Shown: positions 1 to 64,000 of the stretch, piece by piece
How positions within the stretch are numbered: the stretch's first letter is position 1
Layout: every line of letters starts with the position of its first letter
Sequence record: NC_061418.1
Reading direction: 5' to 3' (one strand)
DNA: 64,000 bases
Program-made: the position numbers and the translations under genes
The notes under the pieces: model-generated
The model's input: the letters and a program-made list of their open reading frames with translations, nothing else
Database searches by the model: none
What the model was told of the DNA's origin: nothing

Positions 1-414
1 TGCGTAGAGAAAAACTTTACCAAGCTCTAACCGTAACCCTGCGTTGATCGCTCTTAACGGTAACGGATGTTTCTCGGTGAGAATGTCCCACTGCTCGGTG
101 AACCCGCGAACGTTAAGGCAATACCCTCCTTCTGACGCGAGACGATTGATGTCGTCACCGGTCATGGAAAGATAGAGGTCTGCTATGTCAACCCCCAACT
201 GGGTAACTGGGAATCGTTTGTTCGGTTCTTTCAGCGCGTATTTAAGTACCAGCGTACTGTAGTGTTCTTTGACGATGTTCTGAATATCAGTTTTCGCCTC
301 TTTCGTTTTAAACGACGTCACTAACGAGCCGTAGTGTCGTAATTCATGGATGACGTTCCCTTGTGTCACGTAACTCTTCGCTCTAATTTTGCCCAGATCA
401 AAATTATAGTACAT
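1..414 (-). CDS. hypothetical protein, runs off the window edge (MYYNFDLGKIRAKS...)
   Basis: Hand-translated open frame from ATG at 414, preceded by AAGGAG, with no stop before base 1; not in the ORF track. Confidence 0.7.
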   Translation of the reverse strand, partial: MYYNFDLGKIRAKSYVTQGNVIHELRHYGSLVTSFKTKEAKTDIQNIVKEHYSTLVLKYALKEPNKRFPVTQLGVDIADLYLSMTGDDINRLASEGGYCLNVRGFTEQWDILTEKHPLPLRAINAGLRLELGKVFLYA

Positions 415-448
415 TACTCGCTCCTTATTTACTGGCGTGGCGGTACGG

Positions 449-901
449 TTATTGACCAGCGATTAACGCGTTCTCTAACACCAAACGAAGAATCTTATCG
501 TTCAGGTCGTCACGGTTAGTGGGCGAAGTAATCCGCTTTTTACGCAGTCCTTCTGCGACCGTTCCCGTATTGAACTCGAGTGTAAGGTAGCCCACGTCTT
601 CTTTCTTGTCTTCCAGCCAACGATATTCATACTCGAATTTTCTGTCATCATACGCGACAGGGTGGCGAGAAACAATACGGTAGGTGCGGCACATCACTTT
701 ATTTTGAAGATCACTGTAGAGCTTGTAGATCTCCATTTTAGTGACTTGACCTTTGACTTCCCGGTAATTCTCTGCCGAGAGTTCCGCGATCAGTTTACCG
801 TCCTTTGCCAAGAGCAGGTTTCCGTGATGGATAGTCGCAACCATCCCGTCTTCACGGCGCTCTTGTAGACCGGCGCAGCCTGTTAGTTCAAATGTAATCA
901 C
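449..901 (-). CDS. hypothetical protein
   Basis: 150-aa ORF packed into the minus-strand operon; no recognisable motif. Confidence 0.7.
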   Translation of the reverse strand: MITFELTGCAGLQERREDGMVATIHHGNLLLAKDGKLIAELSAENYREVKGQVTKMEIYKLYSDLQNKVMCRTYRIVSRHPVAYDDRKFEYEYRWLEDKKEDVGYLTLEFNTGTVAEGLRKKRITSPTNRDDLNDKILRLVLENALIAGQ

Positions 902-1406
902 TGAGTAATCCTTTAAAAAGTTTGAAAGCTTCTGGTTGGTAACCGATTTGTTCTGGGGCTTCCGAAGGACTGAGAAGGTAAAACCGATTCTCCTCGTCTT
1001 CTTGCCAAAGGAAATGATCCCGATAATCTAATAACCCATCAGGGTATAAAAGATCGTAATAATAATCCCCTACTTTCAATAACGAATGACCAAAACAAAA
1101 ATCAGTCGGCGTATTGTCGTCGTAAGAAATCTCTTGGTAATAAAATAAAAATTCTTCCGGGTGATCGGTACACAGTTCTTTACCTAAATCACTGATGGCT
1201 AAGCAACACCCTGAATAGACTTCGCCAGGGCCTTGATCCGCTGAACCGTATAACCAGATATCAAAATCATCGCCTGGAACAAAACCGATTTCTTTCGCCC
1301 GCACTATCCCCCAGTCCCAACAATGTTGACCGAGATTTAGGTTGTTAGTCAGAAAGAACTCCTTGTAGACTTTCCTCAACAAATGCAGGTATTCACTTGT
1401 CGTCAT
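888..1406 (-). CDS. hypothetical protein, possible papain/transglutaminase-like Cys-His-Asp fold
   Basis: Start moved to ATG 1406, just after the upstream stop; motifs YSGCCLA...GHSLLKVGDYYYDLLYPDG. Confidence 0.55.
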   Translation of the reverse strand: MTTSEYLHLLRKVYKEFFLTNNLNLGQHCWDWGIVRAKEIGFVPGDDFDIWLYGSADQGPGEVYSGCCLAISDLGKELCTDHPEEFLFYYQEISYDDNTPTDFCFGHSLLKVGDYYYDLLYPDGLLDYRDHFLWQEDEENRFYLLSPSEAPEQIGYQPEAFKLFKGLLSDYI

Positions 1407-1407
1407 C

Positions 1408-1737
1408 TTATTCGATCCTGTCGGTGTAATTTCCGTACCACCATCCATCCGGCGCCAACGTGACAACGATCCGACTTCCGCCTTCCAATGGAATCCATTC
1501 CTTATCAAAAACGTATTTAACAGGCCATGATGTCTCGTTGGCACGGACGCGTCTTCCCACGTTACTCTCTAAAGGAAGAAACCGGAATCGAAACATTTCT
1601 TTATTTTCCAGGGTTCCAATTTCTACCTTGACGTCAGGTATTCGACAACTTCTACGAACCGCCCGGGAAAAGGTAGCGATGATTCTTTTTTCATTGCGAT
1701 AAAATTTAACACAAGGTGTAGTTTTAATTATACTCAT
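1408..1737 (-). CDS. hypothetical protein
   Basis: ORF-track frame with likely start at ATG 1737 (MSIIK). Confidence 0.6.
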   Translation of the reverse strand: MSIIKTTPCVKFYRNEKRIIATFSRAVRRSCRIPDVKVEIGTLENKEMFRFRFLPLESNVGRRVRANETSWPVKYVFDKEWIPLEGGSRIVVTLAPDGWWYGNYTDRIE

Positions 1738-1777
1738 AGGCAATTTCATCAAAAAAACCCTCTTAACGATTATAGAA

Positions 1778-1805
1778 CCTCTAGAGACGGAAACGTCTCT
1801 AGAGG
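1778..1805 (-). terminator. intrinsic terminator-like hairpin after the transglycosylase gene
   Basis: CCTCTAGAGACG-GAAA-CGTCTCTAGAGG, 12-bp perfect stem. Confidence 0.7.
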
Positions 1806-1817
1806 GGAGTATTTTAT

Positions 1818-2498
1818 TCAGCGAGGTGAATGGTTATCTGCAAGGGCTATAGGTAACTGGTTCTGAAACGCGTAAAGCGTGACTTCCTGTTTATACGCCT
1901 TGCGGTGATTTGAAACGACGGAGTTGACGTATTGCTTGAATCCGGCAACTGTGCGGGGTTTACCTTTATCAGTGTAGAAGTACGCGCGATTACCTGCTGC
2001 GCCTCCTGCCACCCTTACCGCTAACCGATCATTTCGTGCCTTCAATATTTTCACTGCACCGCCGGGTCCTAACAGATGGGCCATGTAGATTTCATTGATC
2101 CCGACCTGACGCTGGAGTGAACGCTCTAAAAACTCTTTGTTCTCCTTCATGTACGCTACCGCCATAAGCGTGTTCGCACGTGAGTTTTTTACACTGGTTC
2201 CGGGTTTGACCCCGTACTGTTTACCGTACTTCTTTACCGTGGCTCGCCACGTTCGATCTGTAAAACCAAATAGTCCTTTTGCTGAAGAGTGTTTATTGTG
2301 CATACCGGCGCCCATCGTACTTTCAATGGAAGCCATGGTAACCAAGTCAATCATTTTAACGTCGGTTTTTTGAGATACTCGATATAAGGTATCGCTATGC
2401 TTTGCAAAGCCTACGCTATTAGTCGAGACAGATGCGGTTGCTGGGGTAGCAATAATGCTTACCAGGCAAAGGACAAGCGCCCAGAAATAGTTTGGCAT
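1818..2498 (-). CDS. lytic transglycosylase (SLT/goose-lysozyme-like, similar to the phiKZ gp144 catalytic domain) with N-terminal signal peptide or SAR
   Basis: SLT motifs MASIES (catalytic Glu), SSAKGLFGF..TW and IYMAHLLGPGGA; hydrophobic N-terminus ending in ATA-S. Confidence 0.8.
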   Translation of the reverse strand: MPNYFWALVLCLVSIIATPATASVSTNSVGFAKHSDTLYRVSQKTDVKMIDLVTMASIESTMGAGMHNKHSSAKGLFGFTDRTWRATVKKYGKQYGVKPGTSVKNSRANTLMAVAYMKENKEFLERSLQRQVGINEIYMAHLLGPGGAVKILKARNDRLAVRVAGGAAGNRAYFYTDKGKPRTVAGFKQYVNSVVSNHRKAYKQEVTLYAFQNQLPIALADNHSPR

Positions 2499-2594
2499 TT
2501 CTCATATTTCCTATTCAAATCAAAAGAAAGCCAAGGTAACCCTTGGTTACGTATCTCAACGTAACCGGGCATACCCTGACTATAGAAAGGCGAA

Positions 2595-3242
2595 CTATTG
2601 TACCGAAATCACCCGCTCTTTCATCAAAGGGAAATCAAGATTCGTCCGGAAATCGACAATCTCGTGATCAAAGAAGCTGATATAGACGCGTTCACGGTCA
2701 ACCAGATTACCAATAACAAAACGCGTAGTACCGAGTCGGATATGTTCCGCGACGACACTGAATGCGTACAGCAGCTCACCCGGATTAAACGGTATACTGT
2801 TCCCCTCGACGTTATCGACAGGCAATGACAATACTTCTGCCGCCACGAAGATGTGTGTTGTTCCTCGATGCCACCATGCGTATTTGTGCACGCCTTCTTT
2901 CACCTTCAACATCACCGCAGGAATATCCGGGCGAGTGAGATCAAGAGCAATCTGCTGCACTGTTGGGAAAGTCGCACAGAGTTCAAAGAGTACCCAGAAG
3001 AGATCTTTGTGATCCTCTCCTACCGCTGCATTCAGTTCCTCAATAGCGGTTGCGCTACCGTACTGACCGATAACACTACTGAAGACAACGGGTTCGTCCA
3101 ATAACTTGCTCCCTGGGTGTGGCACGTTCTCGAAGTTTTGAGTTTCTTCCGCACTGATTGGAACGGTCAGGGTCAAAGTTTCCGTAGCGTTATCCAACGT
3201 GAAGTTACCGGTCTGGAAGATTTTAAGTTCTGGTTTACTCAT
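2595..3242 (-). CDS. hypothetical protein
   Basis: 215-aa ORF with ATG and purine-rich RBS. Confidence 0.75.
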   Translation of the reverse strand: MSKPELKIFQTGNFTLDNATETLTLTVPISAEETQNFENVPHPGSKLLDEPVVFSSVIGQYGSATAIEELNAAVGEDHKDLFWVLFELCATFPTVQQIALDLTRPDIPAVMLKVKEGVHKYAWWHRGTTHIFVAAEVLSLPVDNVEGNSIPFNPGELLYAFSVVAEHIRLGTTRFVIGNLVDRERVYISFFDHEIVDFRTNLDFPLMKERVISVQ

Positions 3243-3441
3243 TTTCTTTTCCGTATTAAGGTTAGTCTAACAAATCAAGAGAAGGTAACGTGACTTTGCA
3301 AATCGAAGTCAAGGTCAACTACTTAACCGTTATGACTTTTAGAGTCATAACTCTAAGGATGGACCTACGGTCTAATTAACGCACAGGCTTCGCCGTGCGA
3401 AGGTCAACAGATAAATATAAATAAATTTATTTTTCGATGAA

Positions 3442-3849
3442 TCAACTTTTGTACAACGCGATTACCTTCAAAATCTCACTGACCATCGAATCGGGAAGTT
3501 TGAAATCGTTCCGTTCCATTTGTTCCTTAAAGAGACGAATCTCTTTCAATGACCGATCCACTCGTAAACCGAAACGATCTCCTAACCAGAACAACATCGG
3601 GTTTTTCATAAAACGTTTCAGTAGGCGTTGCTCGGGTTCCGTCAGTTCGTCAAACGTCCGTAAGACTTTAATGCGTAAGAGCAGCGGACGGCGTTTCGGG
3701 GATTCTAAGTAACGAGAGAGACGTTCAAAGAGTTCATTGTCAGAAATCTCTGGATTTTTCTCAGAAGGGATTAACCGATCGATATAGTCATCACTGAATC
3801 CAAAAGAGCGAAGGAAACGTTCCGCAACGTCATAGTGGCGAATGGCCAT
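3442..3849 (-). CDS. hypothetical protein
   Basis: 135-aa ORF with GAGGAG RBS, directly downstream of a TATATCAC motif. Confidence 0.8.
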   Translation of the reverse strand: MAIRHYDVAERFLRSFGFSDDYIDRLIPSEKNPEISDNELFERLSRYLESPKRRPLLLRIKVLRTFDELTEPEQRLLKRFMKNPMLFWLGDRFGLRVDRSLKEIRLFKEQMERNDFKLPDSMVSEILKVIALYKS

Positions 3850-3875
3850 GGTAATACTCCTCTAGTTAGTACATT

Positions 3876-3890
3876 CAATAACGTGATATA
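3876..3890 (-). promoter_or_regulatory. candidate early promoter TATATCACNNTATTG
   Basis: Minus-strand TATATCAC-GT-TATTG; the same motif occurs at 8726-8740 and 42271-42285; resembles the phiKZ early consensus TATATTAC. Confidence 0.6.
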
Positions 3891-3911
3891 GTTTTTAATT
3901 CAATTTGAAAC

Positions 3912-3940
3912 AAAAAAAAAGAAAGGGGCGAACCCCTCTC
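3912..3940 (-). terminator. intrinsic terminator
   Basis: AGGGG-CGAA-CCCCT stem followed on the minus strand by a T9 tract, just after the 3944 stop. Confidence 0.7.
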
Positions 3941-3943
3941 TTT

Positions 3944-4309
3944 TCAGCTGATCGGAACGATCTCGAGAAACCGTTTACTGACAGTAATACGGCTCCGTTT
4001 TCGTTTCGCCAACGCACGTTCCAGCACCGCCCGCAGTTTGATTGCTTGTAGCCGGGTTAAGTCCCAGACAATCTCTTTGCGCGTGACACATTTCCAGAAC
4101 CCCCAGTAAGCGCCCGTGGAGATACGGATGATATTGTTCTCAGAAGCGATGAGACGCTCTCTCAGCGTCGGTAATTCCAACGTCAGTAAATGACCAGGGG
4201 TTTTGATAGAGTCGGTTAGCTTGTCATTCAGCGCGTTATAGAGCGCTTTCATTTCACGGGGCTCGATAACCATATCTCGATACCCGTAAACTTGAATCTC
4301 AACGGCCAT
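3944..4309 (-). CDS. hypothetical protein, tandem paralog of 4299-4664
   Basis: Shares W.LTR.QA..L....E..LAKR...R..(V/M)S with its neighbour. Confidence 0.75.
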   Translation of the reverse strand: MAVEIQVYGYRDMVIEPREMKALYNALNDKLTDSIKTPGHLLTLELPTLRERLIASENNIIRISTGAYWGFWKCVTRKEIVWDLTRLQAIKLRAVLERALAKRKRSRITVSKRFLEIVPIS

Positions 4310-4664
4310 TTTTATTTACCGCCATCAGCTGAATTTGAGAAAAACGCACTTGGTTAAAAGACATCACCAGTCGATCAGATTGACGTTTCGCTAAGAAAGC
4401 TTCGCAACGTAACATCAAACGAAACGCCTGACTGCGAGTTAGCTTCCAGTAGTGACGATTGCCTAACCAGATCTGAAGAAGACCGTCGTCAATATCGATG
4501 ACACGGACCAGAATATCTTCGCCCTGATTTTCTTCAAGGTCAGCGGCGATAGTCGCCCGGAGCTTTTTGGCGTAGTGACGACTAAGAACCATCTTAGGGA
4601 CAATAGTATTTTCTTTTTCTTTCGCTGAGTCCCATTGTTTGGCAACGTTCTGAGTAAAGTTCAT
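4299..4664 (-). CDS. hypothetical protein, tandem paralog of 3944-4309
   Basis: 121 aa with AAGGA RBS; motif YWKLTRSQAFRLMLRCEAFLAKR. Confidence 0.75.
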   Translation of the reverse strand: MNFTQNVAKQWDSAKEKENTIVPKMVLSRHYAKKLRATIAADLEENQGEDILVRVIDIDDGLLQIWLGNRHYWKLTRSQAFRLMLRCEAFLAKRQSDRLVMSFNQVRFSQIQLMAVNKNGR

Positions 4665-4732
4665 TTTGAATTCCTTATTGGTTTAGTTAGCATAGTCCTT
4701 CGGTCAAACGACCGAAGGAAGTGTAAATAGGA

Positions 4733-5122
4733 TTAAGCGGCTTCAGCCATTTTGATACGAATTTCTGAAGGGAAATCGAAACCAACTTCTTTCCCTGGGC
4801 GCAATGCTTCCTGACGAGAAGCAACTTCGATGCGAACGTTTTTACGAATCTGAATACCAAAGCCCAGATCGGTTTTGTAACATTCGATGTCACGGTATTT
4901 ATCGTTGGTGTTTTCAATGGCGTTCAGTAACAGCCATTTGATATCACCTTTACGGTCGAAGGCAATGTCTTGCAGCTGCGCATAAAGCGGGTAGTATTCG
5001 GTTTCGAAAAGAATCTGTGCCGGAGTATCGACGAATTCAGTTTCGTGGTAAAGCGCTCTCAGTAAACCGGCGATGCGAGCAGCGGTGATAGCGAGGGTTT
5101 GTTTATCAGTGAAAGTGATCAT
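4733..5122 (-). CDS. hypothetical protein
   Basis: 129-aa ORF in the operon. Confidence 0.75.
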   Translation of the reverse strand: MITFTDKQTLAITAARIAGLLRALYHETEFVDTPAQILFETEYYPLYAQLQDIAFDRKGDIKWLLLNAIENTNDKYRDIECYKTDLGFGIQIRKNVRIEVASRQEALRPGKEVGFDFPSEIRIKMAEAA

Positions 5123-5163
5123 TTTTGGATACTCCGGTAGAATTGTTGAGGTAAAAGAATGTC

Positions 5164-5484
5164 TTAGGAAATGTTTTTAACTAACCGTTTGAAGACGCCC
5201 GCATCGATAGTGAAGCAAACGATGCTCGCGGGTTCGACGTAATGATTGGTCAGCGTGAAGATGTAGTCGTCGTAGGTTTGCAGTATCTTCAATGCCGCCT
5301 CGTAGACGCTATGGTCTGCTTTACGAACTAATACAACGGTGTTGTACGAATCCCCGGGCAGGAGAAGGCGATCGCCCAGCGCGTTGGCGTCATCGTGGGA
5401 AAAGATCAGCTCGATACTGCGGACGTCGTTTGATTCGATATCGTTCTCGAGAAAGACCACGGAGTTCATTTTTGAAAAGCGCAT
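5164..5484 (-). CDS. hypothetical protein
   Basis: 106-aa ORF with GAGG RBS. Confidence 0.75.
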   Translation of the reverse strand: MRFSKMNSVVFLENDIESNDVRSIELIFSHDDANALGDRLLLPGDSYNTVVLVRKADHSVYEAALKILQTYDDYIFTLTNHYVEPASIVCFTIDAGVFKRLVKNIS

Positions 5485-5493
5485 GTTTAACCT

Positions 5494-6171
5494 CTATTGG
5501 TTGAAAACGGAAATGAAGCGACTTACAACGCGAATACGACCTTTACCCGGACCACGTTTAATTGGGCTCGACAGCGTGAGACGATATGCTTTTATTACAT
5601 CGCCATCAAAATCTACAAAGCCAGGGGCGCTAGGTCCTTTATTTGCATAAAGACCAATGACCGGACTACCAGAAATACCATAACCATTACTTGGCTCCGT
5701 AGAAAACATAGAGTGGTTGGTGGTTTGCTCCGAAAGTCGGAGTAATGCTGCGACATCTTTATCGTTGATTGTGTCAGCGTCTTCAAAAACAACGACTTTA
5801 GAATTATCGGGTGTGCCGTAGATATCTACCTGAGGAGTATCTTCGAGACGAACTACTTCAAACGGTTCTTCTGAAAGCGTAATAATTTCTTTCAATCCAT
5901 CAATGATCGAAGACGCCGCAATAAGGGTTAACTCTTCCCCAGATGGTGTTGAATCACGAATAGAACCTCGCGTTGTTGATACAGAAATTAGCATCCTTCT
6001 CACTGCGCTATTCATTATAAACACTTCGGTTAACGGTAGGTTGTAGAACACCTCTGCGCGCTGAATCAACTGGTAAGCAATTTCAATCCGGGAAATTTCC
6101 GTGTCCTTTACAGTGTCAAACCATGCCAGAATATCTTTAGCCGTTTCTACGGTTGTTTTTAAGTCAGTCAT
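5494..6171 (-). CDS. hypothetical protein, first gene of a candidate early operon
   Basis: 225-aa ORF with GAGGA RBS, downstream of the ATGTATATATAGC motif. Confidence 0.8.
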   Translation of the reverse strand: MTDLKTTVETAKDILAWFDTVKDTEISRIEIAYQLIQRAEVFYNLPLTEVFIMNSAVRRMLISVSTTRGSIRDSTPSGEELTLIAASSIIDGLKEIITLSEEPFEVVRLEDTPQVDIYGTPDNSKVVVFEDADTINDKDVAALLRLSEQTTNHSMFSTEPSNGYGISGSPVIGLYANKGPSAPGFVDFDGDVIKAYRLTLSSPIKRGPGKGRIRVVSRFISVFNQ

Positions 6172-6229
6172 TTTCTTTTCCTCTAAGCTTAGTTATTCAG
6201 AAAGGTCTTTCCTTTCCTTCTTCACCTTG

Positions 6230-6242
6230 GCTATATATACAT
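6230..6242 (-). promoter_or_regulatory. candidate early promoter (T-tract + ATGTATATATAGC)
   Basis: Motif recurs at 27186-27198, 30114-30128, 49005-49017 and 58251-58263, each upstream of a minus-strand operon. Confidence 0.65.
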
Positions 6243-6311
6243 CAAAAAAACTGCATTTCATTCTCTTAGAAAGTTTTTATGTTACCCATTCTAATTTTGA
6301 AGGACACTGTT

Positions 6312-7565
6312 GTGGAAATCAAAAACCTTTTTGACGATCGTTTTAAGAACGTCGTTTACGATAGTCGCTTTGCCAGGGATGTCGCTGTTTTCACGAAGAC
6401 CTTCGAAAACAAAGGCGAACATGCAAACTTCTTTGGTAGCGGTCTACTCGGCACCGTCAGGATTCGTTGGACAAACACCGAAACCAACGGGTTCTTTGAT
6501 GACATTTTAAAAATCGACCCCGATGACCTGAAAGCTGACATCGACGAACTGGATTGCATCGATCCAAGTCATATCGTGACTACGGACGCCTTTAACTTGA
6601 TGATCGTCTACTGCGTCCATCGTGCGATGACCAGTGGTAAACTCTCAGCGGTACAACGAAAAGAAACCGCGATTAACCTGTTAAGAATTCTCCACTTTAA
6701 ATTCATCTGCGGGATCATCACCCGTTACTTCCCGCATGGAACAGACGTACAGATCGCACTGCGGACGTATGAGGCCATGACTAACCGCTTCGACCTCAAG
6801 ATCTACAAGACTTGGGGCAAACTCATTACGGCCCGCGCACAGTCAATTATTGAGCCTCACGGCATCCACGCGAAAACGATCCAGACCTTCACTGACGACG
6901 ACGCTGTCAAGTACATGCTCTCGGATATCCAGACCCGTATTCGAACCGTGATCAAAACGTTAACGGCGCTCTATTACCAGGTCAGAGAAAACGATGGTCG
7001 AGTTATCTCGGTCTCCAGTATGGTTGAGGTCGAGGGTAACCTCGAGCTGCGAGACGTTAAACGTGCCTTCCCGAAATACCGGCGTTACCTCTTTGAACAA
7101 ATGACTGACCCGGCTAGTTTTATACGTTTGGAGTTAGTGGATATTCTGACAAAGAATGCCCCTTCGCAGAAAAAAGCGTTAATTGCCACGTTGCAATATA
7201 CCAGCTTGCATGTCATTAACCCGGAAACGTTATTTAACACCAACCGTGGGAAAGAAGTTAAGCAGAGTAAAGAAACGCGTCAATTGGTTGAGTTTACGGA
7301 AAGAACGCTCGAATATACTTTCGACTTTATTCACGGTAAGGGAATCAACCCACGCAACCTCGTCGAGTTAATCGGCAGCATCAAAGCGGTATTGAACGCC
7401 TCCCGTAACAAAGAACCGGAGGTCATGTACCTCAGAACCGAAGGCGATAAGATTGTGCGTGCAGCCACCGGTAAACGCGAACCTACGCCAGTCTCTGCGG
7501 AACGAACATCGTTTATTCTGTATTTGATTCTGCGTACCCTGACAATGAACTACTACCAAAATTAA
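6312..7565 (+). CDS. conserved phiKZ-like virion structural protein (probably the SPN3US gp262 / phiKZ gp32-like gene near the terminase)
   Basis: Long plus-strand ORF in a minus-strand region; GTG start at 6312 after GAAGGA; position relative to terL matches phiKZ-like synteny as I recall it. Confidence 0.55.
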   Translation: MEIKNLFDDRFKNVVYDSRFARDVAVFTKTFENKGEHANFFGSGLLGTVRIRWTNTETNGFFDDILKIDPDDLKADIDELDCIDPSHIVTTDAFNLMIVYCVHRAMTSGKLSAVQRKETAINLLRILHFKFICGIITRYFPHGTDVQIALRTYEAMTNRFDLKIYKTWGKLITARAQSIIEPHGIHAKTIQTFTDDDAVKYMLSDIQTRIRTVIKTLTALYYQVRENDGRVISVSSMVEVEGNLELRDVKRAFPKYRRYLFEQMTDPASFIRLELVDILTKNAPSQKKALIATLQYTSLHVINPETLFNTNRGKEVKQSKETRQLVEFTERTLEYTFDFIHGKGINPRNLVELIGSIKAVLNASRNKEPEVMYLRTEGDKIVRAATGKREPTPVSAERTSFILYLILRTLTMNYYQN

Positions 7566-7575
7566 ACCAAAAAAA

Positions 7576-7600
7576 AAGAGAGGGGTAACCCTCTCTTTTT
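7576..7600. terminator. bidirectional intrinsic terminator between convergent genes
   Basis: AAGAGAGGG-GTAA-CCCTCTCTT flanked by A and T tracts. Confidence 0.8.
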
Positions 7601-7609
7601 ATATTTTCG

Positions 7610-8656
7610 TTATAACCCGATTTGTTTCGCCAGTCGGCAATAACCACGATAGAATGCGTCGATCAGAAGATTCTCCAGAAGCGGAATGGAAGCGATACTC
7701 TGTCCAAAGACGTTGTAGTTCCAGGTGACGTGTTTGCGTACCGCACAGGTGTTCTCGGGTCGTGGGCCTTTCACCATATAGGCAATATCACCTACGCTGG
7801 AAGTTAACACCCAACGCCCCTGATCTTCCCGGTATTCGACGTCCGTGATAAAGCGATCGGTTTTAAACTCTTCTTCGCTCAACGGTGAACCGATGATATC
7901 TTCCACTGCTTTTCGCATGTAAGAATCAATCAGCGGGATTTTCTCGACGTTTCCGTCGATATGGTAACCAAACCCCTTACCGAGTATTGACCCTACGTAG
8001 AAGCCTTCACAGGTGTCTTTATCGTTGGATCGATTAATCAGCTTTAGAACAAGGTCGGTTGTGCTGTCAAAGAACAGGGCAACGTTCGGGAGAAACTGGT
8101 ATTCACCGCGGCGTTGACAAACCACTTTGTGCGCCCAGCTTAATTCGAAGTGTTCCCGCATGTACAGGATAAAATCTTCACCCAGTTGTTTCTGCCAGGT
8201 ACGGCCGTAAAAGTCACCGGTCCACGTACTCTTGTCGTCGGCCATGGTTCCGACTGCGATCGGGCGACCATTCATCAACAACGTCCGCTGCATGACATGA
8301 ATTTTAAAACGACAGTTGAGCATAAACCGTGCTCGCGCTTTCTGACCAATAAACCCTTGGAAAGCGTGTTGGATCGCCAGGAAACTAAACGGGCTTTTCG
8401 TTTCCTGAGTGAAATGATACCGCGTAGTATCGCCGCCTTCGGTAACGAAGACAAGGTGTTTCATTTCTAAGGTAGGGTTAGTGCTAAACCGTAAAACAAT
8501 ATTGTCGTCCTTGTCCGTAAAGATAAATCCGTTTTCGTTACGATAACCAAAAAGACGATCTTTTTTACTGATCTCCAAAACCCCTTCGTAGTGAAAATCA
8601 GTCCCTGTTTTCTTATCGTAAACGGTACTGTAAACAAACGTTTCTATCGTTGCCAT
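7610..8656 (-). CDS. hypothetical protein
   Basis: 348-aa ORF with AAGGAG RBS and an upstream TATATCAC motif. Confidence 0.8.
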   Translation of the reverse strand: MATIETFVYSTVYDKKTGTDFHYEGVLEISKKDRLFGYRNENGFIFTDKDDNIVLRFSTNPTLEMKHLVFVTEGGDTTRYHFTQETKSPFSFLAIQHAFQGFIGQKARARFMLNCRFKIHVMQRTLLMNGRPIAVGTMADDKSTWTGDFYGRTWQKQLGEDFILYMREHFELSWAHKVVCQRRGEYQFLPNVALFFDSTTDLVLKLINRSNDKDTCEGFYVGSILGKGFGYHIDGNVEKIPLIDSYMRKAVEDIIGSPLSEEEFKTDRFITDVEYREDQGRWVLTSSVGDIAYMVKGPRPENTCAVRKHVTWNYNVFGQSIASIPLLENLLIDAFYRGYCRLAKQIGL

Positions 8657-8725
8657 GTCGATCTCCTTTTAGTGTGGATAATAAAAAGAATGTCAGCAAT
8701 AACGCCGACATTCTGTTGCGTATTT

Positions 8726-8740
8726 CAATAGAGTGATATA
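8726..8740 (-). promoter_or_regulatory. candidate early promoter TATATCACNNTATTG
   Basis: Minus-strand TATATCAC-TC-TATTG. Confidence 0.6.
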
Positions 8741-8758
8741 TTCGTCTATTGTTTTCGA

Positions 8759-10933
8759 TTACCTATAGAAATTCGTCCCCATGTATTTTTGGAAGTCAGC
8801 GTGACGATTAGCGTTCATCTCCTCGATCTTACCTGCCACGTTAATCGGCTCTGCACCCGCCTCTTGTAAACACTCGTTAAGGTAATTGAGACGTCGTTCA
8901 AGCTTCATACTGATAATTGGATTATCGGCATTTTCGATGGCTGACAATGTCTTTTCAATTTCACGGTGGAGGAAATCAATCTCTTCCTGCTGCTCGTCAA
9001 TTTCCTGCGCATTCCCTGCCAACGCATCTACTGCCCCCGTCAATACCCTTCTGGAATCTAACCCGTAATAGTCTAAGTTCGACCCGTACAATAACAGATA
9101 GACGGTCAGAAGGTAGGCGATAACGGTATCGTCATGTCCACCCGGTGGATGGTCAATTCTTCCGTTCTTCTCGACCAACCCGGTCAATTCCGCAATGAGA
9201 ATTTTATCATGAAGTCGTGTAGCCCCTTTCTGCATGGCGATCTTCAAAACGGTTTCGTAAAGCTGACGTCGGGTGGTGGTTCCCGTGCAGAAACCAAACT
9301 TCGTTTTACGACGAATATAGAATGCGTCATCACGACGGTTCATGTCACCCTGCAGCTCAAGGAACGCCGCGGTGTCCACTGACTTATTATCGACAATTAA
9401 GTTAAAGATTCGTTTGAACGGATCAATTCCCTTGCTGTGCAATATCAGACAGAGGTAATCAATAAACGTTTGTCCGGTGGATTTACGTTCTGGGATGAAG
9501 ACAGCCTTAGGATAAGAAATTAACAGATCACCTAAGAACTCAGCGTATTTAGGAATCAGTGCTTCGTTGATTACTGAAATCCCGATAACGTCCGCAGTAT
9601 AAGGATCAAGGAACACCAACGACAGCGCATCTCGTCCACCGCCTTCTGAGGTATCGGCCCCAATGACAAAGGTCATTGTCTTACGATTTGCATCCAGATA
9701 TTCTTTGGAGACATACCAGTGGACAATGTAACCGTTCCTGAAGATTTCGGAATAATCGGAATAACGCTGTGAGGCAATGGCTTTCGCTAACAACTCTTTA
9801 TCAATTGGGTTGTTCGTCCCTGCTGCGGTCCAGATGTTAAAGAAGTCACGGTCTGCTTCTGGACCACGTGCCATAGCACGACGCATGTTCTCGTAATGCT
9901 GTTCGTCAGAGACCCCAACCTGGTTGTGACTCCACGTTCCGTTGATTAAGAGTTTCGCATCAGAGGATTTCAGATTGCGCTGAACGATCTCACGAAGTTC
10001 TTCTTGACTCCCTGCGTCGTAAAAGTGCTCAGACCACCGAGCAGCTTCGTTCCACATTTTGAAAACAAAGCGACCATCACGAGACGTTTGGTCACCCGCG
10101 GTAGTGGTCATGATACTGCCCCAGGGCATGTTTCTCGCTTTCGCTTTTTGAATCGCGGCGTTCATACCGGGCATTGCTGCTTTAAACGCAATTTCGATAT
10201 AGTTGATGAAGGGGGTTTCATCCCAGCCTACCGTAGGCGAGGTGTTACCACGGCCAACTTTATTCGCACCACCTGGGTCAGAACGAGATACTGCTACCGC
10301 AAACAAGTTACCACGGGTGTTATAGGTCACCTTCTCGTTAGCAATCGTGTCTGAACGGTCTGTTACTGTCAGATAAGGTGGTAAGTATTCACGGATACGA
10401 CGTATCATCGTGGTTGTTTCAGAACGTAATTCGTCTGATTTGGTCACGAGTGAGATACGGGCCTTTGTATATCGCATATACAGCAGCCAGGAGTAAAGAC
10501 AATAAGAGATAAGTGACTTACCAGTCTGACGGGGTTGTATCAACAGGTAATCGATATGGTTCATGTACGACCAGATCAAAGACATGTTCGCGCGGTTTGC
10601 TCTTAAAAGATCACCTTCTTCACCGACAACCGGCGGAACGCGAAGACACTCTCTGAGATAATACCAGATGTTATATTCCGCTTCGATCTTAATTGCGATC
10701 ATCTGTTCTTCAGTCAGATCGGGACTGAAAGGATCGACACCGACAAGGTCCGGGTTTAAAAGTGCAATCGGCCAGTGGTGGTTTTTAATTCCCATGTTTT
10801 GTAAGACACCGACAAAACGTAGGAATTCTTTGTTTGGTGTATCCCAATCCGGGATAGCAGAGGGATGATAATCCCAATCGCTAAGGTGGAGAATAGGACG
10901 CGAATCATTCTCTAGAATAATGGAGGAGGTCAT
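8759..10933 (-). CDS. terL: terminase large subunit (phiKZ gp25-like)
   Basis: Walker A LLIQPRQTGKS, Walker B VGWDETPF, RNase H-like nuclease motifs VIGADTSEGGGRDA and GRIDHPPGGHDDTVIA; likely start ATG 10933. Confidence 0.93.
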   Translation of the reverse strand: MTSSIILENDSRPILHLSDWDYHPSAIPDWDTPNKEFLRFVGVLQNMGIKNHHWPIALLNPDLVGVDPFSPDLTEEQMIAIKIEAEYNIWYYLRECLRVPPVVGEEGDLLRANRANMSLIWSYMNHIDYLLIQPRQTGKSLISYCLYSWLLYMRYTKARISLVTKSDELRSETTTMIRRIREYLPPYLTVTDRSDTIANEKVTYNTRGNLFAVAVSRSDPGGANKVGRGNTSPTVGWDETPFINYIEIAFKAAMPGMNAAIQKAKARNMPWGSIMTTTAGDQTSRDGRFVFKMWNEAARWSEHFYDAGSQEELREIVQRNLKSSDAKLLINGTWSHNQVGVSDEQHYENMRRAMARGPEADRDFFNIWTAAGTNNPIDKELLAKAIASQRYSDYSEIFRNGYIVHWYVSKEYLDANRKTMTFVIGADTSEGGGRDALSLVFLDPYTADVIGISVINEALIPKYAEFLGDLLISYPKAVFIPERKSTGQTFIDYLCLILHSKGIDPFKRIFNLIVDNKSVDTAAFLELQGDMNRRDDAFYIRRKTKFGFCTGTTTRRQLYETVLKIAMQKGATRLHDKILIAELTGLVEKNGRIDHPPGGHDDTVIAYLLTVYLLLYGSNLDYYGLDSRRVLTGAVDALAGNAQEIDEQQEEIDFLHREIEKTLSAIENADNPIISMKLERRLNYLNECLQEAGAEPINVAGKIEEMNANRHADFQKYMGTNFYR

Positions 10934-10980
10934 AGAGTTTCCCTCTGACAACGAAAAGACAATATCATAGGGAATATAGC

Positions 10981-11010
10981 GGTACAGGAGGCCATTAAGC
11001 CTCCTGTACC
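10981..11010 (-). terminator. terminator-like hairpin between the baseplate operon and terL
   Basis: GGTACAGGAGGC-CATTAA-GCCTCCTGTACC, 12-bp perfect stem. Confidence 0.7.
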
Positions 11011-11024
11011 AAGGGTTTGTACTT

Positions 11025-12734
11025 TTAACTCAGTGTTTGACGTATGATCAAACCGGAAGACGCGAGTTGTAAATCCACCCCGTTCACTGAACGTACCCAA
11101 TGAACGAGCGCCAATTCACCTACGTGCCCACCAGTTGCAATGGTAAACGTCGTGTTCCAGGCAGAGATCGGTTGTCTGACTCGAATGTTATCCACCTGAA
11201 GAATGAAGTGCGTCGGCATCGGCGCTTCCGTTTCTGTCTCAGTGTCAAACAACGGGTGAAGACGGTAGTATAACCGATCCAACCATTCGTTCTGTGTCTG
11301 GGCTCCCATGGTAAGGTCAGTCGACCAAACCTGAGACGAAATGTATTTCAGACGACATTCTAACGATCCGCCGTAGTCTTCGTCACCCAGTTCGTAGTTG
11401 ACGTACCACGGACTATCAACGCCCGATTCACCATTGGCCATCAGGGTGATGTCGTTGCTCTGTACATGTCGATAGGAGCCAAACGAAGCAGAGACTTTGG
11501 AAATATCAAGCGCAAAGATCATGTGCTGTTTGGTGTTGTAAAGCGTAGGGTCCCAAACCGCCGAACCCGGCGACGCTTCGATGATATCGGTCACTTCGTA
11601 CATCGCCAGACGATCGAGCGAATACATAAAGTGACGGAGCTTAAACCCGTTACCGTTCCGCTGCCATTCCGGGAACATGAAGAGCTTAACCGCATAGGCA
11701 TTCGGTAAAGTTACAGTTTCGATCGTATAGGGAACCGTGATCGTTCCAGAAGCTGTCGTTGTCCCTTTAAAGCTCTCTGTCGTGTCGAGCTGATAGAAAA
11801 GCGTCAGTGGGCTGTTTTGACCCGATTGCGTCGGGATAAACTCCGCTAAACCAGACAGGTAGATCTTACTGCCGTCCACCGGTTTAATGACCGAGCTGCC
11901 ATCAGTGTACGTTACCTTCGCGCTGACATCGATGGAGGTCATCAGAAGATTGACCGGAACATTCAGGCGGTTAGGGTCGGTTGCCGACAGGTAACTGCTG
12001 ACCAAGGCGACCGAGTCAATAGAACGTTTCGCTGAATTCGATTGACGAATAATACCAGAGTCAACAACGGTCATTGTGAAACGGGACGTCGGCAACCCCG
12101 CAGCGTCGTAGAACACCACCAGGACTGTCTCACCGTTGGTGATTTTACGCGTAGCGTTGGCAGTCACGGGAATACGGTAATTACCGGTTCCATCCCCTTC
12201 GATTGTCATCAGAGGGATTTTATCGCTTTCGAGTTCACCGGACTGATTGTAATACGCTGAAAGCACTTCGAGGTTACCAGTACTGGACATGTTAGAGAAA
12301 ACTCGCACGTAAGTCGCAGTAGGTTGATAGGCTCTCATTAAACTGTCGAATGCCATCTCCGGTGGTGAAACGGTATTGTCGACATAAACGAAATAGCCAG
12401 GTTGCGGGTAACGGCTACCGACTCCCAGCAGAATATCGATGGAGTTATCAATCGTAGTAGGAACGTTGTACGCAATCCACTTAGAAAGTAATGTTGAGGT
12501 ATCGACTTCGGTAACAATATAGAGACCTGAAGTTTTGTCGAAGATACGGTTACCAACATTCGGCACAAACCGGCCTTTGTTACCGCTACCAATCCCTGCT
12601 GGTCCGACATAGATCTCGGACATGTCCCATTCTTTCCATAATCCATTCGGGTTCCAAATGGGGACGTCAGACGGCGTACTGTCCGTTAACGCTAATGCGT
12701 AACGCACCCCACTACTCGTGGTCGATGTGGTCAT
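11025..12734 (-). CDS. virion structural protein, probable baseplate component (phiKZ gp26-like)
   Basis: 569 aa, beta-rich with an Ig-like segment (VSAKVTYTDGS); lies between terL and sheath as in phiKZ/SPN3US. Confidence 0.7.
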   Translation of the reverse strand: MTTSTTSSGVRYALALTDSTPSDVPIWNPNGLWKEWDMSEIYVGPAGIGSGNKGRFVPNVGNRIFDKTSGLYIVTEVDTSTLLSKWIAYNVPTTIDNSIDILLGVGSRYPQPGYFVYVDNTVSPPEMAFDSLMRAYQPTATYVRVFSNMSSTGNLEVLSAYYNQSGELESDKIPLMTIEGDGTGNYRIPVTANATRKITNGETVLVVFYDAAGLPTSRFTMTVVDSGIIRQSNSAKRSIDSVALVSSYLSATDPNRLNVPVNLLMTSIDVSAKVTYTDGSSVIKPVDGSKIYLSGLAEFIPTQSGQNSPLTLFYQLDTTESFKGTTTASGTITVPYTIETVTLPNAYAVKLFMFPEWQRNGNGFKLRHFMYSLDRLAMYEVTDIIEASPGSAVWDPTLYNTKQHMIFALDISKVSASFGSYRHVQSNDITLMANGESGVDSPWYVNYELGDEDYGGSLECRLKYISSQVWSTDLTMGAQTQNEWLDRLYYRLHPLFDTETETEAPMPTHFILQVDNIRVRQPISAWNTTFTIATGGHVGELALVHWVRSVNGVDLQLASSGLIIRQTLS

Positions 12735-12735
12735 T

Positions 12736-15294
12736 TCAGGATTCCTTTATAAAGAAATAATTATTAAGCGACAGACGATTATTCAGGTAATACTGATTGA
12801 CGTTCTGAAGGAACTTCCAGCGCTTTGTGGTTACCGCGACGGCGGAGCTAAACGGATGTGCGTCAATGAAAATGTAGTTTGTATTCCAGACGCTTCGGCA
12901 CGGGTCAATATCGAGGTACTCGCTGTAGTTCTTCATGACACGGTCAAGCGAGACTTTGTCATTAACGTTCAGCGGCTCAGTGATGGTTCCGTTATCAAGA
13001 TCGAAGATCAGTCGTGTGATCACCACCGAGAACATCCGATAACGTTCGCTGATTGGGTTAGGGCCGGTTAAGACCTTCTCCGGGTACTTCAACGTCATGT
13101 AGTCACTGACACGTTTATCGCTCTCGGCGCCCATCTGAATCAACTCAGCGTTCGCATTCGTCGATATCCCGTACAGCGGAACGAAAACCGTCTCTTCGCA
13201 GTAAGGTAAGCCGTTAGGGAGCAACGGGATTTGTTTTTCGTCAGCGTCTTCAATAAACGGTACTGTTGAAGGGTCAACCACTTTCCCGTCAATAATCGTA
13301 CGTATAACCTTGTCGTCACGAATATCAAACGTACCGTTCACACTGACATAACCGTGATCCACGAATCCGATATTCAGCGGTCTTTTGTACTTCGCGCTTG
13401 GCGTTTCCCAACCTAAACAGGCAAAGGTAAAGTTTTGACTGTTACCTAACGTTTCATCGTAGTAACGATTGGTGATGACCGTTCCTTTATTTCCGTCCAG
13501 GATATAGTCGAGCCCTTCAATCAACGGATGGCCATTCATCCACACGCGCAGTTGTTGTGGCCGAATAGGAAGAATCGTCCCGAGCGTCTTACCGTAGGTC
13601 AGTGTAAAGCGGAAGATCCCGTCCGAACTCCCTACAACCTGATCGTATACAAGCGCCTCAGAGCTACTGAGGATCAGGCCCATGTTTCTGGCCTTGACGT
13701 GAATCCACGTGACGACATTATTTAAGACCGTGTAATCCGTCCCTTCTACGGCAGGTACCCAGACGTCGGAGACAACTCCTTTGTTGATCGCCGCTTTAAA
13801 GAAGTAGTATTGGTACTTATCGTCCAGCGTGTAGTTGTTGTTACTGGGCGCCCAGGTAATGGCTTTCTTACCCCACCCCATGAACCCCTCTACCAGCGCA
13901 GCCCGCTCATTCTTCACGAAGTAGCGTTCCGAGTAACCGTGCTGATTCCAGCCCAACAACACCCCGTCTTCGTCGTACTCAAAGAGCGTAGAACAGAGCG
14001 AGAGTCCAAAGGGTAGATCGACAAAACCGCCGTTCGAGGAAGGTGTCACCTTCGTTGGGTTTAACGCAAAGAGTTTTGCTAATGCGTTGTAGCCGTAAGC
14101 GTTGATGACATCCGTCGCTGTAAACGAGCCCCAGAAGTTTCGCATGATCGCCGTATAAAGAGAGTTTTCCAGGTTCTCTACACGCCACTCAGCCAACGTG
14201 GAATCGAGTCCAATCATTGCTCTGAGAATGTCAGTGTCGCTTAAACGGTAAAGTGTTTCAATCCGATTCACCTCGTCGATGAGAGGGCGTTTAAAACCGG
14301 ACTCACGAAGATGAAGACGAATATAAAGGTTGTCGTACGTTGTCCAGCCATCATTCAGATAAGCCGAAACATAACCCGTCGGAATACTGTAATCAGCATG
14401 AGTTACGTTACGCAGACTGTTCTCTTTATTGCGGTGATAATAGCGACCTGAAACCGAATCATTCGCGCCGACTTTGTACATGAACAAATCGATATCGTCG
14501 ACGTAATAGATTTCGTTATCGTGCGTATTTTTACTCGGGTGCAGCAGATACTTCTTCAGGTTGTCTAACGTCGACGTATAGTCGTACAGCGACGAGACTT
14601 TGAAGTCCACTACGTGACTCACCGCGGCGTCGTAAACTGCCTCAACCAGGTCACCAATGGAAATATCAGTCGATTTGATTTCCGGCTTCCACACGCCATT
14701 ATGGTAAATATTGGTTACACCGGTTAAGGTTTGCAGCGGCCGCAACCCATTAATAAACGCAGCGATATCAGTTTGCTTAGTAATCTCTCTGCCGATATAA
14801 GCCACTTTCTGACCGATGTTATTACTTCGCTCTGAACGGAAAAAGGCGTTGTTGTAAATTCTGAGATACGCTTTCTTTTCACTTAACTCGCCAAAGATAG
14901 CGTGCTCTTTAATCGCAATGATCAAATTGTCGTCGTAGGTACGAAGAACGTAACTGCTAAAGAGCGGGAGTTTAACGCCCGTTTCCAGATAGAGGTCAAT
15001 GATCAGCGCAGTCGCTTCGCTGTAAGGTCCCAGCGCCATCCATTTTCCGCGAACGTCAGGGAGACCTGTACGCCAACGACTGTTTGCCCCGATCTGATAA
15101 AGATGATAAACGTCGCCTTCGGTAGGTAATGGGGTATCAACCCAGAGAATGGTACTGGAAACTTTCGCACCACTGTCTCGACTGATTCGCGTCAGATCGA
15201 GAATGACCTGACGATCCTGAATAGGTGCACACCACAAATTCGTGCGTGCATGATCGAGAAGGAAACTTTCGGTTACGGAATTCATTACACGCAC
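12736..15294 (-). CDS. virion structural protein, probable baseplate wedge-like (phiKZ gp27-like)
   Basis: 852 aa; conserved synteny in the terL-sheath block; LRVWMNGHPLIEGLDY motif. Confidence 0.7.
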   Translation of the reverse strand: MRVMNSVTESFLLDHARTNLWCAPIQDRQVILDLTRISRDSGAKVSSTILWVDTPLPTEGDVYHLYQIGANSRWRTGLPDVRGKWMALGPYSEATALIIDLYLETGVKLPLFSSYVLRTYDDNLIIAIKEHAIFGELSEKKAYLRIYNNAFFRSERSNNIGQKVAYIGREITKQTDIAAFINGLRPLQTLTGVTNIYHNGVWKPEIKSTDISIGDLVEAVYDAAVSHVVDFKVSSLYDYTSTLDNLKKYLLHPSKNTHDNEIYYVDDIDLFMYKVGANDSVSGRYYHRNKENSLRNVTHADYSIPTGYVSAYLNDGWTTYDNLYIRLHLRESGFKRPLIDEVNRIETLYRLSDTDILRAMIGLDSTLAEWRVENLENSLYTAIMRNFWGSFTATDVINAYGYNALAKLFALNPTKVTPSSNGGFVDLPFGLSLCSTLFEYDEDGVLLGWNQHGYSERYFVKNERAALVEGFMGWGKKAITWAPSNNNYTLDDKYQYYFFKAAINKGVVSDVWVPAVEGTDYTVLNNVVTWIHVKARNMGLILSSSEALVYDQVVGSSDGIFRFTLTYGKTLGTILPIRPQQLRVWMNGHPLIEGLDYILDGNKGTVITNRYYDETLGNSQNFTFACLGWETPSAKYKRPLNIGFVDHGYVSVNGTFDIRDDKVIRTIIDGKVVDPSTVPFIEDADEKQIPLLPNGLPYCEETVFVPLYGISTNANAELIQMGAESDKRVSDYMTLKYPEKVLTGPNPISERYRMFSVVITRLIFDLDNGTITEPLNVNDKVSLDRVMKNYSEYLDIDPCRSVWNTNYIFIDAHPFSSAVAVTTKRWKFLQNVNQYYLNNRLSLNNYFFIKES

Positions 15295-15302
15295 CTTCTA
15301 CT

Positions 15303-16241
15303 TTAATAAGTTTTCTCGTGATGATTCGCCGTCAATGCGATCAGGTCGTTAACACGAGCAACGAAATCGTCGGTTTTCAGATTACGACCTTCACGGTCAA
15401 TCAACTGCGTTAACCATGCTTTACGGTATTGCTTTTCACCTGCACACGCTGAATAAATCATGGCAATAAACATCGGTGGGTATTCGAGCGCCACGGCCAA
15501 TTGCTCACGGACTTCTGAACTACCAAACCAGCTAGTTGATGTCAACGTCCAGAGAATGCGTTTGTCAATTCGTTTCAGTGATAAGCTCTCACCGAATTCA
15601 GCTAACGCTTTGCAATAGTCATCGAGGTTCGCCATGTAGCCAACCGGACGCAACCACAGATCCAGTTTCTGGTAAGGGATATTCAGGATGCGACTGATCT
15701 TCACGCAGAAGACCTCGTGACGACGATCGTTAAAGTCTTTCGCATCGCAGTGTAAGCAGTAGTAATAATAAGCAGTGATTGCTTTGAGTTTCTCTGCAAC
15801 CAGCTCATTCAGGTTCAGTTTGTTTTTGAGCAGCCCAGTTAACCACTTAGCAAAGATTGCCAACGGGACATCGACGTTGAAATAGAACGCATCGATATTC
15901 CCTTCCGACCAAGCCATCTCCAGAACAGCACGGCGGAAAATGATCCCGACAGAACCTTCATTAACAAAGTCTGTGGTACCGTCTGCATTTAATTTTAACG
16001 TCCCGCGGTAAGGGCGAAGATCAATATATGTATACGGTATACTTTGAACTTCTTGAGAAAGGGGATGACGAAAGACAGGGATGGCTTCCAATTCTGGGGT
16101 TTTCTCCAGTACCGCGAACAGCCCTTTAAAGTGGTTAATTGGGGTTAATGCACCTTCTGCGTTCGCCACCAACATCTTCCCGGGTAGACTCGCAGGAAAA
16201 ATAGAACTGCCGGCTGAGGTGTCAAAACTGTGTTTAAACAT
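15303..16241 (-). CDS. virion-associated protein (phiKZ gp28-like)
   Basis: 312 aa, divergent from the sheath gene; synteny. Confidence 0.6.
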   Translation of the reverse strand: MFKHSFDTSAGSSIFPASLPGKMLVANAEGALTPINHFKGLFAVLEKTPELEAIPVFRHPLSQEVQSIPYTYIDLRPYRGTLKLNADGTTDFVNEGSVGIIFRRAVLEMAWSEGNIDAFYFNVDVPLAIFAKWLTGLLKNKLNLNELVAEKLKAITAYYYYCLHCDAKDFNDRRHEVFCVKISRILNIPYQKLDLWLRPVGYMANLDDYCKALAEFGESLSLKRIDKRILWTLTSTSWFGSSEVREQLAVALEYPPMFIAMIYSACAGEKQYRKAWLTQLIDREGRNLKTDDFVARVNDLIALTANHHEKTY

Positions 16242-16404
16242 TGCTTAATTCTCCGATAATGACCGTGACCTATAGAATGTTAATATGACGACGTTTCCGT
16301 ATTACCGGTAAACTATGGTTTAAAAACCACCCAAGCTTGGATTTAGCGTCATCAAGTAGCTACATAATTTATGCGGTACCCACTCTTTTTAAGAGGCAAA
16401 AGAC

Positions 16405-18474
16405 ATGTCAGAACAAATTACGGGATCAACACCCAGAATTTATTACCGCGGTACGAAGGATATTTCGTTCACCCGTTCTACGGGTTCAACGACGACCCTG
16501 GCTCTTCATCGACCGCTCATCATGTTCTTCGGCCAGAAAGGTCCAACTGTCCCTACCTGGATCGATCCGGTAAAATTCGAAGACATTTACGGTAGCGAAA
16601 CTACCAACCTTTCCGGCGTTTATGCGACCCACAGTACTCCTTTTATTAAGGAAGCGATTGCAGCGGGTAACCAGTTCCTGGCCTTGCGTCTGGAACCGGC
16701 AGATATCCCTGACGTCGCCACGCTGGGTCTCTCCGTCGATTGGGTAAAAACCAAAATCGACGACTATGAGCGTAACGACGACGGAACTTATAAAACCGAT
16801 ACCAACGGTGACAAAATTCCGCTGGCCACGCAAGTAGACGGGATCAAGTTCCGCTTTGTTCTCTCTAAAATCGAGACGGACGAGTCGGGCGTTTCCCAGT
16901 ACAAAAAACGTACCGCTTCTGCGGGGACAATCGGTACCGCTGAGAACCCGTCAACGATCACGCCACTGGCCGATTTCCGTTGCCGTTATAAATCGTCTCT
17001 CGGCGCGAATACAGCGATCCGTATTTGGGCACCGACTGTCAATTCGACTCAGGCCGCTGATGCCGATCTGCAAGAACGTATCAAATCGTTCCTGTACCGC
17101 TTCCAGCTCCTGACCCGTACCGATAAAAACAGTTCACCAACTATTTTTGAGACGATCTATAATGAAGCGTCTCTGTCGGTCGGTTTCGGTGAGAACTTAG
17201 TCGATCCGCAGACCGAAGTGGTTTACGATTTCGCGGAACGTATCGAAAGTCGTTACAACGACGAAGATCCATCGACTTACCTGATGTCGCCGATCGATGC
17301 GCCGTACCTGTATCAGTCCAACATTGATACCGTCCTGAAAGCAGTACAGTCGGTGGAATCCACCTTCGGTACGGTTTCTGACGATGAAGCGGATCTCTAC
17401 ACAATTAACCTGTTCGGCGCGCAGACGGTAGAGGGTGTACCGTATCACGCTGTTCAGATTATGGGCGTACTGGATGGCGGCGTCACGCTGACAGAAACCT
17501 CCACCAACTACCTGCAAGGCGGTGGTGACGGTACGCTGGGTAACGCCAGTTTCAACGCTGCCGCTAACCTGGTGCTGTCCAACATGTCCAGCGGCGCATC
17601 TTTCAATATCGGTAACTACGCGCGTTATCCGTTCAATGCGTTCTGGGACTCCGGTTTCGACCTGAAGACCAAACAACTGATTCCGCAACTGATCGGTCTG
17701 CGTGCAGACACCTGGATCGCCCTGTCGACTCAGGACATCAGTCTCGACTTCAACAGCAATGAAGAAGAAGAATCGATCGCGCTGTCCCTGATGTCTCGCG
17801 TAAACGCTTTCCCGGACTCTTCTGATTTCGGTACCCCGGCGTTCCGTGGTATGATCGTAGGTGGTGCAGGTTATTACACGGAAACTACGCGTAAGCTGGC
17901 GGTCCCGCTGACCCTCGACCGTTTCCGTGCTTACTGCCAGTATGCCGGCGCTTCTGACGGTGTGCTCAAACCGGAATACGCGGTGGATGAAGGTGAGAAC
18001 CGGAAAGTCCAGGTGGTTAAAAATATTAACAACCTCGACAAATCCTGGCGCGTTCGTCGTGCACAGTGGAACAACAACCTGGTTTACGTAGAAGACTACG
18101 ATACCGGTTCGCAGTTCTACCCGGGCCAGCAGTCGTTCTACAGCGAACAAGGTTCCGTACTGAAGGCGGCTATCGTGGGTCTGTGCGTGGCTAACCTGAA
18201 CCGCTTCGCTTTCGAAGCGTGGCGTGACCTGAGCGGTACTCAGAAACTCACCGACGATCAGTTGATTGAGCGCTCTGACGAAATCGTGAGCACCCGCGGT
18301 GCCGGTGCCTTCGATAACCGCCTGATCTTCACGCCGCATTCTGAGATTACCCAGGCCGATAAAGAACGTGGTTATTCTTGGTCTATGCGCATTGACTTCG
18401 GTGCTAACGCGTTCCGTACCGTAATGGATATGTCTTCTGTCGCATACACCAGAGAGGAATTAGCAAATGGCTAA
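16405..18474 (+). CDS. contractile tail sheath protein (phiKZ gp29-like)
   Basis: 689 aa; N-terminal TPRIYYRGTKDIS, YLQGGGDGT and FWDSGFDLKTK motifs of phiKZ-type sheaths; immediately followed by the tube gene. Confidence 0.9.
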   Translation: MSEQITGSTPRIYYRGTKDISFTRSTGSTTTLALHRPLIMFFGQKGPTVPTWIDPVKFEDIYGSETTNLSGVYATHSTPFIKEAIAAGNQFLALRLEPADIPDVATLGLSVDWVKTKIDDYERNDDGTYKTDTNGDKIPLATQVDGIKFRFVLSKIETDESGVSQYKKRTASAGTIGTAENPSTITPLADFRCRYKSSLGANTAIRIWAPTVNSTQAADADLQERIKSFLYRFQLLTRTDKNSSPTIFETIYNEASLSVGFGENLVDPQTEVVYDFAERIESRYNDEDPSTYLMSPIDAPYLYQSNIDTVLKAVQSVESTFGTVSDDEADLYTINLFGAQTVEGVPYHAVQIMGVLDGGVTLTETSTNYLQGGGDGTLGNASFNAAANLVLSNMSSGASFNIGNYARYPFNAFWDSGFDLKTKQLIPQLIGLRADTWIALSTQDISLDFNSNEEEESIALSLMSRVNAFPDSSDFGTPAFRGMIVGGAGYYTETTRKLAVPLTLDRFRAYCQYAGASDGVLKPEYAVDEGENRKVQVVKNINNLDKSWRVRRAQWNNNLVYVEDYDTGSQFYPGQQSFYSEQGSVLKAAIVGLCVANLNRFAFEAWRDLSGTQKLTDDQLIERSDEIVSTRGAGAFDNRLIFTPHSEITQADKERGYSWSMRIDFGANAFRTVMDMSSVAYTREELANG

Positions 18475-19342
18475 GAAAGATCCGAACACAGTCATGAGTG
18501 CTAATAGTTCGTACGCTAACGGGGCCAATGGCCCCGTGACGAACTTGGAAATCCCAGCACCCTATGGCTATACCCCTGACTTCCGTTATTACCACGCTGC
18601 GGCCGATTATACTCGTCGCCCGACCATCGCGTTTCTGATGGAGTTGCCTAACTGCTTCAAAGACACCGATGATCCGGAAAAATGGGGCGGTTCACTGAAA
18701 GCGCTAATCGAGATGCACGCTCGTACGATCGACGGTATCGATTACACGCTGGAAGTAGAACACGTTGAAACCCCGTTCGGTGGCGGCGGCGAAATGATGC
18801 AAACGCTGTCCAAGGTTCGTCGCGCTCGTTCTGTCCCGGTCTTTACCTGGGTAGAAAAAGTAGGGATGCCGGTTTCCCGTTACTGGAACAACTACATCCT
18901 GTACTTCATGGGCGAACCGAACTCCAACGTCGCAGGGATTATTGGTAAAGGTGGTATTACCCCGGCTGCAACTTACCCGGATTACAACACCTTCTCCATC
19001 CTGTTTGTGGAACCGGATCCGACCGAACGTTACGCGTTGCGTTCTACGCTGATCACTAACATGCAACCGACCGGCCAAGGTCCAGAAATGCGCATGTCAA
19101 AAGATCAGACCTCTTCACCGGAACAGCTCCAGGTATCCTTGACGATGACCGGTCTGCAGATGGTAGGTCGCGGCGTTGATAAACTCGGTCAGATGATGCT
19201 GGACCGCGCGTCCCAGACGGGTATCGATCTTAACGCCCAACCTGCCTTCCTGAGCGATCGTGAAGCAGACGTGGCGGCAAGAGACGACGGGTATATCGAA
19301 CAATTAGTTTCGAGCCTGTCTAAACCTGGTGTGGCGATCTAA
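18467..19342 (+). CDS. tail tube protein (phiKZ gp30-like)
   Basis: 291 aa overlapping the sheath stop; YTFSILFVEPDPT-like motif; synteny. Confidence 0.85.
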   Translation: MAKKDPNTVMSANSSYANGANGPVTNLEIPAPYGYTPDFRYYHAAADYTRRPTIAFLMELPNCFKDTDDPEKWGGSLKALIEMHARTIDGIDYTLEVEHVETPFGGGGEMMQTLSKVRRARSVPVFTWVEKVGMPVSRYWNNYILYFMGEPNSNVAGIIGKGGITPAATYPDYNTFSILFVEPDPTERYALRSTLITNMQPTGQGPEMRMSKDQTSSPEQLQVSLTMTGLQMVGRGVDKLGQMMLDRASQTGIDLNAQPAFLSDREADVAARDDGYIEQLVSSLSKPGVAI

Positions 19343-19368
19343 GTTATCAACACCTTAGTAAATAGATT

Positions 19369-19396
19369 CCTCAAGGAACCTTCGGGTTCCTTGAGG
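19369..19396 (+). terminator. intrinsic terminator of the sheath-tube operon
   Basis: CCTCAAGGAACC-TTCG-GGTTCCTTGAGG followed by TTTATT. Confidence 0.85.
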
Positions 19397-19469
19397 TTTA
19401 TTCTCTTAAGTTTTTTATTTTACCGACCTGCAATAATCATCCTATGAAAGAATAGTTGAGAGGTGAATT

Positions 19470-20114
19470 ATGTTTGATAAAAACGCAGCATTAAAATTAC
19501 AGCAGTCGTTAAAGAACGCAGGTTTCGATCCGAAAGGCGTTGATGGTTTATGGGGTAAGAACTCGCAAGCGGCACTTGATGCTTCTTTCGAGAAGTATGA
19601 CATCGCGTGGAGTGCAATCCCCTCACTGGAGTTCGTCAACAAGACGAAAGACATCGTGGCAAAATTAGGCGGTGATCCGAGTCATTTGATGTCGTGCATG
19701 GCGTTTGAAACCGGCCGTACCTTTAGCCCCACAATTAAAAACGGTGCAGGTGCGCCTTACTGGGGAATCATTCAGGGCGGTGCCGCATTCTGCAAAGACG
19801 TCGGGATCACACTTGATCAGTGGAAGTCCATGACCAACGTACAACAGCTAGACTACGTCTATAAATGGTATATCCCTTATAAAGGGAAACTGAACGATCT
19901 GCCGTCTTGGTATTTAAGAATTCTCTGGCCCGTTGCCGTGACCAAACCGGATTCTTACGTCATGTGGGACAGTAAAACGCGTCCGACGACCTATATCCAG
20001 AACAAGGGTCTCGACGTGAACAAAGATGGGTTGATTACGCGTGGGGAAGTGGCTAAAGTTATTTACAACATGTATGCGGAAGGTTGTTTAATCGAAAAAC
20101 GCCGACCGCTTTAA
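19470..20114 (+). CDS. modular endolysin: peptidoglycan-binding domain + lysozyme-like catalytic domain
   Basis: PG_binding_1 motif LQQSLKNAGFDPKGVDGLWGKNSQAA; catalytic region CMAFETGRTFSP...WGIIQ; C-terminal NKGLDVNKDGLIT. Confidence 0.85.
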   Translation: MFDKNAALKLQQSLKNAGFDPKGVDGLWGKNSQAALDASFEKYDIAWSAIPSLEFVNKTKDIVAKLGGDPSHLMSCMAFETGRTFSPTIKNGAGAPYWGIIQGGAAFCKDVGITLDQWKSMTNVQQLDYVYKWYIPYKGKLNDLPSWYLRILWPVAVTKPDSYVMWDSKTRPTTYIQNKGLDVNKDGLITRGEVAKVIYNMYAEGCLIEKRRPL

Positions 20115-20124
20115 GCGAGGCGAT

Positions 20125-20250
20125 ATGGGTGTGAGTACTCTTACCGGTGTTGACGTTATAATTATTTGCACCGGTATTCTTGTCACCATGGCTACAACAG
20201 CGTTTGTTATTTCTATCCTGTTTGATGACAAAAATAAAAAAGATGAATAA
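20125..20250 (+). CDS. 41-aa single-TM membrane protein downstream of the endolysin (holin or lysis accessory candidate)
   Basis: Hand-translated MGVSTLTGVDVIIICTGILVTMATTAFVISILFDDKNKKDE; GAGG RBS; ends just before a terminator; not in the ORF track. Confidence 0.65.
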   Translation: MGVSTLTGVDVIIICTGILVTMATTAFVISILFDDKNKKDE

Positions 20251-20253
20251 ATA

Positions 20254-20283
20254 AAAGAGAGAGTCCATTTGGACTCTCTCTTT
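20254..20283. terminator. bidirectional intrinsic terminator
   Basis: AAAGAGAGAGTCC-ATTT-GGACTCTCTCTTT between convergent genes. Confidence 0.85.
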
Positions 20284-20288
20284 GTGTT

Positions 20289-20888
20289 TTACCCTAAATG
20301 CTTCACCGCGAGATCGAAAACTTTTTGCTTCACGTCATCGAAGGTGAACAGACGTTCGTAAGCGGTTTCTTTCTGGTTCCACAACTTGTCCATCAAAAAG
20401 ACGTTACTGACTTCGTTGCGATCAGTACCATTCCAGTGCGGGTTATCGTCAAAGAGGTAATACTGATACCCCTTAAGGTTCTGGTCTAACCACGTCTTTT
20501 TACACGGCACAATGGCAGGGTCAAGGAAAACCCCTTCCATCTCAATACCCAGACGATCAAACTGTTTCTGCGTAAACTCTGCTGCGCGAGGATGATACCC
20601 GCGGTGCGTGGCGAACATCGTTTGAATGCGAGAACCAAAGACCGTTTGCATTTCTTTAATGAGCGAAGGGAGTTGCTCAAAACCCGAAACCCATTCTGCT
20701 TCTTCCATGAAATGACCGTCTTCTAAAACCGCCTTGAGGTAAGGTGCTTCAAACGGATCGGTTCTCGAGAGACGGTTCTTCCAAACCAGACCACAGTTGA
20801 AGGTCCGATTGATCCAATTAGTCATCGCCACTTCAGTTTCGAATTTAGTGTCATCTAAATCGAAAACGAACATCAACTTTTCCATCAT
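20289..20888 (-). CDS. HAD-superfamily phosphatase, 5'(3')-deoxyribonucleotidase-like
   Basis: Motif I FVFDLDDT, motif II FATHRG, motif IV LFDDNP. Confidence 0.75.
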   Translation of the reverse strand: MMEKLMFVFDLDDTKFETEVAMTNWINRTFNCGLVWKNRLSRTDPFEAPYLKAVLEDGHFMEEAEWVSGFEQLPSLIKEMQTVFGSRIQTMFATHRGYHPRAAEFTQKQFDRLGIEMEGVFLDPAIVPCKKTWLDQNLKGYQYYLFDDNPHWNGTDRNEVSNVFLMDKLWNQKETAYERLFTFDDVKQKVFDLAVKHLG

Positions 20889-21385
20889 TTACCTTTACGT
20901 TGAATGTAGAGTTCAAGCGACTCTTTGAGATTCTCAAGGAAGCTTTGGTTTTGACTGGTCAATTTCAAAGTTCCACCGCTCCCGGAAATGACCAGAGTTT
21001 GCCAGAATAAAGAAATGGCGTTAAACTTCCTCAGATCGATGTGGAGCGTATGAGGTCCCCAATAGACCATTATCTCAAGGTCTTGAATAAAACGCGTTCT
21101 AGGGTGTTCTGAGGAGTTCTCAAAGACCCCTTCGTGAAGAAGATAGTCCGACCACTGCGAGATGATATATTTAAAGACGGTTTCCGCCTCTACAAGGTCA
21201 AGCGTTTGGATGTTAGTGATGTTGTTATCCTGGTCGATAACCGAGACAAAAGTTTTCGGATAGAGCGTACCTAAACTCTGCGCTTTATCAACGTTTTTGA
21301 TTCGGTTAAGGTCAACGTAGTAAACACCCTTGGTCGTCGAGATGAACAGTTTATCCGACTGTATCCGTTGTAAAAGAGTTTCCAT
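20885..21385 (-). CDS. hypothetical protein
   Basis: 166-aa ORF with ATGA overlap to the next gene. Confidence 0.75.
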   Translation of the reverse strand: METLLQRIQSDKLFISTTKGVYYVDLNRIKNVDKAQSLGTLYPKTFVSVIDQDNNITNIQTLDLVEAETVFKYIISQWSDYLLHEGVFENSSEHPRTRFIQDLEIMVYWGPHTLHIDLRKFNAISLFWQTLVISGSGGTLKLTSQNQSFLENLKESLELYIQRKGK

Positions 21386-21390
21386 CGATA

Positions 21391-22353
21391 TTACCCTTTG
21401 TTATTTGTACCCAGTTCACTGTATTGATCGAGTAAAAAGTTAAGATACGCCTCATGGGGATCAGTGCGGAAAATCATCTCATGAAGCACGGTAAAAGGCA
21501 CAGGATGGTCAAAGACCCCGCCAGCAGCCTCAGCGTGCCCACCACCGTTAAATCGCACCGCGGCTTGTTGTGCCAAACCTGTCCCTTTGCGTGATCGGAA
21601 CGACAAACCGAGACCGTTCCGGTTTAACGTTACGTTCACGACCAGATTAACTTTGTCGTCTTGGGCCATGATTGTACTGGCCGCTTCAGAAGCGTAATAA
21701 TACGGAGCAGAAATATACGCCACTGAGAAAGGACTTTCTGCCGCCTCTTCAATAATGACTGCTTTATTCAGGTGAAACGCAATATTTTTATCCCGACCTT
21801 TTACTAACAGTTCGGCCTGCGGGCGGAGAATTTCTTCAACTTGTTCTTTGCTGTATTTAAACAACCCAATGAAAGGTGGGAAAATTTCATCCTTATCCCC
21901 CTTCCTCAAATACTGAACAAAGAGCTCGTGGTAATTCCGTTCGCTCTCTTCTGCAATCCAGAGGTCGCGGTTATTGATTAAACGAATCACTTCTGGCATA
22001 GGGGTAGAATTAACATATTTCCATGCTAAACCCGCCCCTGAAAGTTCTGTGTCGAAATAAACAACCGTCGCCCCGAAGAATTTTTGGATCTTATCACATT
22101 CTTCTTTTTTGTCTGCATGATGATCGAGGATCACAATAGACCGTATACGTGCCGCGTTCTTCTCAACCCATTCAAACGGCGGAGTGAAATCGACAAAAAC
22201 AATATGCACCGGCTCCTCATTTTCTAAGTCCGGCATAGCACGGTAGTTTACCGGGATGAAAGTCTGCAGCCTTGTATATTGATACATGATTGCCGCCGCC
22301 GCAAAACCGTCCATGCAAAGGTCGTGGTAATAAACGATTATTTCATTATTCAT
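21391..22353 (-). CDS. DHH/DHHA1 family phosphoesterase
   Basis: YYHDLCMDG, FVDF, ILDHH and C-terminal GGGHAEAAG motifs. Confidence 0.88.
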   Translation of the reverse strand: MNNEIIVYYHDLCMDGFAAAAIMYQYTRLQTFIPVNYRAMPDLENEEPVHIVFVDFTPPFEWVEKNAARIRSIVILDHHADKKEECDKIQKFFGATVVYFDTELSGAGLAWKYVNSTPMPEVIRLINNRDLWIAEESERNYHELFVQYLRKGDKDEIFPPFIGLFKYSKEQVEEILRPQAELLVKGRDKNIAFHLNKAVIIEEAAESPFSVAYISAPYYYASEAASTIMAQDDKVNLVVNVTLNRNGLGLSFRSRKGTGLAQQAAVRFNGGGHAEAAGGVFDHPVPFTVLHEMIFRTDPHEAYLNFLLDQYSELGTNNKG

Positions 22354-22373
22354 AAATTCTCCAAAAAAATAAA

Positions 22374-22393
22374 AGAGGGGAAAATTCCCCTCT
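22374..22393 (-). terminator. intrinsic terminator
   Basis: AGAGGGGAA/TTCCCCTCT stem with a minus-strand T tract. Confidence 0.65.
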
Positions 22394-22400
22394 GTGATAG

Positions 22401-22652
22401 TTAGGCCAGGATTTTTAAAATCTGACGACCGTAGAACGTTTGGGTTAAGACGTTCAATTTAAACTCGGCCTTTTCAGGATAAACAATGAATTGTTCGCAG
22501 ATATTTTTCGTCTCGTCAAAACGAAGACGTTTAAAAATCCGTTCCGCGACCCGTTTCATGATTTTTGCTTTTCCGTTGTGTTCGCGAAAGGCTATGGCTA
22601 ATGTAACGAGAAGATCGATCATCTCGTGATCAATTAAACGTCTATCACTCAT
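22401..22652 (-). CDS. hypothetical protein
   Basis: 83-aa ORF with ATGA overlap. Confidence 0.7.
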   Translation of the reverse strand: MSDRRLIDHEMIDLLVTLAIAFREHNGKAKIMKRVAERIFKRLRFDETKNICEQFIVYPEKAEFKLNVLTQTFYGRQILKILA

Positions 22653-22996
22653 CCCGCGACATCCAGATTAGTGTAAAGTACAGAACAAGTGTCATCTCCG
22701 TCAAAAACAACACCGCTTTCATTCAACCAACGAACGGTTTCTTTTTTCTGCGTGAAAGAGACCGTACTGTAAACTTTATACCCTGGCGTCTGCGCCTCAC
22801 CTTCCATGGCAGAAAGCGAAGAAGGCTTAGCACGCATAAAGGTGACATGAACGGTTTTAGGGTTAACGCCAGGGAACAACGTCACCGCGTTTTTAACCTC
22901 AGTGTTGACGCGATCGATACAAGCGCTATTCGGCGCAGCTTGGGCGGTCGTAGCAGTGAACAGTAGAGCGATGGCCATCAAAGTAATCTTTTTCAT
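22649..22996 (-). CDS. exported protein with Sec signal peptide
   Basis: MKKITLMAIALLFTATTAQA signal peptide; two Cys; GGAG RBS. Confidence 0.75.
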   Translation of the reverse strand: MKKITLMAIALLFTATTAQAAPNSACIDRVNTEVKNAVTLFPGVNPKTVHVTFMRAKPSSLSAMEGEAQTPGYKVYSTVSFTQKKETVRWLNESGVVFDGDDTCSVLYTNLDVAG

Positions 22997-23096
22997 TTTC
23001 TTCTCCTTCTAAAACGCGGTTCTTTTGTTCGTTGTCTAAGTGAATCCCGATTTCGCTCATAGCGGCAAAGAAATCGTCGTCGGTGAAATTTTTCAT
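22926..23096 (-). CDS. small hypothetical protein (MKNFTDDDFF...)
   Basis: ATGA overlap with the upstream stop at 23093, but a long overlap with the downstream gene. Confidence 0.4.
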   Translation of the reverse strand: MKNFTDDDFFAAMSEIGIHLDNEQKNRVLEGEENEKDYFDGHRSTVHCYDRPSCAE

Positions 23097-23518
23097 TCTG
23101 TTACGATAAAACCAAAATTGTTTAACGGTCGGAAAGACCCGTGATCGATAAAACGAGAATAGTCGGAAAGCGTTTCGTACCATCTCAAAATTGAGGGCGT
23201 GAGATTGTAGTACTCAATTCCCTCAATGATAGTTAACCAACTGGTCTCAGTTTGAATATCCAGTAAATATCCTTCATAATCGCAATTTAAAATATCGTAG
23301 AGCGTTTCTACGAACAATTCGGTATCTACATCAGAAAGGTGAAGATCACTTCTGGAGAGCGTTTGTAGCGCCTTAAAAATAGGACCTAGCGTTTCAAAAA
23401 CTTCCATCCCGTGATAACTCGCGAGTATCCGGATGAATGGCGGATACTCAACGAAAAATCGGCTACGCGACCCCCGGGTAATATCGTAAGTCATCAGGGC
23501 GACGCTCCTTGAGTTCAC
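23093..23518 (-). CDS. hypothetical protein
   Basis: ORF in the operon; exact start uncertain. Confidence 0.65.
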   Translation of the reverse strand: MNSRSVALMTYDITRGSRSRFFVEYPPFIRILASYHGMEVFETLGPIFKALQTLSRSDLHLSDVDTELFVETLYDILNCDYEGYLLDIQTETSWLTIIEGIEYYNLTPSILRWYETLSDYSRFIDHGSFRPLNNFGFIVTE

Positions 23519-23696
23519 GGACTAAAACTTTCAATGGCGACGGCGAGAGTGTCACTTTCATCAGCCAGTTATAACAGTCAATTTCTTTGACTTTAGTCGC
23601 CATTAACCGGGCGGCTGTTTTGATAGCCGTTTGAGTTTTGTGCTCGCTGTACGCCAGTTGTAACGTGAGAAGAATGTGGTCCCATTCAGTTTCCAT
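23463..23696 (-). CDS. hypothetical protein
   Basis: 77-aa ORF with GGAG RBS. Confidence 0.6.
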   Translation of the reverse strand: METEWDHILLTLQLAYSEHKTQTAIKTAARLMATKVKEIDCYNWLMKVTLSPSPLKVLVRELKERRPDDLRYYPGVA

Positions 23697-23698
23697 GA

Positions 23699-24121
23699 TT
23701 AGCTCCGTGTGAAAATGTCTACCCCAAAGAATCCTGGGGCGTCTTTGTAACTGTCACCCAACTTCCAATAGTCATTGAAGGTGCGGCGTTTAAGGGTTAT
23801 CACTCCTTCGTATTCGATCAAAGTTTTATCCGTAATGGCGATATCGGCTTTGATCCCTTTGTCGGTCAGTCTGAAATTACCGATGAAGTGAGAAGGCGTC
23901 ACGATCTTTCTAAAACGTGCGAAGAATTCGTTAGTATTTTCCCAAGCGAGTTTAGTTAATTGAGGATTAAGTTCACCCTCAAGAACTTGTCTGGTTTTAA
24001 ACGCCCTTGATAACCGTTCGATATCGGCAGCGCGCAGGTAGTTCGGTAAGGGGAGATAAATATTAACTAGTTTACTAACATTAGCCGGTTTAAACACGTT
24101 GAATACCCTTTCATGAAACAA
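23699..24121 (-). CDS. hypothetical protein, possible degenerate prohead-protease-fold paralog
   Basis: VLEGELNP...EFFARFRKI..PSHFI pattern recalls the GEL(N/G)HP motif of T4 gp21-like proteases. Confidence 0.45.
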   Translation of the reverse strand: MFHERVFNVFKPANVSKLVNIYLPLPNYLRAADIERLSRAFKTRQVLEGELNPQLTKLAWENTNEFFARFRKIVTPSHFIGNFRLTDKGIKADIAITDKTLIEYEGVITLKRRTFNDYWKLGDSYKDAPGFFGVDIFTRS

Positions 24122-24128
24122 AACAAAT

Positions 24129-24146
24129 AAGGGCGAAAACGCCCTT
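24129..24146 (-). terminator. intrinsic terminator-like hairpin
   Basis: AAGGGCG-AAAA-CGCCCTT directly after the 24151 stop. Confidence 0.6.
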
Positions 24147-24150
24147 AGAA

Positions 24151-24318
24151 TTAAATTTTACATGCCCCGCCTTCGCAGTCATCGCTGGCTTCGATTTCGG
24201 GTTGTTCTTCGATAAACGCTTCGGCTTTCGCTAACGCCGATTCCGCTTCTTCTTCGCTCAGAGTGAATGAATCAAAATCCAGACTTTCGTCTTTCTTTTC
24301 AGGGGTGGTTTGTGACAT
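24151..24318 (-). CDS. 55-aa acidic mini-protein ending in an NrdA-like redox tail (DDCEGGACKI)
   Basis: Hand-translated MSQTTPEKKDESLDFDSFTLSEEEAESALAKAEAFIEEQPEIEASDDCEGGACKI; AAGGA RBS; own terminator; not in the ORF track. Confidence 0.8.
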   Translation of the reverse strand: MSQTTPEKKDESLDFDSFTLSEEEAESALAKAEAFIEEQPEIEASDDCEGGACKI

Positions 24319-24431
24319 GGTAACGCTATCCTTTCTTTATTCTAGGCGGCTTGCCTCAAAGAAAGACAGAATAAACTTAAAAAAGAAAAAGATCTAGGAG
24401 CGGAGAGGGTTTACCCTCTCCACCCACTTGT

Positions 24432-24902
24432 TTAGCCGAGATAGAAGCAGTTACCGCCTTTATTTTCGGCGACGATTTTCTTGAGCCCGTTGGTTGAGAA
24501 AACAACGAAGGTCTCCGGATGATCTTGTACGTAAACCTTAACGGTTTTTGCTTTGGTTTTCTTAACGCCTTCGAAGAACAAGCGCCAGTTACTTGCCCCA
24601 ACTGTAGAAGCAGGAGAGATCATCTGGTACTTCTGACCGGCCATTTCGATAACCAGCGCGTAGCGATCATCATCGCTGGAAAGCGAGTTGCCATTAGTAC
24701 CGTTCAGAAACAGCGCTTGAACCGGCCATTGGTCGCCAGTATCGCGGCAAGAGAATGCGAGCGAGAAACCGTCGCTATTTTCGGTGTAGAACTCCAGAGT
24801 ACCCTGCTGATAAGATTCGGTCCAATTATTGACGATGGCCATGGCATTGAAGGATGCGATAGAGGACAGGGCGATGAGTGAAGCAGCAATGAATTTTTTC
24901 AT
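24432..24902 (-). CDS. exported protein with Sec signal peptide
   Basis: MKKFIAASLIALSSIASFNAMA signal peptide; AAGG RBS. Confidence 0.75.
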   Translation of the reverse strand: MKKFIAASLIALSSIASFNAMAIVNNWTESYQQGTLEFYTENSDGFSLAFSCRDTGDQWPVQALFLNGTNGNSLSSDDDRYALVIEMAGQKYQMISPASTVGASNWRLFFEGVKKTKAKTVKVYVQDHPETFVVFSTNGLKKIVAENKGGNCFYLG

Positions 24903-24970
24903 GGGATAGACCTTATTAAGTTAATGTAAATAGATAGATAGTTGAACGACAAGGAAACTGCGTCAGTGGA

Positions 24971-25279
24971 CTAGTACCAGTAATTACGGGAATGAAACGA
25001 TTCCCTTGCTACCGCTTCTCTTGTTTTCTGATAAACGAGACCTTCGAAGACAGCGCGCATGATCCAGAAAGCGACATGACTGATCAGGTAGCCGATTTTA
25101 CTTAAGAAACAAGTCCAATCACGGAGTTTTCTTATCGAGCGACCTTTCCAGGAATTATCGTAAAGGACTTCTGGTGTTGCGCACTTTGCAGTTAACTTTT
25201 TGTTAGCGATGTAGGTTAAGAAAGTGATCATCGCCAGGACAGCAAAAGTAACAACAGAAATGAACAGATAGAATTCCAT
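24971..25279 (-). CDS. membrane protein
   Basis: N-terminal TM segment plus a second hydrophobic stretch; GAGGA RBS. Confidence 0.7.
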   Translation of the reverse strand: MEFYLFISVVTFAVLAMITFLTYIANKKLTAKCATPEVLYDNSWKGRSIRKLRDWTCFLSKIGYLISHVAFWIMRAVFEGLVYQKTREAVARESFHSRNYWY

Positions 25280-25299
25280 GGAGTAGTCCTCGGTTTGTC

Positions 25300-25608
25300 T
25301 TAAAGTGGTTGGTAGTCAGCATCATCAAATTTGTCGTGCCACGTGCGACGGTTCTTGCCGGACACGCGATGGCGGTTACGATGACGTTTGTGTTTTTCTT
25401 TTTGTCTTTCCGTTGGTTCACCGTAGAAAAGAACATCGTTAACAGCAGGTTCTTCGTTAACAATTTCTTCGGCGGCACAAACTACTTCGGTCGTTACCTC
25501 TTCGGTAACGACGTCGGCGTCAACCTTACCGCGGTAGAATATGGTAAAAAATGCACTACAGAGTAAACCAATGACAACAAGAATAGCAAAAATGATTAAA
25601 AAAGTCAT
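25300..25608 (-). CDS. single-TM membrane protein with acidic middle and basic tail
   Basis: FLIIFAILVVIGLLCSAFFTIF; AAGGAG RBS. Confidence 0.7.
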   Translation of the reverse strand: MTFLIIFAILVVIGLLCSAFFTIFYRGKVDADVVTEEVTTEVVCAAEEIVNEEPAVNDVLFYGEPTERQKEKHKRHRNRHRVSGKNRRTWHDKFDDADYQPL

Positions 25609-25681
25609 GGTTATATCTCCTTATTTTTAGCGAACAAAGTTTTTAAAGTTTAACTACGAACTCAACGACGACAATTTTTAC

Positions 25682-25954
25682 TTAGCACCAATAGTTATTA
25701 ATTTCCAACTCTACTTCAATTACGTATTTAAAAACCAACGCGGAAACAGGCACGAAGATAAAGAGGATTGCGTAATACGGTACAAACGCGCAGCTCAACA
25801 GAGCAGAGATACCGACCAAGCAAGAGAAGATGTAGCAACCTTTAATGATCTCATTGCGTTTTTCGATATCGAATAACTTATTACGATCAACGGCAACTGC
25901 AATGATAATCGCTATCGCTGCTAATAAGCCCATTACGATAGTAAAGATTAACAT
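25682..25954 (-). CDS. multi-TM membrane protein
   Basis: Three hydrophobic segments in 90 aa. Confidence 0.7.
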   Translation of the reverse strand: MLIFTIVMGLLAAIAIIIAVAVDRNKLFDIEKRNEIIKGCYIFSCLVGISALLSCAFVPYYAILFIFVPVSALVFKYVIEVELEINNYWC

Positions 25955-25966
25955 AATTTTTTCCTT

Positions 25967-26158
25967 TTACTTTAAGAGTAGACTTAGATGTGAGAGAGTT
26001 GTTTGCGTTATAAGAGTCGCATACGGCGATGTCCAGAACCAGACGGCGAAGCCTGTCATTTGTTCTGCAACTACCGAACCAGTAAGAGGGTTTACTGCTA
26101 TTGTCCCTGAACTCTGATCTTTCCTCGATTTCGGAAGAGTCAGTAGGTACAACGCCAC
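25967..26158 (-). CDS. small hypothetical protein
   Basis: 63 aa, GTG start after GAGG. Confidence 0.5.
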   Translation of the reverse strand: MALYLLTLPKSRKDQSSGTIAVNPLTGSVVAEQMTGFAVWFWTSPYATLITQTTLSHLSLLLK

Positions 26159-26289
26159 AGCCTCGATTACAGGTGTCGGGTGAGTAACGAGAAATATCGT
26201 CTTATAACGGTTTGAGAGTGTGAGAATTTAATTTAGCTTATCGTAAGGCGTTTCCTTCTTATCTCGTGTGCCAAGGGTGAGGTGACGAC

Positions 26290-26577
26290 TTAAGCGGTTA
26301 CCGCTGCGTCAGAGACGTCGGTCTCGCCTGCGTCAGTCGCAGTCTCGCCGTCAGTGGCAGGAGAAATGACGGTTTTGAGGTTGTTGTAGCTATCGTGAAT
26401 ATAGCTGAAGATAACCAAGACCGCAAAAGCGTAGGCCGCCACTTCCATGGCAGTAGCCATGCAGAACGCGGCGAAGATTGCCAGCGCGGCAACGATCAGG
26501 GTGTCGGTGATGAAAGCAAAGATTGCTTTGGTTTTCTCAGTGAAAGAGAAAGAGAAGAACGCTTTGATTTTTTCCAT
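26290..26577 (-). CDS. membrane protein (2 TM) with acidic tail
   Basis: AAGGT RBS; hydrophobic core; C-terminal DGETATDAGETD. Confidence 0.75.
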   Translation of the reverse strand: MEKIKAFFSFSFTEKTKAIFAFITDTLIVAALAIFAAFCMATAMEVAAYAFAVLVIFSYIHDSYNNLKTVISPATDGETATDAGETDVSDAAVTA

Positions 26578-26657
26578 GATAATTTACCTTTTGAATTGAA
26601 TATTTTAACTACGGGTGAGAGTGCACTACTCACGCTGTTGAGAGGCAGCGCTTACTA

Positions 26658-26777
26658 CTATTTGACCGCTTTTAAGTAACTCCCTACGGCGACGGCGAAA
26701 ACACAGGCCGGGAGTAAAGCCAAGTCAAGAATAAGTACCGAGGAAATAATTCCCAGTACCGCGAAAGACGTTTTCAT
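26658..26777 (-). CDS. 39-aa membrane micro-protein
   Basis: Hand-translated MKTSFAVLGIISSVLILDLALLPACVFAVAVGSYLKAVK; GGAGG RBS; TAATG coupling; not in the track. Confidence 0.65.
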   Translation of the reverse strand: MKTSFAVLGIISSVLILDLALLPACVFAVAVGSYLKAVK

Positions 26778-26947
26778 TACAACGCCTCCGGTGAATGGGT
26801 TGCGTTGAAATTGGCTTTGTTAGTTTGCTCTTCTAAAAACGCTCCGGCGGCCCCTGCTATGAAAGCTACCAGAAGTGTTGGGATGATAGTCAGTTCAAAG
26901 AAGGTGCAGATCAGCAGGGTGAGAATTAATGCGATGAAGTAAGTCAT
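26777..26947 (-). CDS. 56-aa membrane micro-protein
   Basis: Hand-translated MTYFIALILTLLICTFFELTIIPTLLVAFIAGAAGAFLEEQ...; AGGAG RBS; not in the track. Confidence 0.7.
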   Translation of the reverse strand: MTYFIALILTLLICTFFELTIIPTLLVAFIAGAAGAFLEEQTNKANFNATHSPEAL

Positions 26948-26962
26948 GATGATTTCTCCTTC

Positions 26963-27121
26963 TTAGGGTAAATAGGTAACGGTGACTAACAGAGCGAACG
27001 GTGAAACGATATACCAGACGAGCACAGAGACGAATCCGTAAAGGATGGCCATCGGTAACGAGACGCCGAAACAAAGCAACGCAATGAGCGTGACAATTAA
27101 TAAAAGTATACTTTCTTTCAT
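26963..27121 (-). CDS. 52-aa membrane micro-protein, first gene after an early promoter
   Basis: Hand-translated MKESILLLIVTLIALLCFGVSLPMAILYGFVSVLVWYIVSPFALLVTVTYLP; GAGG RBS; not in the track. Confidence 0.7.
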   Translation of the reverse strand: MKESILLLIVTLIALLCFGVSLPMAILYGFVSVLVWYIVSPFALLVTVTYLP

Positions 27122-27185
27122 TTTACTTTACCTCTTATTGGTTTAGTTATTTGGAAAAGACTTTTTCCTTTCCTATTTCACCTTA

Positions 27186-27198
27186 GCAATATATACAT
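27186..27198 (-). promoter_or_regulatory. candidate early promoter (T-tract + ATGTATATATTGC)
   Basis: Near-identical to the 6230-6242 element, including the flanking AAATGCAGTTTTTTTGATG. Confidence 0.65.
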
Positions 27199-27262
27199 CA
27201 AAAAAACTGCATTTCGATTTATTGAAGTTTTTATGAAACATCTACCTCGGGGATTGAATACG

Positions 27263-27802
27263 ATGAAGAAAATTACGCTTTGGGGACATCCTGTTCCGTT
27301 ATTGGGCTTCTTACACTGGTTGAGTTTTTTATTGATCTACTTCGCAGCGTTGATCATTTGCGTCATTATCACACCGTTTTTACCGGCGTTTGCGACGAAA
27401 GACGGGAAACTACCGAAATGGCTGAAATGGTTCGACACACCGGACAATAGTTTAGACGGGGATTCCGGTTGGAAAGAGAAACACTCTCTCTGGGTAAAGG
27501 TACTCCCTGATTGGGCGCAAACTTACGTCGCCCGTGTCTTTTGGCTATACCGCAACCCGTTGTACGGTTTTTCTATTAGCGTGTTAGGTGCACCAAAAGA
27601 CAAATTCCGTCAACCTGTTTTAGAGGGTAAAGGGTTTGATGTTAAAGGCACCTATAAGTCCCATTACTGGATGGTCTACTTCATGCGTGACGATCACGTG
27701 AAGAAGCGCCGGTTTAAGGTTTACATTGGGTGGAAACTGAAAGCAGAAGGATTTGAGAAATACCAGTTTGCATTTCTGATCAACCCGTTCCAAACGCCGT
27801 AA
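27263..27802 (+). CDS. conserved phage hypothetical protein with N-terminal TM segment
   Basis: Likely start ATG 27263 after GGGGA; WLKWFDTPDNSLDGD and WLYRNPLYGF motifs; TATG just upstream. Confidence 0.7.
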   Translation: MKKITLWGHPVPLLGFLHWLSFLLIYFAALIICVIITPFLPAFATKDGKLPKWLKWFDTPDNSLDGDSGWKEKHSLWVKVLPDWAQTYVARVFWLYRNPLYGFSISVLGAPKDKFRQPVLEGKGFDVKGTYKSHYWMVYFMRDDHVKKRRFKVYIGWKLKAEGFEKYQFAFLINPFQTP

Positions 27803-27816
27803 AAGAAACAAAAAAA

Positions 27817-27840
27817 AAGAGAGGGCAAACGCCCTCTCTT
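27817..27840. terminator. bidirectional intrinsic terminator
   Basis: AAGAGAGGGC-AAAC-GCCCTCTCTT with A and T tracts between convergent genes. Confidence 0.85.
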
Positions 27841-27842
27841 TT

Positions 27843-28262
27843 TTATACGTGTTTTAGCGATTCAATTTCGATTATCGCTTCAATCTCGAAAAACATTCGG
27901 ACAAAGAAAGTAGCGATAGACAGAATACCTAATAAGTACTCATGGTGAACGCAGAGCAGAATGAATAGCACCACAGCCACGATTAAACGCAGCATAACGT
28001 TCATCCCGCCAGTGAAAGTCAGATGCTTCTCTATTTTTTGGCGAAGTTTACTTTTGTTCTCTGGCGTCAGCGATATTCTTGAGAGGTCAGGGAAGGAGAA
28101 GAACTGGAAACCCAGCCAGAGTAAGCGTATTGTGATCAACGTGATCACCCAGTAAATTACTGCATCCTCTAATAACGGGATTTTCGCAATAATAAGAATA
28201 GCCAGGGCGAAGCAGGAGAACAAAGAGAGTATTTTGGAAAGTAGGGTCAGCGAGTAAAACAT
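27843..28262 (-). CDS. multi-TM membrane protein
   Basis: Four hydrophobic segments; AAGGA RBS. Confidence 0.75.
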   Translation of the reverse strand: MFYSLTLLSKILSLFSCFALAILIIAKIPLLEDAVIYWVITLITIRLLWLGFQFFSFPDLSRISLTPENKSKLRQKIEKHLTFTGGMNVMLRLIVAVVLFILLCVHHEYLLGILSIATFFVRMFFEIEAIIEIESLKHV

Positions 28263-28295
28263 TTTATATCTTCCTTAACGTTAACGTTTTAGAAC

Positions 28296-28320
28296 GTCTC
28301 CGGTTCTCTGAACCGGAGAC
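28296..28320 (-). terminator. terminator-like hairpin closing the exported-protein operon
   Basis: GTCTCCGGTT-CTCTG-AACCGGAGAC. Confidence 0.7.
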
Positions 28321-28329
28321 AGAGGTAGA

Positions 28330-28824
28330 TTAGTTTTCGCAGGTCAGGACAACTTTGCCCTGGATGTGAGTAGTGCCCAGCGGCATCTCTTGTGCGTCGA
28401 GATTGATTTTCGGCGCGATAGCCAGCGTTTTGTTGTTACCCTGGATCTGCTGATTTTGAGCAGCGGCGGACCACGCGTATTCCTGGTTGTTGATGAATAC
28501 GGAAGTTTGCGAACGATCGCTGATGGTCATGAGGTTATCAGCGAAGGCGAAGCGCCCGGTGTTTTGGGTCAGTTTGGCTTCGGTCAGTTTCCAGCTCTGG
28601 CGAGCGGTGTTACTTTTCAGTACGAAGTTAACCGCCTTTTGATTATCGGTACCTTGCTCGCCTTTCAGAAGGATCCCGCCGGTCTGCTGACCATTGGCAA
28701 AATCGATCCCACATGACATTTGAGTTTGGGTGTATTCTGCATCCCATACCATTTCCTGCGCAGCGAACGCAGTAGAAGACAGAGACAGTACCAGAGCAGC
28801 CACAGCGAATTTTACGTTTTTCAT
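28330..28824 (-). CDS. exported beta-sandwich-like protein (pilin/fimbrial-subunit-like architecture)
   Basis: Signal peptide ending AFA; Cys near the N-terminus (MSCGI) and the C-terminus (VVLTCEN). Confidence 0.55.
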   Translation of the reverse strand: MKNVKFAVAALVLSLSSTAFAAQEMVWDAEYTQTQMSCGIDFANGQQTGGILLKGEQGTDNQKAVNFVLKSNTARQSWKLTEAKLTQNTGRFAFADNLMTISDRSQTSVFINNQEYAWSAAAQNQQIQGNNKTLAIAPKINLDAQEMPLGTTHIQGKVVLTCEN

Positions 28825-28867
28825 TTGTTTTCCAAAAGAGAGATTGAGTTAAGGTTTTTACTACAAT

Positions 28868-29272
28868 TTACGGATCGACACGCATCGCACGTTGAGAATC
28901 CATTTGCTGATTCTGTTCCATGCGTTCCATTTCCATCTCTAAACGACGGATCTGTAATTCTTTTTGGCGACGACTAAGGTCGGCTAACCGTTCGCAACTT
29001 TCGGCCATCTTATCGTCACCGCCTAAGGGTATACTTATACTAACATACCCACCTTTATCGTTATCTGCATAACGATACTGACTACCATTATTTCCGTACG
29101 CCCCGACGTTAATCGTTGCTTGCGGACGGCTGACCTCACAACTGATATCACCGTTCTGTACGCGGCCACGGTTTTCAGCTGTGTTGTTCATGATGTAAGG
29201 GGCATCGGCAAAAGCCATTGTTGAACAAGTCAGTGTAATTGTAAAAAGTAAGACTTTATTCAACATGGACAT
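28868..29272 (-). CDS. exported protein with C-terminal coiled coil
   Basis: Signal peptide ending AFA; two Cys; GGYVSISIPLGG; RRQKELQIRRLEMEMERMEQ. Confidence 0.7.
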   Translation of the reverse strand: MSMLNKVLLFTITLTCSTMAFADAPYIMNNTAENRGRVQNGDISCEVSRPQATINVGAYGNNGSQYRYADNDKGGYVSISIPLGGDDKMAESCERLADLSRRQKELQIRRLEMEMERMEQNQQMDSQRAMRVDP

Positions 29273-29627
29273 TGAAGCACACCTCAGGTTGGAACTGCGC
29301 GTTGGGTATTACCTGCATCGCGCAGATAGGGACGTATTTCTGTCCGTTATCGTGCTGCTGGATAAATTTGTTATTGATGGTCATCGGAAAGGTCGCTCTT
29401 TCACCACCGAAAACATATTTTTTGTAAGGAATCCCTTTCTTATCTGCAATGACCTTATTCCCGACACGAAACACAAAATCCCCGGATTCTTTCGTGTCGA
29501 TGTACATCTCAATTTGAGAATAACCGTCCATGCCAATAGAGTTAGTTTGGTTAACTGGACCGAAGTAGTGAGCAGAGGCATTCGCCGCAAAGAAGACAAT
29601 CCCTATTAAAGCAAAGCGTAGTTTCAT
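29256..29627 (-). CDS. exported protein
   Basis: Signal peptide ending ASA; C-terminal Cys pair (ICAMQ...PEVC). Confidence 0.7.
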   Translation of the reverse strand: MKLRFALIGIVFFAANASAHYFGPVNQTNSIGMDGYSQIEMYIDTKESGDFVFRVGNKVIADKKGIPYKKYVFGGERATFPMTINNKFIQQHDNGQKYVPICAMQVIPNAQFQPEVCFNVHVE

Positions 29628-29638
29628 TTTAGTTTCTC

Positions 29639-30049
29639 TTATTTCCGGCGACGTTGATGGTTGTTGTTGAATTTGTTGGCGAGATTATTAAATGATTCCT
29701 TTGAAATTTTATTTTCTTTCAAAGAGCTGATCTCGACGACATTGCGTTTATCGTTGCAAGGCCATAAAGACTCAATCAATTCTGCGGTGTCGTCTTTTTC
29801 AAGACCACGATAAATCTCTTCTAGTATATAGTAGTCGCAGAAGGCCGCTGCATCTAAAATGAGATTTGACATTTTAGCCCCTTTGAAAGGATACAGCTGA
29901 CTAGCAACTAATTCGCCGTCTAAAATGTAAAGCGCCACCGAAATTTTTGGTGTGGTATAAATAGCTTTGACTTTAATCTCTTTAACGGTATAAGAACTTT
30001 TATTAATAGCTTTTTGTACGTTTTCGATAGTTTTCGCAGTCAGTAACAT
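29639..30049 (-). CDS. hypothetical protein, first gene after an early promoter
   Basis: GGAG RBS before ATG 30049; AT-rich. Confidence 0.7.
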   Translation of the reverse strand: MLLTAKTIENVQKAINKSSYTVKEIKVKAIYTTPKISVALYILDGELVASQLYPFKGAKMSNLILDAAAFCDYYILEEIYRGLEKDDTAELIESLWPCNDKRNVVEISSLKENKISKESFNNLANKFNNNHQRRRK

Positions 30050-30113
30050 TAATAGCACTCCAATAGGTTTAGTTATTTTATTTACGGAAAGGTTTTATCT
30101 TTCCTAAATCACT

Positions 30114-30128
30114 GTAGCTATATAGATG
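30114..30128 (-). promoter_or_regulatory. candidate early promoter variant (CATCTATATAGC)
   Basis: Same position and leader architecture as the 6230, 27186 and 49005 elements. Confidence 0.55.
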
Positions 30129-30135
30129 TTAAAAA

Positions 30136-30161
30136 AATTGGAGATGGGTTCATCTCCAATT
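30136..30161 (-). terminator. intrinsic terminator
   Basis: AATTGGAGATG-GGTT-CATCTCCAATT with a minus-strand T tract. Confidence 0.8.
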
Positions 30162-30166
30162 GTCTG

Positions 30167-30529
30167 TTATTTCGAATAGCTGTTACGGACGGTAGTCAGG
30201 TATTGTCCGCCATTAGGAAAGTTCCCTTTCCCATCGACGTAATCAAATGTGATTTCATGACTAGGAATAGTCGAAAGAAACCCGCGTTGGTTCGCCACGA
30301 TCAGTTGTTTGATGACGTTTTGAATTCGTTTCGTCAACACCGTCAATCGAGCATTACCAGGACAAACGTTAGTGTAAATTTCGTTATAACGTTTCCCAAT
30401 CAGTGACAACCTGGCAGGTGCCCGGAAAAGTACGCGTACCCCTTCTTTTTCGTAAATTTCTTTCTCGAGCTCCCACAGACCAAAAGTCTCCATGGTATCC
30501 GGTTGTACAGGAACATCTTGCTTAGTCAT
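30167..30529 (-). CDS. hypothetical protein
   Basis: 120 aa; GAGGA RBS. Confidence 0.75.
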   Translation of the reverse strand: MTKQDVPVQPDTMETFGLWELEKEIYEKEGVRVLFRAPARLSLIGKRYNEIYTNVCPGNARLTVLTKRIQNVIKQLIVANQRGFLSTIPSHEITFDYVDGKGNFPNGGQYLTTVRNSYSK

Positions 30530-30544
30530 TTTCTTTCCTCTGAA

Positions 30545-30571
30545 AGTAGGCGGGGATTAGCCCCGCCTACT
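30545..30571 (-). terminator. terminator-like hairpin
   Basis: AGTAGGCGGGG-ATTAG-CCCCGCCTACT. Confidence 0.7.
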
Positions 30572-30574
30572 GTG

Positions 30575-30838
30575 TTAGTCTTTTTCTGACAGACCTAATG
30601 TAATATCTGCCTTTTCTCGCGCTACAATTTCGCTATGGGTAAGCCCGTGCCCTTTACGTTGATGACCGCACATCCAGCAACTACAGTTACAAGGTGTGGT
30701 CGCTACACGACCGATAATACCTTTATCAGTTTGAGGTTTCAACCCGTTAAAATAGACATTGGTGTTCCAATAGTGAGAAATTTTCTTTTTCTTCATAGCA
30801 CGTTTGAAACGGCGAAAAGCGCGGTCACGAATAGCCAT
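30575..30838 (-). CDS. small basic protein with CxCxCxxC motif (possible Zn/RNA-binding)
   Basis: Start ATG 30838 after AGAGGA; Arg/Lys-rich N-terminus; TPCNCSCWMCGHQRK. Confidence 0.7.
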   Translation of the reverse strand: MAIRDRAFRRFKRAMKKKKISHYWNTNVYFNGLKPQTDKGIIGRVATTPCNCSCWMCGHQRKGHGLTHSEIVAREKADITLGLSEKD

Positions 30839-30922
30839 CGTTTTAAATCCTCTGAGTTCACCCGTAGAGAACATCTCTACGGGCAGATTGGGATCTCAGA
30901 GTGGCGGTGGTACCGCAAAGTG

Positions 30923-31366
30923 TTAGGGCGCATAGGCTATCTCAATTCCTTGTAGAATATCGCAAAGTTTCTTACCGGGTAACTCCCCTAATTTGCCGAT
31001 AAAATCTTGAAGGTTTTTTACAGCTAACTTGAGATCCCGTGACGGACCTGCCCAGTAATTAACCGAAAGACCTAAATAAAGGTTTTTGGACGAAATCTCA
31101 AATCCTCCGTCTTTCTTACTCGGGAGAATATTAAAGACCGGGACAAACGGAGCAGCGTTGACCGCATACGGTTCATCGACTAAACCGTCTTTGATTGGGA
31201 AGAGGTCAGTGAACCTGATAACAACGGAGCAGTCCGTCGCTTTCACAAACAGACCGTAGTTGATTTGGAATTTATCAGGCGGCGACACCTTGAGAAATTC
31301 CCCGAAGTCAGCCTTGTTACGCTTAGTCCAAATCCCTTTACGTCCTTTGAATGTAGTGATCATCAT
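30923..31366 (-). CDS. hypothetical protein
   Basis: 147 aa; GAGGA RBS. Confidence 0.75.
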   Translation of the reverse strand: MMITTFKGRKGIWTKRNKADFGEFLKVSPPDKFQINYGLFVKATDCSVVIRFTDLFPIKDGLVDEPYAVNAAPFVPVFNILPSKKDGGFEISSKNLYLGLSVNYWAGPSRDLKLAVKNLQDFIGKLGELPGKKLCDILQGIEIAYAP

Positions 31367-31699
31367 TTATTCCTCAGGCCATTGAATCATAATGGCGTTA
31401 CCAGTCCGCCGAGAGTATAACTCAGCTTCTTTGGACTTAATGCAACGTTGGACGTACCCGACAGAATAATCGCCGTAGTGCGCGATCTCTTCGTCGCGTA
31501 TCCCGCGTAAATGCGCTTCGTAAATACCCGTCTGACGAAGATCCATTTGGATAAGTTCACGAAGATGATATTCTTCCTCACGAAGCGCGTTTAGTGCTTT
31601 CTCTACTGAACTTTGAGCGATGATATTTGCTTTAAGTTCAAAAAGACGCTGTCTTTGATGGGTAGAAATTGCCTCAGAATCATTTAAAAAGCAGTCCAC
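31367..31699 (-). CDS. hypothetical protein
   Basis: 110 aa; GGAGG RBS. Confidence 0.7.
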   Translation of the reverse strand: MDCFLNDSEAISTHQRQRLFELKANIIAQSSVEKALNALREEEYHLRELIQMDLRQTGIYEAHLRGIRDEEIAHYGDYSVGYVQRCIKSKEAELYSRRTGNAIMIQWPEE

Positions 31700-31910
31700 G
31701 ACAGACCTCCGCTTCTTCAGTGTTCGCGGTCAAATGAAAACCGTTAAGTGTGGTCAGATCACAACCCACCACTAACCCTAAACGGATTATGTCGAAAAGG
31801 GTATCGAAAACGGGCTCGTCGAGATCCGATACCTCAACATCCTCGACCTGCTCTAACTCCGTTTTAATTTTGGCGTTAGCGTACCGTAATAGATTACCTT
31901 CGTACATCAT
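31680..31910 (-). CDS. hypothetical protein
   Basis: 76 aa, abuts the upstream stop; GGAGG RBS. Confidence 0.7.
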   Translation of the reverse strand: MMYEGNLLRYANAKIKTELEQVEDVEVSDLDEPVFDTLFDIIRLGLVVGCDLTTLNGFHLTANTEEAEVCRGLLFK

Positions 31911-32321
31911 TTACCTCCAGCAAACATCGAACGTTATAATGTCAAAACGGTAACTGCCGTCTTGATTTCGCTTACGAAGAATTCGCGGAACAAACTCGAA
32001 AGGAAGTGTTTCCTTCATCAGCGCGCCCGCTACTTTCTCAGAACGAATAGGGTTGTAGTTTGCGATACTCGTAACGAGATTCCCTTCGCTGTCCCACTTG
32101 TAGTTCTTCGTCACAAAGTGACATTGGTCACGGTTAACCGTTACGTAACGTTGGAAGTCCTCTTTGGACATCGGACCCTTTGGTCTCTCCAATACCCCTA
32201 ATTCCAAAAACGAGTGTTTACGTTCAAAGAATTTCCTGACCGCATCCGGGGAGTACTTATCAACATCGGTCTTTTTCAGAATGATTATTTCCCGAATGAA
32301 TCTGCTTAAATCAGTGTTCAT
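31911..32321 (-). CDS. hypothetical protein, possible degenerate prohead-protease-fold paralog
   Basis: FLELGVLERP...F.RYVTV...CHFV...FVPRI...IITFDV pattern. Confidence 0.5.
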   Translation of the reverse strand: MNTDLSRFIREIIILKKTDVDKYSPDAVRKFFERKHSFLELGVLERPKGPMSKEDFQRYVTVNRDQCHFVTKNYKWDSEGNLVTSIANYNPIRSEKVAGALMKETLPFEFVPRILRKRNQDGSYRFDIITFDVCWR

Positions 32322-32817
32322 TATCGGCCCCTTTCAGATACCCCGTTAAACGATCAACGTGCGGTTGTACCCATTCTATCGAATCGAACTCGTCAATGTG
32401 TTCGGTCACATAACGGATTTTCTCCGGGATAGGCTGTTTAAAGTGTTCGAGGAAAAGTTTAGCAAAACTGCAACCCAGAGCATCGATCTCCAGATAGCCG
32501 TCAATGAGTTCTTCAACGGTTACTTCATTCGCCCGATCTGCGCTATATTGAGAAAGGAGTTTCTCCAGATCAATACCGTGGGGATTAGCCGTGTCGATAA
32601 TAACGTCGGAGAGACTTACAAAAGCATGGTTCCCGCAATCGTAAAAGATCACCTCATGTCCCCACTGCTTCGCTACCAAGCCAATACATACTGCCGCCGT
32701 TCCGCAATCCCCGGAGTTAATCCGTTTAATCGCATCCTCTTTCGATTCACGGGAAAAATAGACCCGGTAAAAATCAACAAACTTATCAACAAGATTCAGG
32801 ATTGATTCGGTAGGCAT
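32311..32817 (-). CDS. hypothetical protein, possible papain/transglutaminase-like Cys-His-Asp fold
   Basis: INSGDCGTAA...GNHAFVSLSDVIIDTANPHG; start ATG 32817 after AAGGAG. Confidence 0.55.
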   Translation of the reverse strand: MPTESILNLVDKFVDFYRVYFSRESKEDAIKRINSGDCGTAAVCIGLVAKQWGHEVIFYDCGNHAFVSLSDVIIDTANPHGIDLEKLLSQYSADRANEVTVEELIDGYLEIDALGCSFAKLFLEHFKQPIPEKIRYVTEHIDEFDSIEWVQPHVDRLTGYLKGADNEH

Positions 32818-33553
32818 TTTCAAACTCCTTGCGGTTGTTATCATCTAAGAAAAATTCCATGGCATCACGGTACCGGTGCCAGCATTGCGTATCACGGAAA
32901 TGATAGATTTTATCAAGCTCAGTAATACGGTCAGTGACAAGTTTGTGAAGATGCGCGTAGTAACGCCCTTTCGGAAGAAACTGCGTAAAGAGATCTTTTT
33001 CCGTGAGCCAAATTTTAAGGAAGGTGACTTCTATCCCTTCAACGTCTTTTAGGTTGTCGAGGATATCTGCCAATTTCACCGCCCACGCGTCAGGGTTAGC
33101 GGAGTTAAGGAGTTTCGTCGCCTCTAACATCGTTCGGTCTTTCCGGTTCGCTTGTATGGTTTTAGTCGTATAGCGATCCGTAACCCAATCAACGAGTTTC
33201 AGTGTCTCGTCAACCAGTTGAGTGTAATTACCGTCTATGCTATCAAACGTAAACAGCATAAAACGGAGATCCTCTAAAGAGATCTCGGTATCCTCAACCA
33301 CGTCATGAAGTAGACCTGCACAGACTACGGTGATAGGGTAGTCATTTTCCTTAAGTGTTTCACTGACGGAAAACGGATGAATGTAATAAGGTTTGTTAGA
33401 CCCTTTTCTTTTTTGTCCGGTGGCAGAATGCGTTGACATCGCCACCAAATTACAAACAGAATATAATTTTCGTTCCGCTTCAGTTTTCAATCCAAAAGCC
33501 CTCTGAGTAGATTTCAATAAGGTGATATAGTCTTCAAATAAATTCCACAGCAC
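32786..33553 (-). CDS. HD-domain hydrolase, Mesh1/SpoT small alarmone hydrolase-like
   Basis: H.GQKRK..PYYIHP, AGLLHDVVEDT and VKLADILDNL motifs. Confidence 0.85.
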   Translation of the reverse strand: MLWNLFEDYITLLKSTQRAFGLKTEAERKLYSVCNLVAMSTHSATGQKRKGSNKPYYIHPFSVSETLKENDYPITVVCAGLLHDVVEDTEISLEDLRFMLFTFDSIDGNYTQLVDETLKLVDWVTDRYTTKTIQANRKDRTMLEATKLLNSANPDAWAVKLADILDNLKDVEGIEVTFLKIWLTEKDLFTQFLPKGRYYAHLHKLVTDRITELDKIYHFRDTQCWHRYRDAMEFFLDDNNRKEFENAYRINPESC

Positions 33554-33564
33554 GTAAAATAGAA

Positions 33565-33592
33565 AGAGAGGAGGGCAGCTGCCCTCCTCTCT
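33565..33592 (-). terminator. intrinsic terminator
   Basis: AGAGAGGAGGGC-AGCT-GCCCTCCTCTCT. Confidence 0.75.
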
Positions 33593-33598
33593 CTGTGC

Positions 33599-34222
33599 TT
33601 AATAAATCCGAATTTCGTACTGACCTTGCTGAACGAAGGTCATTCCCAACCCCATATTTGAAGGCCAATTAATCAGGATTTTCCCGACCATAGCTTCCTT
33701 CTCAACGATGGCTGAAGACATCTCAATCGCTTCGCTCGCTATCCCTTTGTTTACCACGTACTCACCGAAGATATTAGGGTAAGTCAAGTTCGTCGCAATA
33801 ATACGGTGATAACCCGTGGTCCCGATTAAACGAGTCGGAATAGTGATCGACTCGTTTGCCATAGCGGTGTAGCGGAACACTACCCCGGTCGCGGAACTGG
33901 CTATCGGAATTTCAATCGCCTTACCGGATTCGGTAAGTAACTGGGCTAATGTATTACCGTCGAATTTGAAGATATTCGCCGAGGAGCGAGTGAAGTCCGA
34001 CCAGATTAGTGCATAATCGCCAGCTTTGAGATCAGCTAACGCTTTAGCGCTGTCGTCGTAAACTGTCGGGTTAGCCATAATCATTCGTAGGATGGCGACG
34101 GAGACAGCTTGGGTACTTTCTGCTCCGTCCACTAACGAAGTAGAGAAAGGAATAATATCTTTCTCAGCGATGGTATTGACTCGATTGAGTTCTGAGATCT
34201 TAACGGAAATATCGTCTGCCAT
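33599..34222 (-). CDS. probable virion/tail-associated protein
   Basis: N-terminal VKISELN matches NKISELN of the tailspike at 42367. Confidence 0.5.
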   Translation of the reverse strand: MADDISVKISELNRVNTIAEKDIIPFSTSLVDGAESTQAVSVAILRMIMANPTVYDDSAKALADLKAGDYALIWSDFTRSSANIFKFDGNTLAQLLTESGKAIEIPIASSATGVVFRYTAMANESITIPTRLIGTTGYHRIIATNLTYPNIFGEYVVNKGIASEAIEMSSAIVEKEAMVGKILINWPSNMGLGMTFVQQGQYEIRIY

Positions 34223-34271
34223 GTTGACACCTTTTAAACGCGATTGTTAACATAGCAAACCATCCGGAGAA

Positions 34272-35507
34272 TTACGCCGGATCAGGGTTAGCGTTATCGG
34301 ACGTCAAGGTTTGATCGATGACGGCGACTTTCTCCTTAGGGTGTTTGATCTTAAACCGTCTACGCATCTGATAAAGGTAATTATCATCATCACCAACGTA
34401 TTTTACCTCATAACCTACCCGATCAAAATAGGTGATCTCATCAGGTTTATCCGACGCCTTGACTAACGACACCACTACTTTATCATTAAAACGCTTAGAG
34501 GTAACTTCGACCCAAGATTGGAATTTTTGCGACGGGAACATAGGTTTTGTGAAGTTAATCACGAAACGCGCCCCTCTAAACCAAACGAGTTCATCCCCAA
34601 CCAATTTCGCGTCCAGTGGAATCATTGCGATCAGTCGGGCCAAAGGTGCCACTAGTGTACGGGGGAGAGTTTCACCACGGAACATTCCGCCGATAGGGAC
34701 AATTTCGTTACCGTTTTCGTAATCGTCTGTCCAATAAACGTTATCTAAACTCATGAGCGCTCTTTTACGGGTTTTCTGATCAAAGGTACCCATCAGCTTA
34801 ATGAACCGAGTAAAAAGCGCACTGAGTGCTTCCTGTTGGCCTTTACAAATAAAGAATGATTCAAGATTGATATAGTCACCGTTAATAAACCCCGCGGCTT
34901 GTGTAACAGCGCGGGTGTCGGAAAATGCGGCGGCGTGTTCAGGAGATATTTCTAACGCACCGTCGCGATCGGCGTAAAAGTGTTTTTTAATATCGTCGGG
35001 CTGGACCCACGGGAAAGTCACTTCTACCGACGAATAAAAATTGTGGTAACCAATAAAGTCACTGCTGTAGGCAGAAGGAGTGTAGAAAATTCGACCGTCT
35101 AAAAATCGTGCGACACCGTCATCATCCATGAAGATGGCACTACAACGTTTGTTCTGCCTGGAACCAAAACTGTGTTCGACCCATTCGTTTTCTTCACCTG
35201 TCAGTGGTGTTAATGGACGATAGCTCACCAGGGTAATGAATTGCCCCAGTAGCTGATCACGTTTAGCGTCATCAAGAGTGGGGTTCTCAAACAACAAGCG
35301 ACTGAAACCGGAAAGTAATGAACTGTTATCGTCGATAGGAGTCAGCGATTTTCGCCAGGCTTTGAGGGAACCGATTAAAATCCCGGCACTGCCACCGGAG
35401 TGCCCTTGATCATGCCAGATATCAAACGCTGCACGTAAAATGGAACGACTTTCTTCATCGAGCTTAGCGAATTCAAATTCCGCTTCGAAGTGGGACTGTA
35501 AATTCAT
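34272..35507 (-). CDS. hypothetical protein with a conserved phage N-terminal domain
   Basis: 411 aa; QGHSGGSA...PLTPLTGEENEW...QNKRCS motif string typical of a widespread phage family of unknown function. Confidence 0.75.
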   Translation of the reverse strand: MNLQSHFEAEFEFAKLDEESRSILRAAFDIWHDQGHSGGSAGILIGSLKAWRKSLTPIDDNSSLLSGFSRLLFENPTLDDAKRDQLLGQFITLVSYRPLTPLTGEENEWVEHSFGSRQNKRCSAIFMDDDGVARFLDGRIFYTPSAYSSDFIGYHNFYSSVEVTFPWVQPDDIKKHFYADRDGALEISPEHAAAFSDTRAVTQAAGFINGDYINLESFFICKGQQEALSALFTRFIKLMGTFDQKTRKRALMSLDNVYWTDDYENGNEIVPIGGMFRGETLPRTLVAPLARLIAMIPLDAKLVGDELVWFRGARFVINFTKPMFPSQKFQSWVEVTSKRFNDKVVVSLVKASDKPDEITYFDRVGYEVKYVGDDDNYLYQMRRRFKIKHPKEKVAVIDQTLTSDNANPDPA

Positions 35508-35690
35508 CTTTATTTCCTTAGCTTATTTTCGATTAGTTGATTGTATAAAGCGTATTCTCTGTGCGTTTTAATAACGACTTTCTTCTTATTATCAGACTAA
35601 AGGCGAAGTACGTAAAAAGATCTCTGAGCAAGGTATATCTTATGTTACGAACGCCCGTATTATCACCCTTTGCAAAGGTTATGACCCAAA

Positions 35691-36986
35691 ATGAAACATA
35701 CTCGTAAAGTACTCGAAGCCCTTGCTTCTACTCCCTCTTTGGAAGCCCAAGCGTTTATCGATATCCCGGAAGGCGACGCTGGTGAGTTAGGTTTACTGGC
35801 CCTCGAAGCCTATGAGCTGACCAGTGAGGTGGTCGATCAACTCGATGAATCTGCGATTCTCGATGACAAATCCGAACGCGGTGAACTCCTGAAAGATTTT
35901 ATCAGTAGTGAAGTCGTAGGCGAAGATCGTATCGCCACCCCGGCTGAAATTGCGCTTATCGAACAAGCGACCGATGCGGTAGTTGACGGCACCGGCGAAA
36001 CCGTAGAAACCGTCATCCCTTCTCTGGAAGCATTTGAAATCAAAGGCGCGTCTGAACCTGCCCTTGAAGCGCTCGGCGAAACCGTCAGTAACTTCATGAA
36101 AGGCGCGGTTCAGTTAGTCAAGAACGCCGGCGAGTCTTTCAAGAAATATGTGAAAGGACTGTTCTCTCGTTTGGAAGCTCTGAAGAATCTGGTGTCTTCC
36201 GTCGAGAAGAAAGCGGCTGATGCAGAGTTTAAAGACAGTGTTCCGGTCAGTGAATCTTCCTCGGTTTACGTTGCGTGGGACAATAACAGTTTCGCAACGA
36301 CGTTTGACAAAGCCGTATCCGGTTTTGAGACTATCGCCAAGAAAACTGCGGAACTCTCCGGCCCGTATTCCCAGAAAGTCCTGACCAAGCATGATGAATT
36401 CGTTAACCTGGTACAGAAGACTTTTGATACCTCGTTAGGTCGCGGCGATGCCAAAGCAAACAGCCGTAATGATCTCGCGAAAAAGTTCATCGCTAATGCT
36501 GAGGCGTTAGACGCACTGTTCCAGAGTACCTTTACCGATGGTAAAGCGTTCGGCGGGATTTATATTTCTAACGGCGAAAGACTGGAGAAGAGCGAAGACT
36601 TCCGCGCTGTCTCGAAAAGCATTGGCGAGTCCGTACCGGATATCTACTTAGCCGGGAACACCGACGGTCGCGCCTTTGAAATGACCGGCGTAAACAAAGA
36701 ATCTGTGCGCCGTCTTTGCCAGATGGTCAAAGGGACGATGGGAAGTCTCTCCCGTACCAAAGTGACCGGTACCATGTTTAACGTTAACTTCTTTACTACG
36801 CACACCGACTTTGGTTTGGCAAGCTCTATCGTATTCGGGATCAGTAGCACCCAGTACCAAACCGCGATTAACCGCGTTAACCGGGCGTACATCAAAGCTT
36901 ACACGAAACCGTTGATGCAATTTATCAACCACTTCTTCCGTGTGGCCGAAGCCCAGCTGAATGTGGCCAAAAAAGCAATGAAATAA
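35691..36986 (+). CDS. internal head (ejection) protein with acidic propeptide, phiKZ-like paralog family
   Basis: Acidic N-terminal ~125 aa with SLE/ALE sites (aa 16-18, 37-39, 111-113, 124-126) matching the phiKZ/SPN3US prohead protease S/A-x-E motif; TATG at 35641. Confidence 0.75.
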   Translation: MKHTRKVLEALASTPSLEAQAFIDIPEGDAGELGLLALEAYELTSEVVDQLDESAILDDKSERGELLKDFISSEVVGEDRIATPAEIALIEQATDAVVDGTGETVETVIPSLEAFEIKGASEPALEALGETVSNFMKGAVQLVKNAGESFKKYVKGLFSRLEALKNLVSSVEKKAADAEFKDSVPVSESSSVYVAWDNNSFATTFDKAVSGFETIAKKTAELSGPYSQKVLTKHDEFVNLVQKTFDTSLGRGDAKANSRNDLAKKFIANAEALDALFQSTFTDGKAFGGIYISNGERLEKSEDFRAVSKSIGESVPDIYLAGNTDGRAFEMTGVNKESVRRLCQMVKGTMGSLSRTKVTGTMFNVNFFTTHTDFGLASSIVFGISSTQYQTAINRVNRAYIKAYTKPLMQFINHFFRVAEAQLNVAKKAMK

Positions 36987-36991
36987 AAGTA

Positions 36992-37021
36992 CTCCTCTCT
37001 CCGCTAAGGCGGAGAGAGGAG
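36992..37021. terminator. terminator hairpin between convergent genes
   Basis: CTCCTCTCTCCGC-TAAG-GCGGAGAGAGGAG. Confidence 0.8.
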
Positions 37022-37045
37022 CTATGAGTAGTTTTATCAGGTAAG

Positions 37046-37411
37046 CTATTTAACCACTTTCCCGTTGAGGAGATCCACGACAAAAGCGCGTTTCTTCGTG
37101 TCTTCAATGCCAGGGAGTACAACGGCTTGAATAGCTGCTGGCACCGAGCGATAAAGTTCCACGTCAATGTCCTTGGCGTCTTTCCCGACACGACTATCGG
37201 AATAGCCAATGATCGTGGATTCGATCTCTTTGACAATAACCTCCAAAGGGACCGTTAATGTTTTCCAACGATCTTTCGCACCGTCATAGATACGTTGTAG
37301 CGTATTCGCTTCGCTACTGTTCAGGTAGAGCAGATCGGTGAAATAGGTCAGGACCTGTTTATTCTGAACAAGGCGATTAAACAACTCGTTGTCGAAATCT
37401 TTGAGGTACAT
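37046..37411 (-). CDS. hypothetical protein
   Basis: 121 aa in the operon. Confidence 0.75.
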   Translation of the reverse strand: MYLKDFDNELFNRLVQNKQVLTYFTDLLYLNSSEANTLQRIYDGAKDRWKTLTVPLEVIVKEIESTIIGYSDSRVGKDAKDIDVELYRSVPAAIQAVVLPGIEDTKKRAFVVDLLNGKVVK

Positions 37412-37416
37412 AATCT

Positions 37417-37803
37417 CTATCCTTTATGTTTACCATATATCCGACCGTATTTGTCGGTATGCGTCACAAAATACTGCGTGTTCAGTTGAAGGAACGATTC
37501 CAGTTGCATTAGCATCCGATCAAAATCATTACTGATAGAAGCAATAGTAATGTTTCTCATCACTCCCTGAGAGTAACGACTAGGTTCGTCAATCAACGTG
37601 TTGACTTCGCAACGGAGCATGAAGAAGTTCGAACCGTCGGGTTCTGCATTCCCGTCGAGAATATACTCTTTCACACCGTAAGAGGAACGCATAATGGCCT
37701 GCCAGCCTCTCAACGCTTCTTTAGAACTGATCGGAGTAACATCAATCTCATTGATGCGAACGACGCTCTGTGCGATCTGATTCAATCTTTTGGTGGTGTC
37801 CAC
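37417..37803 (-). CDS. hypothetical protein
   Basis: 128 aa, GTG start. Confidence 0.7.
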   Translation of the reverse strand: MDTTKRLNQIAQSVVRINEIDVTPISSKEALRGWQAIMRSSYGVKEYILDGNAEPDGSNFFMLRCEVNTLIDEPSRYSQGVMRNITIASISNDFDRMLMQLESFLQLNTQYFVTHTDKYGRIYGKHKG

Positions 37804-37817
37804 TGAAATCCCTTTTG

Positions 37818-38471
37818 TTAGTCTTGTGACTCGTTAGATTCGAACTGAGTGCGTTTAATCGCTAACCAGGCTTCGGCGTGCTCAGGAAACTCCAGCAGTG
37901 TCGAACTGGCGATCCTATCCTCTATTTTCCCACGACCGTCCCACGGCTCGGCGTAGTAGTATTGCGGATGGACATTGGTCAGCGGGTTAATCGGGAACTC
38001 ATCCGCGCGCACCAGCCGGGCCGTACTGTAACCCTGCCAGTATTTGAACTGCGGTTTAGGGAAGTGATGAATAGCGTCATTGAAATAAATCGGGCCATCA
38101 ATTTCATATCTGATCAACCGGTGGCAACCACGGTGTACGTAATGGTCGTAATAATTCGACCACTTCCAATCGGCCAGGGTATTGGTTAATGGTCGCGGAG
38201 ATTGGTTGATCGAGAGTAACTCAATCGCTCTGACAACCTTAGGTGACAGTTCGAGAAGGTTCGCTTTTTCTTGCGCCTGCCTGATAAAATTCATCAATGG
38301 GAAGCGTGAGTTATTTTCCGAGTAGAAATCGCTTTGTTTTAAGAAAGAGGAGAAACGACTGAGTACTATCGCCGGTAATTTACTGTTGAGAAAAGGCGTG
38401 ACTTCGTGAATAAACTGCTTTTCTTTTTCGGTGAGATCTGCACCGTCTAAATGGATTTTGTTTTTATTCAT
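37818..38471 (-). CDS. hypothetical protein
   Basis: Likely start ATG 38471 (MNKNKIH) after GGGGG. Confidence 0.75.
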   Translation of the reverse strand: MNKNKIHLDGADLTEKEKQFIHEVTPFLNSKLPAIVLSRFSSFLKQSDFYSENNSRFPLMNFIRQAQEKANLLELSPKVVRAIELLSINQSPRPLTNTLADWKWSNYYDHYVHRGCHRLIRYEIDGPIYFNDAIHHFPKPQFKYWQGYSTARLVRADEFPINPLTNVHPQYYYAEPWDGRGKIEDRIASSTLLEFPEHAEAWLAIKRTQFESNESQD

Positions 38472-38497
38472 TTTAACCCCCGTAGATTTACTTTTAA

Positions 38498-39061
38498 TTA
38501 AACGCCATTGAAAAGACCGCGGGTAAAGTCCCGTTCGGCATCCACCGTCGTGAGACCCGACGTACAAAGAACACCCTGTATGAAACCCAACCAACGGTGT
38601 TTCTTGGAGAGACTCTGTTCCTGGTCATTGCGTAGGGTCTCTAACATCGAGAGTAAATGTAACGCAGAGAAATAACCCTCCCCTAACTTGTCGGTGTTAT
38701 CTTCGATCATTTTACGATAACGCCGTAGAATCTCAGGGTAGAATTTTTTTGGAACCAAACCGATATCACCCAAAAGGTTATGAAGATAACAATCCCCATT
38801 AATGACCGTGTCTTCCTTAACAACCGTCCGCTCGTCTAAAAGAAGTTCTTCAATCTCTTCTTCTGGATGGGCCGTCACCACGATGTCGATAGGAGTAGGA
38901 ATACCGTTGCTCCCTGTCCCGTCAATGAGCGTTAAGAACATGAACCCTGCTAACGAAAGGGCTTCTTCCTTCGTTCCCGCATTGCGGTTACAATATCGAA
39001 GTATTTGTTTAATGTCAGAGAGGAACATCTCTCTGAGTGTTTCAGCGGTATGTTCTGACAC
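38498..39061 (-). CDS. hypothetical protein with a conserved phage C-terminal domain
   Basis: KKHRWLGFIQGVL..G...V.AERDFTR motif. Confidence 0.75.
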   Translation of the reverse strand: MSEHTAETLREMFLSDIKQILRYCNRNAGTKEEALSLAGFMFLTLIDGTGSNGIPTPIDIVVTAHPEEEIEELLLDERTVVKEDTVINGDCYLHNLLGDIGLVPKKFYPEILRRYRKMIEDNTDKLGEGYFSALHLLSMLETLRNDQEQSLSKKHRWLGFIQGVLCTSGLTTVDAERDFTRGLFNGV

Positions 39062-39062
39062 G

Positions 39063-39344
39063 TTATAACCTCACGAAGAAGAGTGACCAGTTCATCATGG
39101 TCAGGCCGATGATCAAGTACAGGTAGCACCAGTTGAAAACGTACCTGGATGGGGATTTACGTTGACCTTCTCGTTTCAGGAGAAAAGAGAAAATCAATGA
39201 CAAAACCAGACCACCAAGTAAAAAGCACCCCGCCACTGAAGGCGGGAGGCGTATACCGGTAAAAGTTTTGAACAGAAAACCAACCAGGATCAGAATGAAC
39301 AAGAATACGAAGGAAACATTAGTACTGGGTGAAAATCGCTTCAT
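39063..39344 (-). CDS. membrane protein (3 TM)
   Basis: Three hydrophobic segments. Confidence 0.7.
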   Translation of the reverse strand: MKRFSPSTNVSFVFLFILILVGFLFKTFTGIRLPPSVAGCFLLGGLVLSLIFSFLLKREGQRKSPSRYVFNWCYLYLIIGLTMMNWSLFFVRL

Positions 39345-39346
39345 GA

Positions 39347-39934
39347 TTATTCAACGTCCGGATTACGAGGTTGTTGTAATGCCCAATGTTTAGAACAGAC
39401 AGAAACATACTGGTCATTACCACCCACGAGTACCTGAGGGCCGACCACTATAACATTACCTTCACCATCCAAACGCAGAACAAATCTGGCTTTTACCCCG
39501 CACCAACAAATTGTTGGTATCTCTTCGAGTTTATCAGCTATGGCTAAAAGAATCGCACTGGCCGGGAAAGTGTTCCGTTGAAAATCTGTCCGCAGCCCGT
39601 AACACAGAACGGTGACGTCGTAAAGGTCAACGAGCGATCGAAGTTCGTAAACGTGGAATGGCTCGAGGAATTGGGCTTCGTCGACCAAAATGACTTTAGG
39701 GTAATTACGATCCTTGTAAATGTCGTTTAGGAAAGAATCGTTTTTTCCTAGCATGACACAATTACCTTCTAACCCAATACGAGAAACCACTTTACCCACT
39801 TTATCTCGAGTATCAATCGTCGGTTTGTAGACATGAACCGACATCCCCCTTTCTCGGTAGTTGTACGCAGTTTGCAGTAGATTTGAAGATTTCGCCGAAT
39901 TCATGGCACCAAATCGGAAAACTAGTGCTGACAT
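39347..39934 (-). CDS. tdk: thymidine kinase (type II)
   Basis: P-loop GAMNSAKS, ILVDEAQF, CYGLRTDF and Zn-lasso ICWCG...YVSVCSKH. Confidence 0.95.
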   Translation of the reverse strand: MSALVFRFGAMNSAKSSNLLQTAYNYRERGMSVHVYKPTIDTRDKVGKVVSRIGLEGNCVMLGKNDSFLNDIYKDRNYPKVILVDEAQFLEPFHVYELRSLVDLYDVTVLCYGLRTDFQRNTFPASAILLAIADKLEEIPTICWCGVKARFVLRLDGEGNVIVVGPQVLVGGNDQYVSVCSKHWALQQPRNPDVE

Positions 39935-39937
39935 CAA

Positions 39938-40213
39938 TTACACTCCCGCCGCTACTAAAGTTAATATCACAACCAACCCAGAAATAACGGCGGCGAAATA
40001 ATACCACCGCCGCTGATTTTCTTTTTTGTTGTTTTTACCTACGGCATCAACACGCCATACGCAGAAAATCAATGAAAGAATACCTAACCCCACTATCGTA
40101 AAAACCGCCCATAGACTGGGGTTGAGTTGATGTATTTTTTCGGATAACACCGCGACAGTGAGAATAACGAAAAACATCACAAACGAGAAATACGTACTAG
40201 GCGCCCAAGTCAT
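39938..40213 (-). CDS. membrane protein (3 TM)
   Basis: Three hydrophobic segments. Confidence 0.7.
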   Translation of the reverse strand: MTWAPSTYFSFVMFFVILTVAVLSEKIHQLNPSLWAVFTIVGLGILSLIFCVWRVDAVGKNNKKENQRRWYYFAAVISGLVVILTLVAAGV

Positions 40214-40227
40214 CTTCTTTCCTTACT

Positions 40228-40836
40228 TTAACCGTAGTAATCTACGCATTCAATGACCCATGCGTGAAACGCAATGGCCGCGCTTTCTGTTTGAAAGGTA
40301 ATTTCTTTATCGTCGATGAAAACGGTCGTATCATTTCGTGCGACGAGATTGACAGCTTTCCAGCGCACGTAAACAACCGCGCCGCCGGCGGCACCGGTCT
40401 CATGATAACTGAAACTGAATTTGTTTTCGTCGGCATTATCTTCAACCTCAGAGAAGAATTTAATGTCTTTTTCTGAGAATGGTTCCGCGTCATCACCAAT
40501 AAAATAACTGGAAGGAGACGGCATAGGTTTAGTATCATCAACGATCCCGTATGACTTCAACCAAAGGTCGGTAATGATATCTTTTGCCAGTGACGCGGAA
40601 CGGTCAGTGGGGAAATGTAAAAAAGCTTCTTTCTCACCTAAAACAAGAGCCACTGCCTGAGACCAAGGTAAATTTACCCCAGTTAATTCGGTGAAAGAGA
40701 CAATTTCCAAATTATTTTTTGATCTGAGGGCGATGCCGCCGGTACCAAGATCGTTAAAAAGGCCAAGTAGCGAATTAAGTTCAATATCAGTTAATTCCGC
40801 ATCGTCAGGGAGGTATTTATTGAGGGTGGCGTTCAT
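40228..40836 (-). CDS. hypothetical protein
   Basis: 202 aa; GGAG RBS. Confidence 0.75.
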   Translation of the reverse strand: MNATLNKYLPDDAELTDIELNSLLGLFNDLGTGGIALRSKNNLEIVSFTELTGVNLPWSQAVALVLGEKEAFLHFPTDRSASLAKDIITDLWLKSYGIVDDTKPMPSPSSYFIGDDAEPFSEKDIKFFSEVEDNADENKFSFSYHETGAAGGAVVYVRWKAVNLVARNDTTVFIDDKEITFQTESAAIAFHAWVIECVDYYG

Positions 40837-40848
40837 ACCGCTAAACTC

Positions 40849-41214
40849 CTATTTTACATTTCGTTTAAACAAGAATATGATAAGTCCAGGGTCCAACTCT
40901 GAAGATCCCTGGTATTCATACTCTGGATCAATCTCTTTCAGTAACTCGCCGATACGTTGACGCAGAAGATTAATTTGGGTTGCCAAGACAAATCGATAAT
41001 TGACTTCGCTGCCACCCCAAATAAAACGATTATTACTTTTAATCTGCACGATCAACCTACCGTTGTCGAGGTCTACTACCACAGTATTATTTAATGAAGC
41101 AGAATCGACAACCGACCCATTCTGTTTGTGATCAAACAGTTTACGTAAAATATCAAAAATGCGGTCGGATGTTTTTTGATATTCAATTGAACGTAATAAG
41201 GGCGAAGTCGTCAT
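40849..41214 (-). CDS. hypothetical protein
   Basis: 121 aa with ATGA overlap. Confidence 0.75.
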   Translation of the reverse strand: MTTSPLLRSIEYQKTSDRIFDILRKLFDHKQNGSVVDSASLNNTVVVDLDNGRLIVQIKSNNRFIWGGSEVNYRFVLATQINLLRQRIGELLKEIDPEYEYQGSSELDPGLIIFLFKRNVK

Positions 41215-41555
41215 AGCGCGGCACCCACCGTGTTCTTACGCACAGTGAAAGAAATCCCGGAAGTTTCAATGAGACTTTCCGTCTTATAGTCGTTTTCCGG
41301 TAGGAAGGCGACCAATAAATCTTTCAACGTTTCGACGTCTGCTGCGAGGGTAGTCGGATCATCCGTCCAATACGTTCCGTCAGGGTGAGTGATGTTGATA
41401 CGCAACATATTTGCTGACACTTCGGCGCCGACTTCGTAATGTCCTGCCCATCCGTACATTTGGGTATTTTCATTATTTTCAGCGTAGGCTTTGTAGACCG
41501 CGCTGGCATCGGAAAACTCTCGTTTAAATTCTTCGATTAAATGTTTGGCGATCAT
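41211..41555 (-). CDS. hypothetical protein
   Basis: Likely start ATG 41555 overlapping the upstream TGA. Confidence 0.75.
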   Translation of the reverse strand: MIAKHLIEEFKREFSDASAVYKAYAENNENTQMYGWAGHYEVGAEVSANMLRINITHPDGTYWTDDPTTLAADVETLKDLLVAFLPENDYKTESLIETSGISFTVRKNTVGAAL

Positions 41556-42139
41556 CGTGAACTCCCCATTGTTTTTTCTAACCAATCAAAGACGATCTGA
41601 TGAGAAAGGTCGTAGATGTTGATGCAAGGGATATCACGATCCCTTGCAATTTTAAAGGCAGACCGAGTACCGCCTTTCGGAAGTCCTTCGGAGTCCTCTG
41701 GCGCACACGCGATCAAAAACGCTGACGGCGATTCAACGTCTTCGCCAAGAATCTGAAAGACATTGCGAATATGGAAACGCTTTTGGCCGTCAGTTAAACG
41801 ATCCCAGACCGGGTGAACGGTCGAGATAATAGCCTCTGCTTTCGCAATGCTTTCCGGGCTGTAGTCGTAACGATCGTAGCGATCAGAGACAAAGACGTTG
41901 TCACGCTCGAAGGTTTTCCACGGAAGAAAGATCTGTGGGTCACGAATATAGTCCGCCGCTGAAAGCGAGTTCTCAAAACCCGATTGAAACGCTTGGTCGG
42001 CACCCGGCGCTTTCCCGGAGCGGATTGAGAACCCCTGTTCGCAAAGAAAGAACCCTAACTCTTTACAGAACGAAAAGTGTGCCTGTCCTAAGTCAGTGGA
42101 TCCTATCGTTGTCACGTAAGCAAATTCGGTCTTTTCCAT
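41552..42139 (-). CDS. stand-alone SLOG (DprA/Smf/YspA-like Rossmann) protein
   Basis: IGS..., IRSGKAPGADQAF, RNVFQILG, GGTRSAFKIA..IPCINI motifs. Confidence 0.75.
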   Translation of the reverse strand: MEKTEFAYVTTIGSTDLGQAHFSFCKELGFFLCEQGFSIRSGKAPGADQAFQSGFENSLSAADYIRDPQIFLPWKTFERDNVFVSDRYDRYDYSPESIAKAEAIISTVHPVWDRLTDGQKRFHIRNVFQILGEDVESPSAFLIACAPEDSEGLPKGGTRSAFKIARDRDIPCINIYDLSHQIVFDWLEKTMGSSR

Positions 42140-42151
42140 ACTCCCTCCAAA

Positions 42152-42232
42152 TTATTCATCGTCATCGTCATCGCTGTCGTCGTTGCTTTGACCCAGTAAA
42201 ACCAAAACCAGTAAATCGAGTAAATCAGACAT
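42152..42232 (-). CDS. 26-aa micropeptide with hydrophobic core and poly-Asp tail
   Basis: Hand-translated MSDLLDLLVLVLLGQSNDDSDDDDDE; TAAGGTG RBS; first ORF after the TATATCAC motif; not in the track. Confidence 0.55.
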   Translation of the reverse strand: MSDLLDLLVLVLLGQSNDDSDDDDDE

Positions 42233-42270
42233 TGTTTAATCACCTTATTTTTTGTTAATGATGTTAACTG

Positions 42271-42285
42271 CAATAGGGTGATATA
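42271..42285 (-). promoter_or_regulatory. candidate early promoter TATATCACNNTATTG
   Basis: Minus-strand TATATCAC-CC-TATTG. Confidence 0.6.
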
Positions 42286-42366
42286 GTTATCAAACTAATT
42301 GGAACGGTAGTGAAAAGAGAACGGTAATTTTCCTATGACAATAACCCCATGAGAAAGGTAACGGTA

Positions 42367-44586
42367 ATGAGTGACTTCGGGAATAAGATCAGTGAATTAA
42401 ACAGTTTGACTAGCGGGAATATGGCAGGAGAGTTACCGCTAAGTCTGACGTTATCTAGCGGTACTTTAGCAACGAATAAGATCACGTTGAGTCAGGTTCG
42501 GGATCTTTTTGATTTTGACCATGCCTTTGAGACAGTGGAGGAAGGGATTGCTGCAACAGTAGAAAACCAACTCTTCTACGTTTATGTCGACAGTAACAAA
42601 TTATCGGTTAATGAGTATATCAGAACAAACATCGGTGCAAGTGCGGTTATTGGTAGCAGCGGCACGAAGAAAACCATTTATATCCCTGCGTTACTAAAAC
42701 ATATCCAAATCCAAGCGAATCAATTTTCAGATTTAACATCGATCCAACCGTCTTACGAAGGGCAAACGATTTATCTGAAAAGCTACTACGCAAATGGGAC
42801 TACAGGAGCCGGCCACTTTAAGGCGATTCGAAACTCTACTGTTGAGAATGACTTAGGAATTCATGTCCGGTATGATGGGCAATGGGTCTGGCAGCGTGTT
42901 CCGAACAAAGGGTCTTTTTCGGTGTTAGATTTCGGCGCCAAAGGGGACGGGGTTACTGATGATTATTTTGCTTTCCAGGGCGCAACGTTTGGTGTTTACC
43001 AATACGGCGGTGGAACGATAAATGTTCCACCGCCAGTGGTTGCCTATCGCATTACCTTCCCGGTGTTCTTTTTTGCGAATACAGTAATGAAAGGTCAAGG
43101 AATGGCCTCAAAAATTATTTTTGAGAACCCATTACTTTCTGCAAAAGGTCGTGGTGGTTTTGTGATGGGGAGTTCTCGCGAGGCAAACAGAAACAAAGGG
43201 ATGGCAGTTTGGCGAACTGGTTCTGTTACTGGCGGGAACGTGGCTGACAATACCTTCGTTAACCCAGCGCAAAAGCAATATCTTCGCGATAATCAGAGCT
43301 TAGCGCAATGTAGAAATTGCTCTATTAGCGATTTGTATTTAGTTGCCATTTACACGGGGTCGAATAAAAATGGCGGTTACGGTATCAACTTGAATAATGC
43401 CATGGATATCGAAATCGATTCTATTTACGGCGACGGTTGGACTGAGTTAGTTAACGTGGGGTCAGATACTATCCCAGAGACGCCATCTTGTTATCGCGTC
43501 AATATCCGAAACCTTTATTGCTTAACTCCAAATCAGGACAAATCGTTCTATACTCTTTTCTTCGTCGCGAATTCGACAGACGTACACGTCGATAACGCCA
43601 TCCAATATGGGCCTTTAGTAGATGGTACACTAAACGGCTCTGGCGGTGCAACTAACCTTTGTGAAGATGTTTCCTTCACTAACATCAAAATCATGAACCT
43701 GGGGCGTTCTGCAAGTTCTGAGGGGCTGTTAATCAATAACACGAAAGGTTGTATTGTCCGCGGTTTATTTGTAAACAATGCAAAGAATGGTCTTAGTACA
43801 TTTTATTCTGATACGACCTTTAATGACGCTAACAAGCCAAACTTTTTTAGCAATATCGAAGTGACAAATTCAGACAACGGTATTAGTATCGCTGGGAAAT
43901 ACGGGATCTTCAATGATCTTAAAGTGAGCAATGTTATTTACGACACTTATTTCAGAACATCGAACGCCCAATTCAATGTGCTGAAGTTCAAACCCCAGAA
44001 ACCGTTCTACCGAGAAACCCAGTCTGCATTCGGTTTCTTCCAGAACAATACGATAAAAGGGTATAAGATCGGTTACATTTATGTCACCCCGACAGCGTAC
44101 TTAGTGACCCCGGCAAGTGAACTGACACGGTACGATGGACGTTTCATCGCCACTGGCACTACAGACGTTATTTTACGCATTCCGATACCAACCCATGTCA
44201 ATGGAGTTGGCGATGTCAGGGCTTATCTGACATTTAATAAAAACTCATTAGCGGGTAACGCTAACGGTGCAACGAATTTCGCTATGACTTTACGTCGACT
44301 CCCTTCATGGGACGGTAACATCGGTAACACTTTGTTCACTGAATTGACCAACAGTAAAGTTTCCACTGTTGACAATACAATGAATCCGCAAGATACAACT
44401 ATTGTTTGTCAACCCTCCTCTAACACGGCAAACTCCTCACCGGAGGCGTACACCTTGGGGTATGTCCCTATGCGAGGTTCTGTTAATGGGTTAGACAATG
44501 CGTTGGAGTTACTTGTCACTATGACCAATAACGTGCCAAATAACTACATTAAAGAAATACGTATTTCAGTGTTACTTGACGATTGA
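42367..44586 (+). CDS. tailspike / capsule depolymerase (pectate-lyase-like beta-helix)
   Basis: N-terminal attachment region; SVLDFGAKGDGVTDD beta-helix cap; Asn/Ile-rich repeats; CCTATG upstream; start ATG 42367. Confidence 0.85.
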   Translation: MSDFGNKISELNSLTSGNMAGELPLSLTLSSGTLATNKITLSQVRDLFDFDHAFETVEEGIAATVENQLFYVYVDSNKLSVNEYIRTNIGASAVIGSSGTKKTIYIPALLKHIQIQANQFSDLTSIQPSYEGQTIYLKSYYANGTTGAGHFKAIRNSTVENDLGIHVRYDGQWVWQRVPNKGSFSVLDFGAKGDGVTDDYFAFQGATFGVYQYGGGTINVPPPVVAYRITFPVFFFANTVMKGQGMASKIIFENPLLSAKGRGGFVMGSSREANRNKGMAVWRTGSVTGGNVADNTFVNPAQKQYLRDNQSLAQCRNCSISDLYLVAIYTGSNKNGGYGINLNNAMDIEIDSIYGDGWTELVNVGSDTIPETPSCYRVNIRNLYCLTPNQDKSFYTLFFVANSTDVHVDNAIQYGPLVDGTLNGSGGATNLCEDVSFTNIKIMNLGRSASSEGLLINNTKGCIVRGLFVNNAKNGLSTFYSDTTFNDANKPNFFSNIEVTNSDNGISIAGKYGIFNDLKVSNVIYDTYFRTSNAQFNVLKFKPQKPFYRETQSAFGFFQNNTIKGYKIGYIYVTPTAYLVTPASELTRYDGRFIATGTTDVILRIPIPTHVNGVGDVRAYLTFNKNSLAGNANGATNFAMTLRRLPSWDGNIGNTLFTELTNSKVSTVDNTMNPQDTTIVCQPSSNTANSSPEAYTLGYVPMRGSVNGLDNALELLVTMTNNVPNNYIKEIRISVLLDD

Positions 44587-44599
44587 CACATCAGAAATA

Positions 44600-44627
44600 C
44601 AGAGAGGAGCCAGACGGCTCCTCTCTG
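44600..44627. terminator. bidirectional terminator
   Basis: CAGAGAGGAGCC-AGAC-GGCTCCTCTCTG followed by TTTATTTT. Confidence 0.8.
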
Positions 44628-44628
44628 T

Positions 44629-44889
44629 TTATTTTCTTTTCAGTGCCACAATCACAAGCCCCAATACAGGATCCATTGAATCTGTTCTCACCACCCCGTG
44701 GCGCGGTAGCTCTAATATCAGTTGTGTAATGCGATGTTTCTCTGCGTCCGATAATGTACTTAGGTCTAATGAGTGAAAGTCTTCCACCAAACGAAGTTCA
44801 TCGTCGTTATACGGAAAATCCCATTCTTTCATATCACTCAATTTATTACCTGGAATGTAGGTCACACTGACACGAGTAAATTTAGTCAT
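44629..44889 (-). CDS. hypothetical protein
   Basis: 86 aa with ATGA overlap. Confidence 0.7.
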   Translation of the reverse strand: MTKFTRVSVTYIPGNKLSDMKEWDFPYNDDELRLVEDFHSLDLSTLSDAEKHRITQLILELPRHGVVRTDSMDPVLGLVIVALKRK

Positions 44890-45290
44890 TGCCAGGTTAC
44901 CTCTTTAAACTCAGAGAAGAATTCACGTTCAGGTATTGTTTTTGTTTCCCTTTCAATAGAAACAAAACTCCCAACGATAGACCATTCCACAGGGAAGTTG
45001 TTAGTCATTACTCGATTAAACCCTTGAAAAAGACGACCTTCTTTAATCGAGTAATAATACGCTTTGGGGTCCAAATCTTTTGTTTCTTTTAACCGTAAGT
45101 TTTTTTCTGGGCTATAGGTTAATTGGTACAAATCATCCGGTATAGCCTTTACTTTCTTCTCCACCAAAGAAAACAAATAATGCAACTTACAACCCCCGTC
45201 GAAATCTCCGCTGCGTAAGTATAAGAAAATATCTCCAAGTGTATTGTCCTTGATAAAAGTAGCAGGGGTATTGTTTTTACTTTTAAACAT
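44886..45290 (-). CDS. hypothetical protein
   Basis: Likely start ATG 45290 after AAGGA. Confidence 0.65.
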   Translation of the reverse strand: MFKSKNNTPATFIKDNTLGDIFLYLRSGDFDGGCKLHYLFSLVEKKVKAIPDDLYQLTYSPEKNLRLKETKDLDPKAYYYSIKEGRLFQGFNRVMTNNFPVEWSIVGSFVSIERETKTIPEREFFSEFKEVTWQ

Positions 45291-45342
45291 ACGCCAGGTT
45301 CCTTTAATAAAATGGTGGGTGGTAAAACCACCCACCATAGAT

Positions 45343-46155
45343 TTATTCTGCGTAGATCGCCAACGCAGTTTGACAGATAGGGGAACGCACACAATCGTCA
45401 TCGGTAAAGTTAATCACCGGGATATCTAACTGTTTACGCTCTATCCGTTCAAGTAGGTCTGCTAACCCCGACTTGACGCCTTTAGGAAGATCGCACTGCT
45501 TTAAGTCGCCGTTAATGATGACTGTGGAATTGTCACCAACACGGGTCAGGAAGAGACGCATCTGGTTGACAGTAACGTTCTGGGCTTCGTCAAGAATAAT
45601 CACTGCATCGTCAAAGGTTCGTCCGCGCATAAAACTGAATGGTGCAACTTCGATCTTCTCGATCTCAGGACGAAGACAATACTGAAGGAAGCTTGGCCCC
45701 ATCCGACGACGGAGAATATCATAGACCGGACGGAAGTAGGGCAGGAACTTCTCGTATTGCGTTCCCGGAAGGAAACCCATCTCTTCTTCCGCTGTCAACA
45801 TCGGCCGGGTCACGACAATTTTTTCAACGCTTTTCTCGCTGAGCTGATCGACCGCATAGACTGTGGCCAAAAGCGTTTTACCCGACCCTGCAGATCCTGT
45901 AGCGACGATCAAATCCCGACTCTGTAATGCATCCATATAGAGACCCTGATTGACGTTACGGGCTTCTATCGGGCTACGATCACGCTTTTCTTTCTCCATC
46001 CCAATATGAGTAACAGGGAAGCTGTTCCCTCTGTTATCAAACTGAAAAAGTTCCGCTGTTTCTTCATTCGATAGCGAGCGTTGCTGATTGAGTTTACGGC
46101 GAGACTCACGACGAACTTCGCGATCCAATTTAGCGTTACTCTTTTGACGTCCCAT
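45343..46155 (-). CDS. phoH: PhoH-like ATPase
   Basis: ATGSAGSGKT, VVTRP, FMRGRTF, ILDEAQN, GDLKQCD and DCVRS motifs. Confidence 0.95.
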   Translation of the reverse strand: MGRQKSNAKLDREVRRESRRKLNQQRSLSNEETAELFQFDNRGNSFPVTHIGMEKEKRDRSPIEARNVNQGLYMDALQSRDLIVATGSAGSGKTLLATVYAVDQLSEKSVEKIVVTRPMLTAEEEMGFLPGTQYEKFLPYFRPVYDILRRRMGPSFLQYCLRPEIEKIEVAPFSFMRGRTFDDAVIILDEAQNVTVNQMRLFLTRVGDNSTVIINGDLKQCDLPKGVKSGLADLLERIERKQLDIPVINFTDDDCVRSPICQTALAIYAE

Positions 46156-46260
46156 CGATACCACCTTAGCAGAGTTTAAAGAGGCTCACCGGATAGTGAG
46201 CTTTTTCTTGGTATGCAAAATAAACCACAGTTGTACGTTCATAAAAAGTCAACGGAATCT

Positions 46261-46602
46261 TTATTTTCGAATGAGGGGTTTAAATCCCCAACTGAACCCA
46301 GAGAAAATTCGTATCCAGAAGGGCGCTTTTGGTTTATAACGATAAAAGAGTTTGATCCCCGATAACCAGCCATAATAGCGGACCGTTTTAAACCAATTGC
46401 TTTTTACCTCAGCGAAAATACCCTGTAGCCAGTAATCGATAGTTTCACGATAAGGTTCTAGTTCAGGGTCATTATCGATCAGTCGATTGAGGAAATCAGT
46501 ATAAAGGATATTAGGGTCATAGTGTTCCAGTTTGTATTGCTTGTTGAGGACGAGACGGTCCTTATCCTCGATCAAGATTTCAAGAACGTGTTGTTTCTCC
46601 AT
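46261..46602 (-). CDS. hypothetical protein
   Basis: 113 aa; GAGG RBS. Confidence 0.7.
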   Translation of the reverse strand: MEKQHVLEILIEDKDRLVLNKQYKLEHYDPNILYTDFLNRLIDNDPELEPYRETIDYWLQGIFAEVKSNWFKTVRYYGWLSGIKLFYRYKPKAPFWIRIFSGFSWGFKPLIRK

Positions 46603-46650
46603 CGTTTAAAACCCTCGAGGTGAAAAAAAAAGAAATTACATAGGGATGGT

Positions 46651-46676
46651 CTGAAGGAGGCGTTTGCCTCCTTCAG
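46651..46676 (-). terminator. terminator-like hairpin
   Basis: CTGAAGGAGGC-GTTT-GCCTCCTTCAG. Confidence 0.75.
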
Positions 46677-46684
46677 TAGATGTT

Positions 46685-47023
46685 TTATCTTACCGTTTTA
46701 ATTTGGGTATACGGGACTTCCATTGTAGAAACGTATTTACCCATACGGTTGTAGAATAACCCTAATACCGCCACCTGCTCGTTGTCATGGTTTTCTAAGA
46801 CCAACTGGTAGTCATCGCTGTTACAACTCCATTTATATTGACTACCTTGCTGGCCCATATACTGGCAGCCTATATTAGTCCCGCCAAAAACACCGAAAGC
46901 CTTGTCGCCAGATACCGTTACACGATTATGACCGCTACGAAAAGTTTCAGTCACCGCCTGTGCAGAGAAGGTAGTGAAAACGGCTAAGAGAACTGCCGAA
47001 CAAATGAGAAAAATCTTTTTCAT
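46685..47023 (-). CDS. exported protein with Sec signal peptide
   Basis: MKKIFLICSAVLLAVFTTFSAQA; two Cys in the mature part. Confidence 0.75.
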   Translation of the reverse strand: MKKIFLICSAVLLAVFTTFSAQAVTETFRSGHNRVTVSGDKAFGVFGGTNIGCQYMGQQGSQYKWSCNSDDYQLVLENHDNEQVAVLGLFYNRMGKYVSTMEVPYTQIKTVR

Positions 47024-47035
47024 GTTGAGCACCTT

Positions 47036-47392
47036 TTAAGAACTGGAGAGAGAACGGAATTGGTTTTTGTTTACCAGCTTTTCAATGACCACCTTTTCAC
47101 GTTTACCGTCGTAAATACGTAAAAGGAATAAATTGGTTTTGTTATAGCTTTTCAGTGCGAAGTAAAAACGATCCCCGCAAACGTAAGTGTCGGCGGAGTA
47201 AACAAAGCCATCGTTATCGACCTGGTCGTTGACAATTTCTGGATCGGTGCAGATGTACTTCTTGCCGTTCGCAAAGATGACCGCGCGGTTATCGGTGATC
47301 GTCCATTTAGAGTTTTGATCCTCGAACATAATCGCTGTTGCATTAGCGAAGAAAGGGAAAACCAACGTTAAAATAAGAATGATCTTTTTCAT
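47036..47392 (-). CDS. exported protein with Sec signal peptide
   Basis: MKKIILILTLVFPFFANA; two Cys in the mature part. Confidence 0.75.
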   Translation of the reverse strand: MKKIILILTLVFPFFANATAIMFEDQNSKWTITDNRAVIFANGKKYICTDPEIVNDQVDNDGFVYSADTYVCGDRFYFALKSYNKTNLFLLRIYDGKREKVVIEKLVNKNQFRSLSSS

Positions 47393-47406
47393 GTTTATAA
47401 CACCAA

Positions 47407-47706
47407 TTAATGGAAAGAATTAGAGAGCCAGAAACGACATTCGTCTTGCTGCGTTGCTTCTAGCTTGGTTTTCATCTCAGTGAAACATTTGATGTCGTCA
47501 CGATGTTTACTGGCGATTTCAGGATCAAGAACTTCTGCCAGTTCCGCCAGAAAAGTTAAACTCTGAATCGTACGATCAAGGAGTTCAATGGCGCGACTCG
47601 TTAACAGAGGACGTTCAATGAGGTCATGCTCGTCTTTAATCGAAAAGAGCGACTGGAAGACCGTTGAGAGTTCGTTGATTGTAGCGTCGTTATCAGAAAA
47701 TGACAT
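47407..47706 (-). CDS. hypothetical protein
   Basis: Likely start ATG 47706 after AAGGAG. Confidence 0.7.
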   Translation of the reverse strand: MSFSDNDATINELSTVFQSLFSIKDEHDLIERPLLTSRAIELLDRTIQSLTFLAELAEVLDPEIASKHRDDIKCFTEMKTKLEATQQDECRFWLSNSFH

Positions 47707-47770
47707 ATTGATTCTCCTTTTATTAAAAAACAAAATAAGAAGAGGGGTCACCACCCCTCCTCCGGCTGTA

Positions 47771-48238
47771 TTATTTCTTTAAAATGTCACTACCGTTAAA
47801 GTAGAGTCTCAGTCCAGCGAGACCGAGTTTCTCTACGGCTTCATCAACGCCAACCGCCAGTCTTTCAATGACGGTATGTTCACTACCGCGTAAGAACATA
47901 GGTTCGAAGTCATCACCGAAGACACCGTCCAGATGAATCAACATCCAAATTTCACCGGTCTCTTTCATACAGACTTCCGACTTACCCAGGTCATTGATGC
48001 GCTCAAGACCCAGATCACGTAATATCAGGATAGCTGAACCGCATTCATCGCCGAGGATCCAGTTATCTTCATCGAAATTTTCTAACTCTTCAAGCAGAAC
48101 CCCGGCATGATGAAGGACGATATCATTAACGGCATTGACCATTGCCGCCGCGGCGTCACGGAATTTCTGTTCGCGTTCTTCACGGCTGTATTTCAGATTA
48201 GCAAAAACGCTTAAAGCAGTAGATTTTAAAAATGACAT
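47771..48238 (-). CDS. hypothetical protein
   Basis: Likely start ATG 48238 (MSFLKSTAL). Confidence 0.7.
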   Translation of the reverse strand: MSFLKSTALSVFANLKYSREEREQKFRDAAAAMVNAVNDIVLHHAGVLLEELENFDEDNWILGDECGSAILILRDLGLERINDLGKSEVCMKETGEIWMLIHLDGVFGDDFEPMFLRGSEHTVIERLAVGVDEAVEKLGLAGLRLYFNGSDILKK

Positions 48239-48270
48239 TTGTCTTCTCTCTATAGGTTTAGTTGTATAAT

Positions 48271-48292
48271 TGGCAGGGGAATTCCCCTGCCA
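48271..48292 (-). promoter_or_regulatory. perfect 22-bp palindrome/hairpin preceding an AACTAAACC element
   Basis: TGGCAGGGGAATTCCCCTGCCA. Confidence 0.6.
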
Positions 48293-48305
48293 GGTAAGTG
48301 TTTGA

Positions 48306-48938
48306 TTAGTTAAAGAACGGCGCCATGTTCGCACTGAATTTAATATCTTCAGCGTGTTTGAATTTGATCGTTGTAACAGTGATCGGTTCGTAGTTGGCCA
48401 TGTTAACAATCGACAGCGTTTTATCGAGGTAGATAACGTTGTCACGGATGATCATGTGGTAATGCTCACGTTCCCCGCTTTGTACTTTAGCCACTTCGTC
48501 AATGAAGATATCCGTTTCCGGATTAAAGCTGAAGTCGCTCGGCATAACTTTCACAGGGTTCTGTTCGCGATAACGCTTAATATTAACGATAACTTCTTCT
48601 ACCCCGTAGACGATAGAAAGAATATCCGTCTCTTCTTCGAAGTCTGCGAGTTCATCAGGAGTAAGAATCGTGCTGTCGAGGTATTCGCGTTTGTACGGCC
48701 AGTTGGCCAGGAATTCTGGCTCGTCGCACATCGTGGAAAACGCCTCTCTATTTTCGCAGTACATCCAAAAACGGTCGCCCGTACTCATACGAGTCTCCAC
48801 GATTAAATCTGCCGTTTCCGGGATAGAATTTTCAAAATCGAAGCGCGGCGTGAATGTGGCGAAATTCTCGGAGAGCGTGTCCGGGGTCAAATCAAAGTTA
48901 GCGTCTTTAGCGAAAACAGTAATAGTGAAAGTGGTCAT
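48306..48938 (-). CDS. hypothetical protein, first gene after an early promoter
   Basis: 210 aa; AAGGA RBS. Confidence 0.8.
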   Translation of the reverse strand: MTTFTITVFAKDANFDLTPDTLSENFATFTPRFDFENSIPETADLIVETRMSTGDRFWMYCENREAFSTMCDEPEFLANWPYKREYLDSTILTPDELADFEEETDILSIVYGVEEVIVNIKRYREQNPVKVMPSDFSFNPETDIFIDEVAKVQSGEREHYHMIIRDNVIYLDKTLSIVNMANYEPITVTTIKFKHAEDIKFSANMAPFFN

Positions 48939-49004
48939 GATATATTCCTTATTGGTTTAGTTAAAAGTATGATAAAAAGGTTATTCTTTTCCTTTATCAC
49001 TCGG

Positions 49005-49017
49005 GCAATATATACAT
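49005..49017 (-). promoter_or_regulatory. candidate early promoter (T-tract + ATGTATATATTGC)
   Basis: Same 13-mer as 27186-27198. Confidence 0.65.
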
Positions 49018-49078
49018 GAAAAAAATTGGAGATTAATCTTATGACTTTTTCACTGAACATAACCAGGTTGAATACTCT

Positions 49079-50536
49079 ATGGACGTAATCATTGATGGTA
49101 AACGTTATATACCAGAAGAACAAGCAGAGAAGAAAATTGGGATAGCGATCTCCACGCGTAACCGACACGACGTCCTTAAACGAACGTTAGAGCAACACGA
49201 AAAGTTTCTACCACCTAATGCCGTGGTTTACATTGTCGACGATGGGTCTGATACCCCAGTTAAAGGTCCTGAATGGGCTCAGGTGCACCGTCACGAGAAA
49301 AGCGAAGGGATTGTTGCGGTAAAGAATACTTCGCTTCAGCTTTTGATTGACGCCAGTTGTGAGCATCTTTACCTCTGGGACGATGACGCGTTCCCTATCG
49401 CAGAGAATTGGTGGGTGCCGTATATGGAATCCCCTGAACCGCATCTGGGTTATCAATTTAAAGACCTCGCCGGTAAAAGGAAAATCAACGATACTATCGA
49501 GGTCTTCAATGACGGTAAACACTTCGCGCTTTCGGGTCAGCGTGGTGTAATGTTGTACTACCATAAATCCGCAATTGATAAAGTCGGTGGTTTTGATCCT
49601 ATTTACCAACGGGGAATGTATGAACACGTTGACTTAGCATTAAGAATTCACAATGCTGGGTTAACAACGTTTCCTTTTGGCGACGTCGTTGGTAGTAACA
49701 AACTCATCTACTCACTCGATGAACATGAAGAAGTGACGCGTTCAGTCCCGCCAGCTGATCGCCAGCAACAAGTCGAACGTAACGTCAAGATTTATAACGC
49801 CAGGCGGAGAGCGCGTTATAGCGGATTCGCCCCGTACCGTAAACCACGTCGGGTGGTAATGACTTGTCTGCTCACTGGTTGTGTAGACCCGCAGCGTAAT
49901 CAGCACATGCAGGCGACTCCCGCTTTATTACAAGCGTGGGCGAACAGTATTAAGGGCGCAGAGAAAATTGTCTTTGCTGATCAACTCTCAGCGATGACGG
50001 GTGTGAATCTGATTAAGGTTCCCGAAGTCAACAATCTTTCCCCTTACTTCTTACGGTGGTTGCACATCTACCAATATCTCCGCGATAACCCGGATATTGA
50101 ACAGGTCTGGTGCACAGACGGAACTGACGTTATCATGTTGAGAGAACCATGGGAAAGCATGGAACCCGGTAAACTGTATGTCGGTAATGAACACACCACT
50201 TACAGCAACCCGTGGTTTGATAAAGTCAATCACCAGAAGTCCCTGAAAAAGTTTATTCAGGAAAATAAAGATCAGCAGGTTGTCAACGCTGGGATTATTG
50301 GTGGTTCACGTGAAGACGTCATGAAAGTGGCACACGGGATGATCGCGCAAGTCTGGAAAATGAAATCAGAAATTTTCTGGCGAGAAGAAACCGGTCCTGA
50401 ATCAGCGACAGATATGGTAATGTTCGGAATCGAAGTCTTCAAATTTGGTGAGAACCTGGTACACGGCCCGATCGTCAACACCGTCTTTAAAGGAAACGGT
50501 CACGGCAATGACATCGCTTTCTGGCAGCACAAGTAG
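49079..50536 (+). CDS. two-domain glycosyltransferase (GT2 + second GT-A domain)
   Basis: GT2 motifs IAISTRNR, YIVDDGS, LWDDD; second domain WCTDGTDV and VNAGIIGG. Confidence 0.85.
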   Translation: MDVIIDGKRYIPEEQAEKKIGIAISTRNRHDVLKRTLEQHEKFLPPNAVVYIVDDGSDTPVKGPEWAQVHRHEKSEGIVAVKNTSLQLLIDASCEHLYLWDDDAFPIAENWWVPYMESPEPHLGYQFKDLAGKRKINDTIEVFNDGKHFALSGQRGVMLYYHKSAIDKVGGFDPIYQRGMYEHVDLALRIHNAGLTTFPFGDVVGSNKLIYSLDEHEEVTRSVPPADRQQQVERNVKIYNARRRARYSGFAPYRKPRRVVMTCLLTGCVDPQRNQHMQATPALLQAWANSIKGAEKIVFADQLSAMTGVNLIKVPEVNNLSPYFLRWLHIYQYLRDNPDIEQVWCTDGTDVIMLREPWESMEPGKLYVGNEHTTYSNPWFDKVNHQKSLKKFIQENKDQQVVNAGIIGGSREDVMKVAHGMIAQVWKMKSEIFWREETGPESATDMVMFGIEVFKFGENLVHGPIVNTVFKGNGHGNDIAFWQHK

Positions 50537-50547
50537 AGGTAACTAAT

Positions 50548-51138
50548 ATGCGTATTGCGGTAGTAGGCCACGTATCAAGGAAGATGGCTATTGAGAAACT
50601 CACGAGCGTGCTCCCTTGCGAAGTGTTTCTTGACACAGTAGGGACAGGGGCGTTGGCTAACCACATCAAGGCTTTGGAATGGGCAGTCCAACAGGATGAA
50701 CGCGTTGTTATCATGGAAGACGATGCTATTCCGGTTGAGGGCTTTATTGAAAAAGCAGAAAAGTGGTTTACTGTTTACCCGGAACAATTCGTCAGTTTTT
50801 ATCTAGGGACGAGCCGACCACCGCAGTACCAGGAATTAGTAACGCACTCAATTCTTAACGCTAAACGGTTAGGGCGTGAAGCGATCCGATTAAATCAATT
50901 GATTCACGGTGTCTGTTATTCGCCCGCCCCGGGTTCTATTGAAAAGATCCTAAAGGGAATTGATAACCGAAAACCGGCAGACTTTGCTATCGGGAGTGCG
51001 TGGGACGGTCCTGTCTATTACCCTATCAAATCGCTAGTAGAGCACCGTGACGGCCGTTCAGTGGAAAAGCATACTGACGGTAGGAAAAGTTCAGGGAAAC
51101 GTGTAGCGCGCTTCCTGGACGGTAATTTGATGTACTAA
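50548..51138 (+). CDS. glycosyltransferase, GT25-like
   Basis: GALANHIKALEW and VVIMEDDA motifs; follows the GT2 gene. Confidence 0.7.
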   Translation: MRIAVVGHVSRKMAIEKLTSVLPCEVFLDTVGTGALANHIKALEWAVQQDERVVIMEDDAIPVEGFIEKAEKWFTVYPEQFVSFYLGTSRPPQYQELVTHSILNAKRLGREAIRLNQLIHGVCYSPAPGSIEKILKGIDNRKPADFAIGSAWDGPVYYPIKSLVEHRDGRSVEKHTDGRKSSGKRVARFLDGNLMY

Positions 51139-51161
51139 AAAAGAAAGATACGGCATAGAGT

Positions 51162-51193
51162 CTCTCCCTTCCTGCATTGGCAGGAAGGGAGAG
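51162..51193. terminator. terminator hairpin between convergent genes
   Basis: CTCTCCCTTCCTGC-ATTG-GCAGGAAGGGAGAG. Confidence 0.8.
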
Positions 51194-51195
51194 GA

Positions 51196-51609
51196 TTATT
51201 CTACTAACGTGACGCCTTCAAAACCATCTACCGTGTAACCGCGACATTTAACGAAGGTGATATCGAAAGCGATTTTCCCTAAGTTAAAGAGTGCGTCGCC
51301 TAAGTCGATCTGTTCAACTTCGATCACGCACGACGCTTCAAACGTGTAAACCGGCATTTTCTTTTCCGCGACAAAGACAATACGTTTCCCAGAAAGTTCC
51401 GCGTCCTTTTTCGCTGACTTGATTTTCTCCATCAAGTCTTTCGCGTTTAAATCGCCGTACTCGCTGTGAATGAAAAGGATGACCTCCTCTTTCAATTCAG
51501 GGGCGACCGCTTTCAGGAAAAGCTCCGCTGCATCCGACGTCTCAGCGATAATCGATAAGGTATGCTGAGATTTTAAGAACTGAATAAGTAGCTGTTTAAC
51601 GGGGGTCAT
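51196..51609 (-). CDS. hypothetical protein
   Basis: 137 aa abutting the upstream stop. Confidence 0.75.
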   Translation of the reverse strand: MTPVKQLLIQFLKSQHTLSIIAETSDAAELFLKAVAPELKEEVILFIHSEYGDLNAKDLMEKIKSAKKDAELSGKRIVFVAEKKMPVYTFEASCVIEVEQIDLGDALFNLGKIAFDITFVKCRGYTVDGFEGVTLVE

Positions 51610-51807
51610 CTAGAAATCCTTGATAAACGTAATTAAGCTTAGATAATGCAACCAGCCGAAGACGACGACACAAACTAACGACTGTAAAACCGCCATCATT
51701 TTCTTTTTCAGACCGTCCCGTATTGCAATCCACAGAAAAGCGAAAATCAGGTTACCGCTCAATAAGACCAATAACCAAAGTAAGGTATTAAGGACGTATG
51801 CCATCAA
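51610..51807 (-). CDS. small membrane protein (2 TM)
   Basis: Two hydrophobic segments. Confidence 0.65.
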   Translation of the reverse strand: MMAYVLNTLLWLLVLLSGNLIFAFLWIAIRDGLKKKMMAVLQSLVCVVVFGWLHYLSLITFIKDF

Positions 51808-51952
51808 CAGCCCCGGTAATGGTTTCGAGTTTCCAGAATAATTCTTTCCCCTCTCGTTTATCGGGAGCAGGGAGTTTCCCTTTACTGACGCGAATACGAA
51901 CAGCGGATTGGGAGATGCCTAACATTTTAGCGACGTCTTTTGTGTTTTTCAA
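51788..51952 (-). CDS. 54-aa AlpA/excisionase-like winged HTH DNA-binding protein
   Basis: Hand-translated (M)KNTKDVAKMLGISQSAVRIRVSKGKLPAPDKREGKELFWKLETITGAVDGIRP; TTG start at 51952 after TAAGGA; not in the track. Confidence 0.75.
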   Translation of the reverse strand: MKNTKDVAKMLGISQSAVRIRVSKGKLPAPDKREGKELFWKLETITGAVDGIRP

Positions 51953-52394
51953 CGGGTTCGTTCCTTATTGAACTGTCTTTGGTAAAGGTGAAGTCAAACG
52001 CTTCGATTGATTCTATCTGGGCGATTCTGCCGTAGTCAGAATTAATGATAAGGGACTGACTGCGCATAGCAAAACCAGAAAGGTCTGGAAAAAGATTTCT
52101 GAATCCGATCGCCTCGGGGGAAAGCGCAATGTCAGCATAAAGCCAGATGGCGCCACTGGAACAATTGTTAACGATCTCGTAACCTACTAGATACCCTGCG
52201 CTTTGATTCCGTGAAAAGGATTTTTCCCAATCATCGGCCTGTGCGAACGTGACGTAACCGATACTGCCAAAGTTCAGGATCTTCTGCATTTGGGCTTCCA
52301 GTCGATCAAGTGTAATGTTGTACTGATCAGCATTACGAAAATCACTGGGCGCATTGAAATTCATTAACTCTAAATTCCGTATCAATTCTGACAT
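51927..52394 (-). CDS. hypothetical protein, possible degenerate prohead-protease-fold paralog
   Basis: LYADIALSP...FAMRS...IEAFDF pattern. Confidence 0.5.
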   Translation of the reverse strand: MSELIRNLELMNFNAPSDFRNADQYNITLDRLEAQMQKILNFGSIGYVTFAQADDWEKSFSRNQSAGYLVGYEIVNNCSSGAIWLYADIALSPEAIGFRNLFPDLSGFAMRSQSLIINSDYGRIAQIESIEAFDFTFTKDSSIRNEPVEKHKRRR

Positions 52395-52412
52395 TGGCTT
52401 TACCCCACGATT

Positions 52413-52940
52413 TTATCCTCCGAAAGAATGGGAGGAAAAAGAAGAATGCGAACGAGATGTCGAACCAAATCCCGAACGGGTCACTGTTTTCACGCCTGAG
52501 AAACCATTAGAGGTTCGTGTAGGCGCGAATTCTGTACCGCTACGAGAACGAAAGGTTTCGCTATTTCGTGATCGATAGAAAGGCTGTGCGTAGCTCCCTG
52601 TACCGCCATAGGAATAATAATGCGGGTATGGGTAGAAATGCGACCCACCATGGGACGTGTATTCACAGCGATTGTTGTCGTTATCTTTCTCACATTCTTC
52701 TTTGGTACGGTAGGGTTTTCCTGTCACCTTTGCGTTATCAACTGCTGACTTATACGCGTTGGTGCAATTAGCAGAATAGTCGTTGAGTGTCTTCTGACAT
52801 TCTGAGATCGAACCGTATGGGCGATAAGTGTCGTCAGAGACGTCGCACCCGGATAAGAAAGCACTGGCGATAATCACCCCACCCGCCAGAATAATTCTTT
52901 TACGGAATCTCGCCTTAGAAATATTTTTTGTTCTTTTCAT
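52413..52940 (-). CDS. ygiB: YgiB-like (DUF1190) lipoprotein
   Basis: MKRTKNI..A.FRK N-terminus as in E. coli YgiB; lipobox LSGC; Y.SISEC, CTNAY and Y.TKEEC motifs; C-terminal VTRSGFG + Ser-rich tail. Confidence 0.8.
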   Translation of the reverse strand: MKRTKNISKARFRKRIILAGGVIIASAFLSGCDVSDDTYRPYGSISECQKTLNDYSANCTNAYKSAVDNAKVTGKPYRTKEECEKDNDNNRCEYTSHGGSHFYPYPHYYSYGGTGSYAQPFYRSRNSETFRSRSGTEFAPTRTSNGFSGVKTVTRSGFGSTSRSHSSFSSHSFGG

Positions 52941-52991
52941 TACCCCATCCTTTAAAAGTAAATAATCAAATAAATTAAACAGTATAAAAAA

Positions 52992-53015
52992 ATAGACAGG
53001 AGTAACCCTGTCTAT
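52992..53015 (-). terminator. intrinsic terminator
   Basis: ATAGACAGG-AGTAAC-CCTGTCTAT with a minus-strand T tract. Confidence 0.7.
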
Positions 53016-53042
53016 AGTGTAATAGTTTGTTAACGTAGGCGA

Positions 53043-53411
53043 TCAGTCAGAACGTCGCGCGACCGTCCAGGCAAATCCCCCGCTACCTTTTTGTACTTTG
53101 ATAACAATATCGGCAGCGAATTTTGTTTTGTTAGTGAGTGCCCTTACATCTAACGTCAACCATAATTGGCGATTGGCGGCGAGTACCGGTTGCGGTTTAG
53201 AAGGGTGTGACAACAGAGTCACACTATCGAACGTTCCGTCCGATGGTATCTCAGGCAGTGAATCAGAAAAAAGTTTCTTTACGTTTCTTTCCGTGATCGG
53301 TCCAAACTGATCCTCCGTGAAGGCAAGTAAATCATCTTCCTGTTCCCCGATAAGCAAGACAGTTTTATTGTCTTGCCACATGATCGCATTCAACGCATCT
53401 TGACAGGTCAT
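53043..53411 (-). CDS. hypothetical protein
   Basis: 122 aa with ATGA overlap. Confidence 0.75.
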   Translation of the reverse strand: MTCQDALNAIMWQDNKTVLLIGEQEDDLLAFTEDQFGPITERNVKKLFSDSLPEIPSDGTFDSVTLLSHPSKPQPVLAANRQLWLTLDVRALTNKTKFAADIVIKVQKGSGGFAWTVARRSD

Positions 53412-53857
53412 TCATTTTCTCCACTAAGTTTAGCTAAGCCACTTTTTCTTTCAGAGCGGTCAAAGCCGAAAGTCGTTAAATGTCCGTTGCTTAACTCGAA
53501 ATGCGCGATGATATCCGCTACAAATAATGTTTTGGCCGGGAAAGCGTAATCTTGATAGAATCCCTGCGCAAATGAACCTTCGGAAAGAAATAATACCGAC
53601 CCTTTTCTCTCGCCAATAGAAGGGAAAATCTGTGAAAGCTGTCTCGATGCACTAATGAAACGATCGTCCGGATTATAATAGATCGCCATGTCAAAACCGC
53701 CATGACGTTCAATGAGTTGATTTTTACGATTATGTTCTATAGGATCTAACCCCAATTCCTTTAATCCCATCAACAACGCTTTTTCATTATTACCTGTAAC
53801 GAGAACGAATTTTTCATTAGTGTTACTTATTAAAGTTTTCAATGTCTCGATATTCAT
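53408..53857 (-). CDS. hypothetical protein
   Basis: 149 aa; GAGGAG RBS. Confidence 0.75.
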   Translation of the reverse strand: MNIETLKTLISNTNEKFVLVTGNNEKALLMGLKELGLDPIEHNRKNQLIERHGGFDMAIYYNPDDRFISASRQLSQIFPSIGERKGSVLFLSEGSFAQGFYQDYAFPAKTLFVADIIAHFELSNGHLTTFGFDRSERKSGLAKLSGENE

Positions 53858-53884
53858 GATATTTCTCCTCTGTTTAAAATATAA

Positions 53885-53907
53885 GTAAGGGGTATAAAAC
53901 CCCTTAC
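53885..53907 (-). terminator. terminator-like hairpin
   Basis: GTAAGGGGT-ATAAA-ACCCCTTAC. Confidence 0.7.
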
Positions 53908-53911
53908 CGTT

Positions 53912-54211
53912 TTATTTGCGATACGCTTTCGTGCCGTTGTCTGTCTGCTGAGTGTACTTGTTCTCAGAAGGGCAATACGGATCACGGGCGGCATAACTTC
54001 CCCCTAAGACAGGCGCAATGCTTCTCCCTTCTACGTAGAAGTACTCGCAACCAGTCGCGTGATCGATGATAATCCGTAAATAACCATCATCCATAGACTT
54101 CTTCTCGAAGCGCCCCGCATAGTTATTATCGGGGTCATCCCACACCGTAATAGTGTCAGCTAACGCCCCGTGCGAGAACAACAGTATCAGAACAAGAAAA
54201 AGTTTATTCAC
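53912..54211 (-). CDS. exported protein, DUF6440-like
   Basis: Signal peptide ending ALA; IIIDHATGCEYFY...IAPVL motif. Confidence 0.6.
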   Translation of the reverse strand: MNKLFLVLILLFSHGALADTITVWDDPDNNYAGRFEKKSMDDGYLRIIIDHATGCEYFYVEGRSIAPVLGGSYAARDPYCPSENKYTQQTDNGTKAYRK

Positions 54212-54659
54212 TTAACATTACCCCCGAGACCCCGTATTTGTTTCGCCAGACAGAGAAGGAGATTCCTTTCTCAGTGCGTTTAGCTTCTAACCAAACAGAT
54301 GAAAAGTATTTAATCTCGTCACCTGAACCCCCTACCGAAAGCCACAATTTCTTGCCATTAGAAGAATTCGACGAGCGAATGGCTTTCATGACAGAATGAA
54401 CAGAATCGATATAACTTGAAGTCGGGGACGTTAATTTTTGTTCGCCTAATCGGTTCTCCCAAAACGTTACGCTGTCAACTTCCCCGTAGCAGAACTTTGT
54501 CATATTCTGTTGCAATAGCGCAATCTGGGCGACATTGGTGACTTTGTTACTAAAAAGCATGTCAACTGCAGAGAGGAGCAGATCCTCATCTTTAGCAGTC
54601 AGTAACAGGGAAGCCTTTTCTTGATCAGTAAAACCTTTTATTAATTCTTCGATATTCAT
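54204..54659 (-). CDS. hypothetical protein
   Basis: 151 aa; GGAAG RBS. Confidence 0.75.
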   Translation of the reverse strand: MNIEELIKGFTDQEKASLLLTAKDEDLLLSAVDMLFSNKVTNVAQIALLQQNMTKFCYGEVDSVTFWENRLGEQKLTSPTSSYIDSVHSVMKAIRSSNSSNGKKLWLSVGGSGDEIKYFSSVWLEAKRTEKGISFSVWRNKYGVSGVMLSE

Positions 54660-54667
54660 ATTCTTCC

Positions 54668-55231
54668 TTAATTAAAACGGTTAGTCATGGCCAGCGGATT
54701 GACTTTAAAATGCTTATCGGTTTCTATCTGACGAGCTAATCGCGTAACTTCATCAGCGGCGATAATGTTATATTCATTTCCAATTGCCAGAATTACGCAT
54801 GGTTTCTCTACTTGGACAGAGAAACCCAAGGCATTATGTCGATTGATCACCTCGTAAGTCTTCTTCAATCGGCTTTCTTCTCCCTGTTCGATATTTAACC
54901 CAACCTCTTTCAGACCGTTGATAAAGTCTTGCAGATCTTGAAGAGTGTAAACAGGGAAAAGATGACCATTACCTGGTACAGCTTTTGTCCGTTGAAAGAA
55001 ACGAGTAACTGACGGGAGAAGTTTAAAACGAGGGACCGGGAATTCTCCAGATGTAACGGTTTCATTGAATTCCTTTTCCGATCGATGGTAAATCGTACCG
55101 TCTCCGTTCAACGGGTAGTAACTAACAGAAGTCTCCCCATCAGTGTCATTATTAGCAGAAGTCGCTAAACCGGATACAATGTAAATTTCGCCTTTATAAT
55201 GCCTATATACCTGCCCGATAGAAATGGTCAT
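54668..55231 (-). CDS. DUF1653-domain (SH3-like) protein with C-terminal extension
   Basis: GQVYRHYKGEIYIV...VSYYPL...IYHRSEKEF. Confidence 0.75.
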   Translation of the reverse strand: MTISIGQVYRHYKGEIYIVSGLATSANNDTDGETSVSYYPLNGDGTIYHRSEKEFNETVTSGEFPVPRFKLLPSVTRFFQRTKAVPGNGHLFPVYTLQDLQDFINGLKEVGLNIEQGEESRLKKTYEVINRHNALGFSVQVEKPCVILAIGNEYNIIAADEVTRLARQIETDKHFKVNPLAMTNRFN

Positions 55232-55590
55232 TTCCCCGCCTTAAATTCATTAATTTCGATCCCGTAAACTTCGCAACTGATTTCGTTGTATGCTACGGCC
55301 GCGTTGACAGTGAAGCTATTGCTATTCCTGTCCATTGCCAATAATCCCAGTGGCAACACTTTAACGTGTTCTTTCACCCTGACACCACCTTGGTAATAGG
55401 CCCCTACCGGTTCGAGAGGACCCGTTACCTCTACCCATTTGTGGTAGGCAAGGTTTTCCACAGAACCCCCATTAAGAAGTTTCTCTGAGAAATATTCACC
55501 CATCACAGATTTGAGATGGCCACGGCAATCGACAGCGACCGCATTAAGAGAAACACCCGCCAGTAAAACTGCTAAAATCATCTTTTTCAT
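55228..55590 (-). CDS. exported protein with Sec signal peptide
   Basis: MKKMILAVLLAGVSLNAVA; two Cys; start ATG 55590. Confidence 0.75.
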   Translation of the reverse strand: MKKMILAVLLAGVSLNAVAVDCRGHLKSVMGEYFSEKLLNGGSVENLAYHKWVEVTGPLEPVGAYYQGGVRVKEHVKVLPLGLLAMDRNSNSFTVNAAVAYNEISCEVYGIEINEFKAGK

Positions 55591-55595
55591 ATTTG

Positions 55596-56237
55596 TTACT
55601 CCCAAAACTCCCAATTAATTCCTTTACGAATTTCTTCGATGGTTTCTTTATAAGTTTCACCTAATGGTCTACGAGAAGAATTGAAGGAAAAAGACCCTTC
55701 TTCGTTAAAATGATATCGTCGGTCTTCGTCTGTATCAAAATAAAGAACAACTCCGTCTTTAACGAAACGACGTTCTTCAAGACCTTCACGCGGGTAAAGA
55801 AATTCACGCCAGCTCGGTTCACGAACGTAACCTTTCCGAGCTGCTAAATGATCAAGTGAAATTTCAGTAATTCTCCATTGTATTTCTGGTCGAGGGTCAC
55901 TGTACCCCAAATCGACGAAGAACTGAATGAAGTCGGATACGGCGATATTTGGAACTATACCTTTGAATCTCGCCGATTGGAAGAGGATAATTCCATCTTT
56001 GATCTCTACCGTCAGATCACTCGGTGAAAATATTTGAGTGTTATTTTCGATTTTTAAGTGCGCGAAAATACGAAACGCAAATGAACCTGTTACATTTTCT
56101 TCGTTGATAGATAAGAATTCTAACAGTTTAGAAATGTACTTCCCTTTCGTTAAACGATTGAATTCGAATGCCAAAGAAAGATTTCCTTCAACCAATTCAA
56201 AGCGCACTTCTTCCCATTTTAAATTAAACTTACCCAT
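55596..56237 (-). CDS. hypothetical protein
   Basis: 213 aa. Confidence 0.75.
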   Translation of the reverse strand: MGKFNLKWEEVRFELVEGNLSLAFEFNRLTKGKYISKLLEFLSINEENVTGSFAFRIFAHLKIENNTQIFSPSDLTVEIKDGIILFQSARFKGIVPNIAVSDFIQFFVDLGYSDPRPEIQWRITEISLDHLAARKGYVREPSWREFLYPREGLEERRFVKDGVVLYFDTDEDRRYHFNEEGSFSFNSSRRPLGETYKETIEEIRKGINWEFWE

Positions 56238-56265
56238 TTGTTTTACCCCAATTCACCTAAAAAGA

Positions 56266-56286
56266 AAAGGGCGGAAACCGCCCTTT
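56266..56286 (-). terminator. intrinsic terminator
   Basis: AAAGGGCGG-AAA-CCGCCCTTT followed by TCTTTTT on the minus strand. Confidence 0.8.
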
Positions 56287-56290
56287 ATCG

Positions 56291-57778
56291 TTACTGACCG
56301 ATAGCCTGGTTCAGTTTCTCAATCGCCAGCCCCAACGCCGCCTGCGCGTCAATCTGCGCGTCAATGGCTTTCTGCGCTTCGGCGAAACGCATGACGATTT
56401 CATCACGTAACGGTTTGATAGCAGCAATCAACGCCTCGTTACGCTCTTTCTGTTCCAGCTCAATTGCAACGCGTTCGAGTTCCAGAATCTGTTTACGGAC
56501 GTCAGTGGATGTTGCGGGTGCCATAGTTTGCTCTTTAAACTCGATCGGTGTGATAGGGTTTGGTACAGAGTTGGCCATTTCAGGGAGTGTTGCTAAGTTC
56601 ACCGGTCTAGCCTCTAAATGCGCCAACCGGTTAGGGTATTTCGAAGCATTAGTTTCCACAGTAGGTTCCCCTTCTTTCGCCCCTTTTTGTAACGCTTCCA
56701 TCACCGCCACTGCCATTGCAGTCGGTGCTTCAGTTTTCGTCCGATGAACAATCCCTACCGTATCTCCTTCTTCATTGAGTTTAATCCAGTTAACGTGGCA
56801 GCCAGGTTTGTTAGGGTGATCATCGCTGTAGATGGAGACAATACCCTTTTCTACTAACGGGTTCAAAATGGCGAAACGCGCTTCTTTACTCAATTCCGGT
56901 AGGTTAGGGAGATAGTTCCAAACCTGGTAGATCGGTAGTAAACTCTTAGACGCCTTCAGTAATTCTACGATCATGCCGCGGATAGCGGATTCGTTAACTT
57001 TTACCTGCGGTTTCGCTTCTTCTTTATTAGCGAAAGTATAGTCTTTTACCGCTTCCGGTAACACCGCTGTTTCAGCGTTAATGAAGTCAGGGTGAACAAA
57101 GCGCCCGACCGGGTACTTATATTTCTCCGGCTGCCATTCTTTCTCTACTACGCCTTCGTAGGCTTTCAGGTAGGAAAGAACTTGTTGACGAGGTGCGCCT
57201 TTCAGGTAGCGATACTCTTTGACCGACTCATCAATCTCAGTACGGGTAAAACCTTTCGGGTCAGTGAGGAGAAAGGCTTTGATTTTATCGGCCGCGTTAA
57301 TCAGTTTTACATCGACCAGGTGTTCGGCGCGAAGCGATTCAAAATCAACGACGGTTTTGGTTGTAACCGGTTTTTCTTGGGTGGCCATTTCTTTCTCCTC
57401 TTTGATAGGCGGGATAATGCGTTCCAGACGACTGCGTTTCTTAGTGACAATGGTCTGTTTACCTGCGCCGGTGATATGAACCACCGAACCAGACGGGCGT
57501 TCTTTCTCTGGCTGCGCAAGGACGTTAATCGGCGCCGTAAACATTTTGTGACGAAGGAGCGGTGCACACTTGACACCCTTTTGCGTTATCTCCGTTACGA
57601 CGATTCTGTTTTTCTCAATGACGTACTTGAGTAAGATATCCAGTTCTTTCTTCTTCAGTGAGCGTAGAGAAGGAATTTTAGACTGGAGCAGGTCATAGGT
57701 CATTCCTTCGGGCAAACGCTCCAGAAAGCGACTCAGTTCTTCATACGGCAGATATAAGTTTTCTTGTAAACGGATCAT
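56291..57778 (-). CDS. multi-domain protein: three putative winged-helix repeats + C-terminal coiled coil
   Basis: Internal repeats at aa ~13-77, ~164-230 and ~267-334; heptad-rich C-terminus. Confidence 0.6.
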   Translation of the reverse strand: MIRLQENLYLPYEELSRFLERLPEGMTYDLLQSKIPSLRSLKKKELDILLKYVIEKNRIVVTEITQKGVKCAPLLRHKMFTAPINVLAQPEKERPSGSVVHITGAGKQTIVTKKRSRLERIIPPIKEEKEMATQEKPVTTKTVVDFESLRAEHLVDVKLINAADKIKAFLLTDPKGFTRTEIDESVKEYRYLKGAPRQQVLSYLKAYEGVVEKEWQPEKYKYPVGRFVHPDFINAETAVLPEAVKDYTFANKEEAKPQVKVNESAIRGMIVELLKASKSLLPIYQVWNYLPNLPELSKEARFAILNPLVEKGIVSIYSDDHPNKPGCHVNWIKLNEEGDTVGIVHRTKTEAPTAMAVAVMEALQKGAKEGEPTVETNASKYPNRLAHLEARPVNLATLPEMANSVPNPITPIEFKEQTMAPATSTDVRKQILELERVAIELEQKERNEALIAAIKPLRDEIVMRFAEAQKAIDAQIDAQAALGLAIEKLNQAIGQ

Positions 57779-57809
57779 TGTATTTCTCCTTCTTCTTTTA
57801 CTGGTTTAG

Positions 57810-58181
57810 TTATTTGACTAACATTTGTAACGAGGCAATAACTGCTTTCAGTTCCTCATTACTGAGAACAAGGTAGGTCGAATCTTTTTCAAATAAGCCA
57901 TCGCGGCTCGTTGCGAAAAGATCCATGGGAATATCGGAGGAAATGTCACACGTTTTCATCTCCCCTAGGATGAAATCATTGAGTTCAACTCGTTCTTCTG
58001 AGGATCTGACTTCAATGTCAATTAAGGGTCTAAACACAAAGTCATCGCGTAGCGATTCGTATTTAACATTTAGAGCTAGATAACCCGGCTCTATTTGCCC
58101 CTCTGTCCAATCCGCTGGTCCAAATACAAAAAGTGTCCCGGAAGGTAATTTAAGAAATTCTTCTTTAGAATAAAGTTTCAT
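57810..58181 (-). CDS. hypothetical protein, first gene after an early promoter
   Basis: 123 aa; AGGAG RBS. Confidence 0.8.
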   Translation of the reverse strand: MKLYSKEEFLKLPSGTLFVFGPADWTEGQIEPGYLALNVKYESLRDDFVFRPLIDIEVRSSEERVELNDFILGEMKTCDISSDIPMDLFATSRDGLFEKDSTYLVLSNEELKAVIASLQMLVK

Positions 58182-58250
58182 TGTATTTCTCCTATACTAG
58201 ACTGACAAAAATGAAATCGAATTTAATACATTCAACTATGTTGCATAACG

Positions 58251-58263
58251 GAGATATATACAT
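58251..58263 (-). promoter_or_regulatory. candidate early promoter (ATGTATATATCTC)
   Basis: Shares ATGTATATAT with the 6230, 27186 and 49005 elements. Confidence 0.55.
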
Positions 58264-58280
58264 GAAACAAATTGCATAAT

Positions 58281-58308
58281 TCCCTACAGCACGCAGGTGC
58301 TGTAGGGA
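58281..58308 (-). terminator. terminator closing the NAD operon
   Basis: TCCCTACAGCAC-GCAG-GTGCTGTAGGGA. Confidence 0.8.
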
Positions 58309-58324
58309 ACGTTATGTCTTTAAA

Positions 58325-60106
58325 CTACAACCACTGCGCCGCACGTTGACGAATAGTACGAAGACTTTCCAGTACTTTCACGTCGCCGTTCAGGTACACA
58401 GTCCGCATCGCGTCAACCTCACTACCTCGAAGTGCTTCATACTCTTCACGGGTCAGGTTATCACGCAGTTCGAGTTTTCCGTTCTCGCCCTTCGCAACGA
58501 TCAGGTAACCTTTTGCCGATTTTTTGGTGCCATCGTCGGTTTTCGGGTTTTTCGCGATAGAGTAATGTTTACTGTTAACCTTCCCAGCGGTCGCCTTCAT
58601 GGCGATGCCCAGGGTGTCACGGGTAACATACTGGAATTCGAAACTGCCCACACCAAAGACCACGTTGGAACTACAGAACCCGTTCGCTTTCAAACGAGAA
58701 AGGATCTGGGTCATGCGGGTCAATGTGATTGCATCCCCGTAAATCAAACCGACATGCGGATCCAGTTCTTTGTAACCCGCAGCATTGGTTGTTCCGCCGA
58801 AGATTTCAAAAAGGATTTGCACGGCCCCTTTTTTCTCTTCCAAAGAAATAGGTTTACCGCTTTCAGTCGAATAGAAAACGTTGTCGATACAATAGCACTC
58901 GTATCCGTTTTCAGAAGAAAAACGACGAACATTTTCTTCTGTTTTCTCTCGACTTAATTCCGAGTAGAGCGTTTCACCGTCGATTCGCGGGTCGGGATAA
59001 ATACCAGCAGAAAGGTGATTATCGCCATCCCAAGTATAGCCGCAGAGGATGTGATACGGGTTACCGCTATCCGGACGATAGACCAGTTTACCGTCACGCG
59101 CCATAATCGCATCTTTATTAGCGATGGCTTTGGTGGTGATGGTATCGAAGAAGTCGTTAGTATCGCTGACGAAGCTGAAAACGCCAGACGGATAAACTTC
59201 AGTGATCAGTCGACGTTGGAAAAGTTCTTCCGCTTTCGACAGCAGTTCCGCTTCAGTCGCATTCTTGTACCCCGGAGTAGCTTGTAACTGCTCGACATAG
59301 ACTGCGATGTTCAAACAGGTTACACTGTGCTCTGTAGCGGGCACACTCCCGGCGATTTCAGAAATCGGCATATCGCCTTCTGGGTTATAGAAGCGATTCG
59401 CTGTCCAGACCGAAGGGAAGCTATCGCTCCCTTTGAAGTAGATCAGCTGACCGACTGAGCTGTTGGCATCATCGAACATACCCGACATACCGCGCAGTGC
59501 GAAGTTATGAGATTGGTAGTCGATAAAGGCTTTTGCCGCACCCGTTTCGTTAGCGTACTGCTCTAACACTCGACGGAAGTGCAACGCTTTCGTTGCCAGC
59601 ACACATGGCTTCCAGAGTTCGTTACTCCAGAGGTCTTCGAAATAACCCGTCAGCCACCCGAAGCCATCCACTGTGTTTTCAATCGTCAGGAATGGAACAC
59701 GAATAGGGACGAGTGAGCCTTCCGGTACCGCACGGATTTCCAGTGGGAGATAACCCAGCTCGTGAAGTGCTTTCAGGTGAGCGGATTTCACCACACCTTT
59801 ACCCAGAACACCATCCATATACTGAAGGTATTCTGCCTCCGATTCGTTGAACGGCGCTTTAAAGAAGTTATCGAAACTTCCCACCAACCAACGCAGAACC
59901 AGGCGCTGCATTCCCATGAACACCGAACCGTCGAAGTCCAGAGGCGTATTGAAGTACGTATGACTACGCGCCGTCAGGTTTTCAAAGAAGCTGTCAGTGC
60001 CCAGAGGTTGTTGATTGATGTGCCCCGTTTTGTAGGCGTCGCACAGCAGGAAAACCAGCGGATCTTCAGTATAGAACTTTGGGTCTTTCAGTAAAGGGTT
60101 GGTCAT
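58325..60106 (-). CDS. nadV: nicotinamide phosphoribosyltransferase-like enzyme (NadV family; probable NARP1 Namat)
   Basis: CDAYKTGH, HNFALRGM, VPATEHSV, VSDT.DF, RPDSGNP, IYGDAIT and FGVGSF motifs. Confidence 0.9.
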   Translation of the reverse strand: MTNPLLKDPKFYTEDPLVFLLCDAYKTGHINQQPLGTDSFFENLTARSHTYFNTPLDFDGSVFMGMQRLVLRWLVGSFDNFFKAPFNESEAEYLQYMDGVLGKGVVKSAHLKALHELGYLPLEIRAVPEGSLVPIRVPFLTIENTVDGFGWLTGYFEDLWSNELWKPCVLATKALHFRRVLEQYANETGAAKAFIDYQSHNFALRGMSGMFDDANSSVGQLIYFKGSDSFPSVWTANRFYNPEGDMPISEIAGSVPATEHSVTCLNIAVYVEQLQATPGYKNATEAELLSKAEELFQRRLITEVYPSGVFSFVSDTNDFFDTITTKAIANKDAIMARDGKLVYRPDSGNPYHILCGYTWDGDNHLSAGIYPDPRIDGETLYSELSREKTEENVRRFSSENGYECYCIDNVFYSTESGKPISLEEKKGAVQILFEIFGGTTNAAGYKELDPHVGLIYGDAITLTRMTQILSRLKANGFCSSNVVFGVGSFEFQYVTRDTLGIAMKATAGKVNSKHYSIAKNPKTDDGTKKSAKGYLIVAKGENGKLELRDNLTREEYEALRGSEVDAMRTVYLNGDVKVLESLRTIRQRAAQWL

Positions 60107-60966
60107 TTCACACGTCCATCTTTAGCAGTTAAATAAGATTGGGTTGGTAACCCGTCGTCAGTGATATTTTCCCACCAAACGTTGGTTGAGAAAATCTGAT
60201 CAAAAGCGATAGAGAGTTCACCCAGGCCCTTGGAAAAAATTCCATGGGTCACGAAGAGACTGAGCGATTTCGGGTTTTGGGTATTGAGTTTTTTCGCCAG
60301 CTCAGTGAAAGTCCACCCACCATCGCAGATGTCGTCGACAACCAACAAATTACGACCTTCGATATTGTCATTGTCCAATAACGTAATGTCGAGAATGTTG
60401 CCGGTTTTAGTATCGCGCTTTTTGTTTGCGTAAACGATAGGCACCCCGCCGAGTAGTTTTGCCAACTCTTCAGTTTTCTTCGCCGCGCCGCCGTCCGGTG
60501 AAACTAACACGACGTTATTTTCCCGAATCCAATTAGCCAATAAATTGTAGACAATTTTTGACTGTTCCAGGACGACGAGGTTTTTGATCAGTGCCGGGGT
60601 AACGTTAGAGTGCGGATCGTGTATCAACACTCGGTCTGCTTTCAGGCTGTTGAACAGTTCAGCAAAAACGCCGAGCGAAAACGATTCGCCTGCATTACAG
60701 ACACGGTCCTGCCGCGCATACGGGAAATAAGGCACGACTAAATGGAGTTCTGTTTTCGCCGTGTATTTCCCAATACGACGAATAGCATCGACCAGTAACA
60801 GTAGACGCACTGCCTCGGTGGAGGATTTGATACTTCCTTCTATTTTAACAACACCGATATCATGAGGTGGTAGACCATGACGATTAATGGCGATATGTTC
60901 CTCGCCACCCGGGAAAGTTAAATTTTCATAAAGGACCGGTTGGTCATCAAACGTAACTTTAAACAT
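60103..60966 (-). CDS. prs: ribose-phosphate pyrophosphokinase-like enzyme (probable NARP1 Adps)
   Basis: FPGGE, VPYFPYARQDR, DPHS, VSPDGGA and VVDDICDGGWTF motifs; ATGA overlap with nadV. Confidence 0.9.
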   Translation of the reverse strand: MFKVTFDDQPVLYENLTFPGGEEHIAINRHGLPPHDIGVVKIEGSIKSSTEAVRLLLLVDAIRRIGKYTAKTELHLVVPYFPYARQDRVCNAGESFSLGVFAELFNSLKADRVLIHDPHSNVTPALIKNLVVLEQSKIVYNLLANWIRENNVVLVSPDGGAAKKTEELAKLLGGVPIVYANKKRDTKTGNILDITLLDNDNIEGRNLLVVDDICDGGWTFTELAKKLNTQNPKSLSLFVTHGIFSKGLGELSIAFDQIFSTNVWWENITDDGLPTQSYLTAKDGRVK

Positions 60967-61014
60967 TATAACCCCTTTGAAAGTGTTAAAACTTAATCTT
61001 CAAAATAAATATTA

Positions 61015-61554
61015 TCAGCGTGTTATTGGATTCTGTATTTTCACGAACGTAGAGAAACGGCATCCCTCGTCTTCCCCGAATTCATGCGACTCAAGGGTCC
61101 AACCACGGTGAACGGTAGTATAAGAGAATAGTTTACTGAGTTCTTGGATAAGATCAATGTCGAGCGGAACATTCCCTTTGGAGCGAATAGGGATTTCCGT
61201 CACGTAAAGCTTCTGTACCCGATCTAATAGTTGTTTGTAGATACTTACCCCTCCGCAGATAACAATCTCGTTGTAGCCTTTTCTAGAGGCGTCTACAGCG
61301 ATATCTTCAAATGAGCTATACGCGAGGAGTTCGGGGGTGTTTTCAAACTGACTGGGATCAGAGGTCAGAACATAATGGGCTCGTCCGGGTAAAGCCCGGC
61401 CAATACCCTTAGCCGTAGTAGACCCCATGACGATGGCTTTATTTTTGGTTTTTCTTACAAACCATGAAAGGTCTTCTTTTGATTTCCAAGCAAGTTTATC
61501 ATCTTGTCCGATAATGTAATCGAGATCGTGCGCGACAATCATTGAAAATAACAT
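61015..61554 (-). CDS. folA: dihydrofolate reductase
   Basis: IVAHD...IG.DDKLAW..KEDL.WF, IVMGSTT, LPGRAHYVLT and ICGGVSIY motifs; start ATG 61554 after AAGGA. Confidence 0.9.
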   Translation of the reverse strand: MLFSMIVAHDLDYIIGQDDKLAWKSKEDLSWFVRKTKNKAIVMGSTTAKGIGRALPGRAHYVLTSDPSQFENTPELLAYSSFEDIAVDASRKGYNEIVICGGVSIYKQLLDRVQKLYVTEIPIRSKGNVPLDIDLIQELSKLFSYTTVHRGWTLESHEFGEDEGCRFSTFVKIQNPITR

Positions 61555-61682
61555 GTTGATTTCCTTAATAGCGGGTTCAAAATAATTTAGATTGGCGTGA
61601 TAATAGAGGTGATGACTTCGCATTAACCCGTTTCTTGTGACAAGAAACAAGCTATATCCACACGGTTTGGAGTGCCAACTAC

Positions 61683-63989
61683 ATGAATATTATTTCGATG
61701 CCATCCAATCAGTTTAGATTGATCGATAGCGGGAGAGCCGCCAACTCAGGCTCTTTGTATATCGGCAAGATTAATACTGACCCCACGGTGCTAAGTAATC
61801 AATTGACAGTAACCGCAATGAAAACAGACGGTACGGTATCTACTATTTCACAACCCATTGCTCTAAACAGCAATGGGATACCTGTTGATAATTTAGGTAA
61901 CACAGTTACTCTTTCGGTAGAAACGCATTACAGCGTGACGATTTTAGACGCCTACGGGAAAATTCAACAGAATATACCTGTAAATTTTGTTGAAGAAATA
62001 GGGAGTTTTGCCGCTCTCCGCGCGCTGCCGGTTTTCAGAACAGGGCAAAAAATTTATTTGCGCAGTTGGCATGAAGGTCAAGCTTTAGGTGGAGGGGAAT
62101 TTGTGGGTTTCACCGGATCAGCTACAGATGACGGTGGTGTAATCGCGGCAGGAAACGGATTTTATTGGCAGCGCGTAGAGAGATTATCACTAGATTTAAC
62201 AATGTTTGGTGCAATCCCGAATTCAATATCACCTACTTTTGATTCGACAAATTATGTCCAAAAAGCATTTGATTACGCATCAAAAGCCTCGGCGAGTGAA
62301 ATTACTGTTTCTGGCTTTTATAATATTTTCAGCACAACTACTACTTTAACGCTTCCTGGAGATGACGGTACTGTTTATCCGGGATGGGTAAATAACGGGG
62401 ACAGTAATCTCTCACCGGAGACTATTTACACGCAACCAGTGTGCCTTAAATTAACTGGTAGAGTAACTATTCGCGGATCAGATGTAAATAAAGACGGATT
62501 TGTAGGGAATTGGTCAATAAATTCGTCTCCTATAGATACCGATCAGCCGATTGGTATTCTTTTTACTGCTGGGAGTAAATATCAAGGGACTGTAATATAT
62601 AATTTAATTAATATCAATATTTCTAATTTCTTTATAGGTAGAGTAGTAGAAGGAACGGCAGAACAATCCTTTGAACAAATTAAAGTTTCTAATTGCGCCA
62701 TAGCCGGTATATTTCAGGGCATTGAACGTTGTTCTGCCGGAACCTTACATTTCTCAGGTAACTACACAGGAGATATTCACGGTGGTTGGTGGACGCAAAG
62801 AAATGATAGTAACAATAACCCGTATTTACCGCCGTATCCAGCGACAGACGTATGGTCATTAGGTTGGACCGATTTTTATAAAGTTGATTTTGTTGTTTAT
62901 GGGCAAGTTGATCAAGCTTTCGGTGATCGACATAAGAGTGTTGATACTTATTTTGATACTTATTTCTACAAAAACGCCAATAGTGCAAAAACTTCGGCAG
63001 GCGGGAGATTATCTAATAATACCGGCGGGACAGCTTCAAAAATGAGCCCTTATCGTGGGGTAGTAGGGAGAGTCCTTACTGTTTATTCTCGCTACGGTCG
63101 CGCAGCTGCTTCTTACGAAATTAAATCAGTCAAAGTTTTAGGCCCTCATAGAGCACCGTTTTTCTTTAATAACGAGAATGGGATAGTGACGTATCTTTGT
63201 TCTATCAATAATATTTATCTAGAGGGCGTTGGTTTAATTCAACGTTCTTTGGGTTCTTCTGCGACTGGAAATTTCTTTGGTGTTGATAATCGAGATGTTT
63301 ATAGACCCGAAGGTTATGGTATCGGTTATTTAGTTGCACACGGGTTCAATTCTGACAAGGTGGTACTCTCGTCAAACTGTCAACTAGCTGCATATTCTGC
63401 CAATGGGATAGGGACGAATAACCCGCTTTCGGTTTCTATTACATATCCTAGTAAAGGAGCAAAACAAACCAGAGATCCGTTTTTAGTTTCAATTTTTGAT
63501 GAAAACGGTTATCGGATAATAGGTAGTATTAATGAAAGTCGTGCGATACTGCCTCATGGTTCGTTGGGTTCTTACGAGGATTTTGTCTATGCTGGAAAAA
63601 TAAGTTTTATCCCAACGCTTTTTGTAAATGGGGTTGAATATACTAATTTAGAAACTGCTGTAGGTACAGGTAAGATTGTAGGTAAAATTTTCTTCTTCTC
63701 CCTAAAACTATTTAAAAACGGCGCGTTGGCTTACCCTTCTGGTCCAATAACTATAGGTAACTTACCTGTAAGTGTTGCAAGTGGCGGTAATTCGATTTCA
63801 AGTATCGAGGTTAAAAACATTATCGGCGCGACTGATGCAATGAATTTAAAGGCAAGTATTACAAATACGACCTTAAAAATTTTAAGCGGAGTCTCGGCAA
63901 CCACGTTTAACGCGGCAAACCTGAACACTAGTGCTGGAAATGCGCCTTATATTTACTACGATGTAGCGGGGTATTATGAGATAGCTTAA
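61683..63989 (+). CDS. tailspike / depolymerase with a P22-type head-binding N-terminal domain
   Basis: N-terminus (GSLYIGKINTDP..NQL.V..DG...ISQPI.LNSNG) aligns with P22 gp9 (GKIYIGQIDTDP..NQIPV..DG..ITQPL.INAAG); DLTMFGA beta-helix cap; GGAG RBS. Confidence 0.85.
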   Translation: MNIISMPSNQFRLIDSGRAANSGSLYIGKINTDPTVLSNQLTVTAMKTDGTVSTISQPIALNSNGIPVDNLGNTVTLSVETHYSVTILDAYGKIQQNIPVNFVEEIGSFAALRALPVFRTGQKIYLRSWHEGQALGGGEFVGFTGSATDDGGVIAAGNGFYWQRVERLSLDLTMFGAIPNSISPTFDSTNYVQKAFDYASKASASEITVSGFYNIFSTTTTLTLPGDDGTVYPGWVNNGDSNLSPETIYTQPVCLKLTGRVTIRGSDVNKDGFVGNWSINSSPIDTDQPIGILFTAGSKYQGTVIYNLININISNFFIGRVVEGTAEQSFEQIKVSNCAIAGIFQGIERCSAGTLHFSGNYTGDIHGGWWTQRNDSNNNPYLPPYPATDVWSLGWTDFYKVDFVVYGQVDQAFGDRHKSVDTYFDTYFYKNANSAKTSAGGRLSNNTGGTASKMSPYRGVVGRVLTVYSRYGRAAASYEIKSVKVLGPHRAPFFFNNENGIVTYLCSINNIYLEGVGLIQRSLGSSATGNFFGVDNRDVYRPEGYGIGYLVAHGFNSDKVVLSSNCQLAAYSANGIGTNNPLSVSITYPSKGAKQTRDPFLVSIFDENGYRIIGSINESRAILPHGSLGSYEDFVYAGKISFIPTLFVNGVEYTNLETAVGTGKIVGKIFFFSLKLFKNGALAYPSGPITIGNLPVSVASGGNSISSIEVKNIIGATDAMNLKASITNTTLKILSGVSATTFNAANLNTSAGNAPYIYYDVAGYYEIA

Positions 63990-64000
63990 AGAAAAAAAAA

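Follow-up and report, generated by a model that had tools for sequence, protein, structure and literature searches.

A short sequence, AACTAAAC (hereafter the box), lies just 5' of the ribosome-binding sites of a few genes in Klebsiella phage KpLz-2_45, and it is a real, non-random, strand-specific element adjoining the Shine-Dalgarno (SD) sequence. Its invariance in homologous leaders of related phages argues that it is under selection there, and we tentatively favor a reading, at rather less than even likelihood, in which the box would serve a small early regulon as an operator in single-stranded RNA, placed at the 5' margin of the ribosome-binding site.

The DNA analyzed here (the window, 64,000 nt) is 100% identical to positions 232708-296707 of KpLz-2_45 (NC_061418.1 / MN871446.1), a phiKZ-like phage of the genus Siatvirus with a genome of 296,707 bp. 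This genome encodes the tubulin PhuZ, several split ‘RNA polymerase beta’ genes (split multisubunit RNA polymerases) and a homologue of the nuclear shell protein, chimallin, which tblastn links to the shell proteins of Moabite, PhiEaH1 and PCH45 and whose FBKp24 orthologue is annotated as nuclear shell protein (bioRxiv 10.1101/2021.03.02.433402). Because these three features are encoded, the guess in the initial annotation that the DNA comes from a Chimalliviridae-type phage was right, and KpLz-2_45 is, judging from its gene content, a Chimalliviridae-like, nucleus-forming giant phage. For comparison we used the complete genomes of KpLz-2_45 and FBKp24 (the latter at ~79% identity), together with 70 kb of Centimanus and 67 kb of KpZh_1 (~96% identity). 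Four promoter-leader cassettes of KpLz-2_45 are called K1-K4 below, with F and C denoting their FBKp24 and Centimanus orthologues. The public RNA-labelled runs containing KpLz-2_45 are wastewater metagenomes stored as contigs.

A box adjoining the Shine-Dalgarno sequence

The 9-mer AACTAAACC has six exact copies in the whole KpLz-2_45 genome, all within the window and all on the minus strand, at exactly the positions that the initial annotation had listed: 4680-4688, 27140-27148, 30066-30074, 48255-48263, 48954-48962 and 57803-57811. Dinucleotide shuffles of the window predict 0.78 copies, and none of 100 shuffles reached six. The first base of every copy lies 24-33 nt 5' of a start codon. A variant that had been placed at 6187-6195 on the same strand was misplaced by one base, as those positions read TAACTAAGC and AACTAAGCT occupies 6186-6194. 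Counting all of these sites, the distance from the first base of the box to the ATG is 24-27 nt at six and 33 nt at 57803.

The 8-mer AACTAAAC occurs ten times genome-wide, and seven of these copies (six in the window and one at genome position 180400) are on the coding strand and begin 23-33 nt 5' of a start codon; the variant in K1, AACTAAGC, provides an eighth site with a box just 5' of a start codon. A genome-wide count by strand and start distance, which the initial annotation had named among the ways to check its proposal, bears out the enrichment: 6 exact copies were scored in all upstream regions against 0.99 expected from dinucleotide shuffles (maximum 4 in 300). These six are five window copies plus the one at 180400, with K2 missing from the score because the gene caller skipped the 52-aa gene that follows it. 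Other than Shine-Dalgarno words, AACTAAAC is the most upstream-enriched of all 8-mers. One-mismatch variants were found upstream at the chance level (18 observed, 18.2 expected). The motif is thus sharply defined, and on this ground we rejected the idea that it belongs to a larger, degenerate family. TAACT alone was also rejected as the signal, being 2.2-fold enriched upstream of starts as against 1.9-fold for TAACA and 2.0-fold for TAAAA. Nor does the box normally lie 5' of AATAAGG ribosome-binding sites (18 genes checked).

The box ends 3-14 nt 5' of the SD core at all but one of 14 sites. It consists of A, U and C, without G, and has a predicted mean unpaired probability of ~0.75 versus ~0.55 for the rest of the leader. 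Copies outside the cassettes, namely three operon-internal sites, genome position 180400 and FBKp24 position 200032, have no promoter yet adjoin an SD. FBKp24 has 16 copies of AACTAAAC, four of them in cassettes, one 12 nt before a start codon and the rest scattered in coding sequence. ‘Recurrent’, the term used in the initial annotation, overstates the case for a general leader element, as there are 7-8 copies among ~354 genes and, of the sequences searched, those of Siatvirus and Maaswegvirus-like phages alone contained the box. A cassette-pattern scan of IMG/VR returned KpYy_2_45 and FBKp24 only, plus chance matches; a cassette scan of JGI metagenomes returned chance matches only; BLAST against phages found the cassette in this phage group only; an exact 17-mer scan gave a chance-level count; and the first 50 kb of Moabite contained the promoter type with no enrichment of the box.

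Two probably coincidental matches deserve mention. The sole plus-strand AACTAAAC of the window (8383-8390) lies inside the minus-strand gene gp284, so the gp284 mRNA carries an 8-nt complement of the box; a single such copy is consistent with chance. Literature matches to the AACTAAAC string include alphacoronavirus papers, the string being the alphacoronavirus transcription-regulatory sequence, which we take to be a coincidence.

Promoter-leader cassettes and operon-internal copies

Four copies of the box sit in a homologous promoter-leader cassette of ~75 nt, downstream of a promoter of the T7-N-ATGTATATAT type, and three are operon-internal, both as originally described. From its 5' end, the cassette consists of a T7 run, (A/C)(T/A)(G/C)T(A/C)TATAT(A/T)GC, N4, GTGA, N3 and AGGAAAG..CTTTCC, followed by a variable spacer, (T)AACTAAAC(C), another spacer, the SD and the ATG. 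All four cassettes are on the minus strand. K1, before gp286 (6186-6250), has its T-run and TATATAGC promoter at 6230-6250, GTGA at 6222-6225, the hairpin at 6200-6216 and TAACTAAGCT at 6186-6195; the variant G of this box (AACTAAGC) is derived, the KpZh_1, FBKp24 and Centimanus orthologues all reading AACTAAAC. K2, before gp260 (27140-27206), has the promoter at 27186-27206, GTGA at 27178-27181, the hairpin at 27153-27168 and the box at 27140-27149, and a 128-nt stretch here is 100% identical in 8 Siatvirus records. In K3, before gp254 (30066-30137), the corresponding parts lie at 30117-30137, 30109-30112, 30086-30104 and 30066-30075, and in K4, before gp223 (48954-49025), at 49005-49025, 48997-49000, 48970-48999 (an extended 5' hairpin) and 48954-48963. 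The gp223 start codon behind K4 falls within TATATCATGA (48936-48946), a 7/8 match to the promoter core TATATCAC that is probably coincidental. The genes behind the box are ORFans, with no Pfam matches and, as their sole PHROG match, one family of unknown function. We rejected a conserved leader peptide, as the GUG-initiated frames differ between copies.

All four cassettes are kept at orthologous positions in FBKp24 and Centimanus (~79% identity). In an alignment of the 12 cassettes from the three lineages, the invariant columns are the T-run, TATAT, GTGA, GGAA, CTTT and AACTAA-C, the last of these invariant while the spacers on either side are unalignable and variable in length. An invariant box between unalignable spacers points to purifying selection on the box itself, and away from gene conversion or mere common ancestry. 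GTGA and the box are 31-38 nt apart in each of the 12 cassettes, and the interval from the box to the ATG (15-38 nt) is less constant; in F2 and C2, the orthologues of K2, a 22-nt insertion 3' of the box places it 38 nt before the ATG. This insertion contains the tandem duplication CTAAGAGGT CTAAGAGG, which creates two possible SDs.

The promoter of the cassettes belongs to a class of 22 sites genome-wide, all on the minus strand, with the consensus TCNA-N6-TT-N-A-N4-TATAT(C)AC-N3-A(T/G)TGAA, which the four cassettes fit and from which the box is absent. The chimallin gene of KpLz-2_45 is also preceded by a promoter of this class, and so is that of Serratia phage Moabite, a distant phage with only 35% identity in chimallin; sites within the window include 3882-3890, 8733-8740 and 33522-33529. 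Two reports (PMC7598289, PMC8244752) describe phiKZ early promoters as having an AT-rich box near -10 and a T-rich stretch upstream. Both features are present in the cassette promoter, and the apparent likeness to phiKZ-type early (virion RNA polymerase) promoters belongs to this part of the cassette, not to the box. A recurrent intrinsic terminator, GA(A/G)AGGGGTTCGCCCCTTTC plus a long T-run, lies directly before early-type promoters at ~3895-3925 (minus strand) and at genome position ~216200. The short metagenome contig Ga0079224_100928985, which may come from an unsampled relative, carries at 786-900 (minus strand) TATATAGC-N4-GTGA, a hairpin AAGGAAC..GTTCCTT, TTAACTCC, a strong SD and an ATG, a leader resembling that of the KpLz-2_45 chimallin gene (..TTTTAACTCCTAGGAG..). 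Late-type ‘tttc(g)TATGa’ boxes lie 24-47 nt before many structural genes, and K1, K2 and K4 each stand back-to-back with the late-type box of a divergent plus-strand gene, at 6274-6281 for gp285 (the reverse complement of CATAAAAA), at 27228-27235 for gp259 and at ~49060-49070, which accounts for the conserved region upstream of the early-type promoter in these three cassettes.

The operon-internal copies are also on the minus strand. The copy TAACTAAACC at 4680-4689 precedes gp289 (ATG at 4664), whose SD reads AAGGA at 4672-4676, and follows a 10-bp GC-rich intercistronic hairpin without a T-run (4696-4719), 3' of the gp288 stop codon; the first 19 nt of this patch, TAACTAAACCAATAAGGAA, are identical to K4. 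The copy before gp224 (48255-48263) follows a 9-bp GC-rich hairpin (48271-48292) 3' of the gp223 stop codon, and the copy before gp208 (57803-57812) has no adjacent hairpin, its TAA being the gp207 stop codon. KpZh_1 and KpYy_2_45 keep all seven boxes, including that at 4680, with nearby bases changed, and KpZh_1 keeps the box at 48255 despite five flank substitutions; within Siatvirus, 1 of 56 box positions has changed versus 15 of 427 flank positions, counts too small for significance. Kept within Siatvirus, the three internal boxes are not conserved in FBKp24 or Centimanus. At the 4680 site these phages read caCCTAAACCAATT and CTAAACTAATT, respectively, both without a hairpin; at the 48255 site Centimanus reads TAACTAATAAGGAA after a hairpin-plus-T-run terminator where the KpLz-2_45 hairpin sits; and at the 57803 site FBKp24 reads TAACTccg and then has an extra gene. 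FBKp24 also has no gp223 orthologue, its cassette box and SD being joined directly to the gp224 orthologue, which looks as if gp223 had been lost by deletion between two similar box/SD patches. Centimanus keeps both orthologues with the terminator in between. The internal copies may be by-products of recombination between such similar ribosome-binding-site patches.

Hairpins 5' of the box

Hairpin, box and SD were originally described as one leader element, and in six cases all three are present as described, with all six hairpins folding within their given ranges. The two internal hairpins are strong (-16.8 kcal/mol at 4696-4719 and -18.3 kcal/mol at 48271-48292), and the four in cassettes are weak (-3.3 to -5.1 kcal/mol). 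As a composite unit, however, the element is only partly real: the spacing from hairpin to box varies from 3 to 14 nt, the copy at 57803 has no hairpin, and the hairpins are of two kinds, a single conserved sequence in the cassettes and lineage-specific intercistronic structures at the internal sites. The statement that the stems vary in sequence and keep their position likewise holds in part, as the two internal stems do differ in sequence but the four cassette stems are a single homologous sequence, AGGAAAG..CTTTCC, with no compensatory changes. Covariation was rejected, the stem being a conserved purine/pyrimidine tract in which shifted registers pair nearly as well. In K3, K4 and F3 the hairpin extends to pair with the GUGA 5' end. 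An anti-SD switch is unconvincing, as the pyrimidine arm pairs with the SD in most leaders when the 5' arm is blocked, mostly weakly (-0.8 to -4 kcal/mol in 10 of 12 leaders, and -10.1 kcal/mol in F2/C2). We suggest that the cassette hairpin may be a separate module, the 5'-proximal stem-loop of the transcript, and that the two GC-rich internal hairpins would be part of the 3' end of the upstream gene.

Possible modes of action

Having no G, being mostly unpaired by prediction and standing in sense orientation between the 5' region of the transcript and the SD, the box is best read as a signal at the RNA level that targets the translation initiation region; the promoter-less copies, which still lie beside an SD, suggest the same. 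The initial annotation had preferred an RNA-level signal to a promoter box, and this is the better reading, since the box is outside the promoter consensus and predicted to be unpaired next to the SD. The roles that it went on to propose in nuclear export, ChmC binding and antitermination are speculation. Exactness and rarity favor a sequence-specific reader (a phage RNA-binding protein or nuclease) over a generic enhancer, as a sharp box fits sequence-specific recognition better than a loose A/U-rich enhancer does. In the operator model, (U)AACUAAAC(C) would act in cis, as single-stranded RNA within the 5' untranslated region, 3-14 nt 5' of the SD and at the 5' edge of the region occupied by the 30S subunit. 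The box would be bound by a sequence-specific factor acting in trans, most probably an RNA-binding protein encoded by the phage, which would set the degree or timing of ribosome loading through repression, activation or targeted cleavage. The regulon would consist of the first genes of four early-type operons and a few internal Siatvirus genes. Three observations count against the operator: the F2/C2 box, at 38 nt from the ATG, is not obviously tolerated by a steric operator; the GTGA-to-box distance is more constant than the box-to-ATG distance, which would also fit a transcription-coupled role; and the three internal copies lack conservation in FBKp24 and Centimanus.

Operators or enhancers adjoining the ribosome-binding site are a well-known kind of element in phage leaders; the box itself is lineage-restricted. 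Short single-stranded signals at the ribosome-binding sites of early mRNAs are found in phage T4, where phage proteins read the RegA operators, the RegB GGAG sites and the gene 32 operator and thereby control when these mRNAs are translated or degraded; in the gene 32 operator, a 5' structure is joined to an unstructured, A-rich run that extends to the ribosome-binding site. The box differs from the T4 operators in having no sequence similarity to them and in lying 5' of the SD, not over the AUG or SD. T4-type phages also have PeSL cassettes, mobile units of a stem-loop plus early promoter that flank variable ORFs. The KpLz-2_45 cassettes resemble them as repeated units heading small ORFans in a variable region, with gene gain or loss at the repeats (the gp223 orthologue in FBKp24), but differ in their order of promoter, hairpin and box, number only four and have no sequence relation. 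We found no earlier description of the motif in the literature searched, including parts of the phiKZ and 201phi2-1 papers, and the initial annotation had known of none; the parts searched of these transcriptome papers cover promoters, terminators and small RNAs and contain no sequence-specific 5'UTR box. A covariance-model search of Rfam 15 at the gathering score gave no matches in the whole window.

The alternative that survives best, which we nevertheless consider unlikely, is a factor-independent translational enhancer or standby site, an unstructured A/C-rich stretch 5' of the SD aiding binding of 30S or S1. Its main attraction is the parallel with the T7 gene 10 leader (63 nt), which runs from the transcription start through a 5' stem-loop, an A/U-rich spacer and the 9-nt epsilon/Enh element TTAACTTTA to the SD and ATG; KpLz-2_45-type cassettes (~55-65 nt) have a similar order and length, with GTGA, stem-loop, spacer, TAACTAAAC, SD and ATG. 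T7 Enh and the phage box are both unstructured (the latter by prediction), lie just 5' of the SD and contain TAACT; in Escherichia coli atpE, TTTTAACTGAAAC precedes the SD, and its TTTTAACTGAAACAAACTGGAG has in common with T7 and the phage box TAACT followed by A-rich sequence. The T7 element acts independently of 16S pairing and exact spacing, and its activity at altered SD distance would make the F2/C2 spacing tolerable for an enhancer (PMC8748333). The box has the position of epsilon/Enh, A/U-rich sequence of ~9 nt directly 5' of the SD, but not its sequence, matching neither TTAACTTTA nor the complement of 16S nt 458-466 and having only TAACT in common. Moreover, T7 Enh tolerates changes (PMC8748333), whereas the phage box is rare and exact over 8 nt with unenriched one-mismatch variants, unlike degenerate A/U-rich enhancers, and TAACT is not specifically enriched upstream of starts. 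The T7 element precedes the capsid gene, whereas the box precedes early ORFan genes, occurs at only 7-8 of ~354 genes and is missing from the structural genes, whose expression is presumably the highest. The box has no useful 16S rRNA complementarity (51 of 60 shuffled motifs pair equally or better), and we rejected pairing with 16S, 23S or 5S rRNA altogether, nothing exceeding shuffled controls and the best 16S duplex reaching -6.5 kcal/mol.

It is quite improbable that the box is itself without function, at certain sites or everywhere, and reflects descent of four paralogous cassettes together with short-patch recombination between ribosome-binding-site sequences. The cassettes are clearly homologous, the 4680 copy and K4 have the 19-nt identical patch, the internal boxes coincide with structural differences between lineages (hairpin insertion, presence or absence of gp223, the extra FBKp24 gene) and lack conservation in the sister lineage, and the FBKp24 deletion of the gp223 orthologue joins two such patches. 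Descent alone, however, predicts even decay, not an 8-nt island invariant in four paralogues and three to four lineages amid diverged spacers, and gene conversion would homogenize the flanks too. Neutral copying may thus suit the internal copies, not the cassettes.

Ranking next, and similarly improbable, is a short promoter element in the DNA, from which a phage RNA polymerase would initiate a few bases downstream. The cassettes would then have tandem promoters, an early one plus a second, and internal promoters would follow terminator-like hairpins, the sites at 4680 and 48255 having the usual terminator-then-promoter layout (GC-rich hairpin, 7-8 nt, box, SD) with a true terminator at the equivalent of the latter in Centimanus. 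Tandem promoters are known for phiKZ gene 54 and AR9 ‘continuous’ genes, and a short AACA-N6-T-A/G box serves as the late promoter of AR9, according to the same two reports (PMC7598289, PMC8244752); the 12th position is T in 9 of 14 copies (AACTAAACNNNT). Yet a temporal promoter class should have more than seven or eight copies, neither initiator motif of KpLz-2_45 (early-type TGA, late-type TATG) lies 3' of the box, transcripts starting 3' of the box would have 0-5 nt ahead of the SD, the box-to-ATG spacing ranges from 12 to 38 nt, and the box has AACT where AR9 requires AACA, with the downstream T at N7, not N6. Neither the AR9 (AACA-N6-T-A/G(+1)) nor the phiKZ late (TATG(+1)) non-virion RNA polymerase promoter pattern is found at the box. 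A late TATG promoter upstream of the box at 4680 (ggacTATGct) was rejected as a poor match to the T-rich late consensus, and a sigma-70 promoter was rejected because a scan of 4000-7000 for -35 and -10 hexamers at 16-18 nt spacing found 2 sites versus 4.1 by chance, none at the box or cassette core.

A DNA-level or co-transcriptional signal ~31-38 nt after the early transcript start (a nut-like loading site or roadblock operator) is the least probable reading, as the fairly constant GTGA-to-box distance (12 of 12 cassettes), the occurrence of the box in FBKp24 and Centimanus only after the hairpin in promoter-proximal leaders of operon-first genes and the antitermination suggested for 201phi2-1 (PMC11512511) are set against the lack of boxA similarity or a visible GCTCTT-type sequence, a hairpin without covariation, Siatvirus internal copies without a promoter or fixed 5'-end distance, and a phage that transcribes with its own polymerases, in which host Nus-type sites are unexpected. 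A lambda-type nut site was rejected, there being no boxA, a spacing of 3-14 nt and no compensatory changes in the hairpin.

More broadly, and returning to the operator, a sharp, selected 8-mer offers a simple handle for finding a phage RNA-binding factor; alternatively, the box could show that giant phages reuse a T7-like enhancer design, and the four compact, conserved cassettes could serve as expression parts in Klebsiella phage engineering. Restriction to one small phage group and the few copies make the general importance modest unless a factor is found. To our knowledge, post-transcriptional control in chimalliviruses is almost unexplored. It is conceivable, if on balance unlikely, that UAACUAAAC is the operator of a post-transcriptional regulon of its own, read by a phage protein on the first mRNAs from each of four early operons, with this protein deciding when or where they are translated. 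If so, UAACUAAAC could tag the earliest transcripts so that ribosomes load on them at once, before there is a phage nucleus, or its reader could alternatively silence those transcripts once the nucleus has formed.

Follow-up and report, generated by a model that had tools for sequence, protein, structure and literature searches.

Among the known protein regulators of ribonucleotide reductase (RNR), yeast Sml1, and also Spd1, Dif1 and Hug1, are small disordered proteins which act on the large subunit of the enzyme, and Sml1 interferes with the function of the C-terminal tail of this subunit. Synthetic peptides of the R2 C-terminus serve as RNR inhibitors. We know of no bacterial or phage counterpart of the Sml1-type regulators and of no protein that regulates the activity of a bacterial RNR, and literature searches found neither. 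In class Ia RNR it is through the C-terminus of NrdB, bound in a cleft of alpha, that beta is tethered. The flexible tail of alpha (NrdA) carries cysteines that re-reduce the active site, and these cysteines are in turn reduced by thioredoxin (PMC11903788). A fusion of a glutaredoxin domain to NrdB has been reported (PMC6187632).

The present study deals with a small phage gene whose product resembles the tail of alpha and whose family also shows a likeness to that of NrdB. The window, that is the whole stretch of 64,000 nucleotides that was analysed, forms the final 64 kb of the 296,707-bp genome of Klebsiella phage KpLz-2_45 (NC_061418.1), a member of the genus Siatvirus. This phage encodes PhuZ, and chimallin was found among its 18 largest unannotated ORFs; it is thus a jumbo phage of the nucleus-forming type. 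The gene codes for an acidic protein of 55 aa, called the mini-protein here, which ends in SDDCEGGACKI followed by the stop codon TAA. The features of the locus are as follows.

24151-24318, minus strand: mini-protein gene, 55 codons plus TAA, with ATG start; RefSeq gp267
24154-24186, minus strand: NrdA-like redox tail SDDCEGGACKI, residues 45-55, with Cys48 and Cys53, from sequence comparison
24205-24255, minus strand: single predicted amphipathic helix, residues 22-38, from AlphaFold2
24259-24282, minus strand: acidic-aromatic motif LDFDSFTL, residues 13-20, in the alignment column of the NrdB C-terminal peptide of relatives
24329-24333, minus strand: ribosome-binding site AAGGA, 10 nt 5' of the ATG, from direct reading of the sequence
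24128-24147, minus strand: intrinsic terminator of the mini-protein gene, 8-bp G+C stem, loop of 4 and T-run (-13 kcal/mol, z = -2.6)
24396-24428, minus strand: hairpin terminator of the upstream 156-aa gene (-24 kcal/mol, z = -5.0; equalled by 0 of 200 shuffles)

Since the hairpin at 24396-24428 terminates the preceding gene, the mini-protein gene is a separate transcription unit. An earlier sequence-only reading had described a 55-aa acidic ORF with a ribosome-binding site and its own terminator, and the AAGGA and the hairpin at 24128-24147 agree with this. It had also taken the ORF to be absent from the ORF track, but RefSeq already annotates it as hypothetical protein YP_010297871.1 (gp267). 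The window has a single occurrence of the back-translated tail pattern, and 100 shuffled sequences have none. AlphaFold2 with a 34-sequence alignment predicted one helix (residues 22-38) between two flexible ends, with block pLDDT of 77-90 in the helix against 51-57 at either end.

The surroundings of the gene contain several other features. The upstream neighbour (24432-24902, minus) codes for a 156-aa protein with an apparent N-terminal signal peptide and ends with the hairpin listed above. Beyond it, 24971-27121 (minus) holds at least six small ORFs of 52-102 aa, annotated as hypothetical, whose strongly hydrophobic stretches are probably those of small membrane proteins. A gene for a DHH phosphoesterase lies at 21391-22353 (minus). 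Two further proteins are probably tailspikes or depolymerases: one of 745 aa (42349-44586, plus) matches a pectate-lyase-like fold weakly and below threshold, and one of 768 aa (61683-63989, plus) has a P22-type head-binding domain. The protein encoded at 58325-60106 (minus) is similar to nicotinamide or nicotinate phosphoribosyltransferase, and together with PnuC and NadR, which are encoded elsewhere in the phage (gp068 and gp069; L026, 37228-39273), it makes up a set for NAD salvage; sets of this kind have been linked to the countering of defences that deplete NAD. Outside the window, the DNA primase gene gp198 (L029) is the only gene flagged as frameshifted in the RefSeq record and has one frameshift.

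The tail was compared with the sequences of bacterial RNR. A blastn search of 5,426 E. coli genomes with the mini-ORF matched the last 30 nt of nrdA and nothing else. The E. coli NrdA that was fetched ends in DDDCESGACKI and the main E. coli NrdA cluster in DDGCESGACKI, the phage and E. coli tails being identical at 8 of 9 positions over C-E-x-G-A-C-K-I. Bacteria were then scanned, one genome per species, with the pattern D/E-C-x-[GS]-G-[AG]-C-K-I-stop; at least 120 loci were collected, and the counts are those of a sample. Among the matches listed, 104 of the 117 in-frame ORFs with this ending were NrdA homologues. Their identity to E. coli NrdA is 68-92%; complete copies measure about 755-820 aa, and in every case the protein ends with the tail. 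The exact phage ending, CEGGACKI, is found in NrdA of Yersinia, Proteus, Photorhabdus, Pectobacterium, Providencia and Shewanella. Among the best 120 NrdA clusters, of which the named ones are all from Enterobacterales, 78 end in DDGCESGACKI and 12 in DDGCEGGACKI. The last 9-19 residues of the mini-protein match the Cys-x4-Cys-Lys-Ile redox tail with which class Ia NrdA of gammaproteobacteria ends, as the sequence-only reading had proposed from the E. coli enzyme; the fetched E. coli NrdA and the sampled ORFs bear it out. The match to the present host is not complete. NrdA of Klebsiella aerogenes ends in DDDCESGACKI, so the phage tail differs from the Klebsiella type at one position, G for S, a point against a mimic of both tails that is aimed at host NrdA. 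The host enzyme was represented here by K. aerogenes, K. michiganensis and a Klebsiella sp., with NrdA and NrdB of K. pneumoniae and Rheinheimera left out.

A tail of this kind on a small ORF could be what is left of a decayed nrdA gene. This was rejected, as no nrdA sequence is present in the flanks or in other frames and the gene has its own ribosome-binding site and terminators. The earlier observation that no nrdA lies adjacent can be extended to the whole phage: tblastn of E. coli NrdA and NrdB against the 297-kb genome matched only NrdA residues 747-761, at the mini-ORF itself. RNR Pfam domains of any class are absent from the 18 largest unannotated ORFs, and no RNR is annotated in KpLz-2_45. 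NrdA and NrdB are likewise missing from the whole genome of podophage Asterion, which represents a second lineage. It had been suggested that the mini-protein complements in trans a tail-less phage NrdA, as in a split RNR. Since KpLz-2_45 has no recognisable RNR by tblastn, Pfam or annotation, this reading fails, and Asterion gives the same answer; the terminal cysteines of a phage nrdA, which were to be inspected, have no gene to be inspected in. A search of KpLz-2_45 for ORFs with a CxxC of the thioredoxin or glutaredoxin type gave nothing convincing, the two regex matches looking spurious.

The mini-protein carries the C-terminal Cys-x4-Cys redox tail ending in Lys-Ile that marks NrdA of gammaproteobacteria, but the PF02867 barrel and ATP cone of that protein (about 760 aa) are lacking, the protein being 55 aa long with no Pfam domain. 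Thioredoxin, glutaredoxin and NrdH do not fit either, as it has one helix, a spacing of Cx4C instead of CxxC, and no Pfam or NCBIfam match. Searches of Pfam, NCBIfam and the sequences of the PDB produced no meaningful match, and no search found homology to Sml1-type inhibitors. Three PHROGs of unknown function (14561, 10239 and 38753) match weakly: the mini-protein hits phrog_14561 with the tail only (E=0.048), and relatives hit phrog_10239 with E values down to 5e-5.

It was found that the mini-protein belongs to a large family whose hosts are jumbo phages, 48-50-kb podophages and some bacterial chromosomes. A tblastn search, which had been proposed for jumbo phages, detected stand-alone acidic relatives of 45-60 aa in Klebsiella phages FBKp24, Centimanus and Miami, in about 20 Erwinia jumbo phages and in Yersinia phage phiR1-37 (g117). 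A profile search gave at least 167 clusters of 42-68 aa. Among the best 120 of the 167 none has a functional name and every one ends in C-x2-4-C plus two residues, the commonest endings being DCEGGACKI (29), ECEGGACKI (19) and DCESGACKI (18); the two tail cysteines are invariant across the family among the matches listed. When 1.84 billion representatives were searched exhaustively with a profile, 69 clusters were obtained, each match reaching the C-terminus of its protein, and in IMG/VR 19 of 19 pattern matches were terminal and 0 of 19 were of NrdA size. All 171 family members match the C-terminus of NrdA, with a median alignment of 19 aa. One subgroup is identical to Yersinia NrdA at 13 of 13 positions, and another follows Photorhabdus NrdA through E-V-V-E...D-C-E-G-G-A-C-K-I. 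By their sequences these look like nrdA 3' ends captured from different host lineages.

In 10 Siatvirus genomes the mini-protein has the same sequence throughout (100% identity), and its counterparts in FBKp24 and Centimanus share 72-85% identity with it. Codon comparison with FBKp24 gave 15 synonymous and 7 non-synonymous differences, and the tail codons vary synonymously between phages. This pattern of codon changes indicates that the gene is under purifying selection. The claim that the tail has been freed as an independent gene agrees with its stand-alone and conserved state, and the proviso that it might be only a 3' remnant of nrdA is answered by the same conservation together with the empty flanks. 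A function that has nothing to do with RNR, be it that of a nrdA remnant, of a RiPP-type precursor or of a small cysteine-based metal-binding peptide, is very improbable. Two cysteines and one helix could in principle make a metal site in a dimer. However, at least 167 clusters are under purifying selection, the genes have their own signals for translation and termination, and no common maturase accompanies them, the neighbours being different in every lineage examined.

Expression of one relative speaks in the other direction. In RNA-seq of phiR1-37 the values for g117 (L005, 2489-2644) are 3.9, 1.5 and 1.2, as against hundreds to tens of thousands for its neighbours (PMC4848604, supplement), and a host-type sigma promoter has been placed 5' of it (PMC4848604, table). 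The gene is nearly silent, which favours the absence of an RNR-related role and counts against the leading explanation given below. The possibility that the mini genes are members of the NrdR regulon was also considered. A matrix was trained on the regions upstream of 63 nrdA genes, where it scores 17-24; upstream of 24 mini genes it scored at most 10.7 and found no NrdR-type box, and membership was rejected. As an internal control, de novo word counts in the 63 nrdA upstream regions (L035-L154) recovered a palindromic NrdR-type box and a DnaA-box-like word.

A second resemblance concerns the N-terminal half. In 81 of the sampled bacterial loci the NrdB C-termini follow [DS]-D-[FL]-x-[DG]-F-[ED]-L, for example SDFDDFEL in Psychrobacter, DFDDFDL in Marinomonas and Colwellia, and DDLSDFEL in Yersinia; the E. 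coli NrdB that was fetched ends in DDLSNFQL. Some family members carry exact NrdB C-terminal octamers near the N-terminus. Members P0034 and P0006 start with MSDFDDFDL and MSLDFDDFEL and score within the range of real NrdB termini, and P0034 is at most one residue away from each of the two Thalassotalea tails. The NrdB matrix is weak for single sequences because acidic-aromatic composition alone scores well, and family-level counts were therefore added. With composition-preserving shuffles as reference, DF[ED][LI] occurs in 33 of 117 acidic members where 1.6 are expected, a 5-mer in 31 of 117 where 2.7 are expected, and the strict 7-mer [DE][FL]x[DGENSH][FIM][EDQ][LI] in 6 of 117 where 0.4 are expected; the acidic members are related, so these counts are not independent events. 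On these matches, about a quarter of the acidic members appear to carry the alpha-binding C-terminal peptide of NrdB near the N-terminus.

The internal motif of the mini-protein had earlier been compared with the end of E. coli NrdB. The comparison is stronger for the family, with its exact octamers and its excess over shuffles, but the mini-protein's own copy is diverged and marginal. LDFDSFTL scores 7.8 bits with a shuffle p of 0.058 under a matrix that favours acidic-aromatic composition, and it lies outside the strict NrdB pattern; it aligns to the column of the relatives' NrdB peptide. At the positions of N and Q in E. coli NrdB it has the uncharged residues S and T, which is suggestive of host matching. 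Mimicry of NrdB is also argued against by position, as the peptide is C-terminal in NrdB and internal in the mini-protein; nowhere in the family is the motif C-terminal.

With motif, helix and tail in one short chain, the mini-protein is best read as a putative imitation of both mobile tails of class Ia RNR. Alpha is the only partner common to the two copied tails, and we infer from this that host NrdA is the target, which we consider probable. The NrdB-like motif would park the mini-protein in the beta-tail cleft of host NrdA, and its tethered tail would then compete with that of alpha, both for the active site and for thioredoxin or glutaredoxin. The outcome would be a competitive brake on host dNTP synthesis, similar to the action of Sml1 and of peptide inhibitors, and such a brake could serve phages that are able to live on recycled host DNA. 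The tail identity, the NrdB-type motif among the acidic members, the selection, the gene anatomy and the lack of RNR in both phages (and of thioredoxin and glutaredoxin in KpLz-2_45) all argue for a dual mimic. The neighbours in other phages, which include genes for dCMP deaminase, thymidylate synthase, endonuclease I and DNA polymerase, place relatives close to nucleotide metabolism and are consistent with it.

The direction of the effect is the weakest step. If host NrdA is the target, inhibition is modestly favoured: beta-tail peptides compete with beta for alpha, and Sml1 provides a precedent. On the other hand, a 297-kb phage without RNR would seem to depend on host dNTP synthesis, and the invariant cysteines point to real thiol-disulfide cycling and not to a plain plug. 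Taken as a whole, inhibition of host NrdA by a mimic of both tails is our leading explanation, and a tentative one.

The same cysteines, and the invariance of the whole NrdA tail pattern, fit a mini-protein that works as a trans-acting electron shuttle. It would dock briefly on alpha, give its reduced cysteine pair to the oxidised active site and be recharged by host thioredoxin or glutaredoxin, and the turnover of host RNR would go up. This would suit KpLz-2_45 and the second lineage, which have no RNR of their own, and the nucleotide-metabolism genes near relatives also agree with it. In a trapped E. coli RNR complex, density for the beta tail was seen on one alpha only, and in B. subtilis RNR thioredoxin was on the other, non-catalysing side (PMC11903788); the cleft could thus be free where re-reduction occurs. 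But alpha already has its own tail in cis, free tails need the same reductants for recharging so that a gain at steady state may not result, and anchoring in the beta cleft competes with beta. Boosting of host RNR therefore appears unlikely, though it is the strongest rival of the inhibitory dual mimic.

Not all members of the family have both halves. A class of 61 aa has the tail and no NrdB-like motif, which counts against dual mimicry as a general rule. Its genes (L031-L033, 8001-8186; L160, 19131-19316) directly follow DNA polymerase A in the 48-50-kb Klebsiella and Citrobacter podophages Klyazma, Asterion, VR7901 and CVT22. The idea that this class is a longer C-terminal fragment of NrdA was discarded, as there was no signal above reversed decoys once the tail was removed. 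A protein with the tail alone could act as a bait or sink for host reductants and leave RNR untouched, the tail being a natural substrate of thioredoxin and glutaredoxin. Such a decoy is improbable for the family: the NrdB-like motif of the acidic class points to alpha and away from the reductants, and something must keep oxidising the tail.

The module also occurs on larger proteins. Eight clusters of larger proteins (163-296 aa) end in the whole motif-helix-tail arrangement, and one of these clusters has a cpYpsA SLOG nucleotide-binding domain; P0154 is one larger protein, and P0121-P0133, L023 and L024 also end in the module or in the tail alone. Two tail-ending proteins belong to the N4 gp49/Sf6 gp66 family and the remainder have no known domain. 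These fusions, and the position of the 61-aa class after DNA polymerase A, would suit a portable address label that brings cargo to host RNR or thioredoxin, the minis being the bare label. We regard such a docking tag as improbable, since stand-alone minis exceed fusions by about 20 to 1 and most of the cargo domains are without known function.

Twelve chromosomal copies were found in Rheinheimera, Alishewanella and relatives, including Arsukibacterium-like genomes, and they occupy two conserved sites. At one site the mini gene lies just 5' of a catalase-like gene on the same strand; at the other it is flanked by a dihydroorotase-like gene on one side and the gene of an MFS transporter on the other. 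In five loci a 502-aa ORF is located 3' of the mini gene, at a distance of 136-183 nt in four (L064, L072, L124 and L130) and of about 0.9 kb in L127; further chromosomal loci are L034, L036, L049, L051, L056, L061, L119 and L134, and P0042 occurs in a further bacterial lineage. The conserved sites hint at a role in the cell itself, which may be linked to stress.

RNR controls the entry into DNA synthesis and is a target for antibacterials; a protein that acts on it in this way would be a new layer of control. It would also show how phages without RNR handle the host dNTP supply, which bears on defence systems that sense dNTP rises. The family would provide natural, lineage-matched peptide templates for RNR-directed inhibitors, and well over 170 clusters now labelled hypothetical would gain a name. 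As the alpha tail is flexible, its path to the active site and to thioredoxin is hard to see, and a tail that is soluble and brings an anchor along could make it easier to observe. No description of a tail-bearing mini-protein, or of its tail letters, was found in the literature that was covered, from which most subscription journals are absent; the earlier reading knew of none either. Whichever direction applies, we lean slightly towards a natural protein ligand of bacterial class Ia RNR that has two heads and is matched to the host, and which would shut down or take over the re-reduction half-cycle of the host. It would be the first protein to regulate the activity of a bacterial RNR through copies of the tails of both subunits. 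Phages without RNR would have invented or captured it more than once, and Rheinheimera, Alishewanella and Arsukibacterium would have kept it on the chromosome.

A comparison with the known systems places the mini-protein between several of them. It shares with the NrdA tail (the C754/C759 region of E. coli) the terminal C-x-[GS]-G-[AG]-C-K-I-stop and a similarity that reaches 13-19 residues into the acidic linker, but here the tail sits on 55 aa, without catalytic barrel or ATP cone, in a phage that has no RNR. The NrdB C-terminal peptide is reproduced as exact terminal octamers in some family members. In the family, however, the motif stands at the N-terminus or inside the chain and not at a free C-terminus; unlike the synthetic R2 peptides it occurs in nature, it is joined to a second mimic, and in the mini-protein it is diverged. 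The fusion of glutaredoxin to NrdB shows that the electron-delivery parts of RNR are modular and can move between polypeptides; there a reductant domain has been added to an RNR subunit, whereas in the mini-protein the acceptor tail has been freed from the enzyme. Like the Sml1-type regulators the mini-protein is small and mostly disordered, but no sequence relationship was found to that group, which is eukaryotic and does not copy the tails of the subunits.

What the first reader, a model, noticed from the sequence alone, without database searches (positions are those of the whole stretch)
28330..29627. Three-gene operon of exported, disulfide-containing proteins resembling a minimal surface-appendage system
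Seen: three consecutive ORFs, each with a Sec signal peptide and exactly one Cys pair in the mature part, closed by a terminator and downstream of an early-type promoter. The last has a pilin-like layout (N-terminal Cys and a terminal alternating strand IQGKVVLTC). The middle has a beta-hairpin (GGYVSISIPLGG) plus a coiled coil. The first is a compact beta protein. Inference: a co-functional periplasmic or outer-membrane complex, such as a fimbria/curli-like subunit with assembly partners or a receptor-blocking complex. This is unexpected in a lytic phage and not explained by any virion function.
Basis: partly seen in the sequence, partly recalled or inferred. Interest (0 to 1): 0.65.

Follow-up and report, generated by a model that had tools for sequence, protein, structure and literature searches.

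The report
Mobile three-gene exported-protein cassette in phages
A giant Klebsiella phage carries three adjacent genes for proteins sent into the host cell envelope. The same three genes travel together as a unit among unrelated large phages, one of them folds like a fimbrial subunit, and what they do there is unknown.

Summary
On the minus strand, window 29627..28330 has three tightly packed genes of Klebsiella jumbo phage KpLz-2_45: P1 (123 aa), P2 (134 aa) and P3 (164 aa). Each has a Sec-type signal peptide and exactly two conserved cysteines in the mature part.

P2 and P3 occur in the same 24 of 50,697 phage records. P1 is in 21 of them by tblastn, and by synteny plus blastp in the Erwinia phage. 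Metagenomic contigs long enough to show the neighbours carry them in the same order. Only these three genes are shared between the distant phages, so they form a mobile cassette under purifying selection.

- **No sequence family:** no Pfam, NCBIfam or PADLOC family matches.
- **P3:** its model (pLDDT 84) is an Ig-like sandwich closest to chaperone-usher pilin domains, but only weakly (Z about 6).
- **P1:** a small Ig-like sandwich.
- **P2:** beta strands plus a 40-residue helix, with a non-significant resemblance to the TolC hairpin-helix unit.
- **Not a canonical fimbria:** a near-identical phage genome has no usher or PapD-like chaperone.

The complex prediction could not be run. My best reading is an early-expressed, co-functional envelope module, possibly for superinfection exclusion or receptor masking. 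That function is inferred.

The parts
30114..30126 (-). Promoter-like box (TCTATATAGCTAC). It is part of a repeated promoter-plus-leader cassette upstream of the unit.
   Evidence: One search gives the sequence. One search aligns it with the cassettes at about 27140 and about 48954, which share TATATA..GC and AGTGA...AGGAAAG. That it is an early promoter is inferred.
30066..30074 (-). Leader box AACTAAACC just upstream of the ribosome-binding site of gene 29639-30049.
   Evidence: One search finds 6 copies in the window, all on the minus strand, against 0.78 expected by chance.
29639..30049 (-). First gene of the local transcription unit (KpLz245_3030, 136 aa, no signal peptide). It is not part of the conserved cassette.
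   Evidence: Searches find no family. One search shows it is shared only with the FBKp24 lineage.
29256..29627 (-). P1: exported 123-aa protein. The signal peptide is residues 1-19, with cleavage before H20. The Cys pair is C102/C117. It is a small Ig-like beta sandwich and the fastest-evolving of the three.
   Evidence: the Atlas's own model has pTM 0.76, with nearest folds FlgD_ig, Fn3-like and GbpA domain 2 at TM 0.55-0.60. One search gives the evolutionary rates.
28868..29272 (-). P2: exported 134-aa protein. The signal peptide is residues 1-22, with cleavage AFA|DA. The mature N-terminus is highly conserved (DAPYI.NN). The Cys pair is C45/C93. An amphipathic beta hairpin (52-60 and 74-85) flanks a variable loop, followed by a helix at 94-131. 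It is the most conserved of the three.
   Evidence: AF2 pLDDT 68; pN 0.11 against FBKp24; weak hits to PHROG 1755/37374 and to OEP.
28330..28824 (-). P3: exported 164-aa protein. The signal peptide is residues 1-21. A conserved N-terminal extension (residues 22-37, motif EQVW.A) precedes the core. The Cys pair C38/C162 links the first and last strands. The core is an Ig-like sandwich closest to pilin domains.
   Evidence: pLDDT 83.7; top hits are CfaB, FimA, FimI and the PapG pilin domain; Foldseek E 4e-3, Z up to 6.1.
28295..28321 (-). GC-rich 12-bp hairpin immediately after the P3 stop codon, without a U-run. It could be a terminator, an attenuator or an RNA-stability element.
   Evidence: It is absent from the consensus terminator list.
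27843..28262 (-). Downstream gene for a multi-pass membrane protein (139 aa). It may be read through from the unit and is not part of the conserved cassette.
   Evidence: hydrophobic segments; shared only with FBKp24.
27813..27844 (-). Canonical intrinsic terminator (14-bp stem plus T-run) that ends the co-oriented gene run.

Best explanation
P1, P2 and P3 form one horizontally mobile cassette. All three proteins are exported through Sec, are probably oxidised to one disulfide each in the periplasm, and act together in the envelope of the infected cell.

In this phage they are transcribed behind a repeated promoter/leader cassette that looks early.
- P3 is an Ig-like sandwich of the pilin type with a conserved N-terminal extension, and is probably the binding module.
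- P2 is the most conserved. It has an amphipathic hairpin plus a roughly 40-residue helix and is probably an oligomeric scaffold or outer-membrane anchor.
- P1 is a small, fast-evolving Ig-like partner.

The cassette is not a chaperone-usher fimbria. Its most likely job is to occupy or alter a host envelope structure so as to protect the infected cell, for example by superinfection exclusion or receptor masking.

Shown: the genes, the export signals, the cysteine pairs, the co-occurrence, the selection and the folds of P1 and P3. Inferred: complex formation, location (periplasm or outer membrane), timing and function.
For: - **Genes and features:**
- **Identity of the phage:**
- **Co-occurrence:** P2 and P3 are in the same 24 of 50,697 phage records, spanning five lineages of 147-307 kb. 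P1 is in 21 by tblastn, and in the Erwinia phage by synteny and blastp.
- **Synteny in metagenomes:** the same order is seen in loci L003/4, L006/L022 (a 375-kb contig), L007, L018 and L019. L020 and L021 hold the P2 end next to P3.
- **Cassette boundaries:** only the three genes are shared between distant loci.
- **Selection:** dN/dS is 0.03-0.08 against G001. Against FBKp24, pN is 0.11-0.25 while synonymous sites are saturated.
- **Co-inheritance:** the distance matrices are congruent, r = 0.87 for P2-P3 and 0.56 for P1 with either.
- **Translational coupling:** P1 and P2 overlap in most lineages.
- **Folds:**
- **Promoter and leader:**
- **Precedent:** exported or membrane proteins of virulent phages that act in superinfection exclusion include T4 Sp and Imm, P1 Sim and T5 Llp. 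This rests on my own knowledge, not on a test here.
Against:
- No sequence or family link to any known exclusion, lysis or envelope protein.
- Early timing rests on a sequence cassette only. No transcript data were usable.
- The functional guess is by analogy.
- The phage exports several other two-cysteine proteins, so export by itself says little about the role.
Confidence: 0.45

Rival explanations
1. Minimal, usher-independent surface or outer-membrane assembly. P2 oligomerises through its amphipathic hairpin into a small TolC-like barrel with a periplasmic helical stalk. P3 (pilin fold) and P1 (Ig-like) dock on it or polymerise by strand complementation. The result would be a phage-made structure on the infected cell.
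For: - P3's nearest folds are donor-strand pilins and other strand-exchange fibres such as CanA and TasA.
- The aligned core begins at residues 35-37, which leaves a conserved amphipathic N-terminal extension.
- P2 homologues give sub-threshold OEP hits in one register. hhalign places P2 52-88 on the OEP hairpin.
- The loop between the two strands is the indel-rich part of P2, and both cysteines would lie on the periplasmic side.
- The low monomer confidence for P2 fits an obligate oligomer.
Against: - The OEP similarity is never significant: 14.9-18.6 bits against a cut-off of 22, hhalign P = 0.07, pairwise z at most 2.4.
- Weak OEP hits also appear in Gram-positive bacteria and archaea.
- The window's own P2 gives no hit.
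- The P2 strands are short.
- The P3 disulfide ties its first strand directly to its last strand. That argues for a complete Ig fold rather than an open groove (inference).
- The pilin Z score is only about 6.
Confidence: 0.17
2. Interference with host chaperone-usher fimbriae. P3 mimics a pilin or a terminator subunit of the FimI/PapH type, is picked up by a host chaperone, and jams or caps host ushers. P1 and P2 help.
For: FimI, PapH and chaperone-bound pilins are among the best structural matches. The known hosts (Klebsiella, Raoultella, Erwinia) make chaperone-usher fimbriae (my own knowledge).
Against: - No sequence similarity to any fimbrial family.
- The disulfide position differs from type 1 pilins.
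- It does not explain why three genes are always kept together.
- No obvious benefit to the phage.
Confidence: 0.07
3. Periplasmic inhibitor set. The proteins neutralise envelope-active enzymes of the host or of competing phages, such as lysozymes, tail lysins or proteases, in the manner of T4 Sp or the Ivy and PliC/MliC inhibitors.
For: They are small, exported, disulfide-stapled beta proteins made from an early-looking promoter. The phage exports several other such proteins.
Against: No match to any inhibitor family or structure. The strict three-gene linkage points to one assembly rather than separate inhibitors.
Confidence: 0.12
4. Lysis or lysis-timing module: spanin-like outer-membrane disruption, or a periplasmic sensor for lysis inhibition.
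For: P2 has a periplasmic helix with cysteines, loosely like i-spanins. In loci L003 and L004 two cell-wall hydrolase genes lie about 2-3 kb downstream.
Against: - No lipobox in any of the three, so no o-spanin (read from the sequences).
- P2 has a cleavable signal peptide rather than a membrane anchor.
- No PHROG lysis category matches.
- The flanks are not conserved, so the hydrolase neighbours are lineage-specific.
- The promoter cassette looks early, not late.
Confidence: 0.06
5. Three unrelated exported proteins that merely sit side by side.
For: The window is rich in exported two-cysteine proteins. No interaction has been shown.
Against: Co-occurrence, fixed order and transfer as an exact three-gene block across unrelated phages. 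Congruent divergence.
Confidence: 0.04

Closest known systems
Chaperone-usher pilin domains (FimA, FimI, PapG pilin domain, CfaB, CS17, CsuA/B)
   Same: The P3 core (residues about 35-163) superposes on them better than on other Ig-like folds. About 105-108 residues align at 3.3-3.8 A, Z 5.6-6.1, Foldseek probability 0.99 for CfaB. P3 is Sec-exported, has a cysteine just after an N-terminal extension, and ends in an alternating strand.
   Different: There is no sequence similarity and no Fimbrial Pfam match. No usher or chaperone is present in the phage. The disulfide links the first and last strands rather than A and B. The Z score is below the level that indicates homology. Strand exchange was not tested.
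Exported or membrane superinfection-exclusion proteins of virulent and temperate phages (T4 Sp and Imm, P1 Sim, T5 Llp)
   Same: They are small phage-encoded proteins sent to the envelope, often early, and are accessory and mobile. This comparison rests on my own knowledge.
   Different: Those are single proteins with other folds. This is an obligate three-gene set with Ig-like and hairpin-helix parts. No homology was found. No exclusion phenotype has been tested.
TolC-family outer membrane factor half-repeat (Pfam OEP, PF02321)
   Same: P2 has the order strand, variable loop, strand ending in S.S.P..GG, then a long helix. Sub-threshold OEP hits in 3 of 9 homologues and hhalign all use this register.
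   Different: The scores are below the family cut-off and not significant. P2 has one hairpin and one helix where TolC has four of each per protomer. The window's own P2 gives no hit. Weak OEP hits are unspecific.
Exported two-cysteine protein sets noted earlier by this scan in phage phiKZ (s1-160912, s1-161974)
   Same: These are jumbo-phage, early-promoter, signal-peptide proteins with one conserved cysteine pair.
   Different: Those are helical (saposin-like) paralogue arrays. The three proteins here are beta-rich and mutually unrelated. The earlier notes are unchecked AI notes that I did not test.

Membership tests
Chaperone-usher fimbrial system | Outer-membrane usher (Pfam Usher, PF00577) encoded with the subunits | tested here: not met
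   No match at E <= 1 in G001, a complete 302-kb genome 98% identical over the locus. The E. coli control was positive. None among the cassette's neighbours.
Chaperone-usher fimbrial system | Periplasmic PapD-like two-domain chaperone (PF00345) | tested here: not met
   No match in G001. P1 is a single Ig-like domain of about 100 residues with no PapD_N hit.
Chaperone-usher fimbrial system | Subunit belongs to a fimbrial sequence family (Fimbrial, Fimbrial_CS1, SCPU) | tested here: not met
   No such Pfam hit for P3 or for 16 homologues at E <= 1. A profile search of 1.84 billion proteins found only 9 clusters, which look like members of the P3 family itself. A profile search against PDB sequences found nothing.
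Chaperone-usher fimbrial system | Pilin-type Ig fold | tested here: inconclusive
   Pilin domains lead both Foldseek and VIA lists, about 1.3 Z units above other Ig-like folds. The best Z is only 6.1.
Chaperone-usher fimbrial system | Incomplete fold completed by a donor strand (N-terminal extension or chaperone strand) | not testable with these tools
A conserved amphipathic extension exists. However, the C38-C162 bond suggests the first and last strands pair directly.
Curli system (CsgA/B/E/F/G) | Sequence match to any Csg family | tested here: not met
   No Pfam or NCBIfam hit for any of the three proteins.
TolC-family outer membrane factor (OEP, PF02321), for P2 | Score over the family's gathering cut-off (22 bits) | tested here: not met
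   The best scores are 18.6, 15.2 and 14.9 bits in 3 of 9 homologues, with no hit for the window's P2. hhalign against 8 E. coli OEP repeats gave P = 0.07 and probability 0.8%.
Two-component spanins | An o-spanin lipoprotein (lipobox Cys) and an i-spanin with an uncleaved N-terminal membrane anchor | tested here: not met
   No lipobox is present. All three have AXA-type cleavage sites. No PHROG lysis family matches.
Sec-exported, disulfide-bonded periplasmic proteins | Signal peptide with n, h and c regions, no other membrane segment, and paired conserved cysteines | tested here: met
   Met in 28 of 28 homologues by a crude rule. The cysteines are invariant. No trained predictor was available, and cleavage and oxidation have not been shown experimentally.
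Known anti-phage defence or exclusion protein families (PADLOC) | Match to a PADLOC model | tested here: not met
   No hit at E <= 1.

The most novel reading that the evidence does not exclude
The cassette builds a phage-encoded envelope structure of a new type that needs no usher. P2 would oligomerise via a TolC-like hairpin into a small outer-membrane barrel with a helical periplasmic stalk. The pilin-fold P3 and the Ig-like P1 would attach or polymerise on it, giving infected cells a virus-made surface or trans-periplasmic assembly.
Probability: 0.15. Interest if true: 0.85.

Novelty: new variant of a known kind. Interest (0 to 1): 0.55.

Why it matters
What large lytic phages do to the envelope of the cell they infect has been studied far less than what they do in the cytoplasm. 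Here an exact three-gene block has moved between nucleus-forming jumbo phages, a 375-kb giant-phage contig and an rV5-like phage, and has been kept intact each time. That points to a self-contained, selectable function.

All three protein families are unnamed and very narrow; the P3 family has nine clusters among 1.84 billion proteins. The module is small enough to express, fractionate and solve. If it blocks superinfection or masks a receptor, that matters for phage-cocktail design against Klebsiella. If it builds a structure, that would be a new assembly principle.

Tried and rejected
- **Family scans:** Pfam, NCBIfam and PADLOC gave nothing real. The NCBIfam BhsA/YbiJ hits for P3 cover only the signal peptide. 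P2 has weak hits to PHROG 1755 and 37374, both of unknown function.
- **PDB sequence searches,** with single sequences and with profiles: nothing. P1 against 3msw gave E 0.006, an uncharacterised protein.
- **P2 model:** too uncertain (pLDDT 68). The fold search returned only generic long helices.
- **P3 against viral predicted structures:** two unnamed phage proteins only.
- **Bacterial genomes:** pattern scans with P2 and P3 found no relative. These scans see only close relatives. An Atlas row and a note in the Miami record hint at bacterial copies of P1 and P2, which I did not follow up.
- **Paralogy:** none of the three has a paralogue in the phage genome. P1 and P3 align only over their signal peptides. 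The other exported proteins in the window are not related to them.
- **P2 against TolC/OEP:** tested three ways, always in the same register, never significant.
- **Sequencing runs:** only metagenomes and wastewater 'RNA' libraries kept as contigs. These cannot show expression.
- **Literature:** the phiKp24 structure paper does not mention these genes. No paper on a phage pilin-like exported cassette was found.
- **Spanin and histidine-brace ideas:** rejected. There is no lipobox, and the N-terminal His of mature P1 is not conserved.

Full report
**What is there.** The window is the last 64 kb of Klebsiella phage KpLz-2_45 (Siatvirus, 296.7 kb; 100% identity). Earlier notes of this scan call the phage nucleus-forming; I did not check that.

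On the minus strand lie three tightly packed ORFs:
- P1, 29627..29256, 123 aa
- P2, 29272..28868, 134 aa, overlapping P1 by 17 nt
- P3, 28824..28330, 164 aa

All three are annotated only as hypothetical proteins.

Each starts with a positively charged n-region, a hydrophobic core and an AXA-type site, and has no further hydrophobic segment. Each has exactly two cysteines after the cleavage site. A crude rule-based test gives this result for all 28 full-length homologues from 11 loci, and the cysteines are invariant columns. No trained signal-peptide predictor was available, so export is a strong inference, not a demonstration.

**Transcription unit.** A bidirectional terminator-like hairpin lies at 30136-30161. 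Downstream of it is a promoter-like box at 30114-30126 and the leader box AACTAAACC at 30066-30074. That box occurs six times in the window, all on the minus strand, against 0.78 expected. Three copies, including this one, share a longer promoter-plus-leader cassette.

This cassette precedes a 136-aa gene without a signal peptide (29639-30049), and P1 starts 11 nt after that gene ends. After P3 comes a very stable 12-bp hairpin without a U-run (28295-28321). Next is a gene for a multi-pass membrane protein (27843-28262), and then a canonical terminator (27813-27844).

No usable transcript data exist.

**Are the three genes a unit?** Yes.
- tblastn over 50,697 phage records finds P3 in 24 records and P2 in the same 24. 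Searches started from the most distant homologues return the same 24 and no others.
- P1 is found in 21 of them. In the remaining Erwinia phage lineage it sits in the expected place and is recognised by blastp (E 1e-7).
- The records fall into five lineages: Siatvirus; the FBKp24/Centimanus group; Miamivirus; Eowynvirus; and the rV5-like Erwinia phage pEp_SNUABM_01 (147 kb). In the Erwinia phage the trio sits inside the tRNA gene array.
- The metagenomic contigs that are long enough to show the neighbours (L003/L004, L006, L007, L018, L019 and L022, the last a 375-kb contig) have the same three genes in the same order. L020 and L021 hold the end of P2 next to P3.
- One very distant P3-like gene (P0043, L017) stands alone on a 2.6-kb contig.
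- An all-against-all comparison of flanks shows that only these three genes are shared between the window and the distant loci. The neighbours are shared only with the close relative FBKp24.
- None of the three has a paralogue in the phage, and they are not detectably related to each other.
- They are under purifying selection. dN/dS is 0.03 and 0.08 for P1 and P2 against a 98%-identical phage. Against FBKp24, pN is 0.25, 0.11 and 0.17 with saturated synonymous sites.
- They diverge in step: r = 0.87 for P2-P3 and 0.56 for P1 with either.

**What the proteins look like.** No Pfam, NCBIfam or PADLOC family matches. P2 has only weak hits to two PHROGs of unknown function. The P3 family is tiny: nine clusters at 50% identity among 1.84 billion proteins. 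Pattern scans of 185,579 bacterial and archaeal genomes found nothing.

- **P3** models well (pLDDT 83.7) as a seven-strand beta sandwich. Foldseek ranks CFA/I CfaB first (E 4e-3, probability 0.99, TM about 0.4), followed by other class-5 and type-1 pilins and strand-exchange fibres. An independent all-against-all aligner also puts FimA, FimI, CfaE/CfaB, CS17 and the FimH and PapG pilin domains on top (Z 5.4-6.1, about 105 residues at 3-4 A), roughly 1.3 Z units above generic Ig-like domains. By the tool's own guidance this is a middling score: a consistent hint, not proof of homology. The aligned core starts at residues 35-37, leaving a conserved amphipathic extension (22-37). However, the C38-C162 pair implies that the first and last strands pair directly, which argues for a closed Ig fold rather than an open pilin groove. 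That last point is my inference; I had no coordinates.
- **P1**, in the Atlas's own model (pTM 0.76), is a plain Ig-like sandwich (TM 0.55-0.60 to FlgD_ig, Fn3-like and GbpA domain 2).
- **P2** models poorly (pLDDT 68) as four short strands plus a helix at 94-131. Its fold search returns only generic helices. Its mature N-terminus and an amphipathic hairpin ending in ...ISIPLGG are the most conserved parts of the whole cassette, while the loop between the strands is indel-rich.

**A lead on P2.** Three of nine P2 homologues give sub-threshold hits to the TolC-family OEP domain (E 0.0017-0.023; 14.9-18.6 bits against a cut-off of 22). In each, P2 residues 44-117 fall on profile positions 33-105, which is the strand-loop-strand-helix unit. 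hhalign against eight E. coli OEP repeats uses the same register, but with P = 0.07. Pairwise scores against TolC are not above shuffles. Weak OEP hits also occur in organisms without an outer membrane. I keep this as a lead only.

**Is it a fimbria?** Not in any known sense. A complete, near-identical phage genome has no usher and no PapD-like chaperone, while the E. coli control was positive. No fimbrial or curli family matches. It remains open whether P3 uses host assembly machinery or strand complementation with P1 or P2.

**Most likely mechanism.** The evidence supports a self-contained, exported, three-part envelope module that is made from an early-looking promoter and exchanged between large virulent phages of Klebsiella, Raoultella and Erwinia. 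By analogy with T4 Sp and Imm, P1 Sim and T5 Llp (my own knowledge), I think it most likely protects the infected cell at the envelope, through superinfection exclusion or receptor masking. In that reading the fast-evolving P1 and P3 would be the contact surfaces and P2 the conserved scaffold or anchor. I put about 0.85 on 'co-functional exported module' and about 0.3 on that specific role, giving 0.45 for the whole statement. The rivals are listed separately.

**Context.** The window encodes about nine signal-peptide proteins with exactly two mature cysteines, out of 96 ORFs, and they are mutually unrelated. It also encodes many small membrane proteins. Earlier unchecked notes of this scan describe similar exported two-cysteine sets in phiKZ. 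The trio is therefore one part of a wider, little-studied envelope-directed output of jumbo phages.

**Verdict.** It is a new variant of a known kind, with moderate interest. No contig was taken for human and no reads tool was used.

Noticed in passing
window 22649-22996, 24432-24902, 46685-47032, 47036-47392, 53912-54211, 55228-55614 (all minus strand): Six further ORFs have a signal-peptide call and exactly two cysteines in the mature part. They are unrelated to each other and to the trio by blastp and have no Pfam family. The phage seems to export a sizeable set of disulfide-bonded proteins.
   Followed up: partly
window 4680, 27140, 30066, 48255, 48954, 57803 (minus strand): The leader box AACTAAACC occurs six times against 0.78 expected, each just upstream of a ribosome-binding site. 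The copies at 27140, 30066 and 48954 share a longer promoter-like cassette (T-run, TATATA..GC, AGTGA...AGGAAAG).
   Followed up: partly
window 24971-28262: A run of small genes encodes strongly hydrophobic (membrane) proteins of 52-139 aa just downstream of the trio. A DUF7338 membrane protein lies on the opposite strand (27233-27802, Pfam E 2e-43).
   Followed up: no
L016 4281-5504 (Erwinia phage pEp_SNUABM_01): In this rV5-like phage the three-gene cassette is inserted in the middle of the tRNA gene array, between tRNA-Arg and tRNA-Cys.
   Followed up: no
P2 homologues in L007, L014, L015, L016, L018, L019: Six of eleven P2 homologues end in a C-terminal lysine after the long helix. This recalls the peptidoglycan-linked C-terminal Lys of Braun's lipoprotein. 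The residue is not conserved, and the window's own P2 ends in ...VDP.
   Followed up: no
L017 575-1588: The most distant P3-like gene (P0043) is preceded by about 1 kb with no convincing ORF, where P1 and P2 would be expected. The contig is only 2.6 kb.
   Followed up: no
window 28762-28824 (P3 signal peptide): The P3 signal peptide resembles those of the enterobacterial DUF1471 proteins BhsA and YbiJ (NCBIfam E 8e-4 and 0.03, residues 1-41 and 1-48 only). It may be a host-adapted export signal.
   Followed up: no
L022 (ENA UOOR01000004, 375-kb contig): A 375-kb fermentation-metagenome contig carries the cassette between a HIT-family gene and a PIF1-type helicase gene. It is presumably a very large phage genome.
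   Followed up: no
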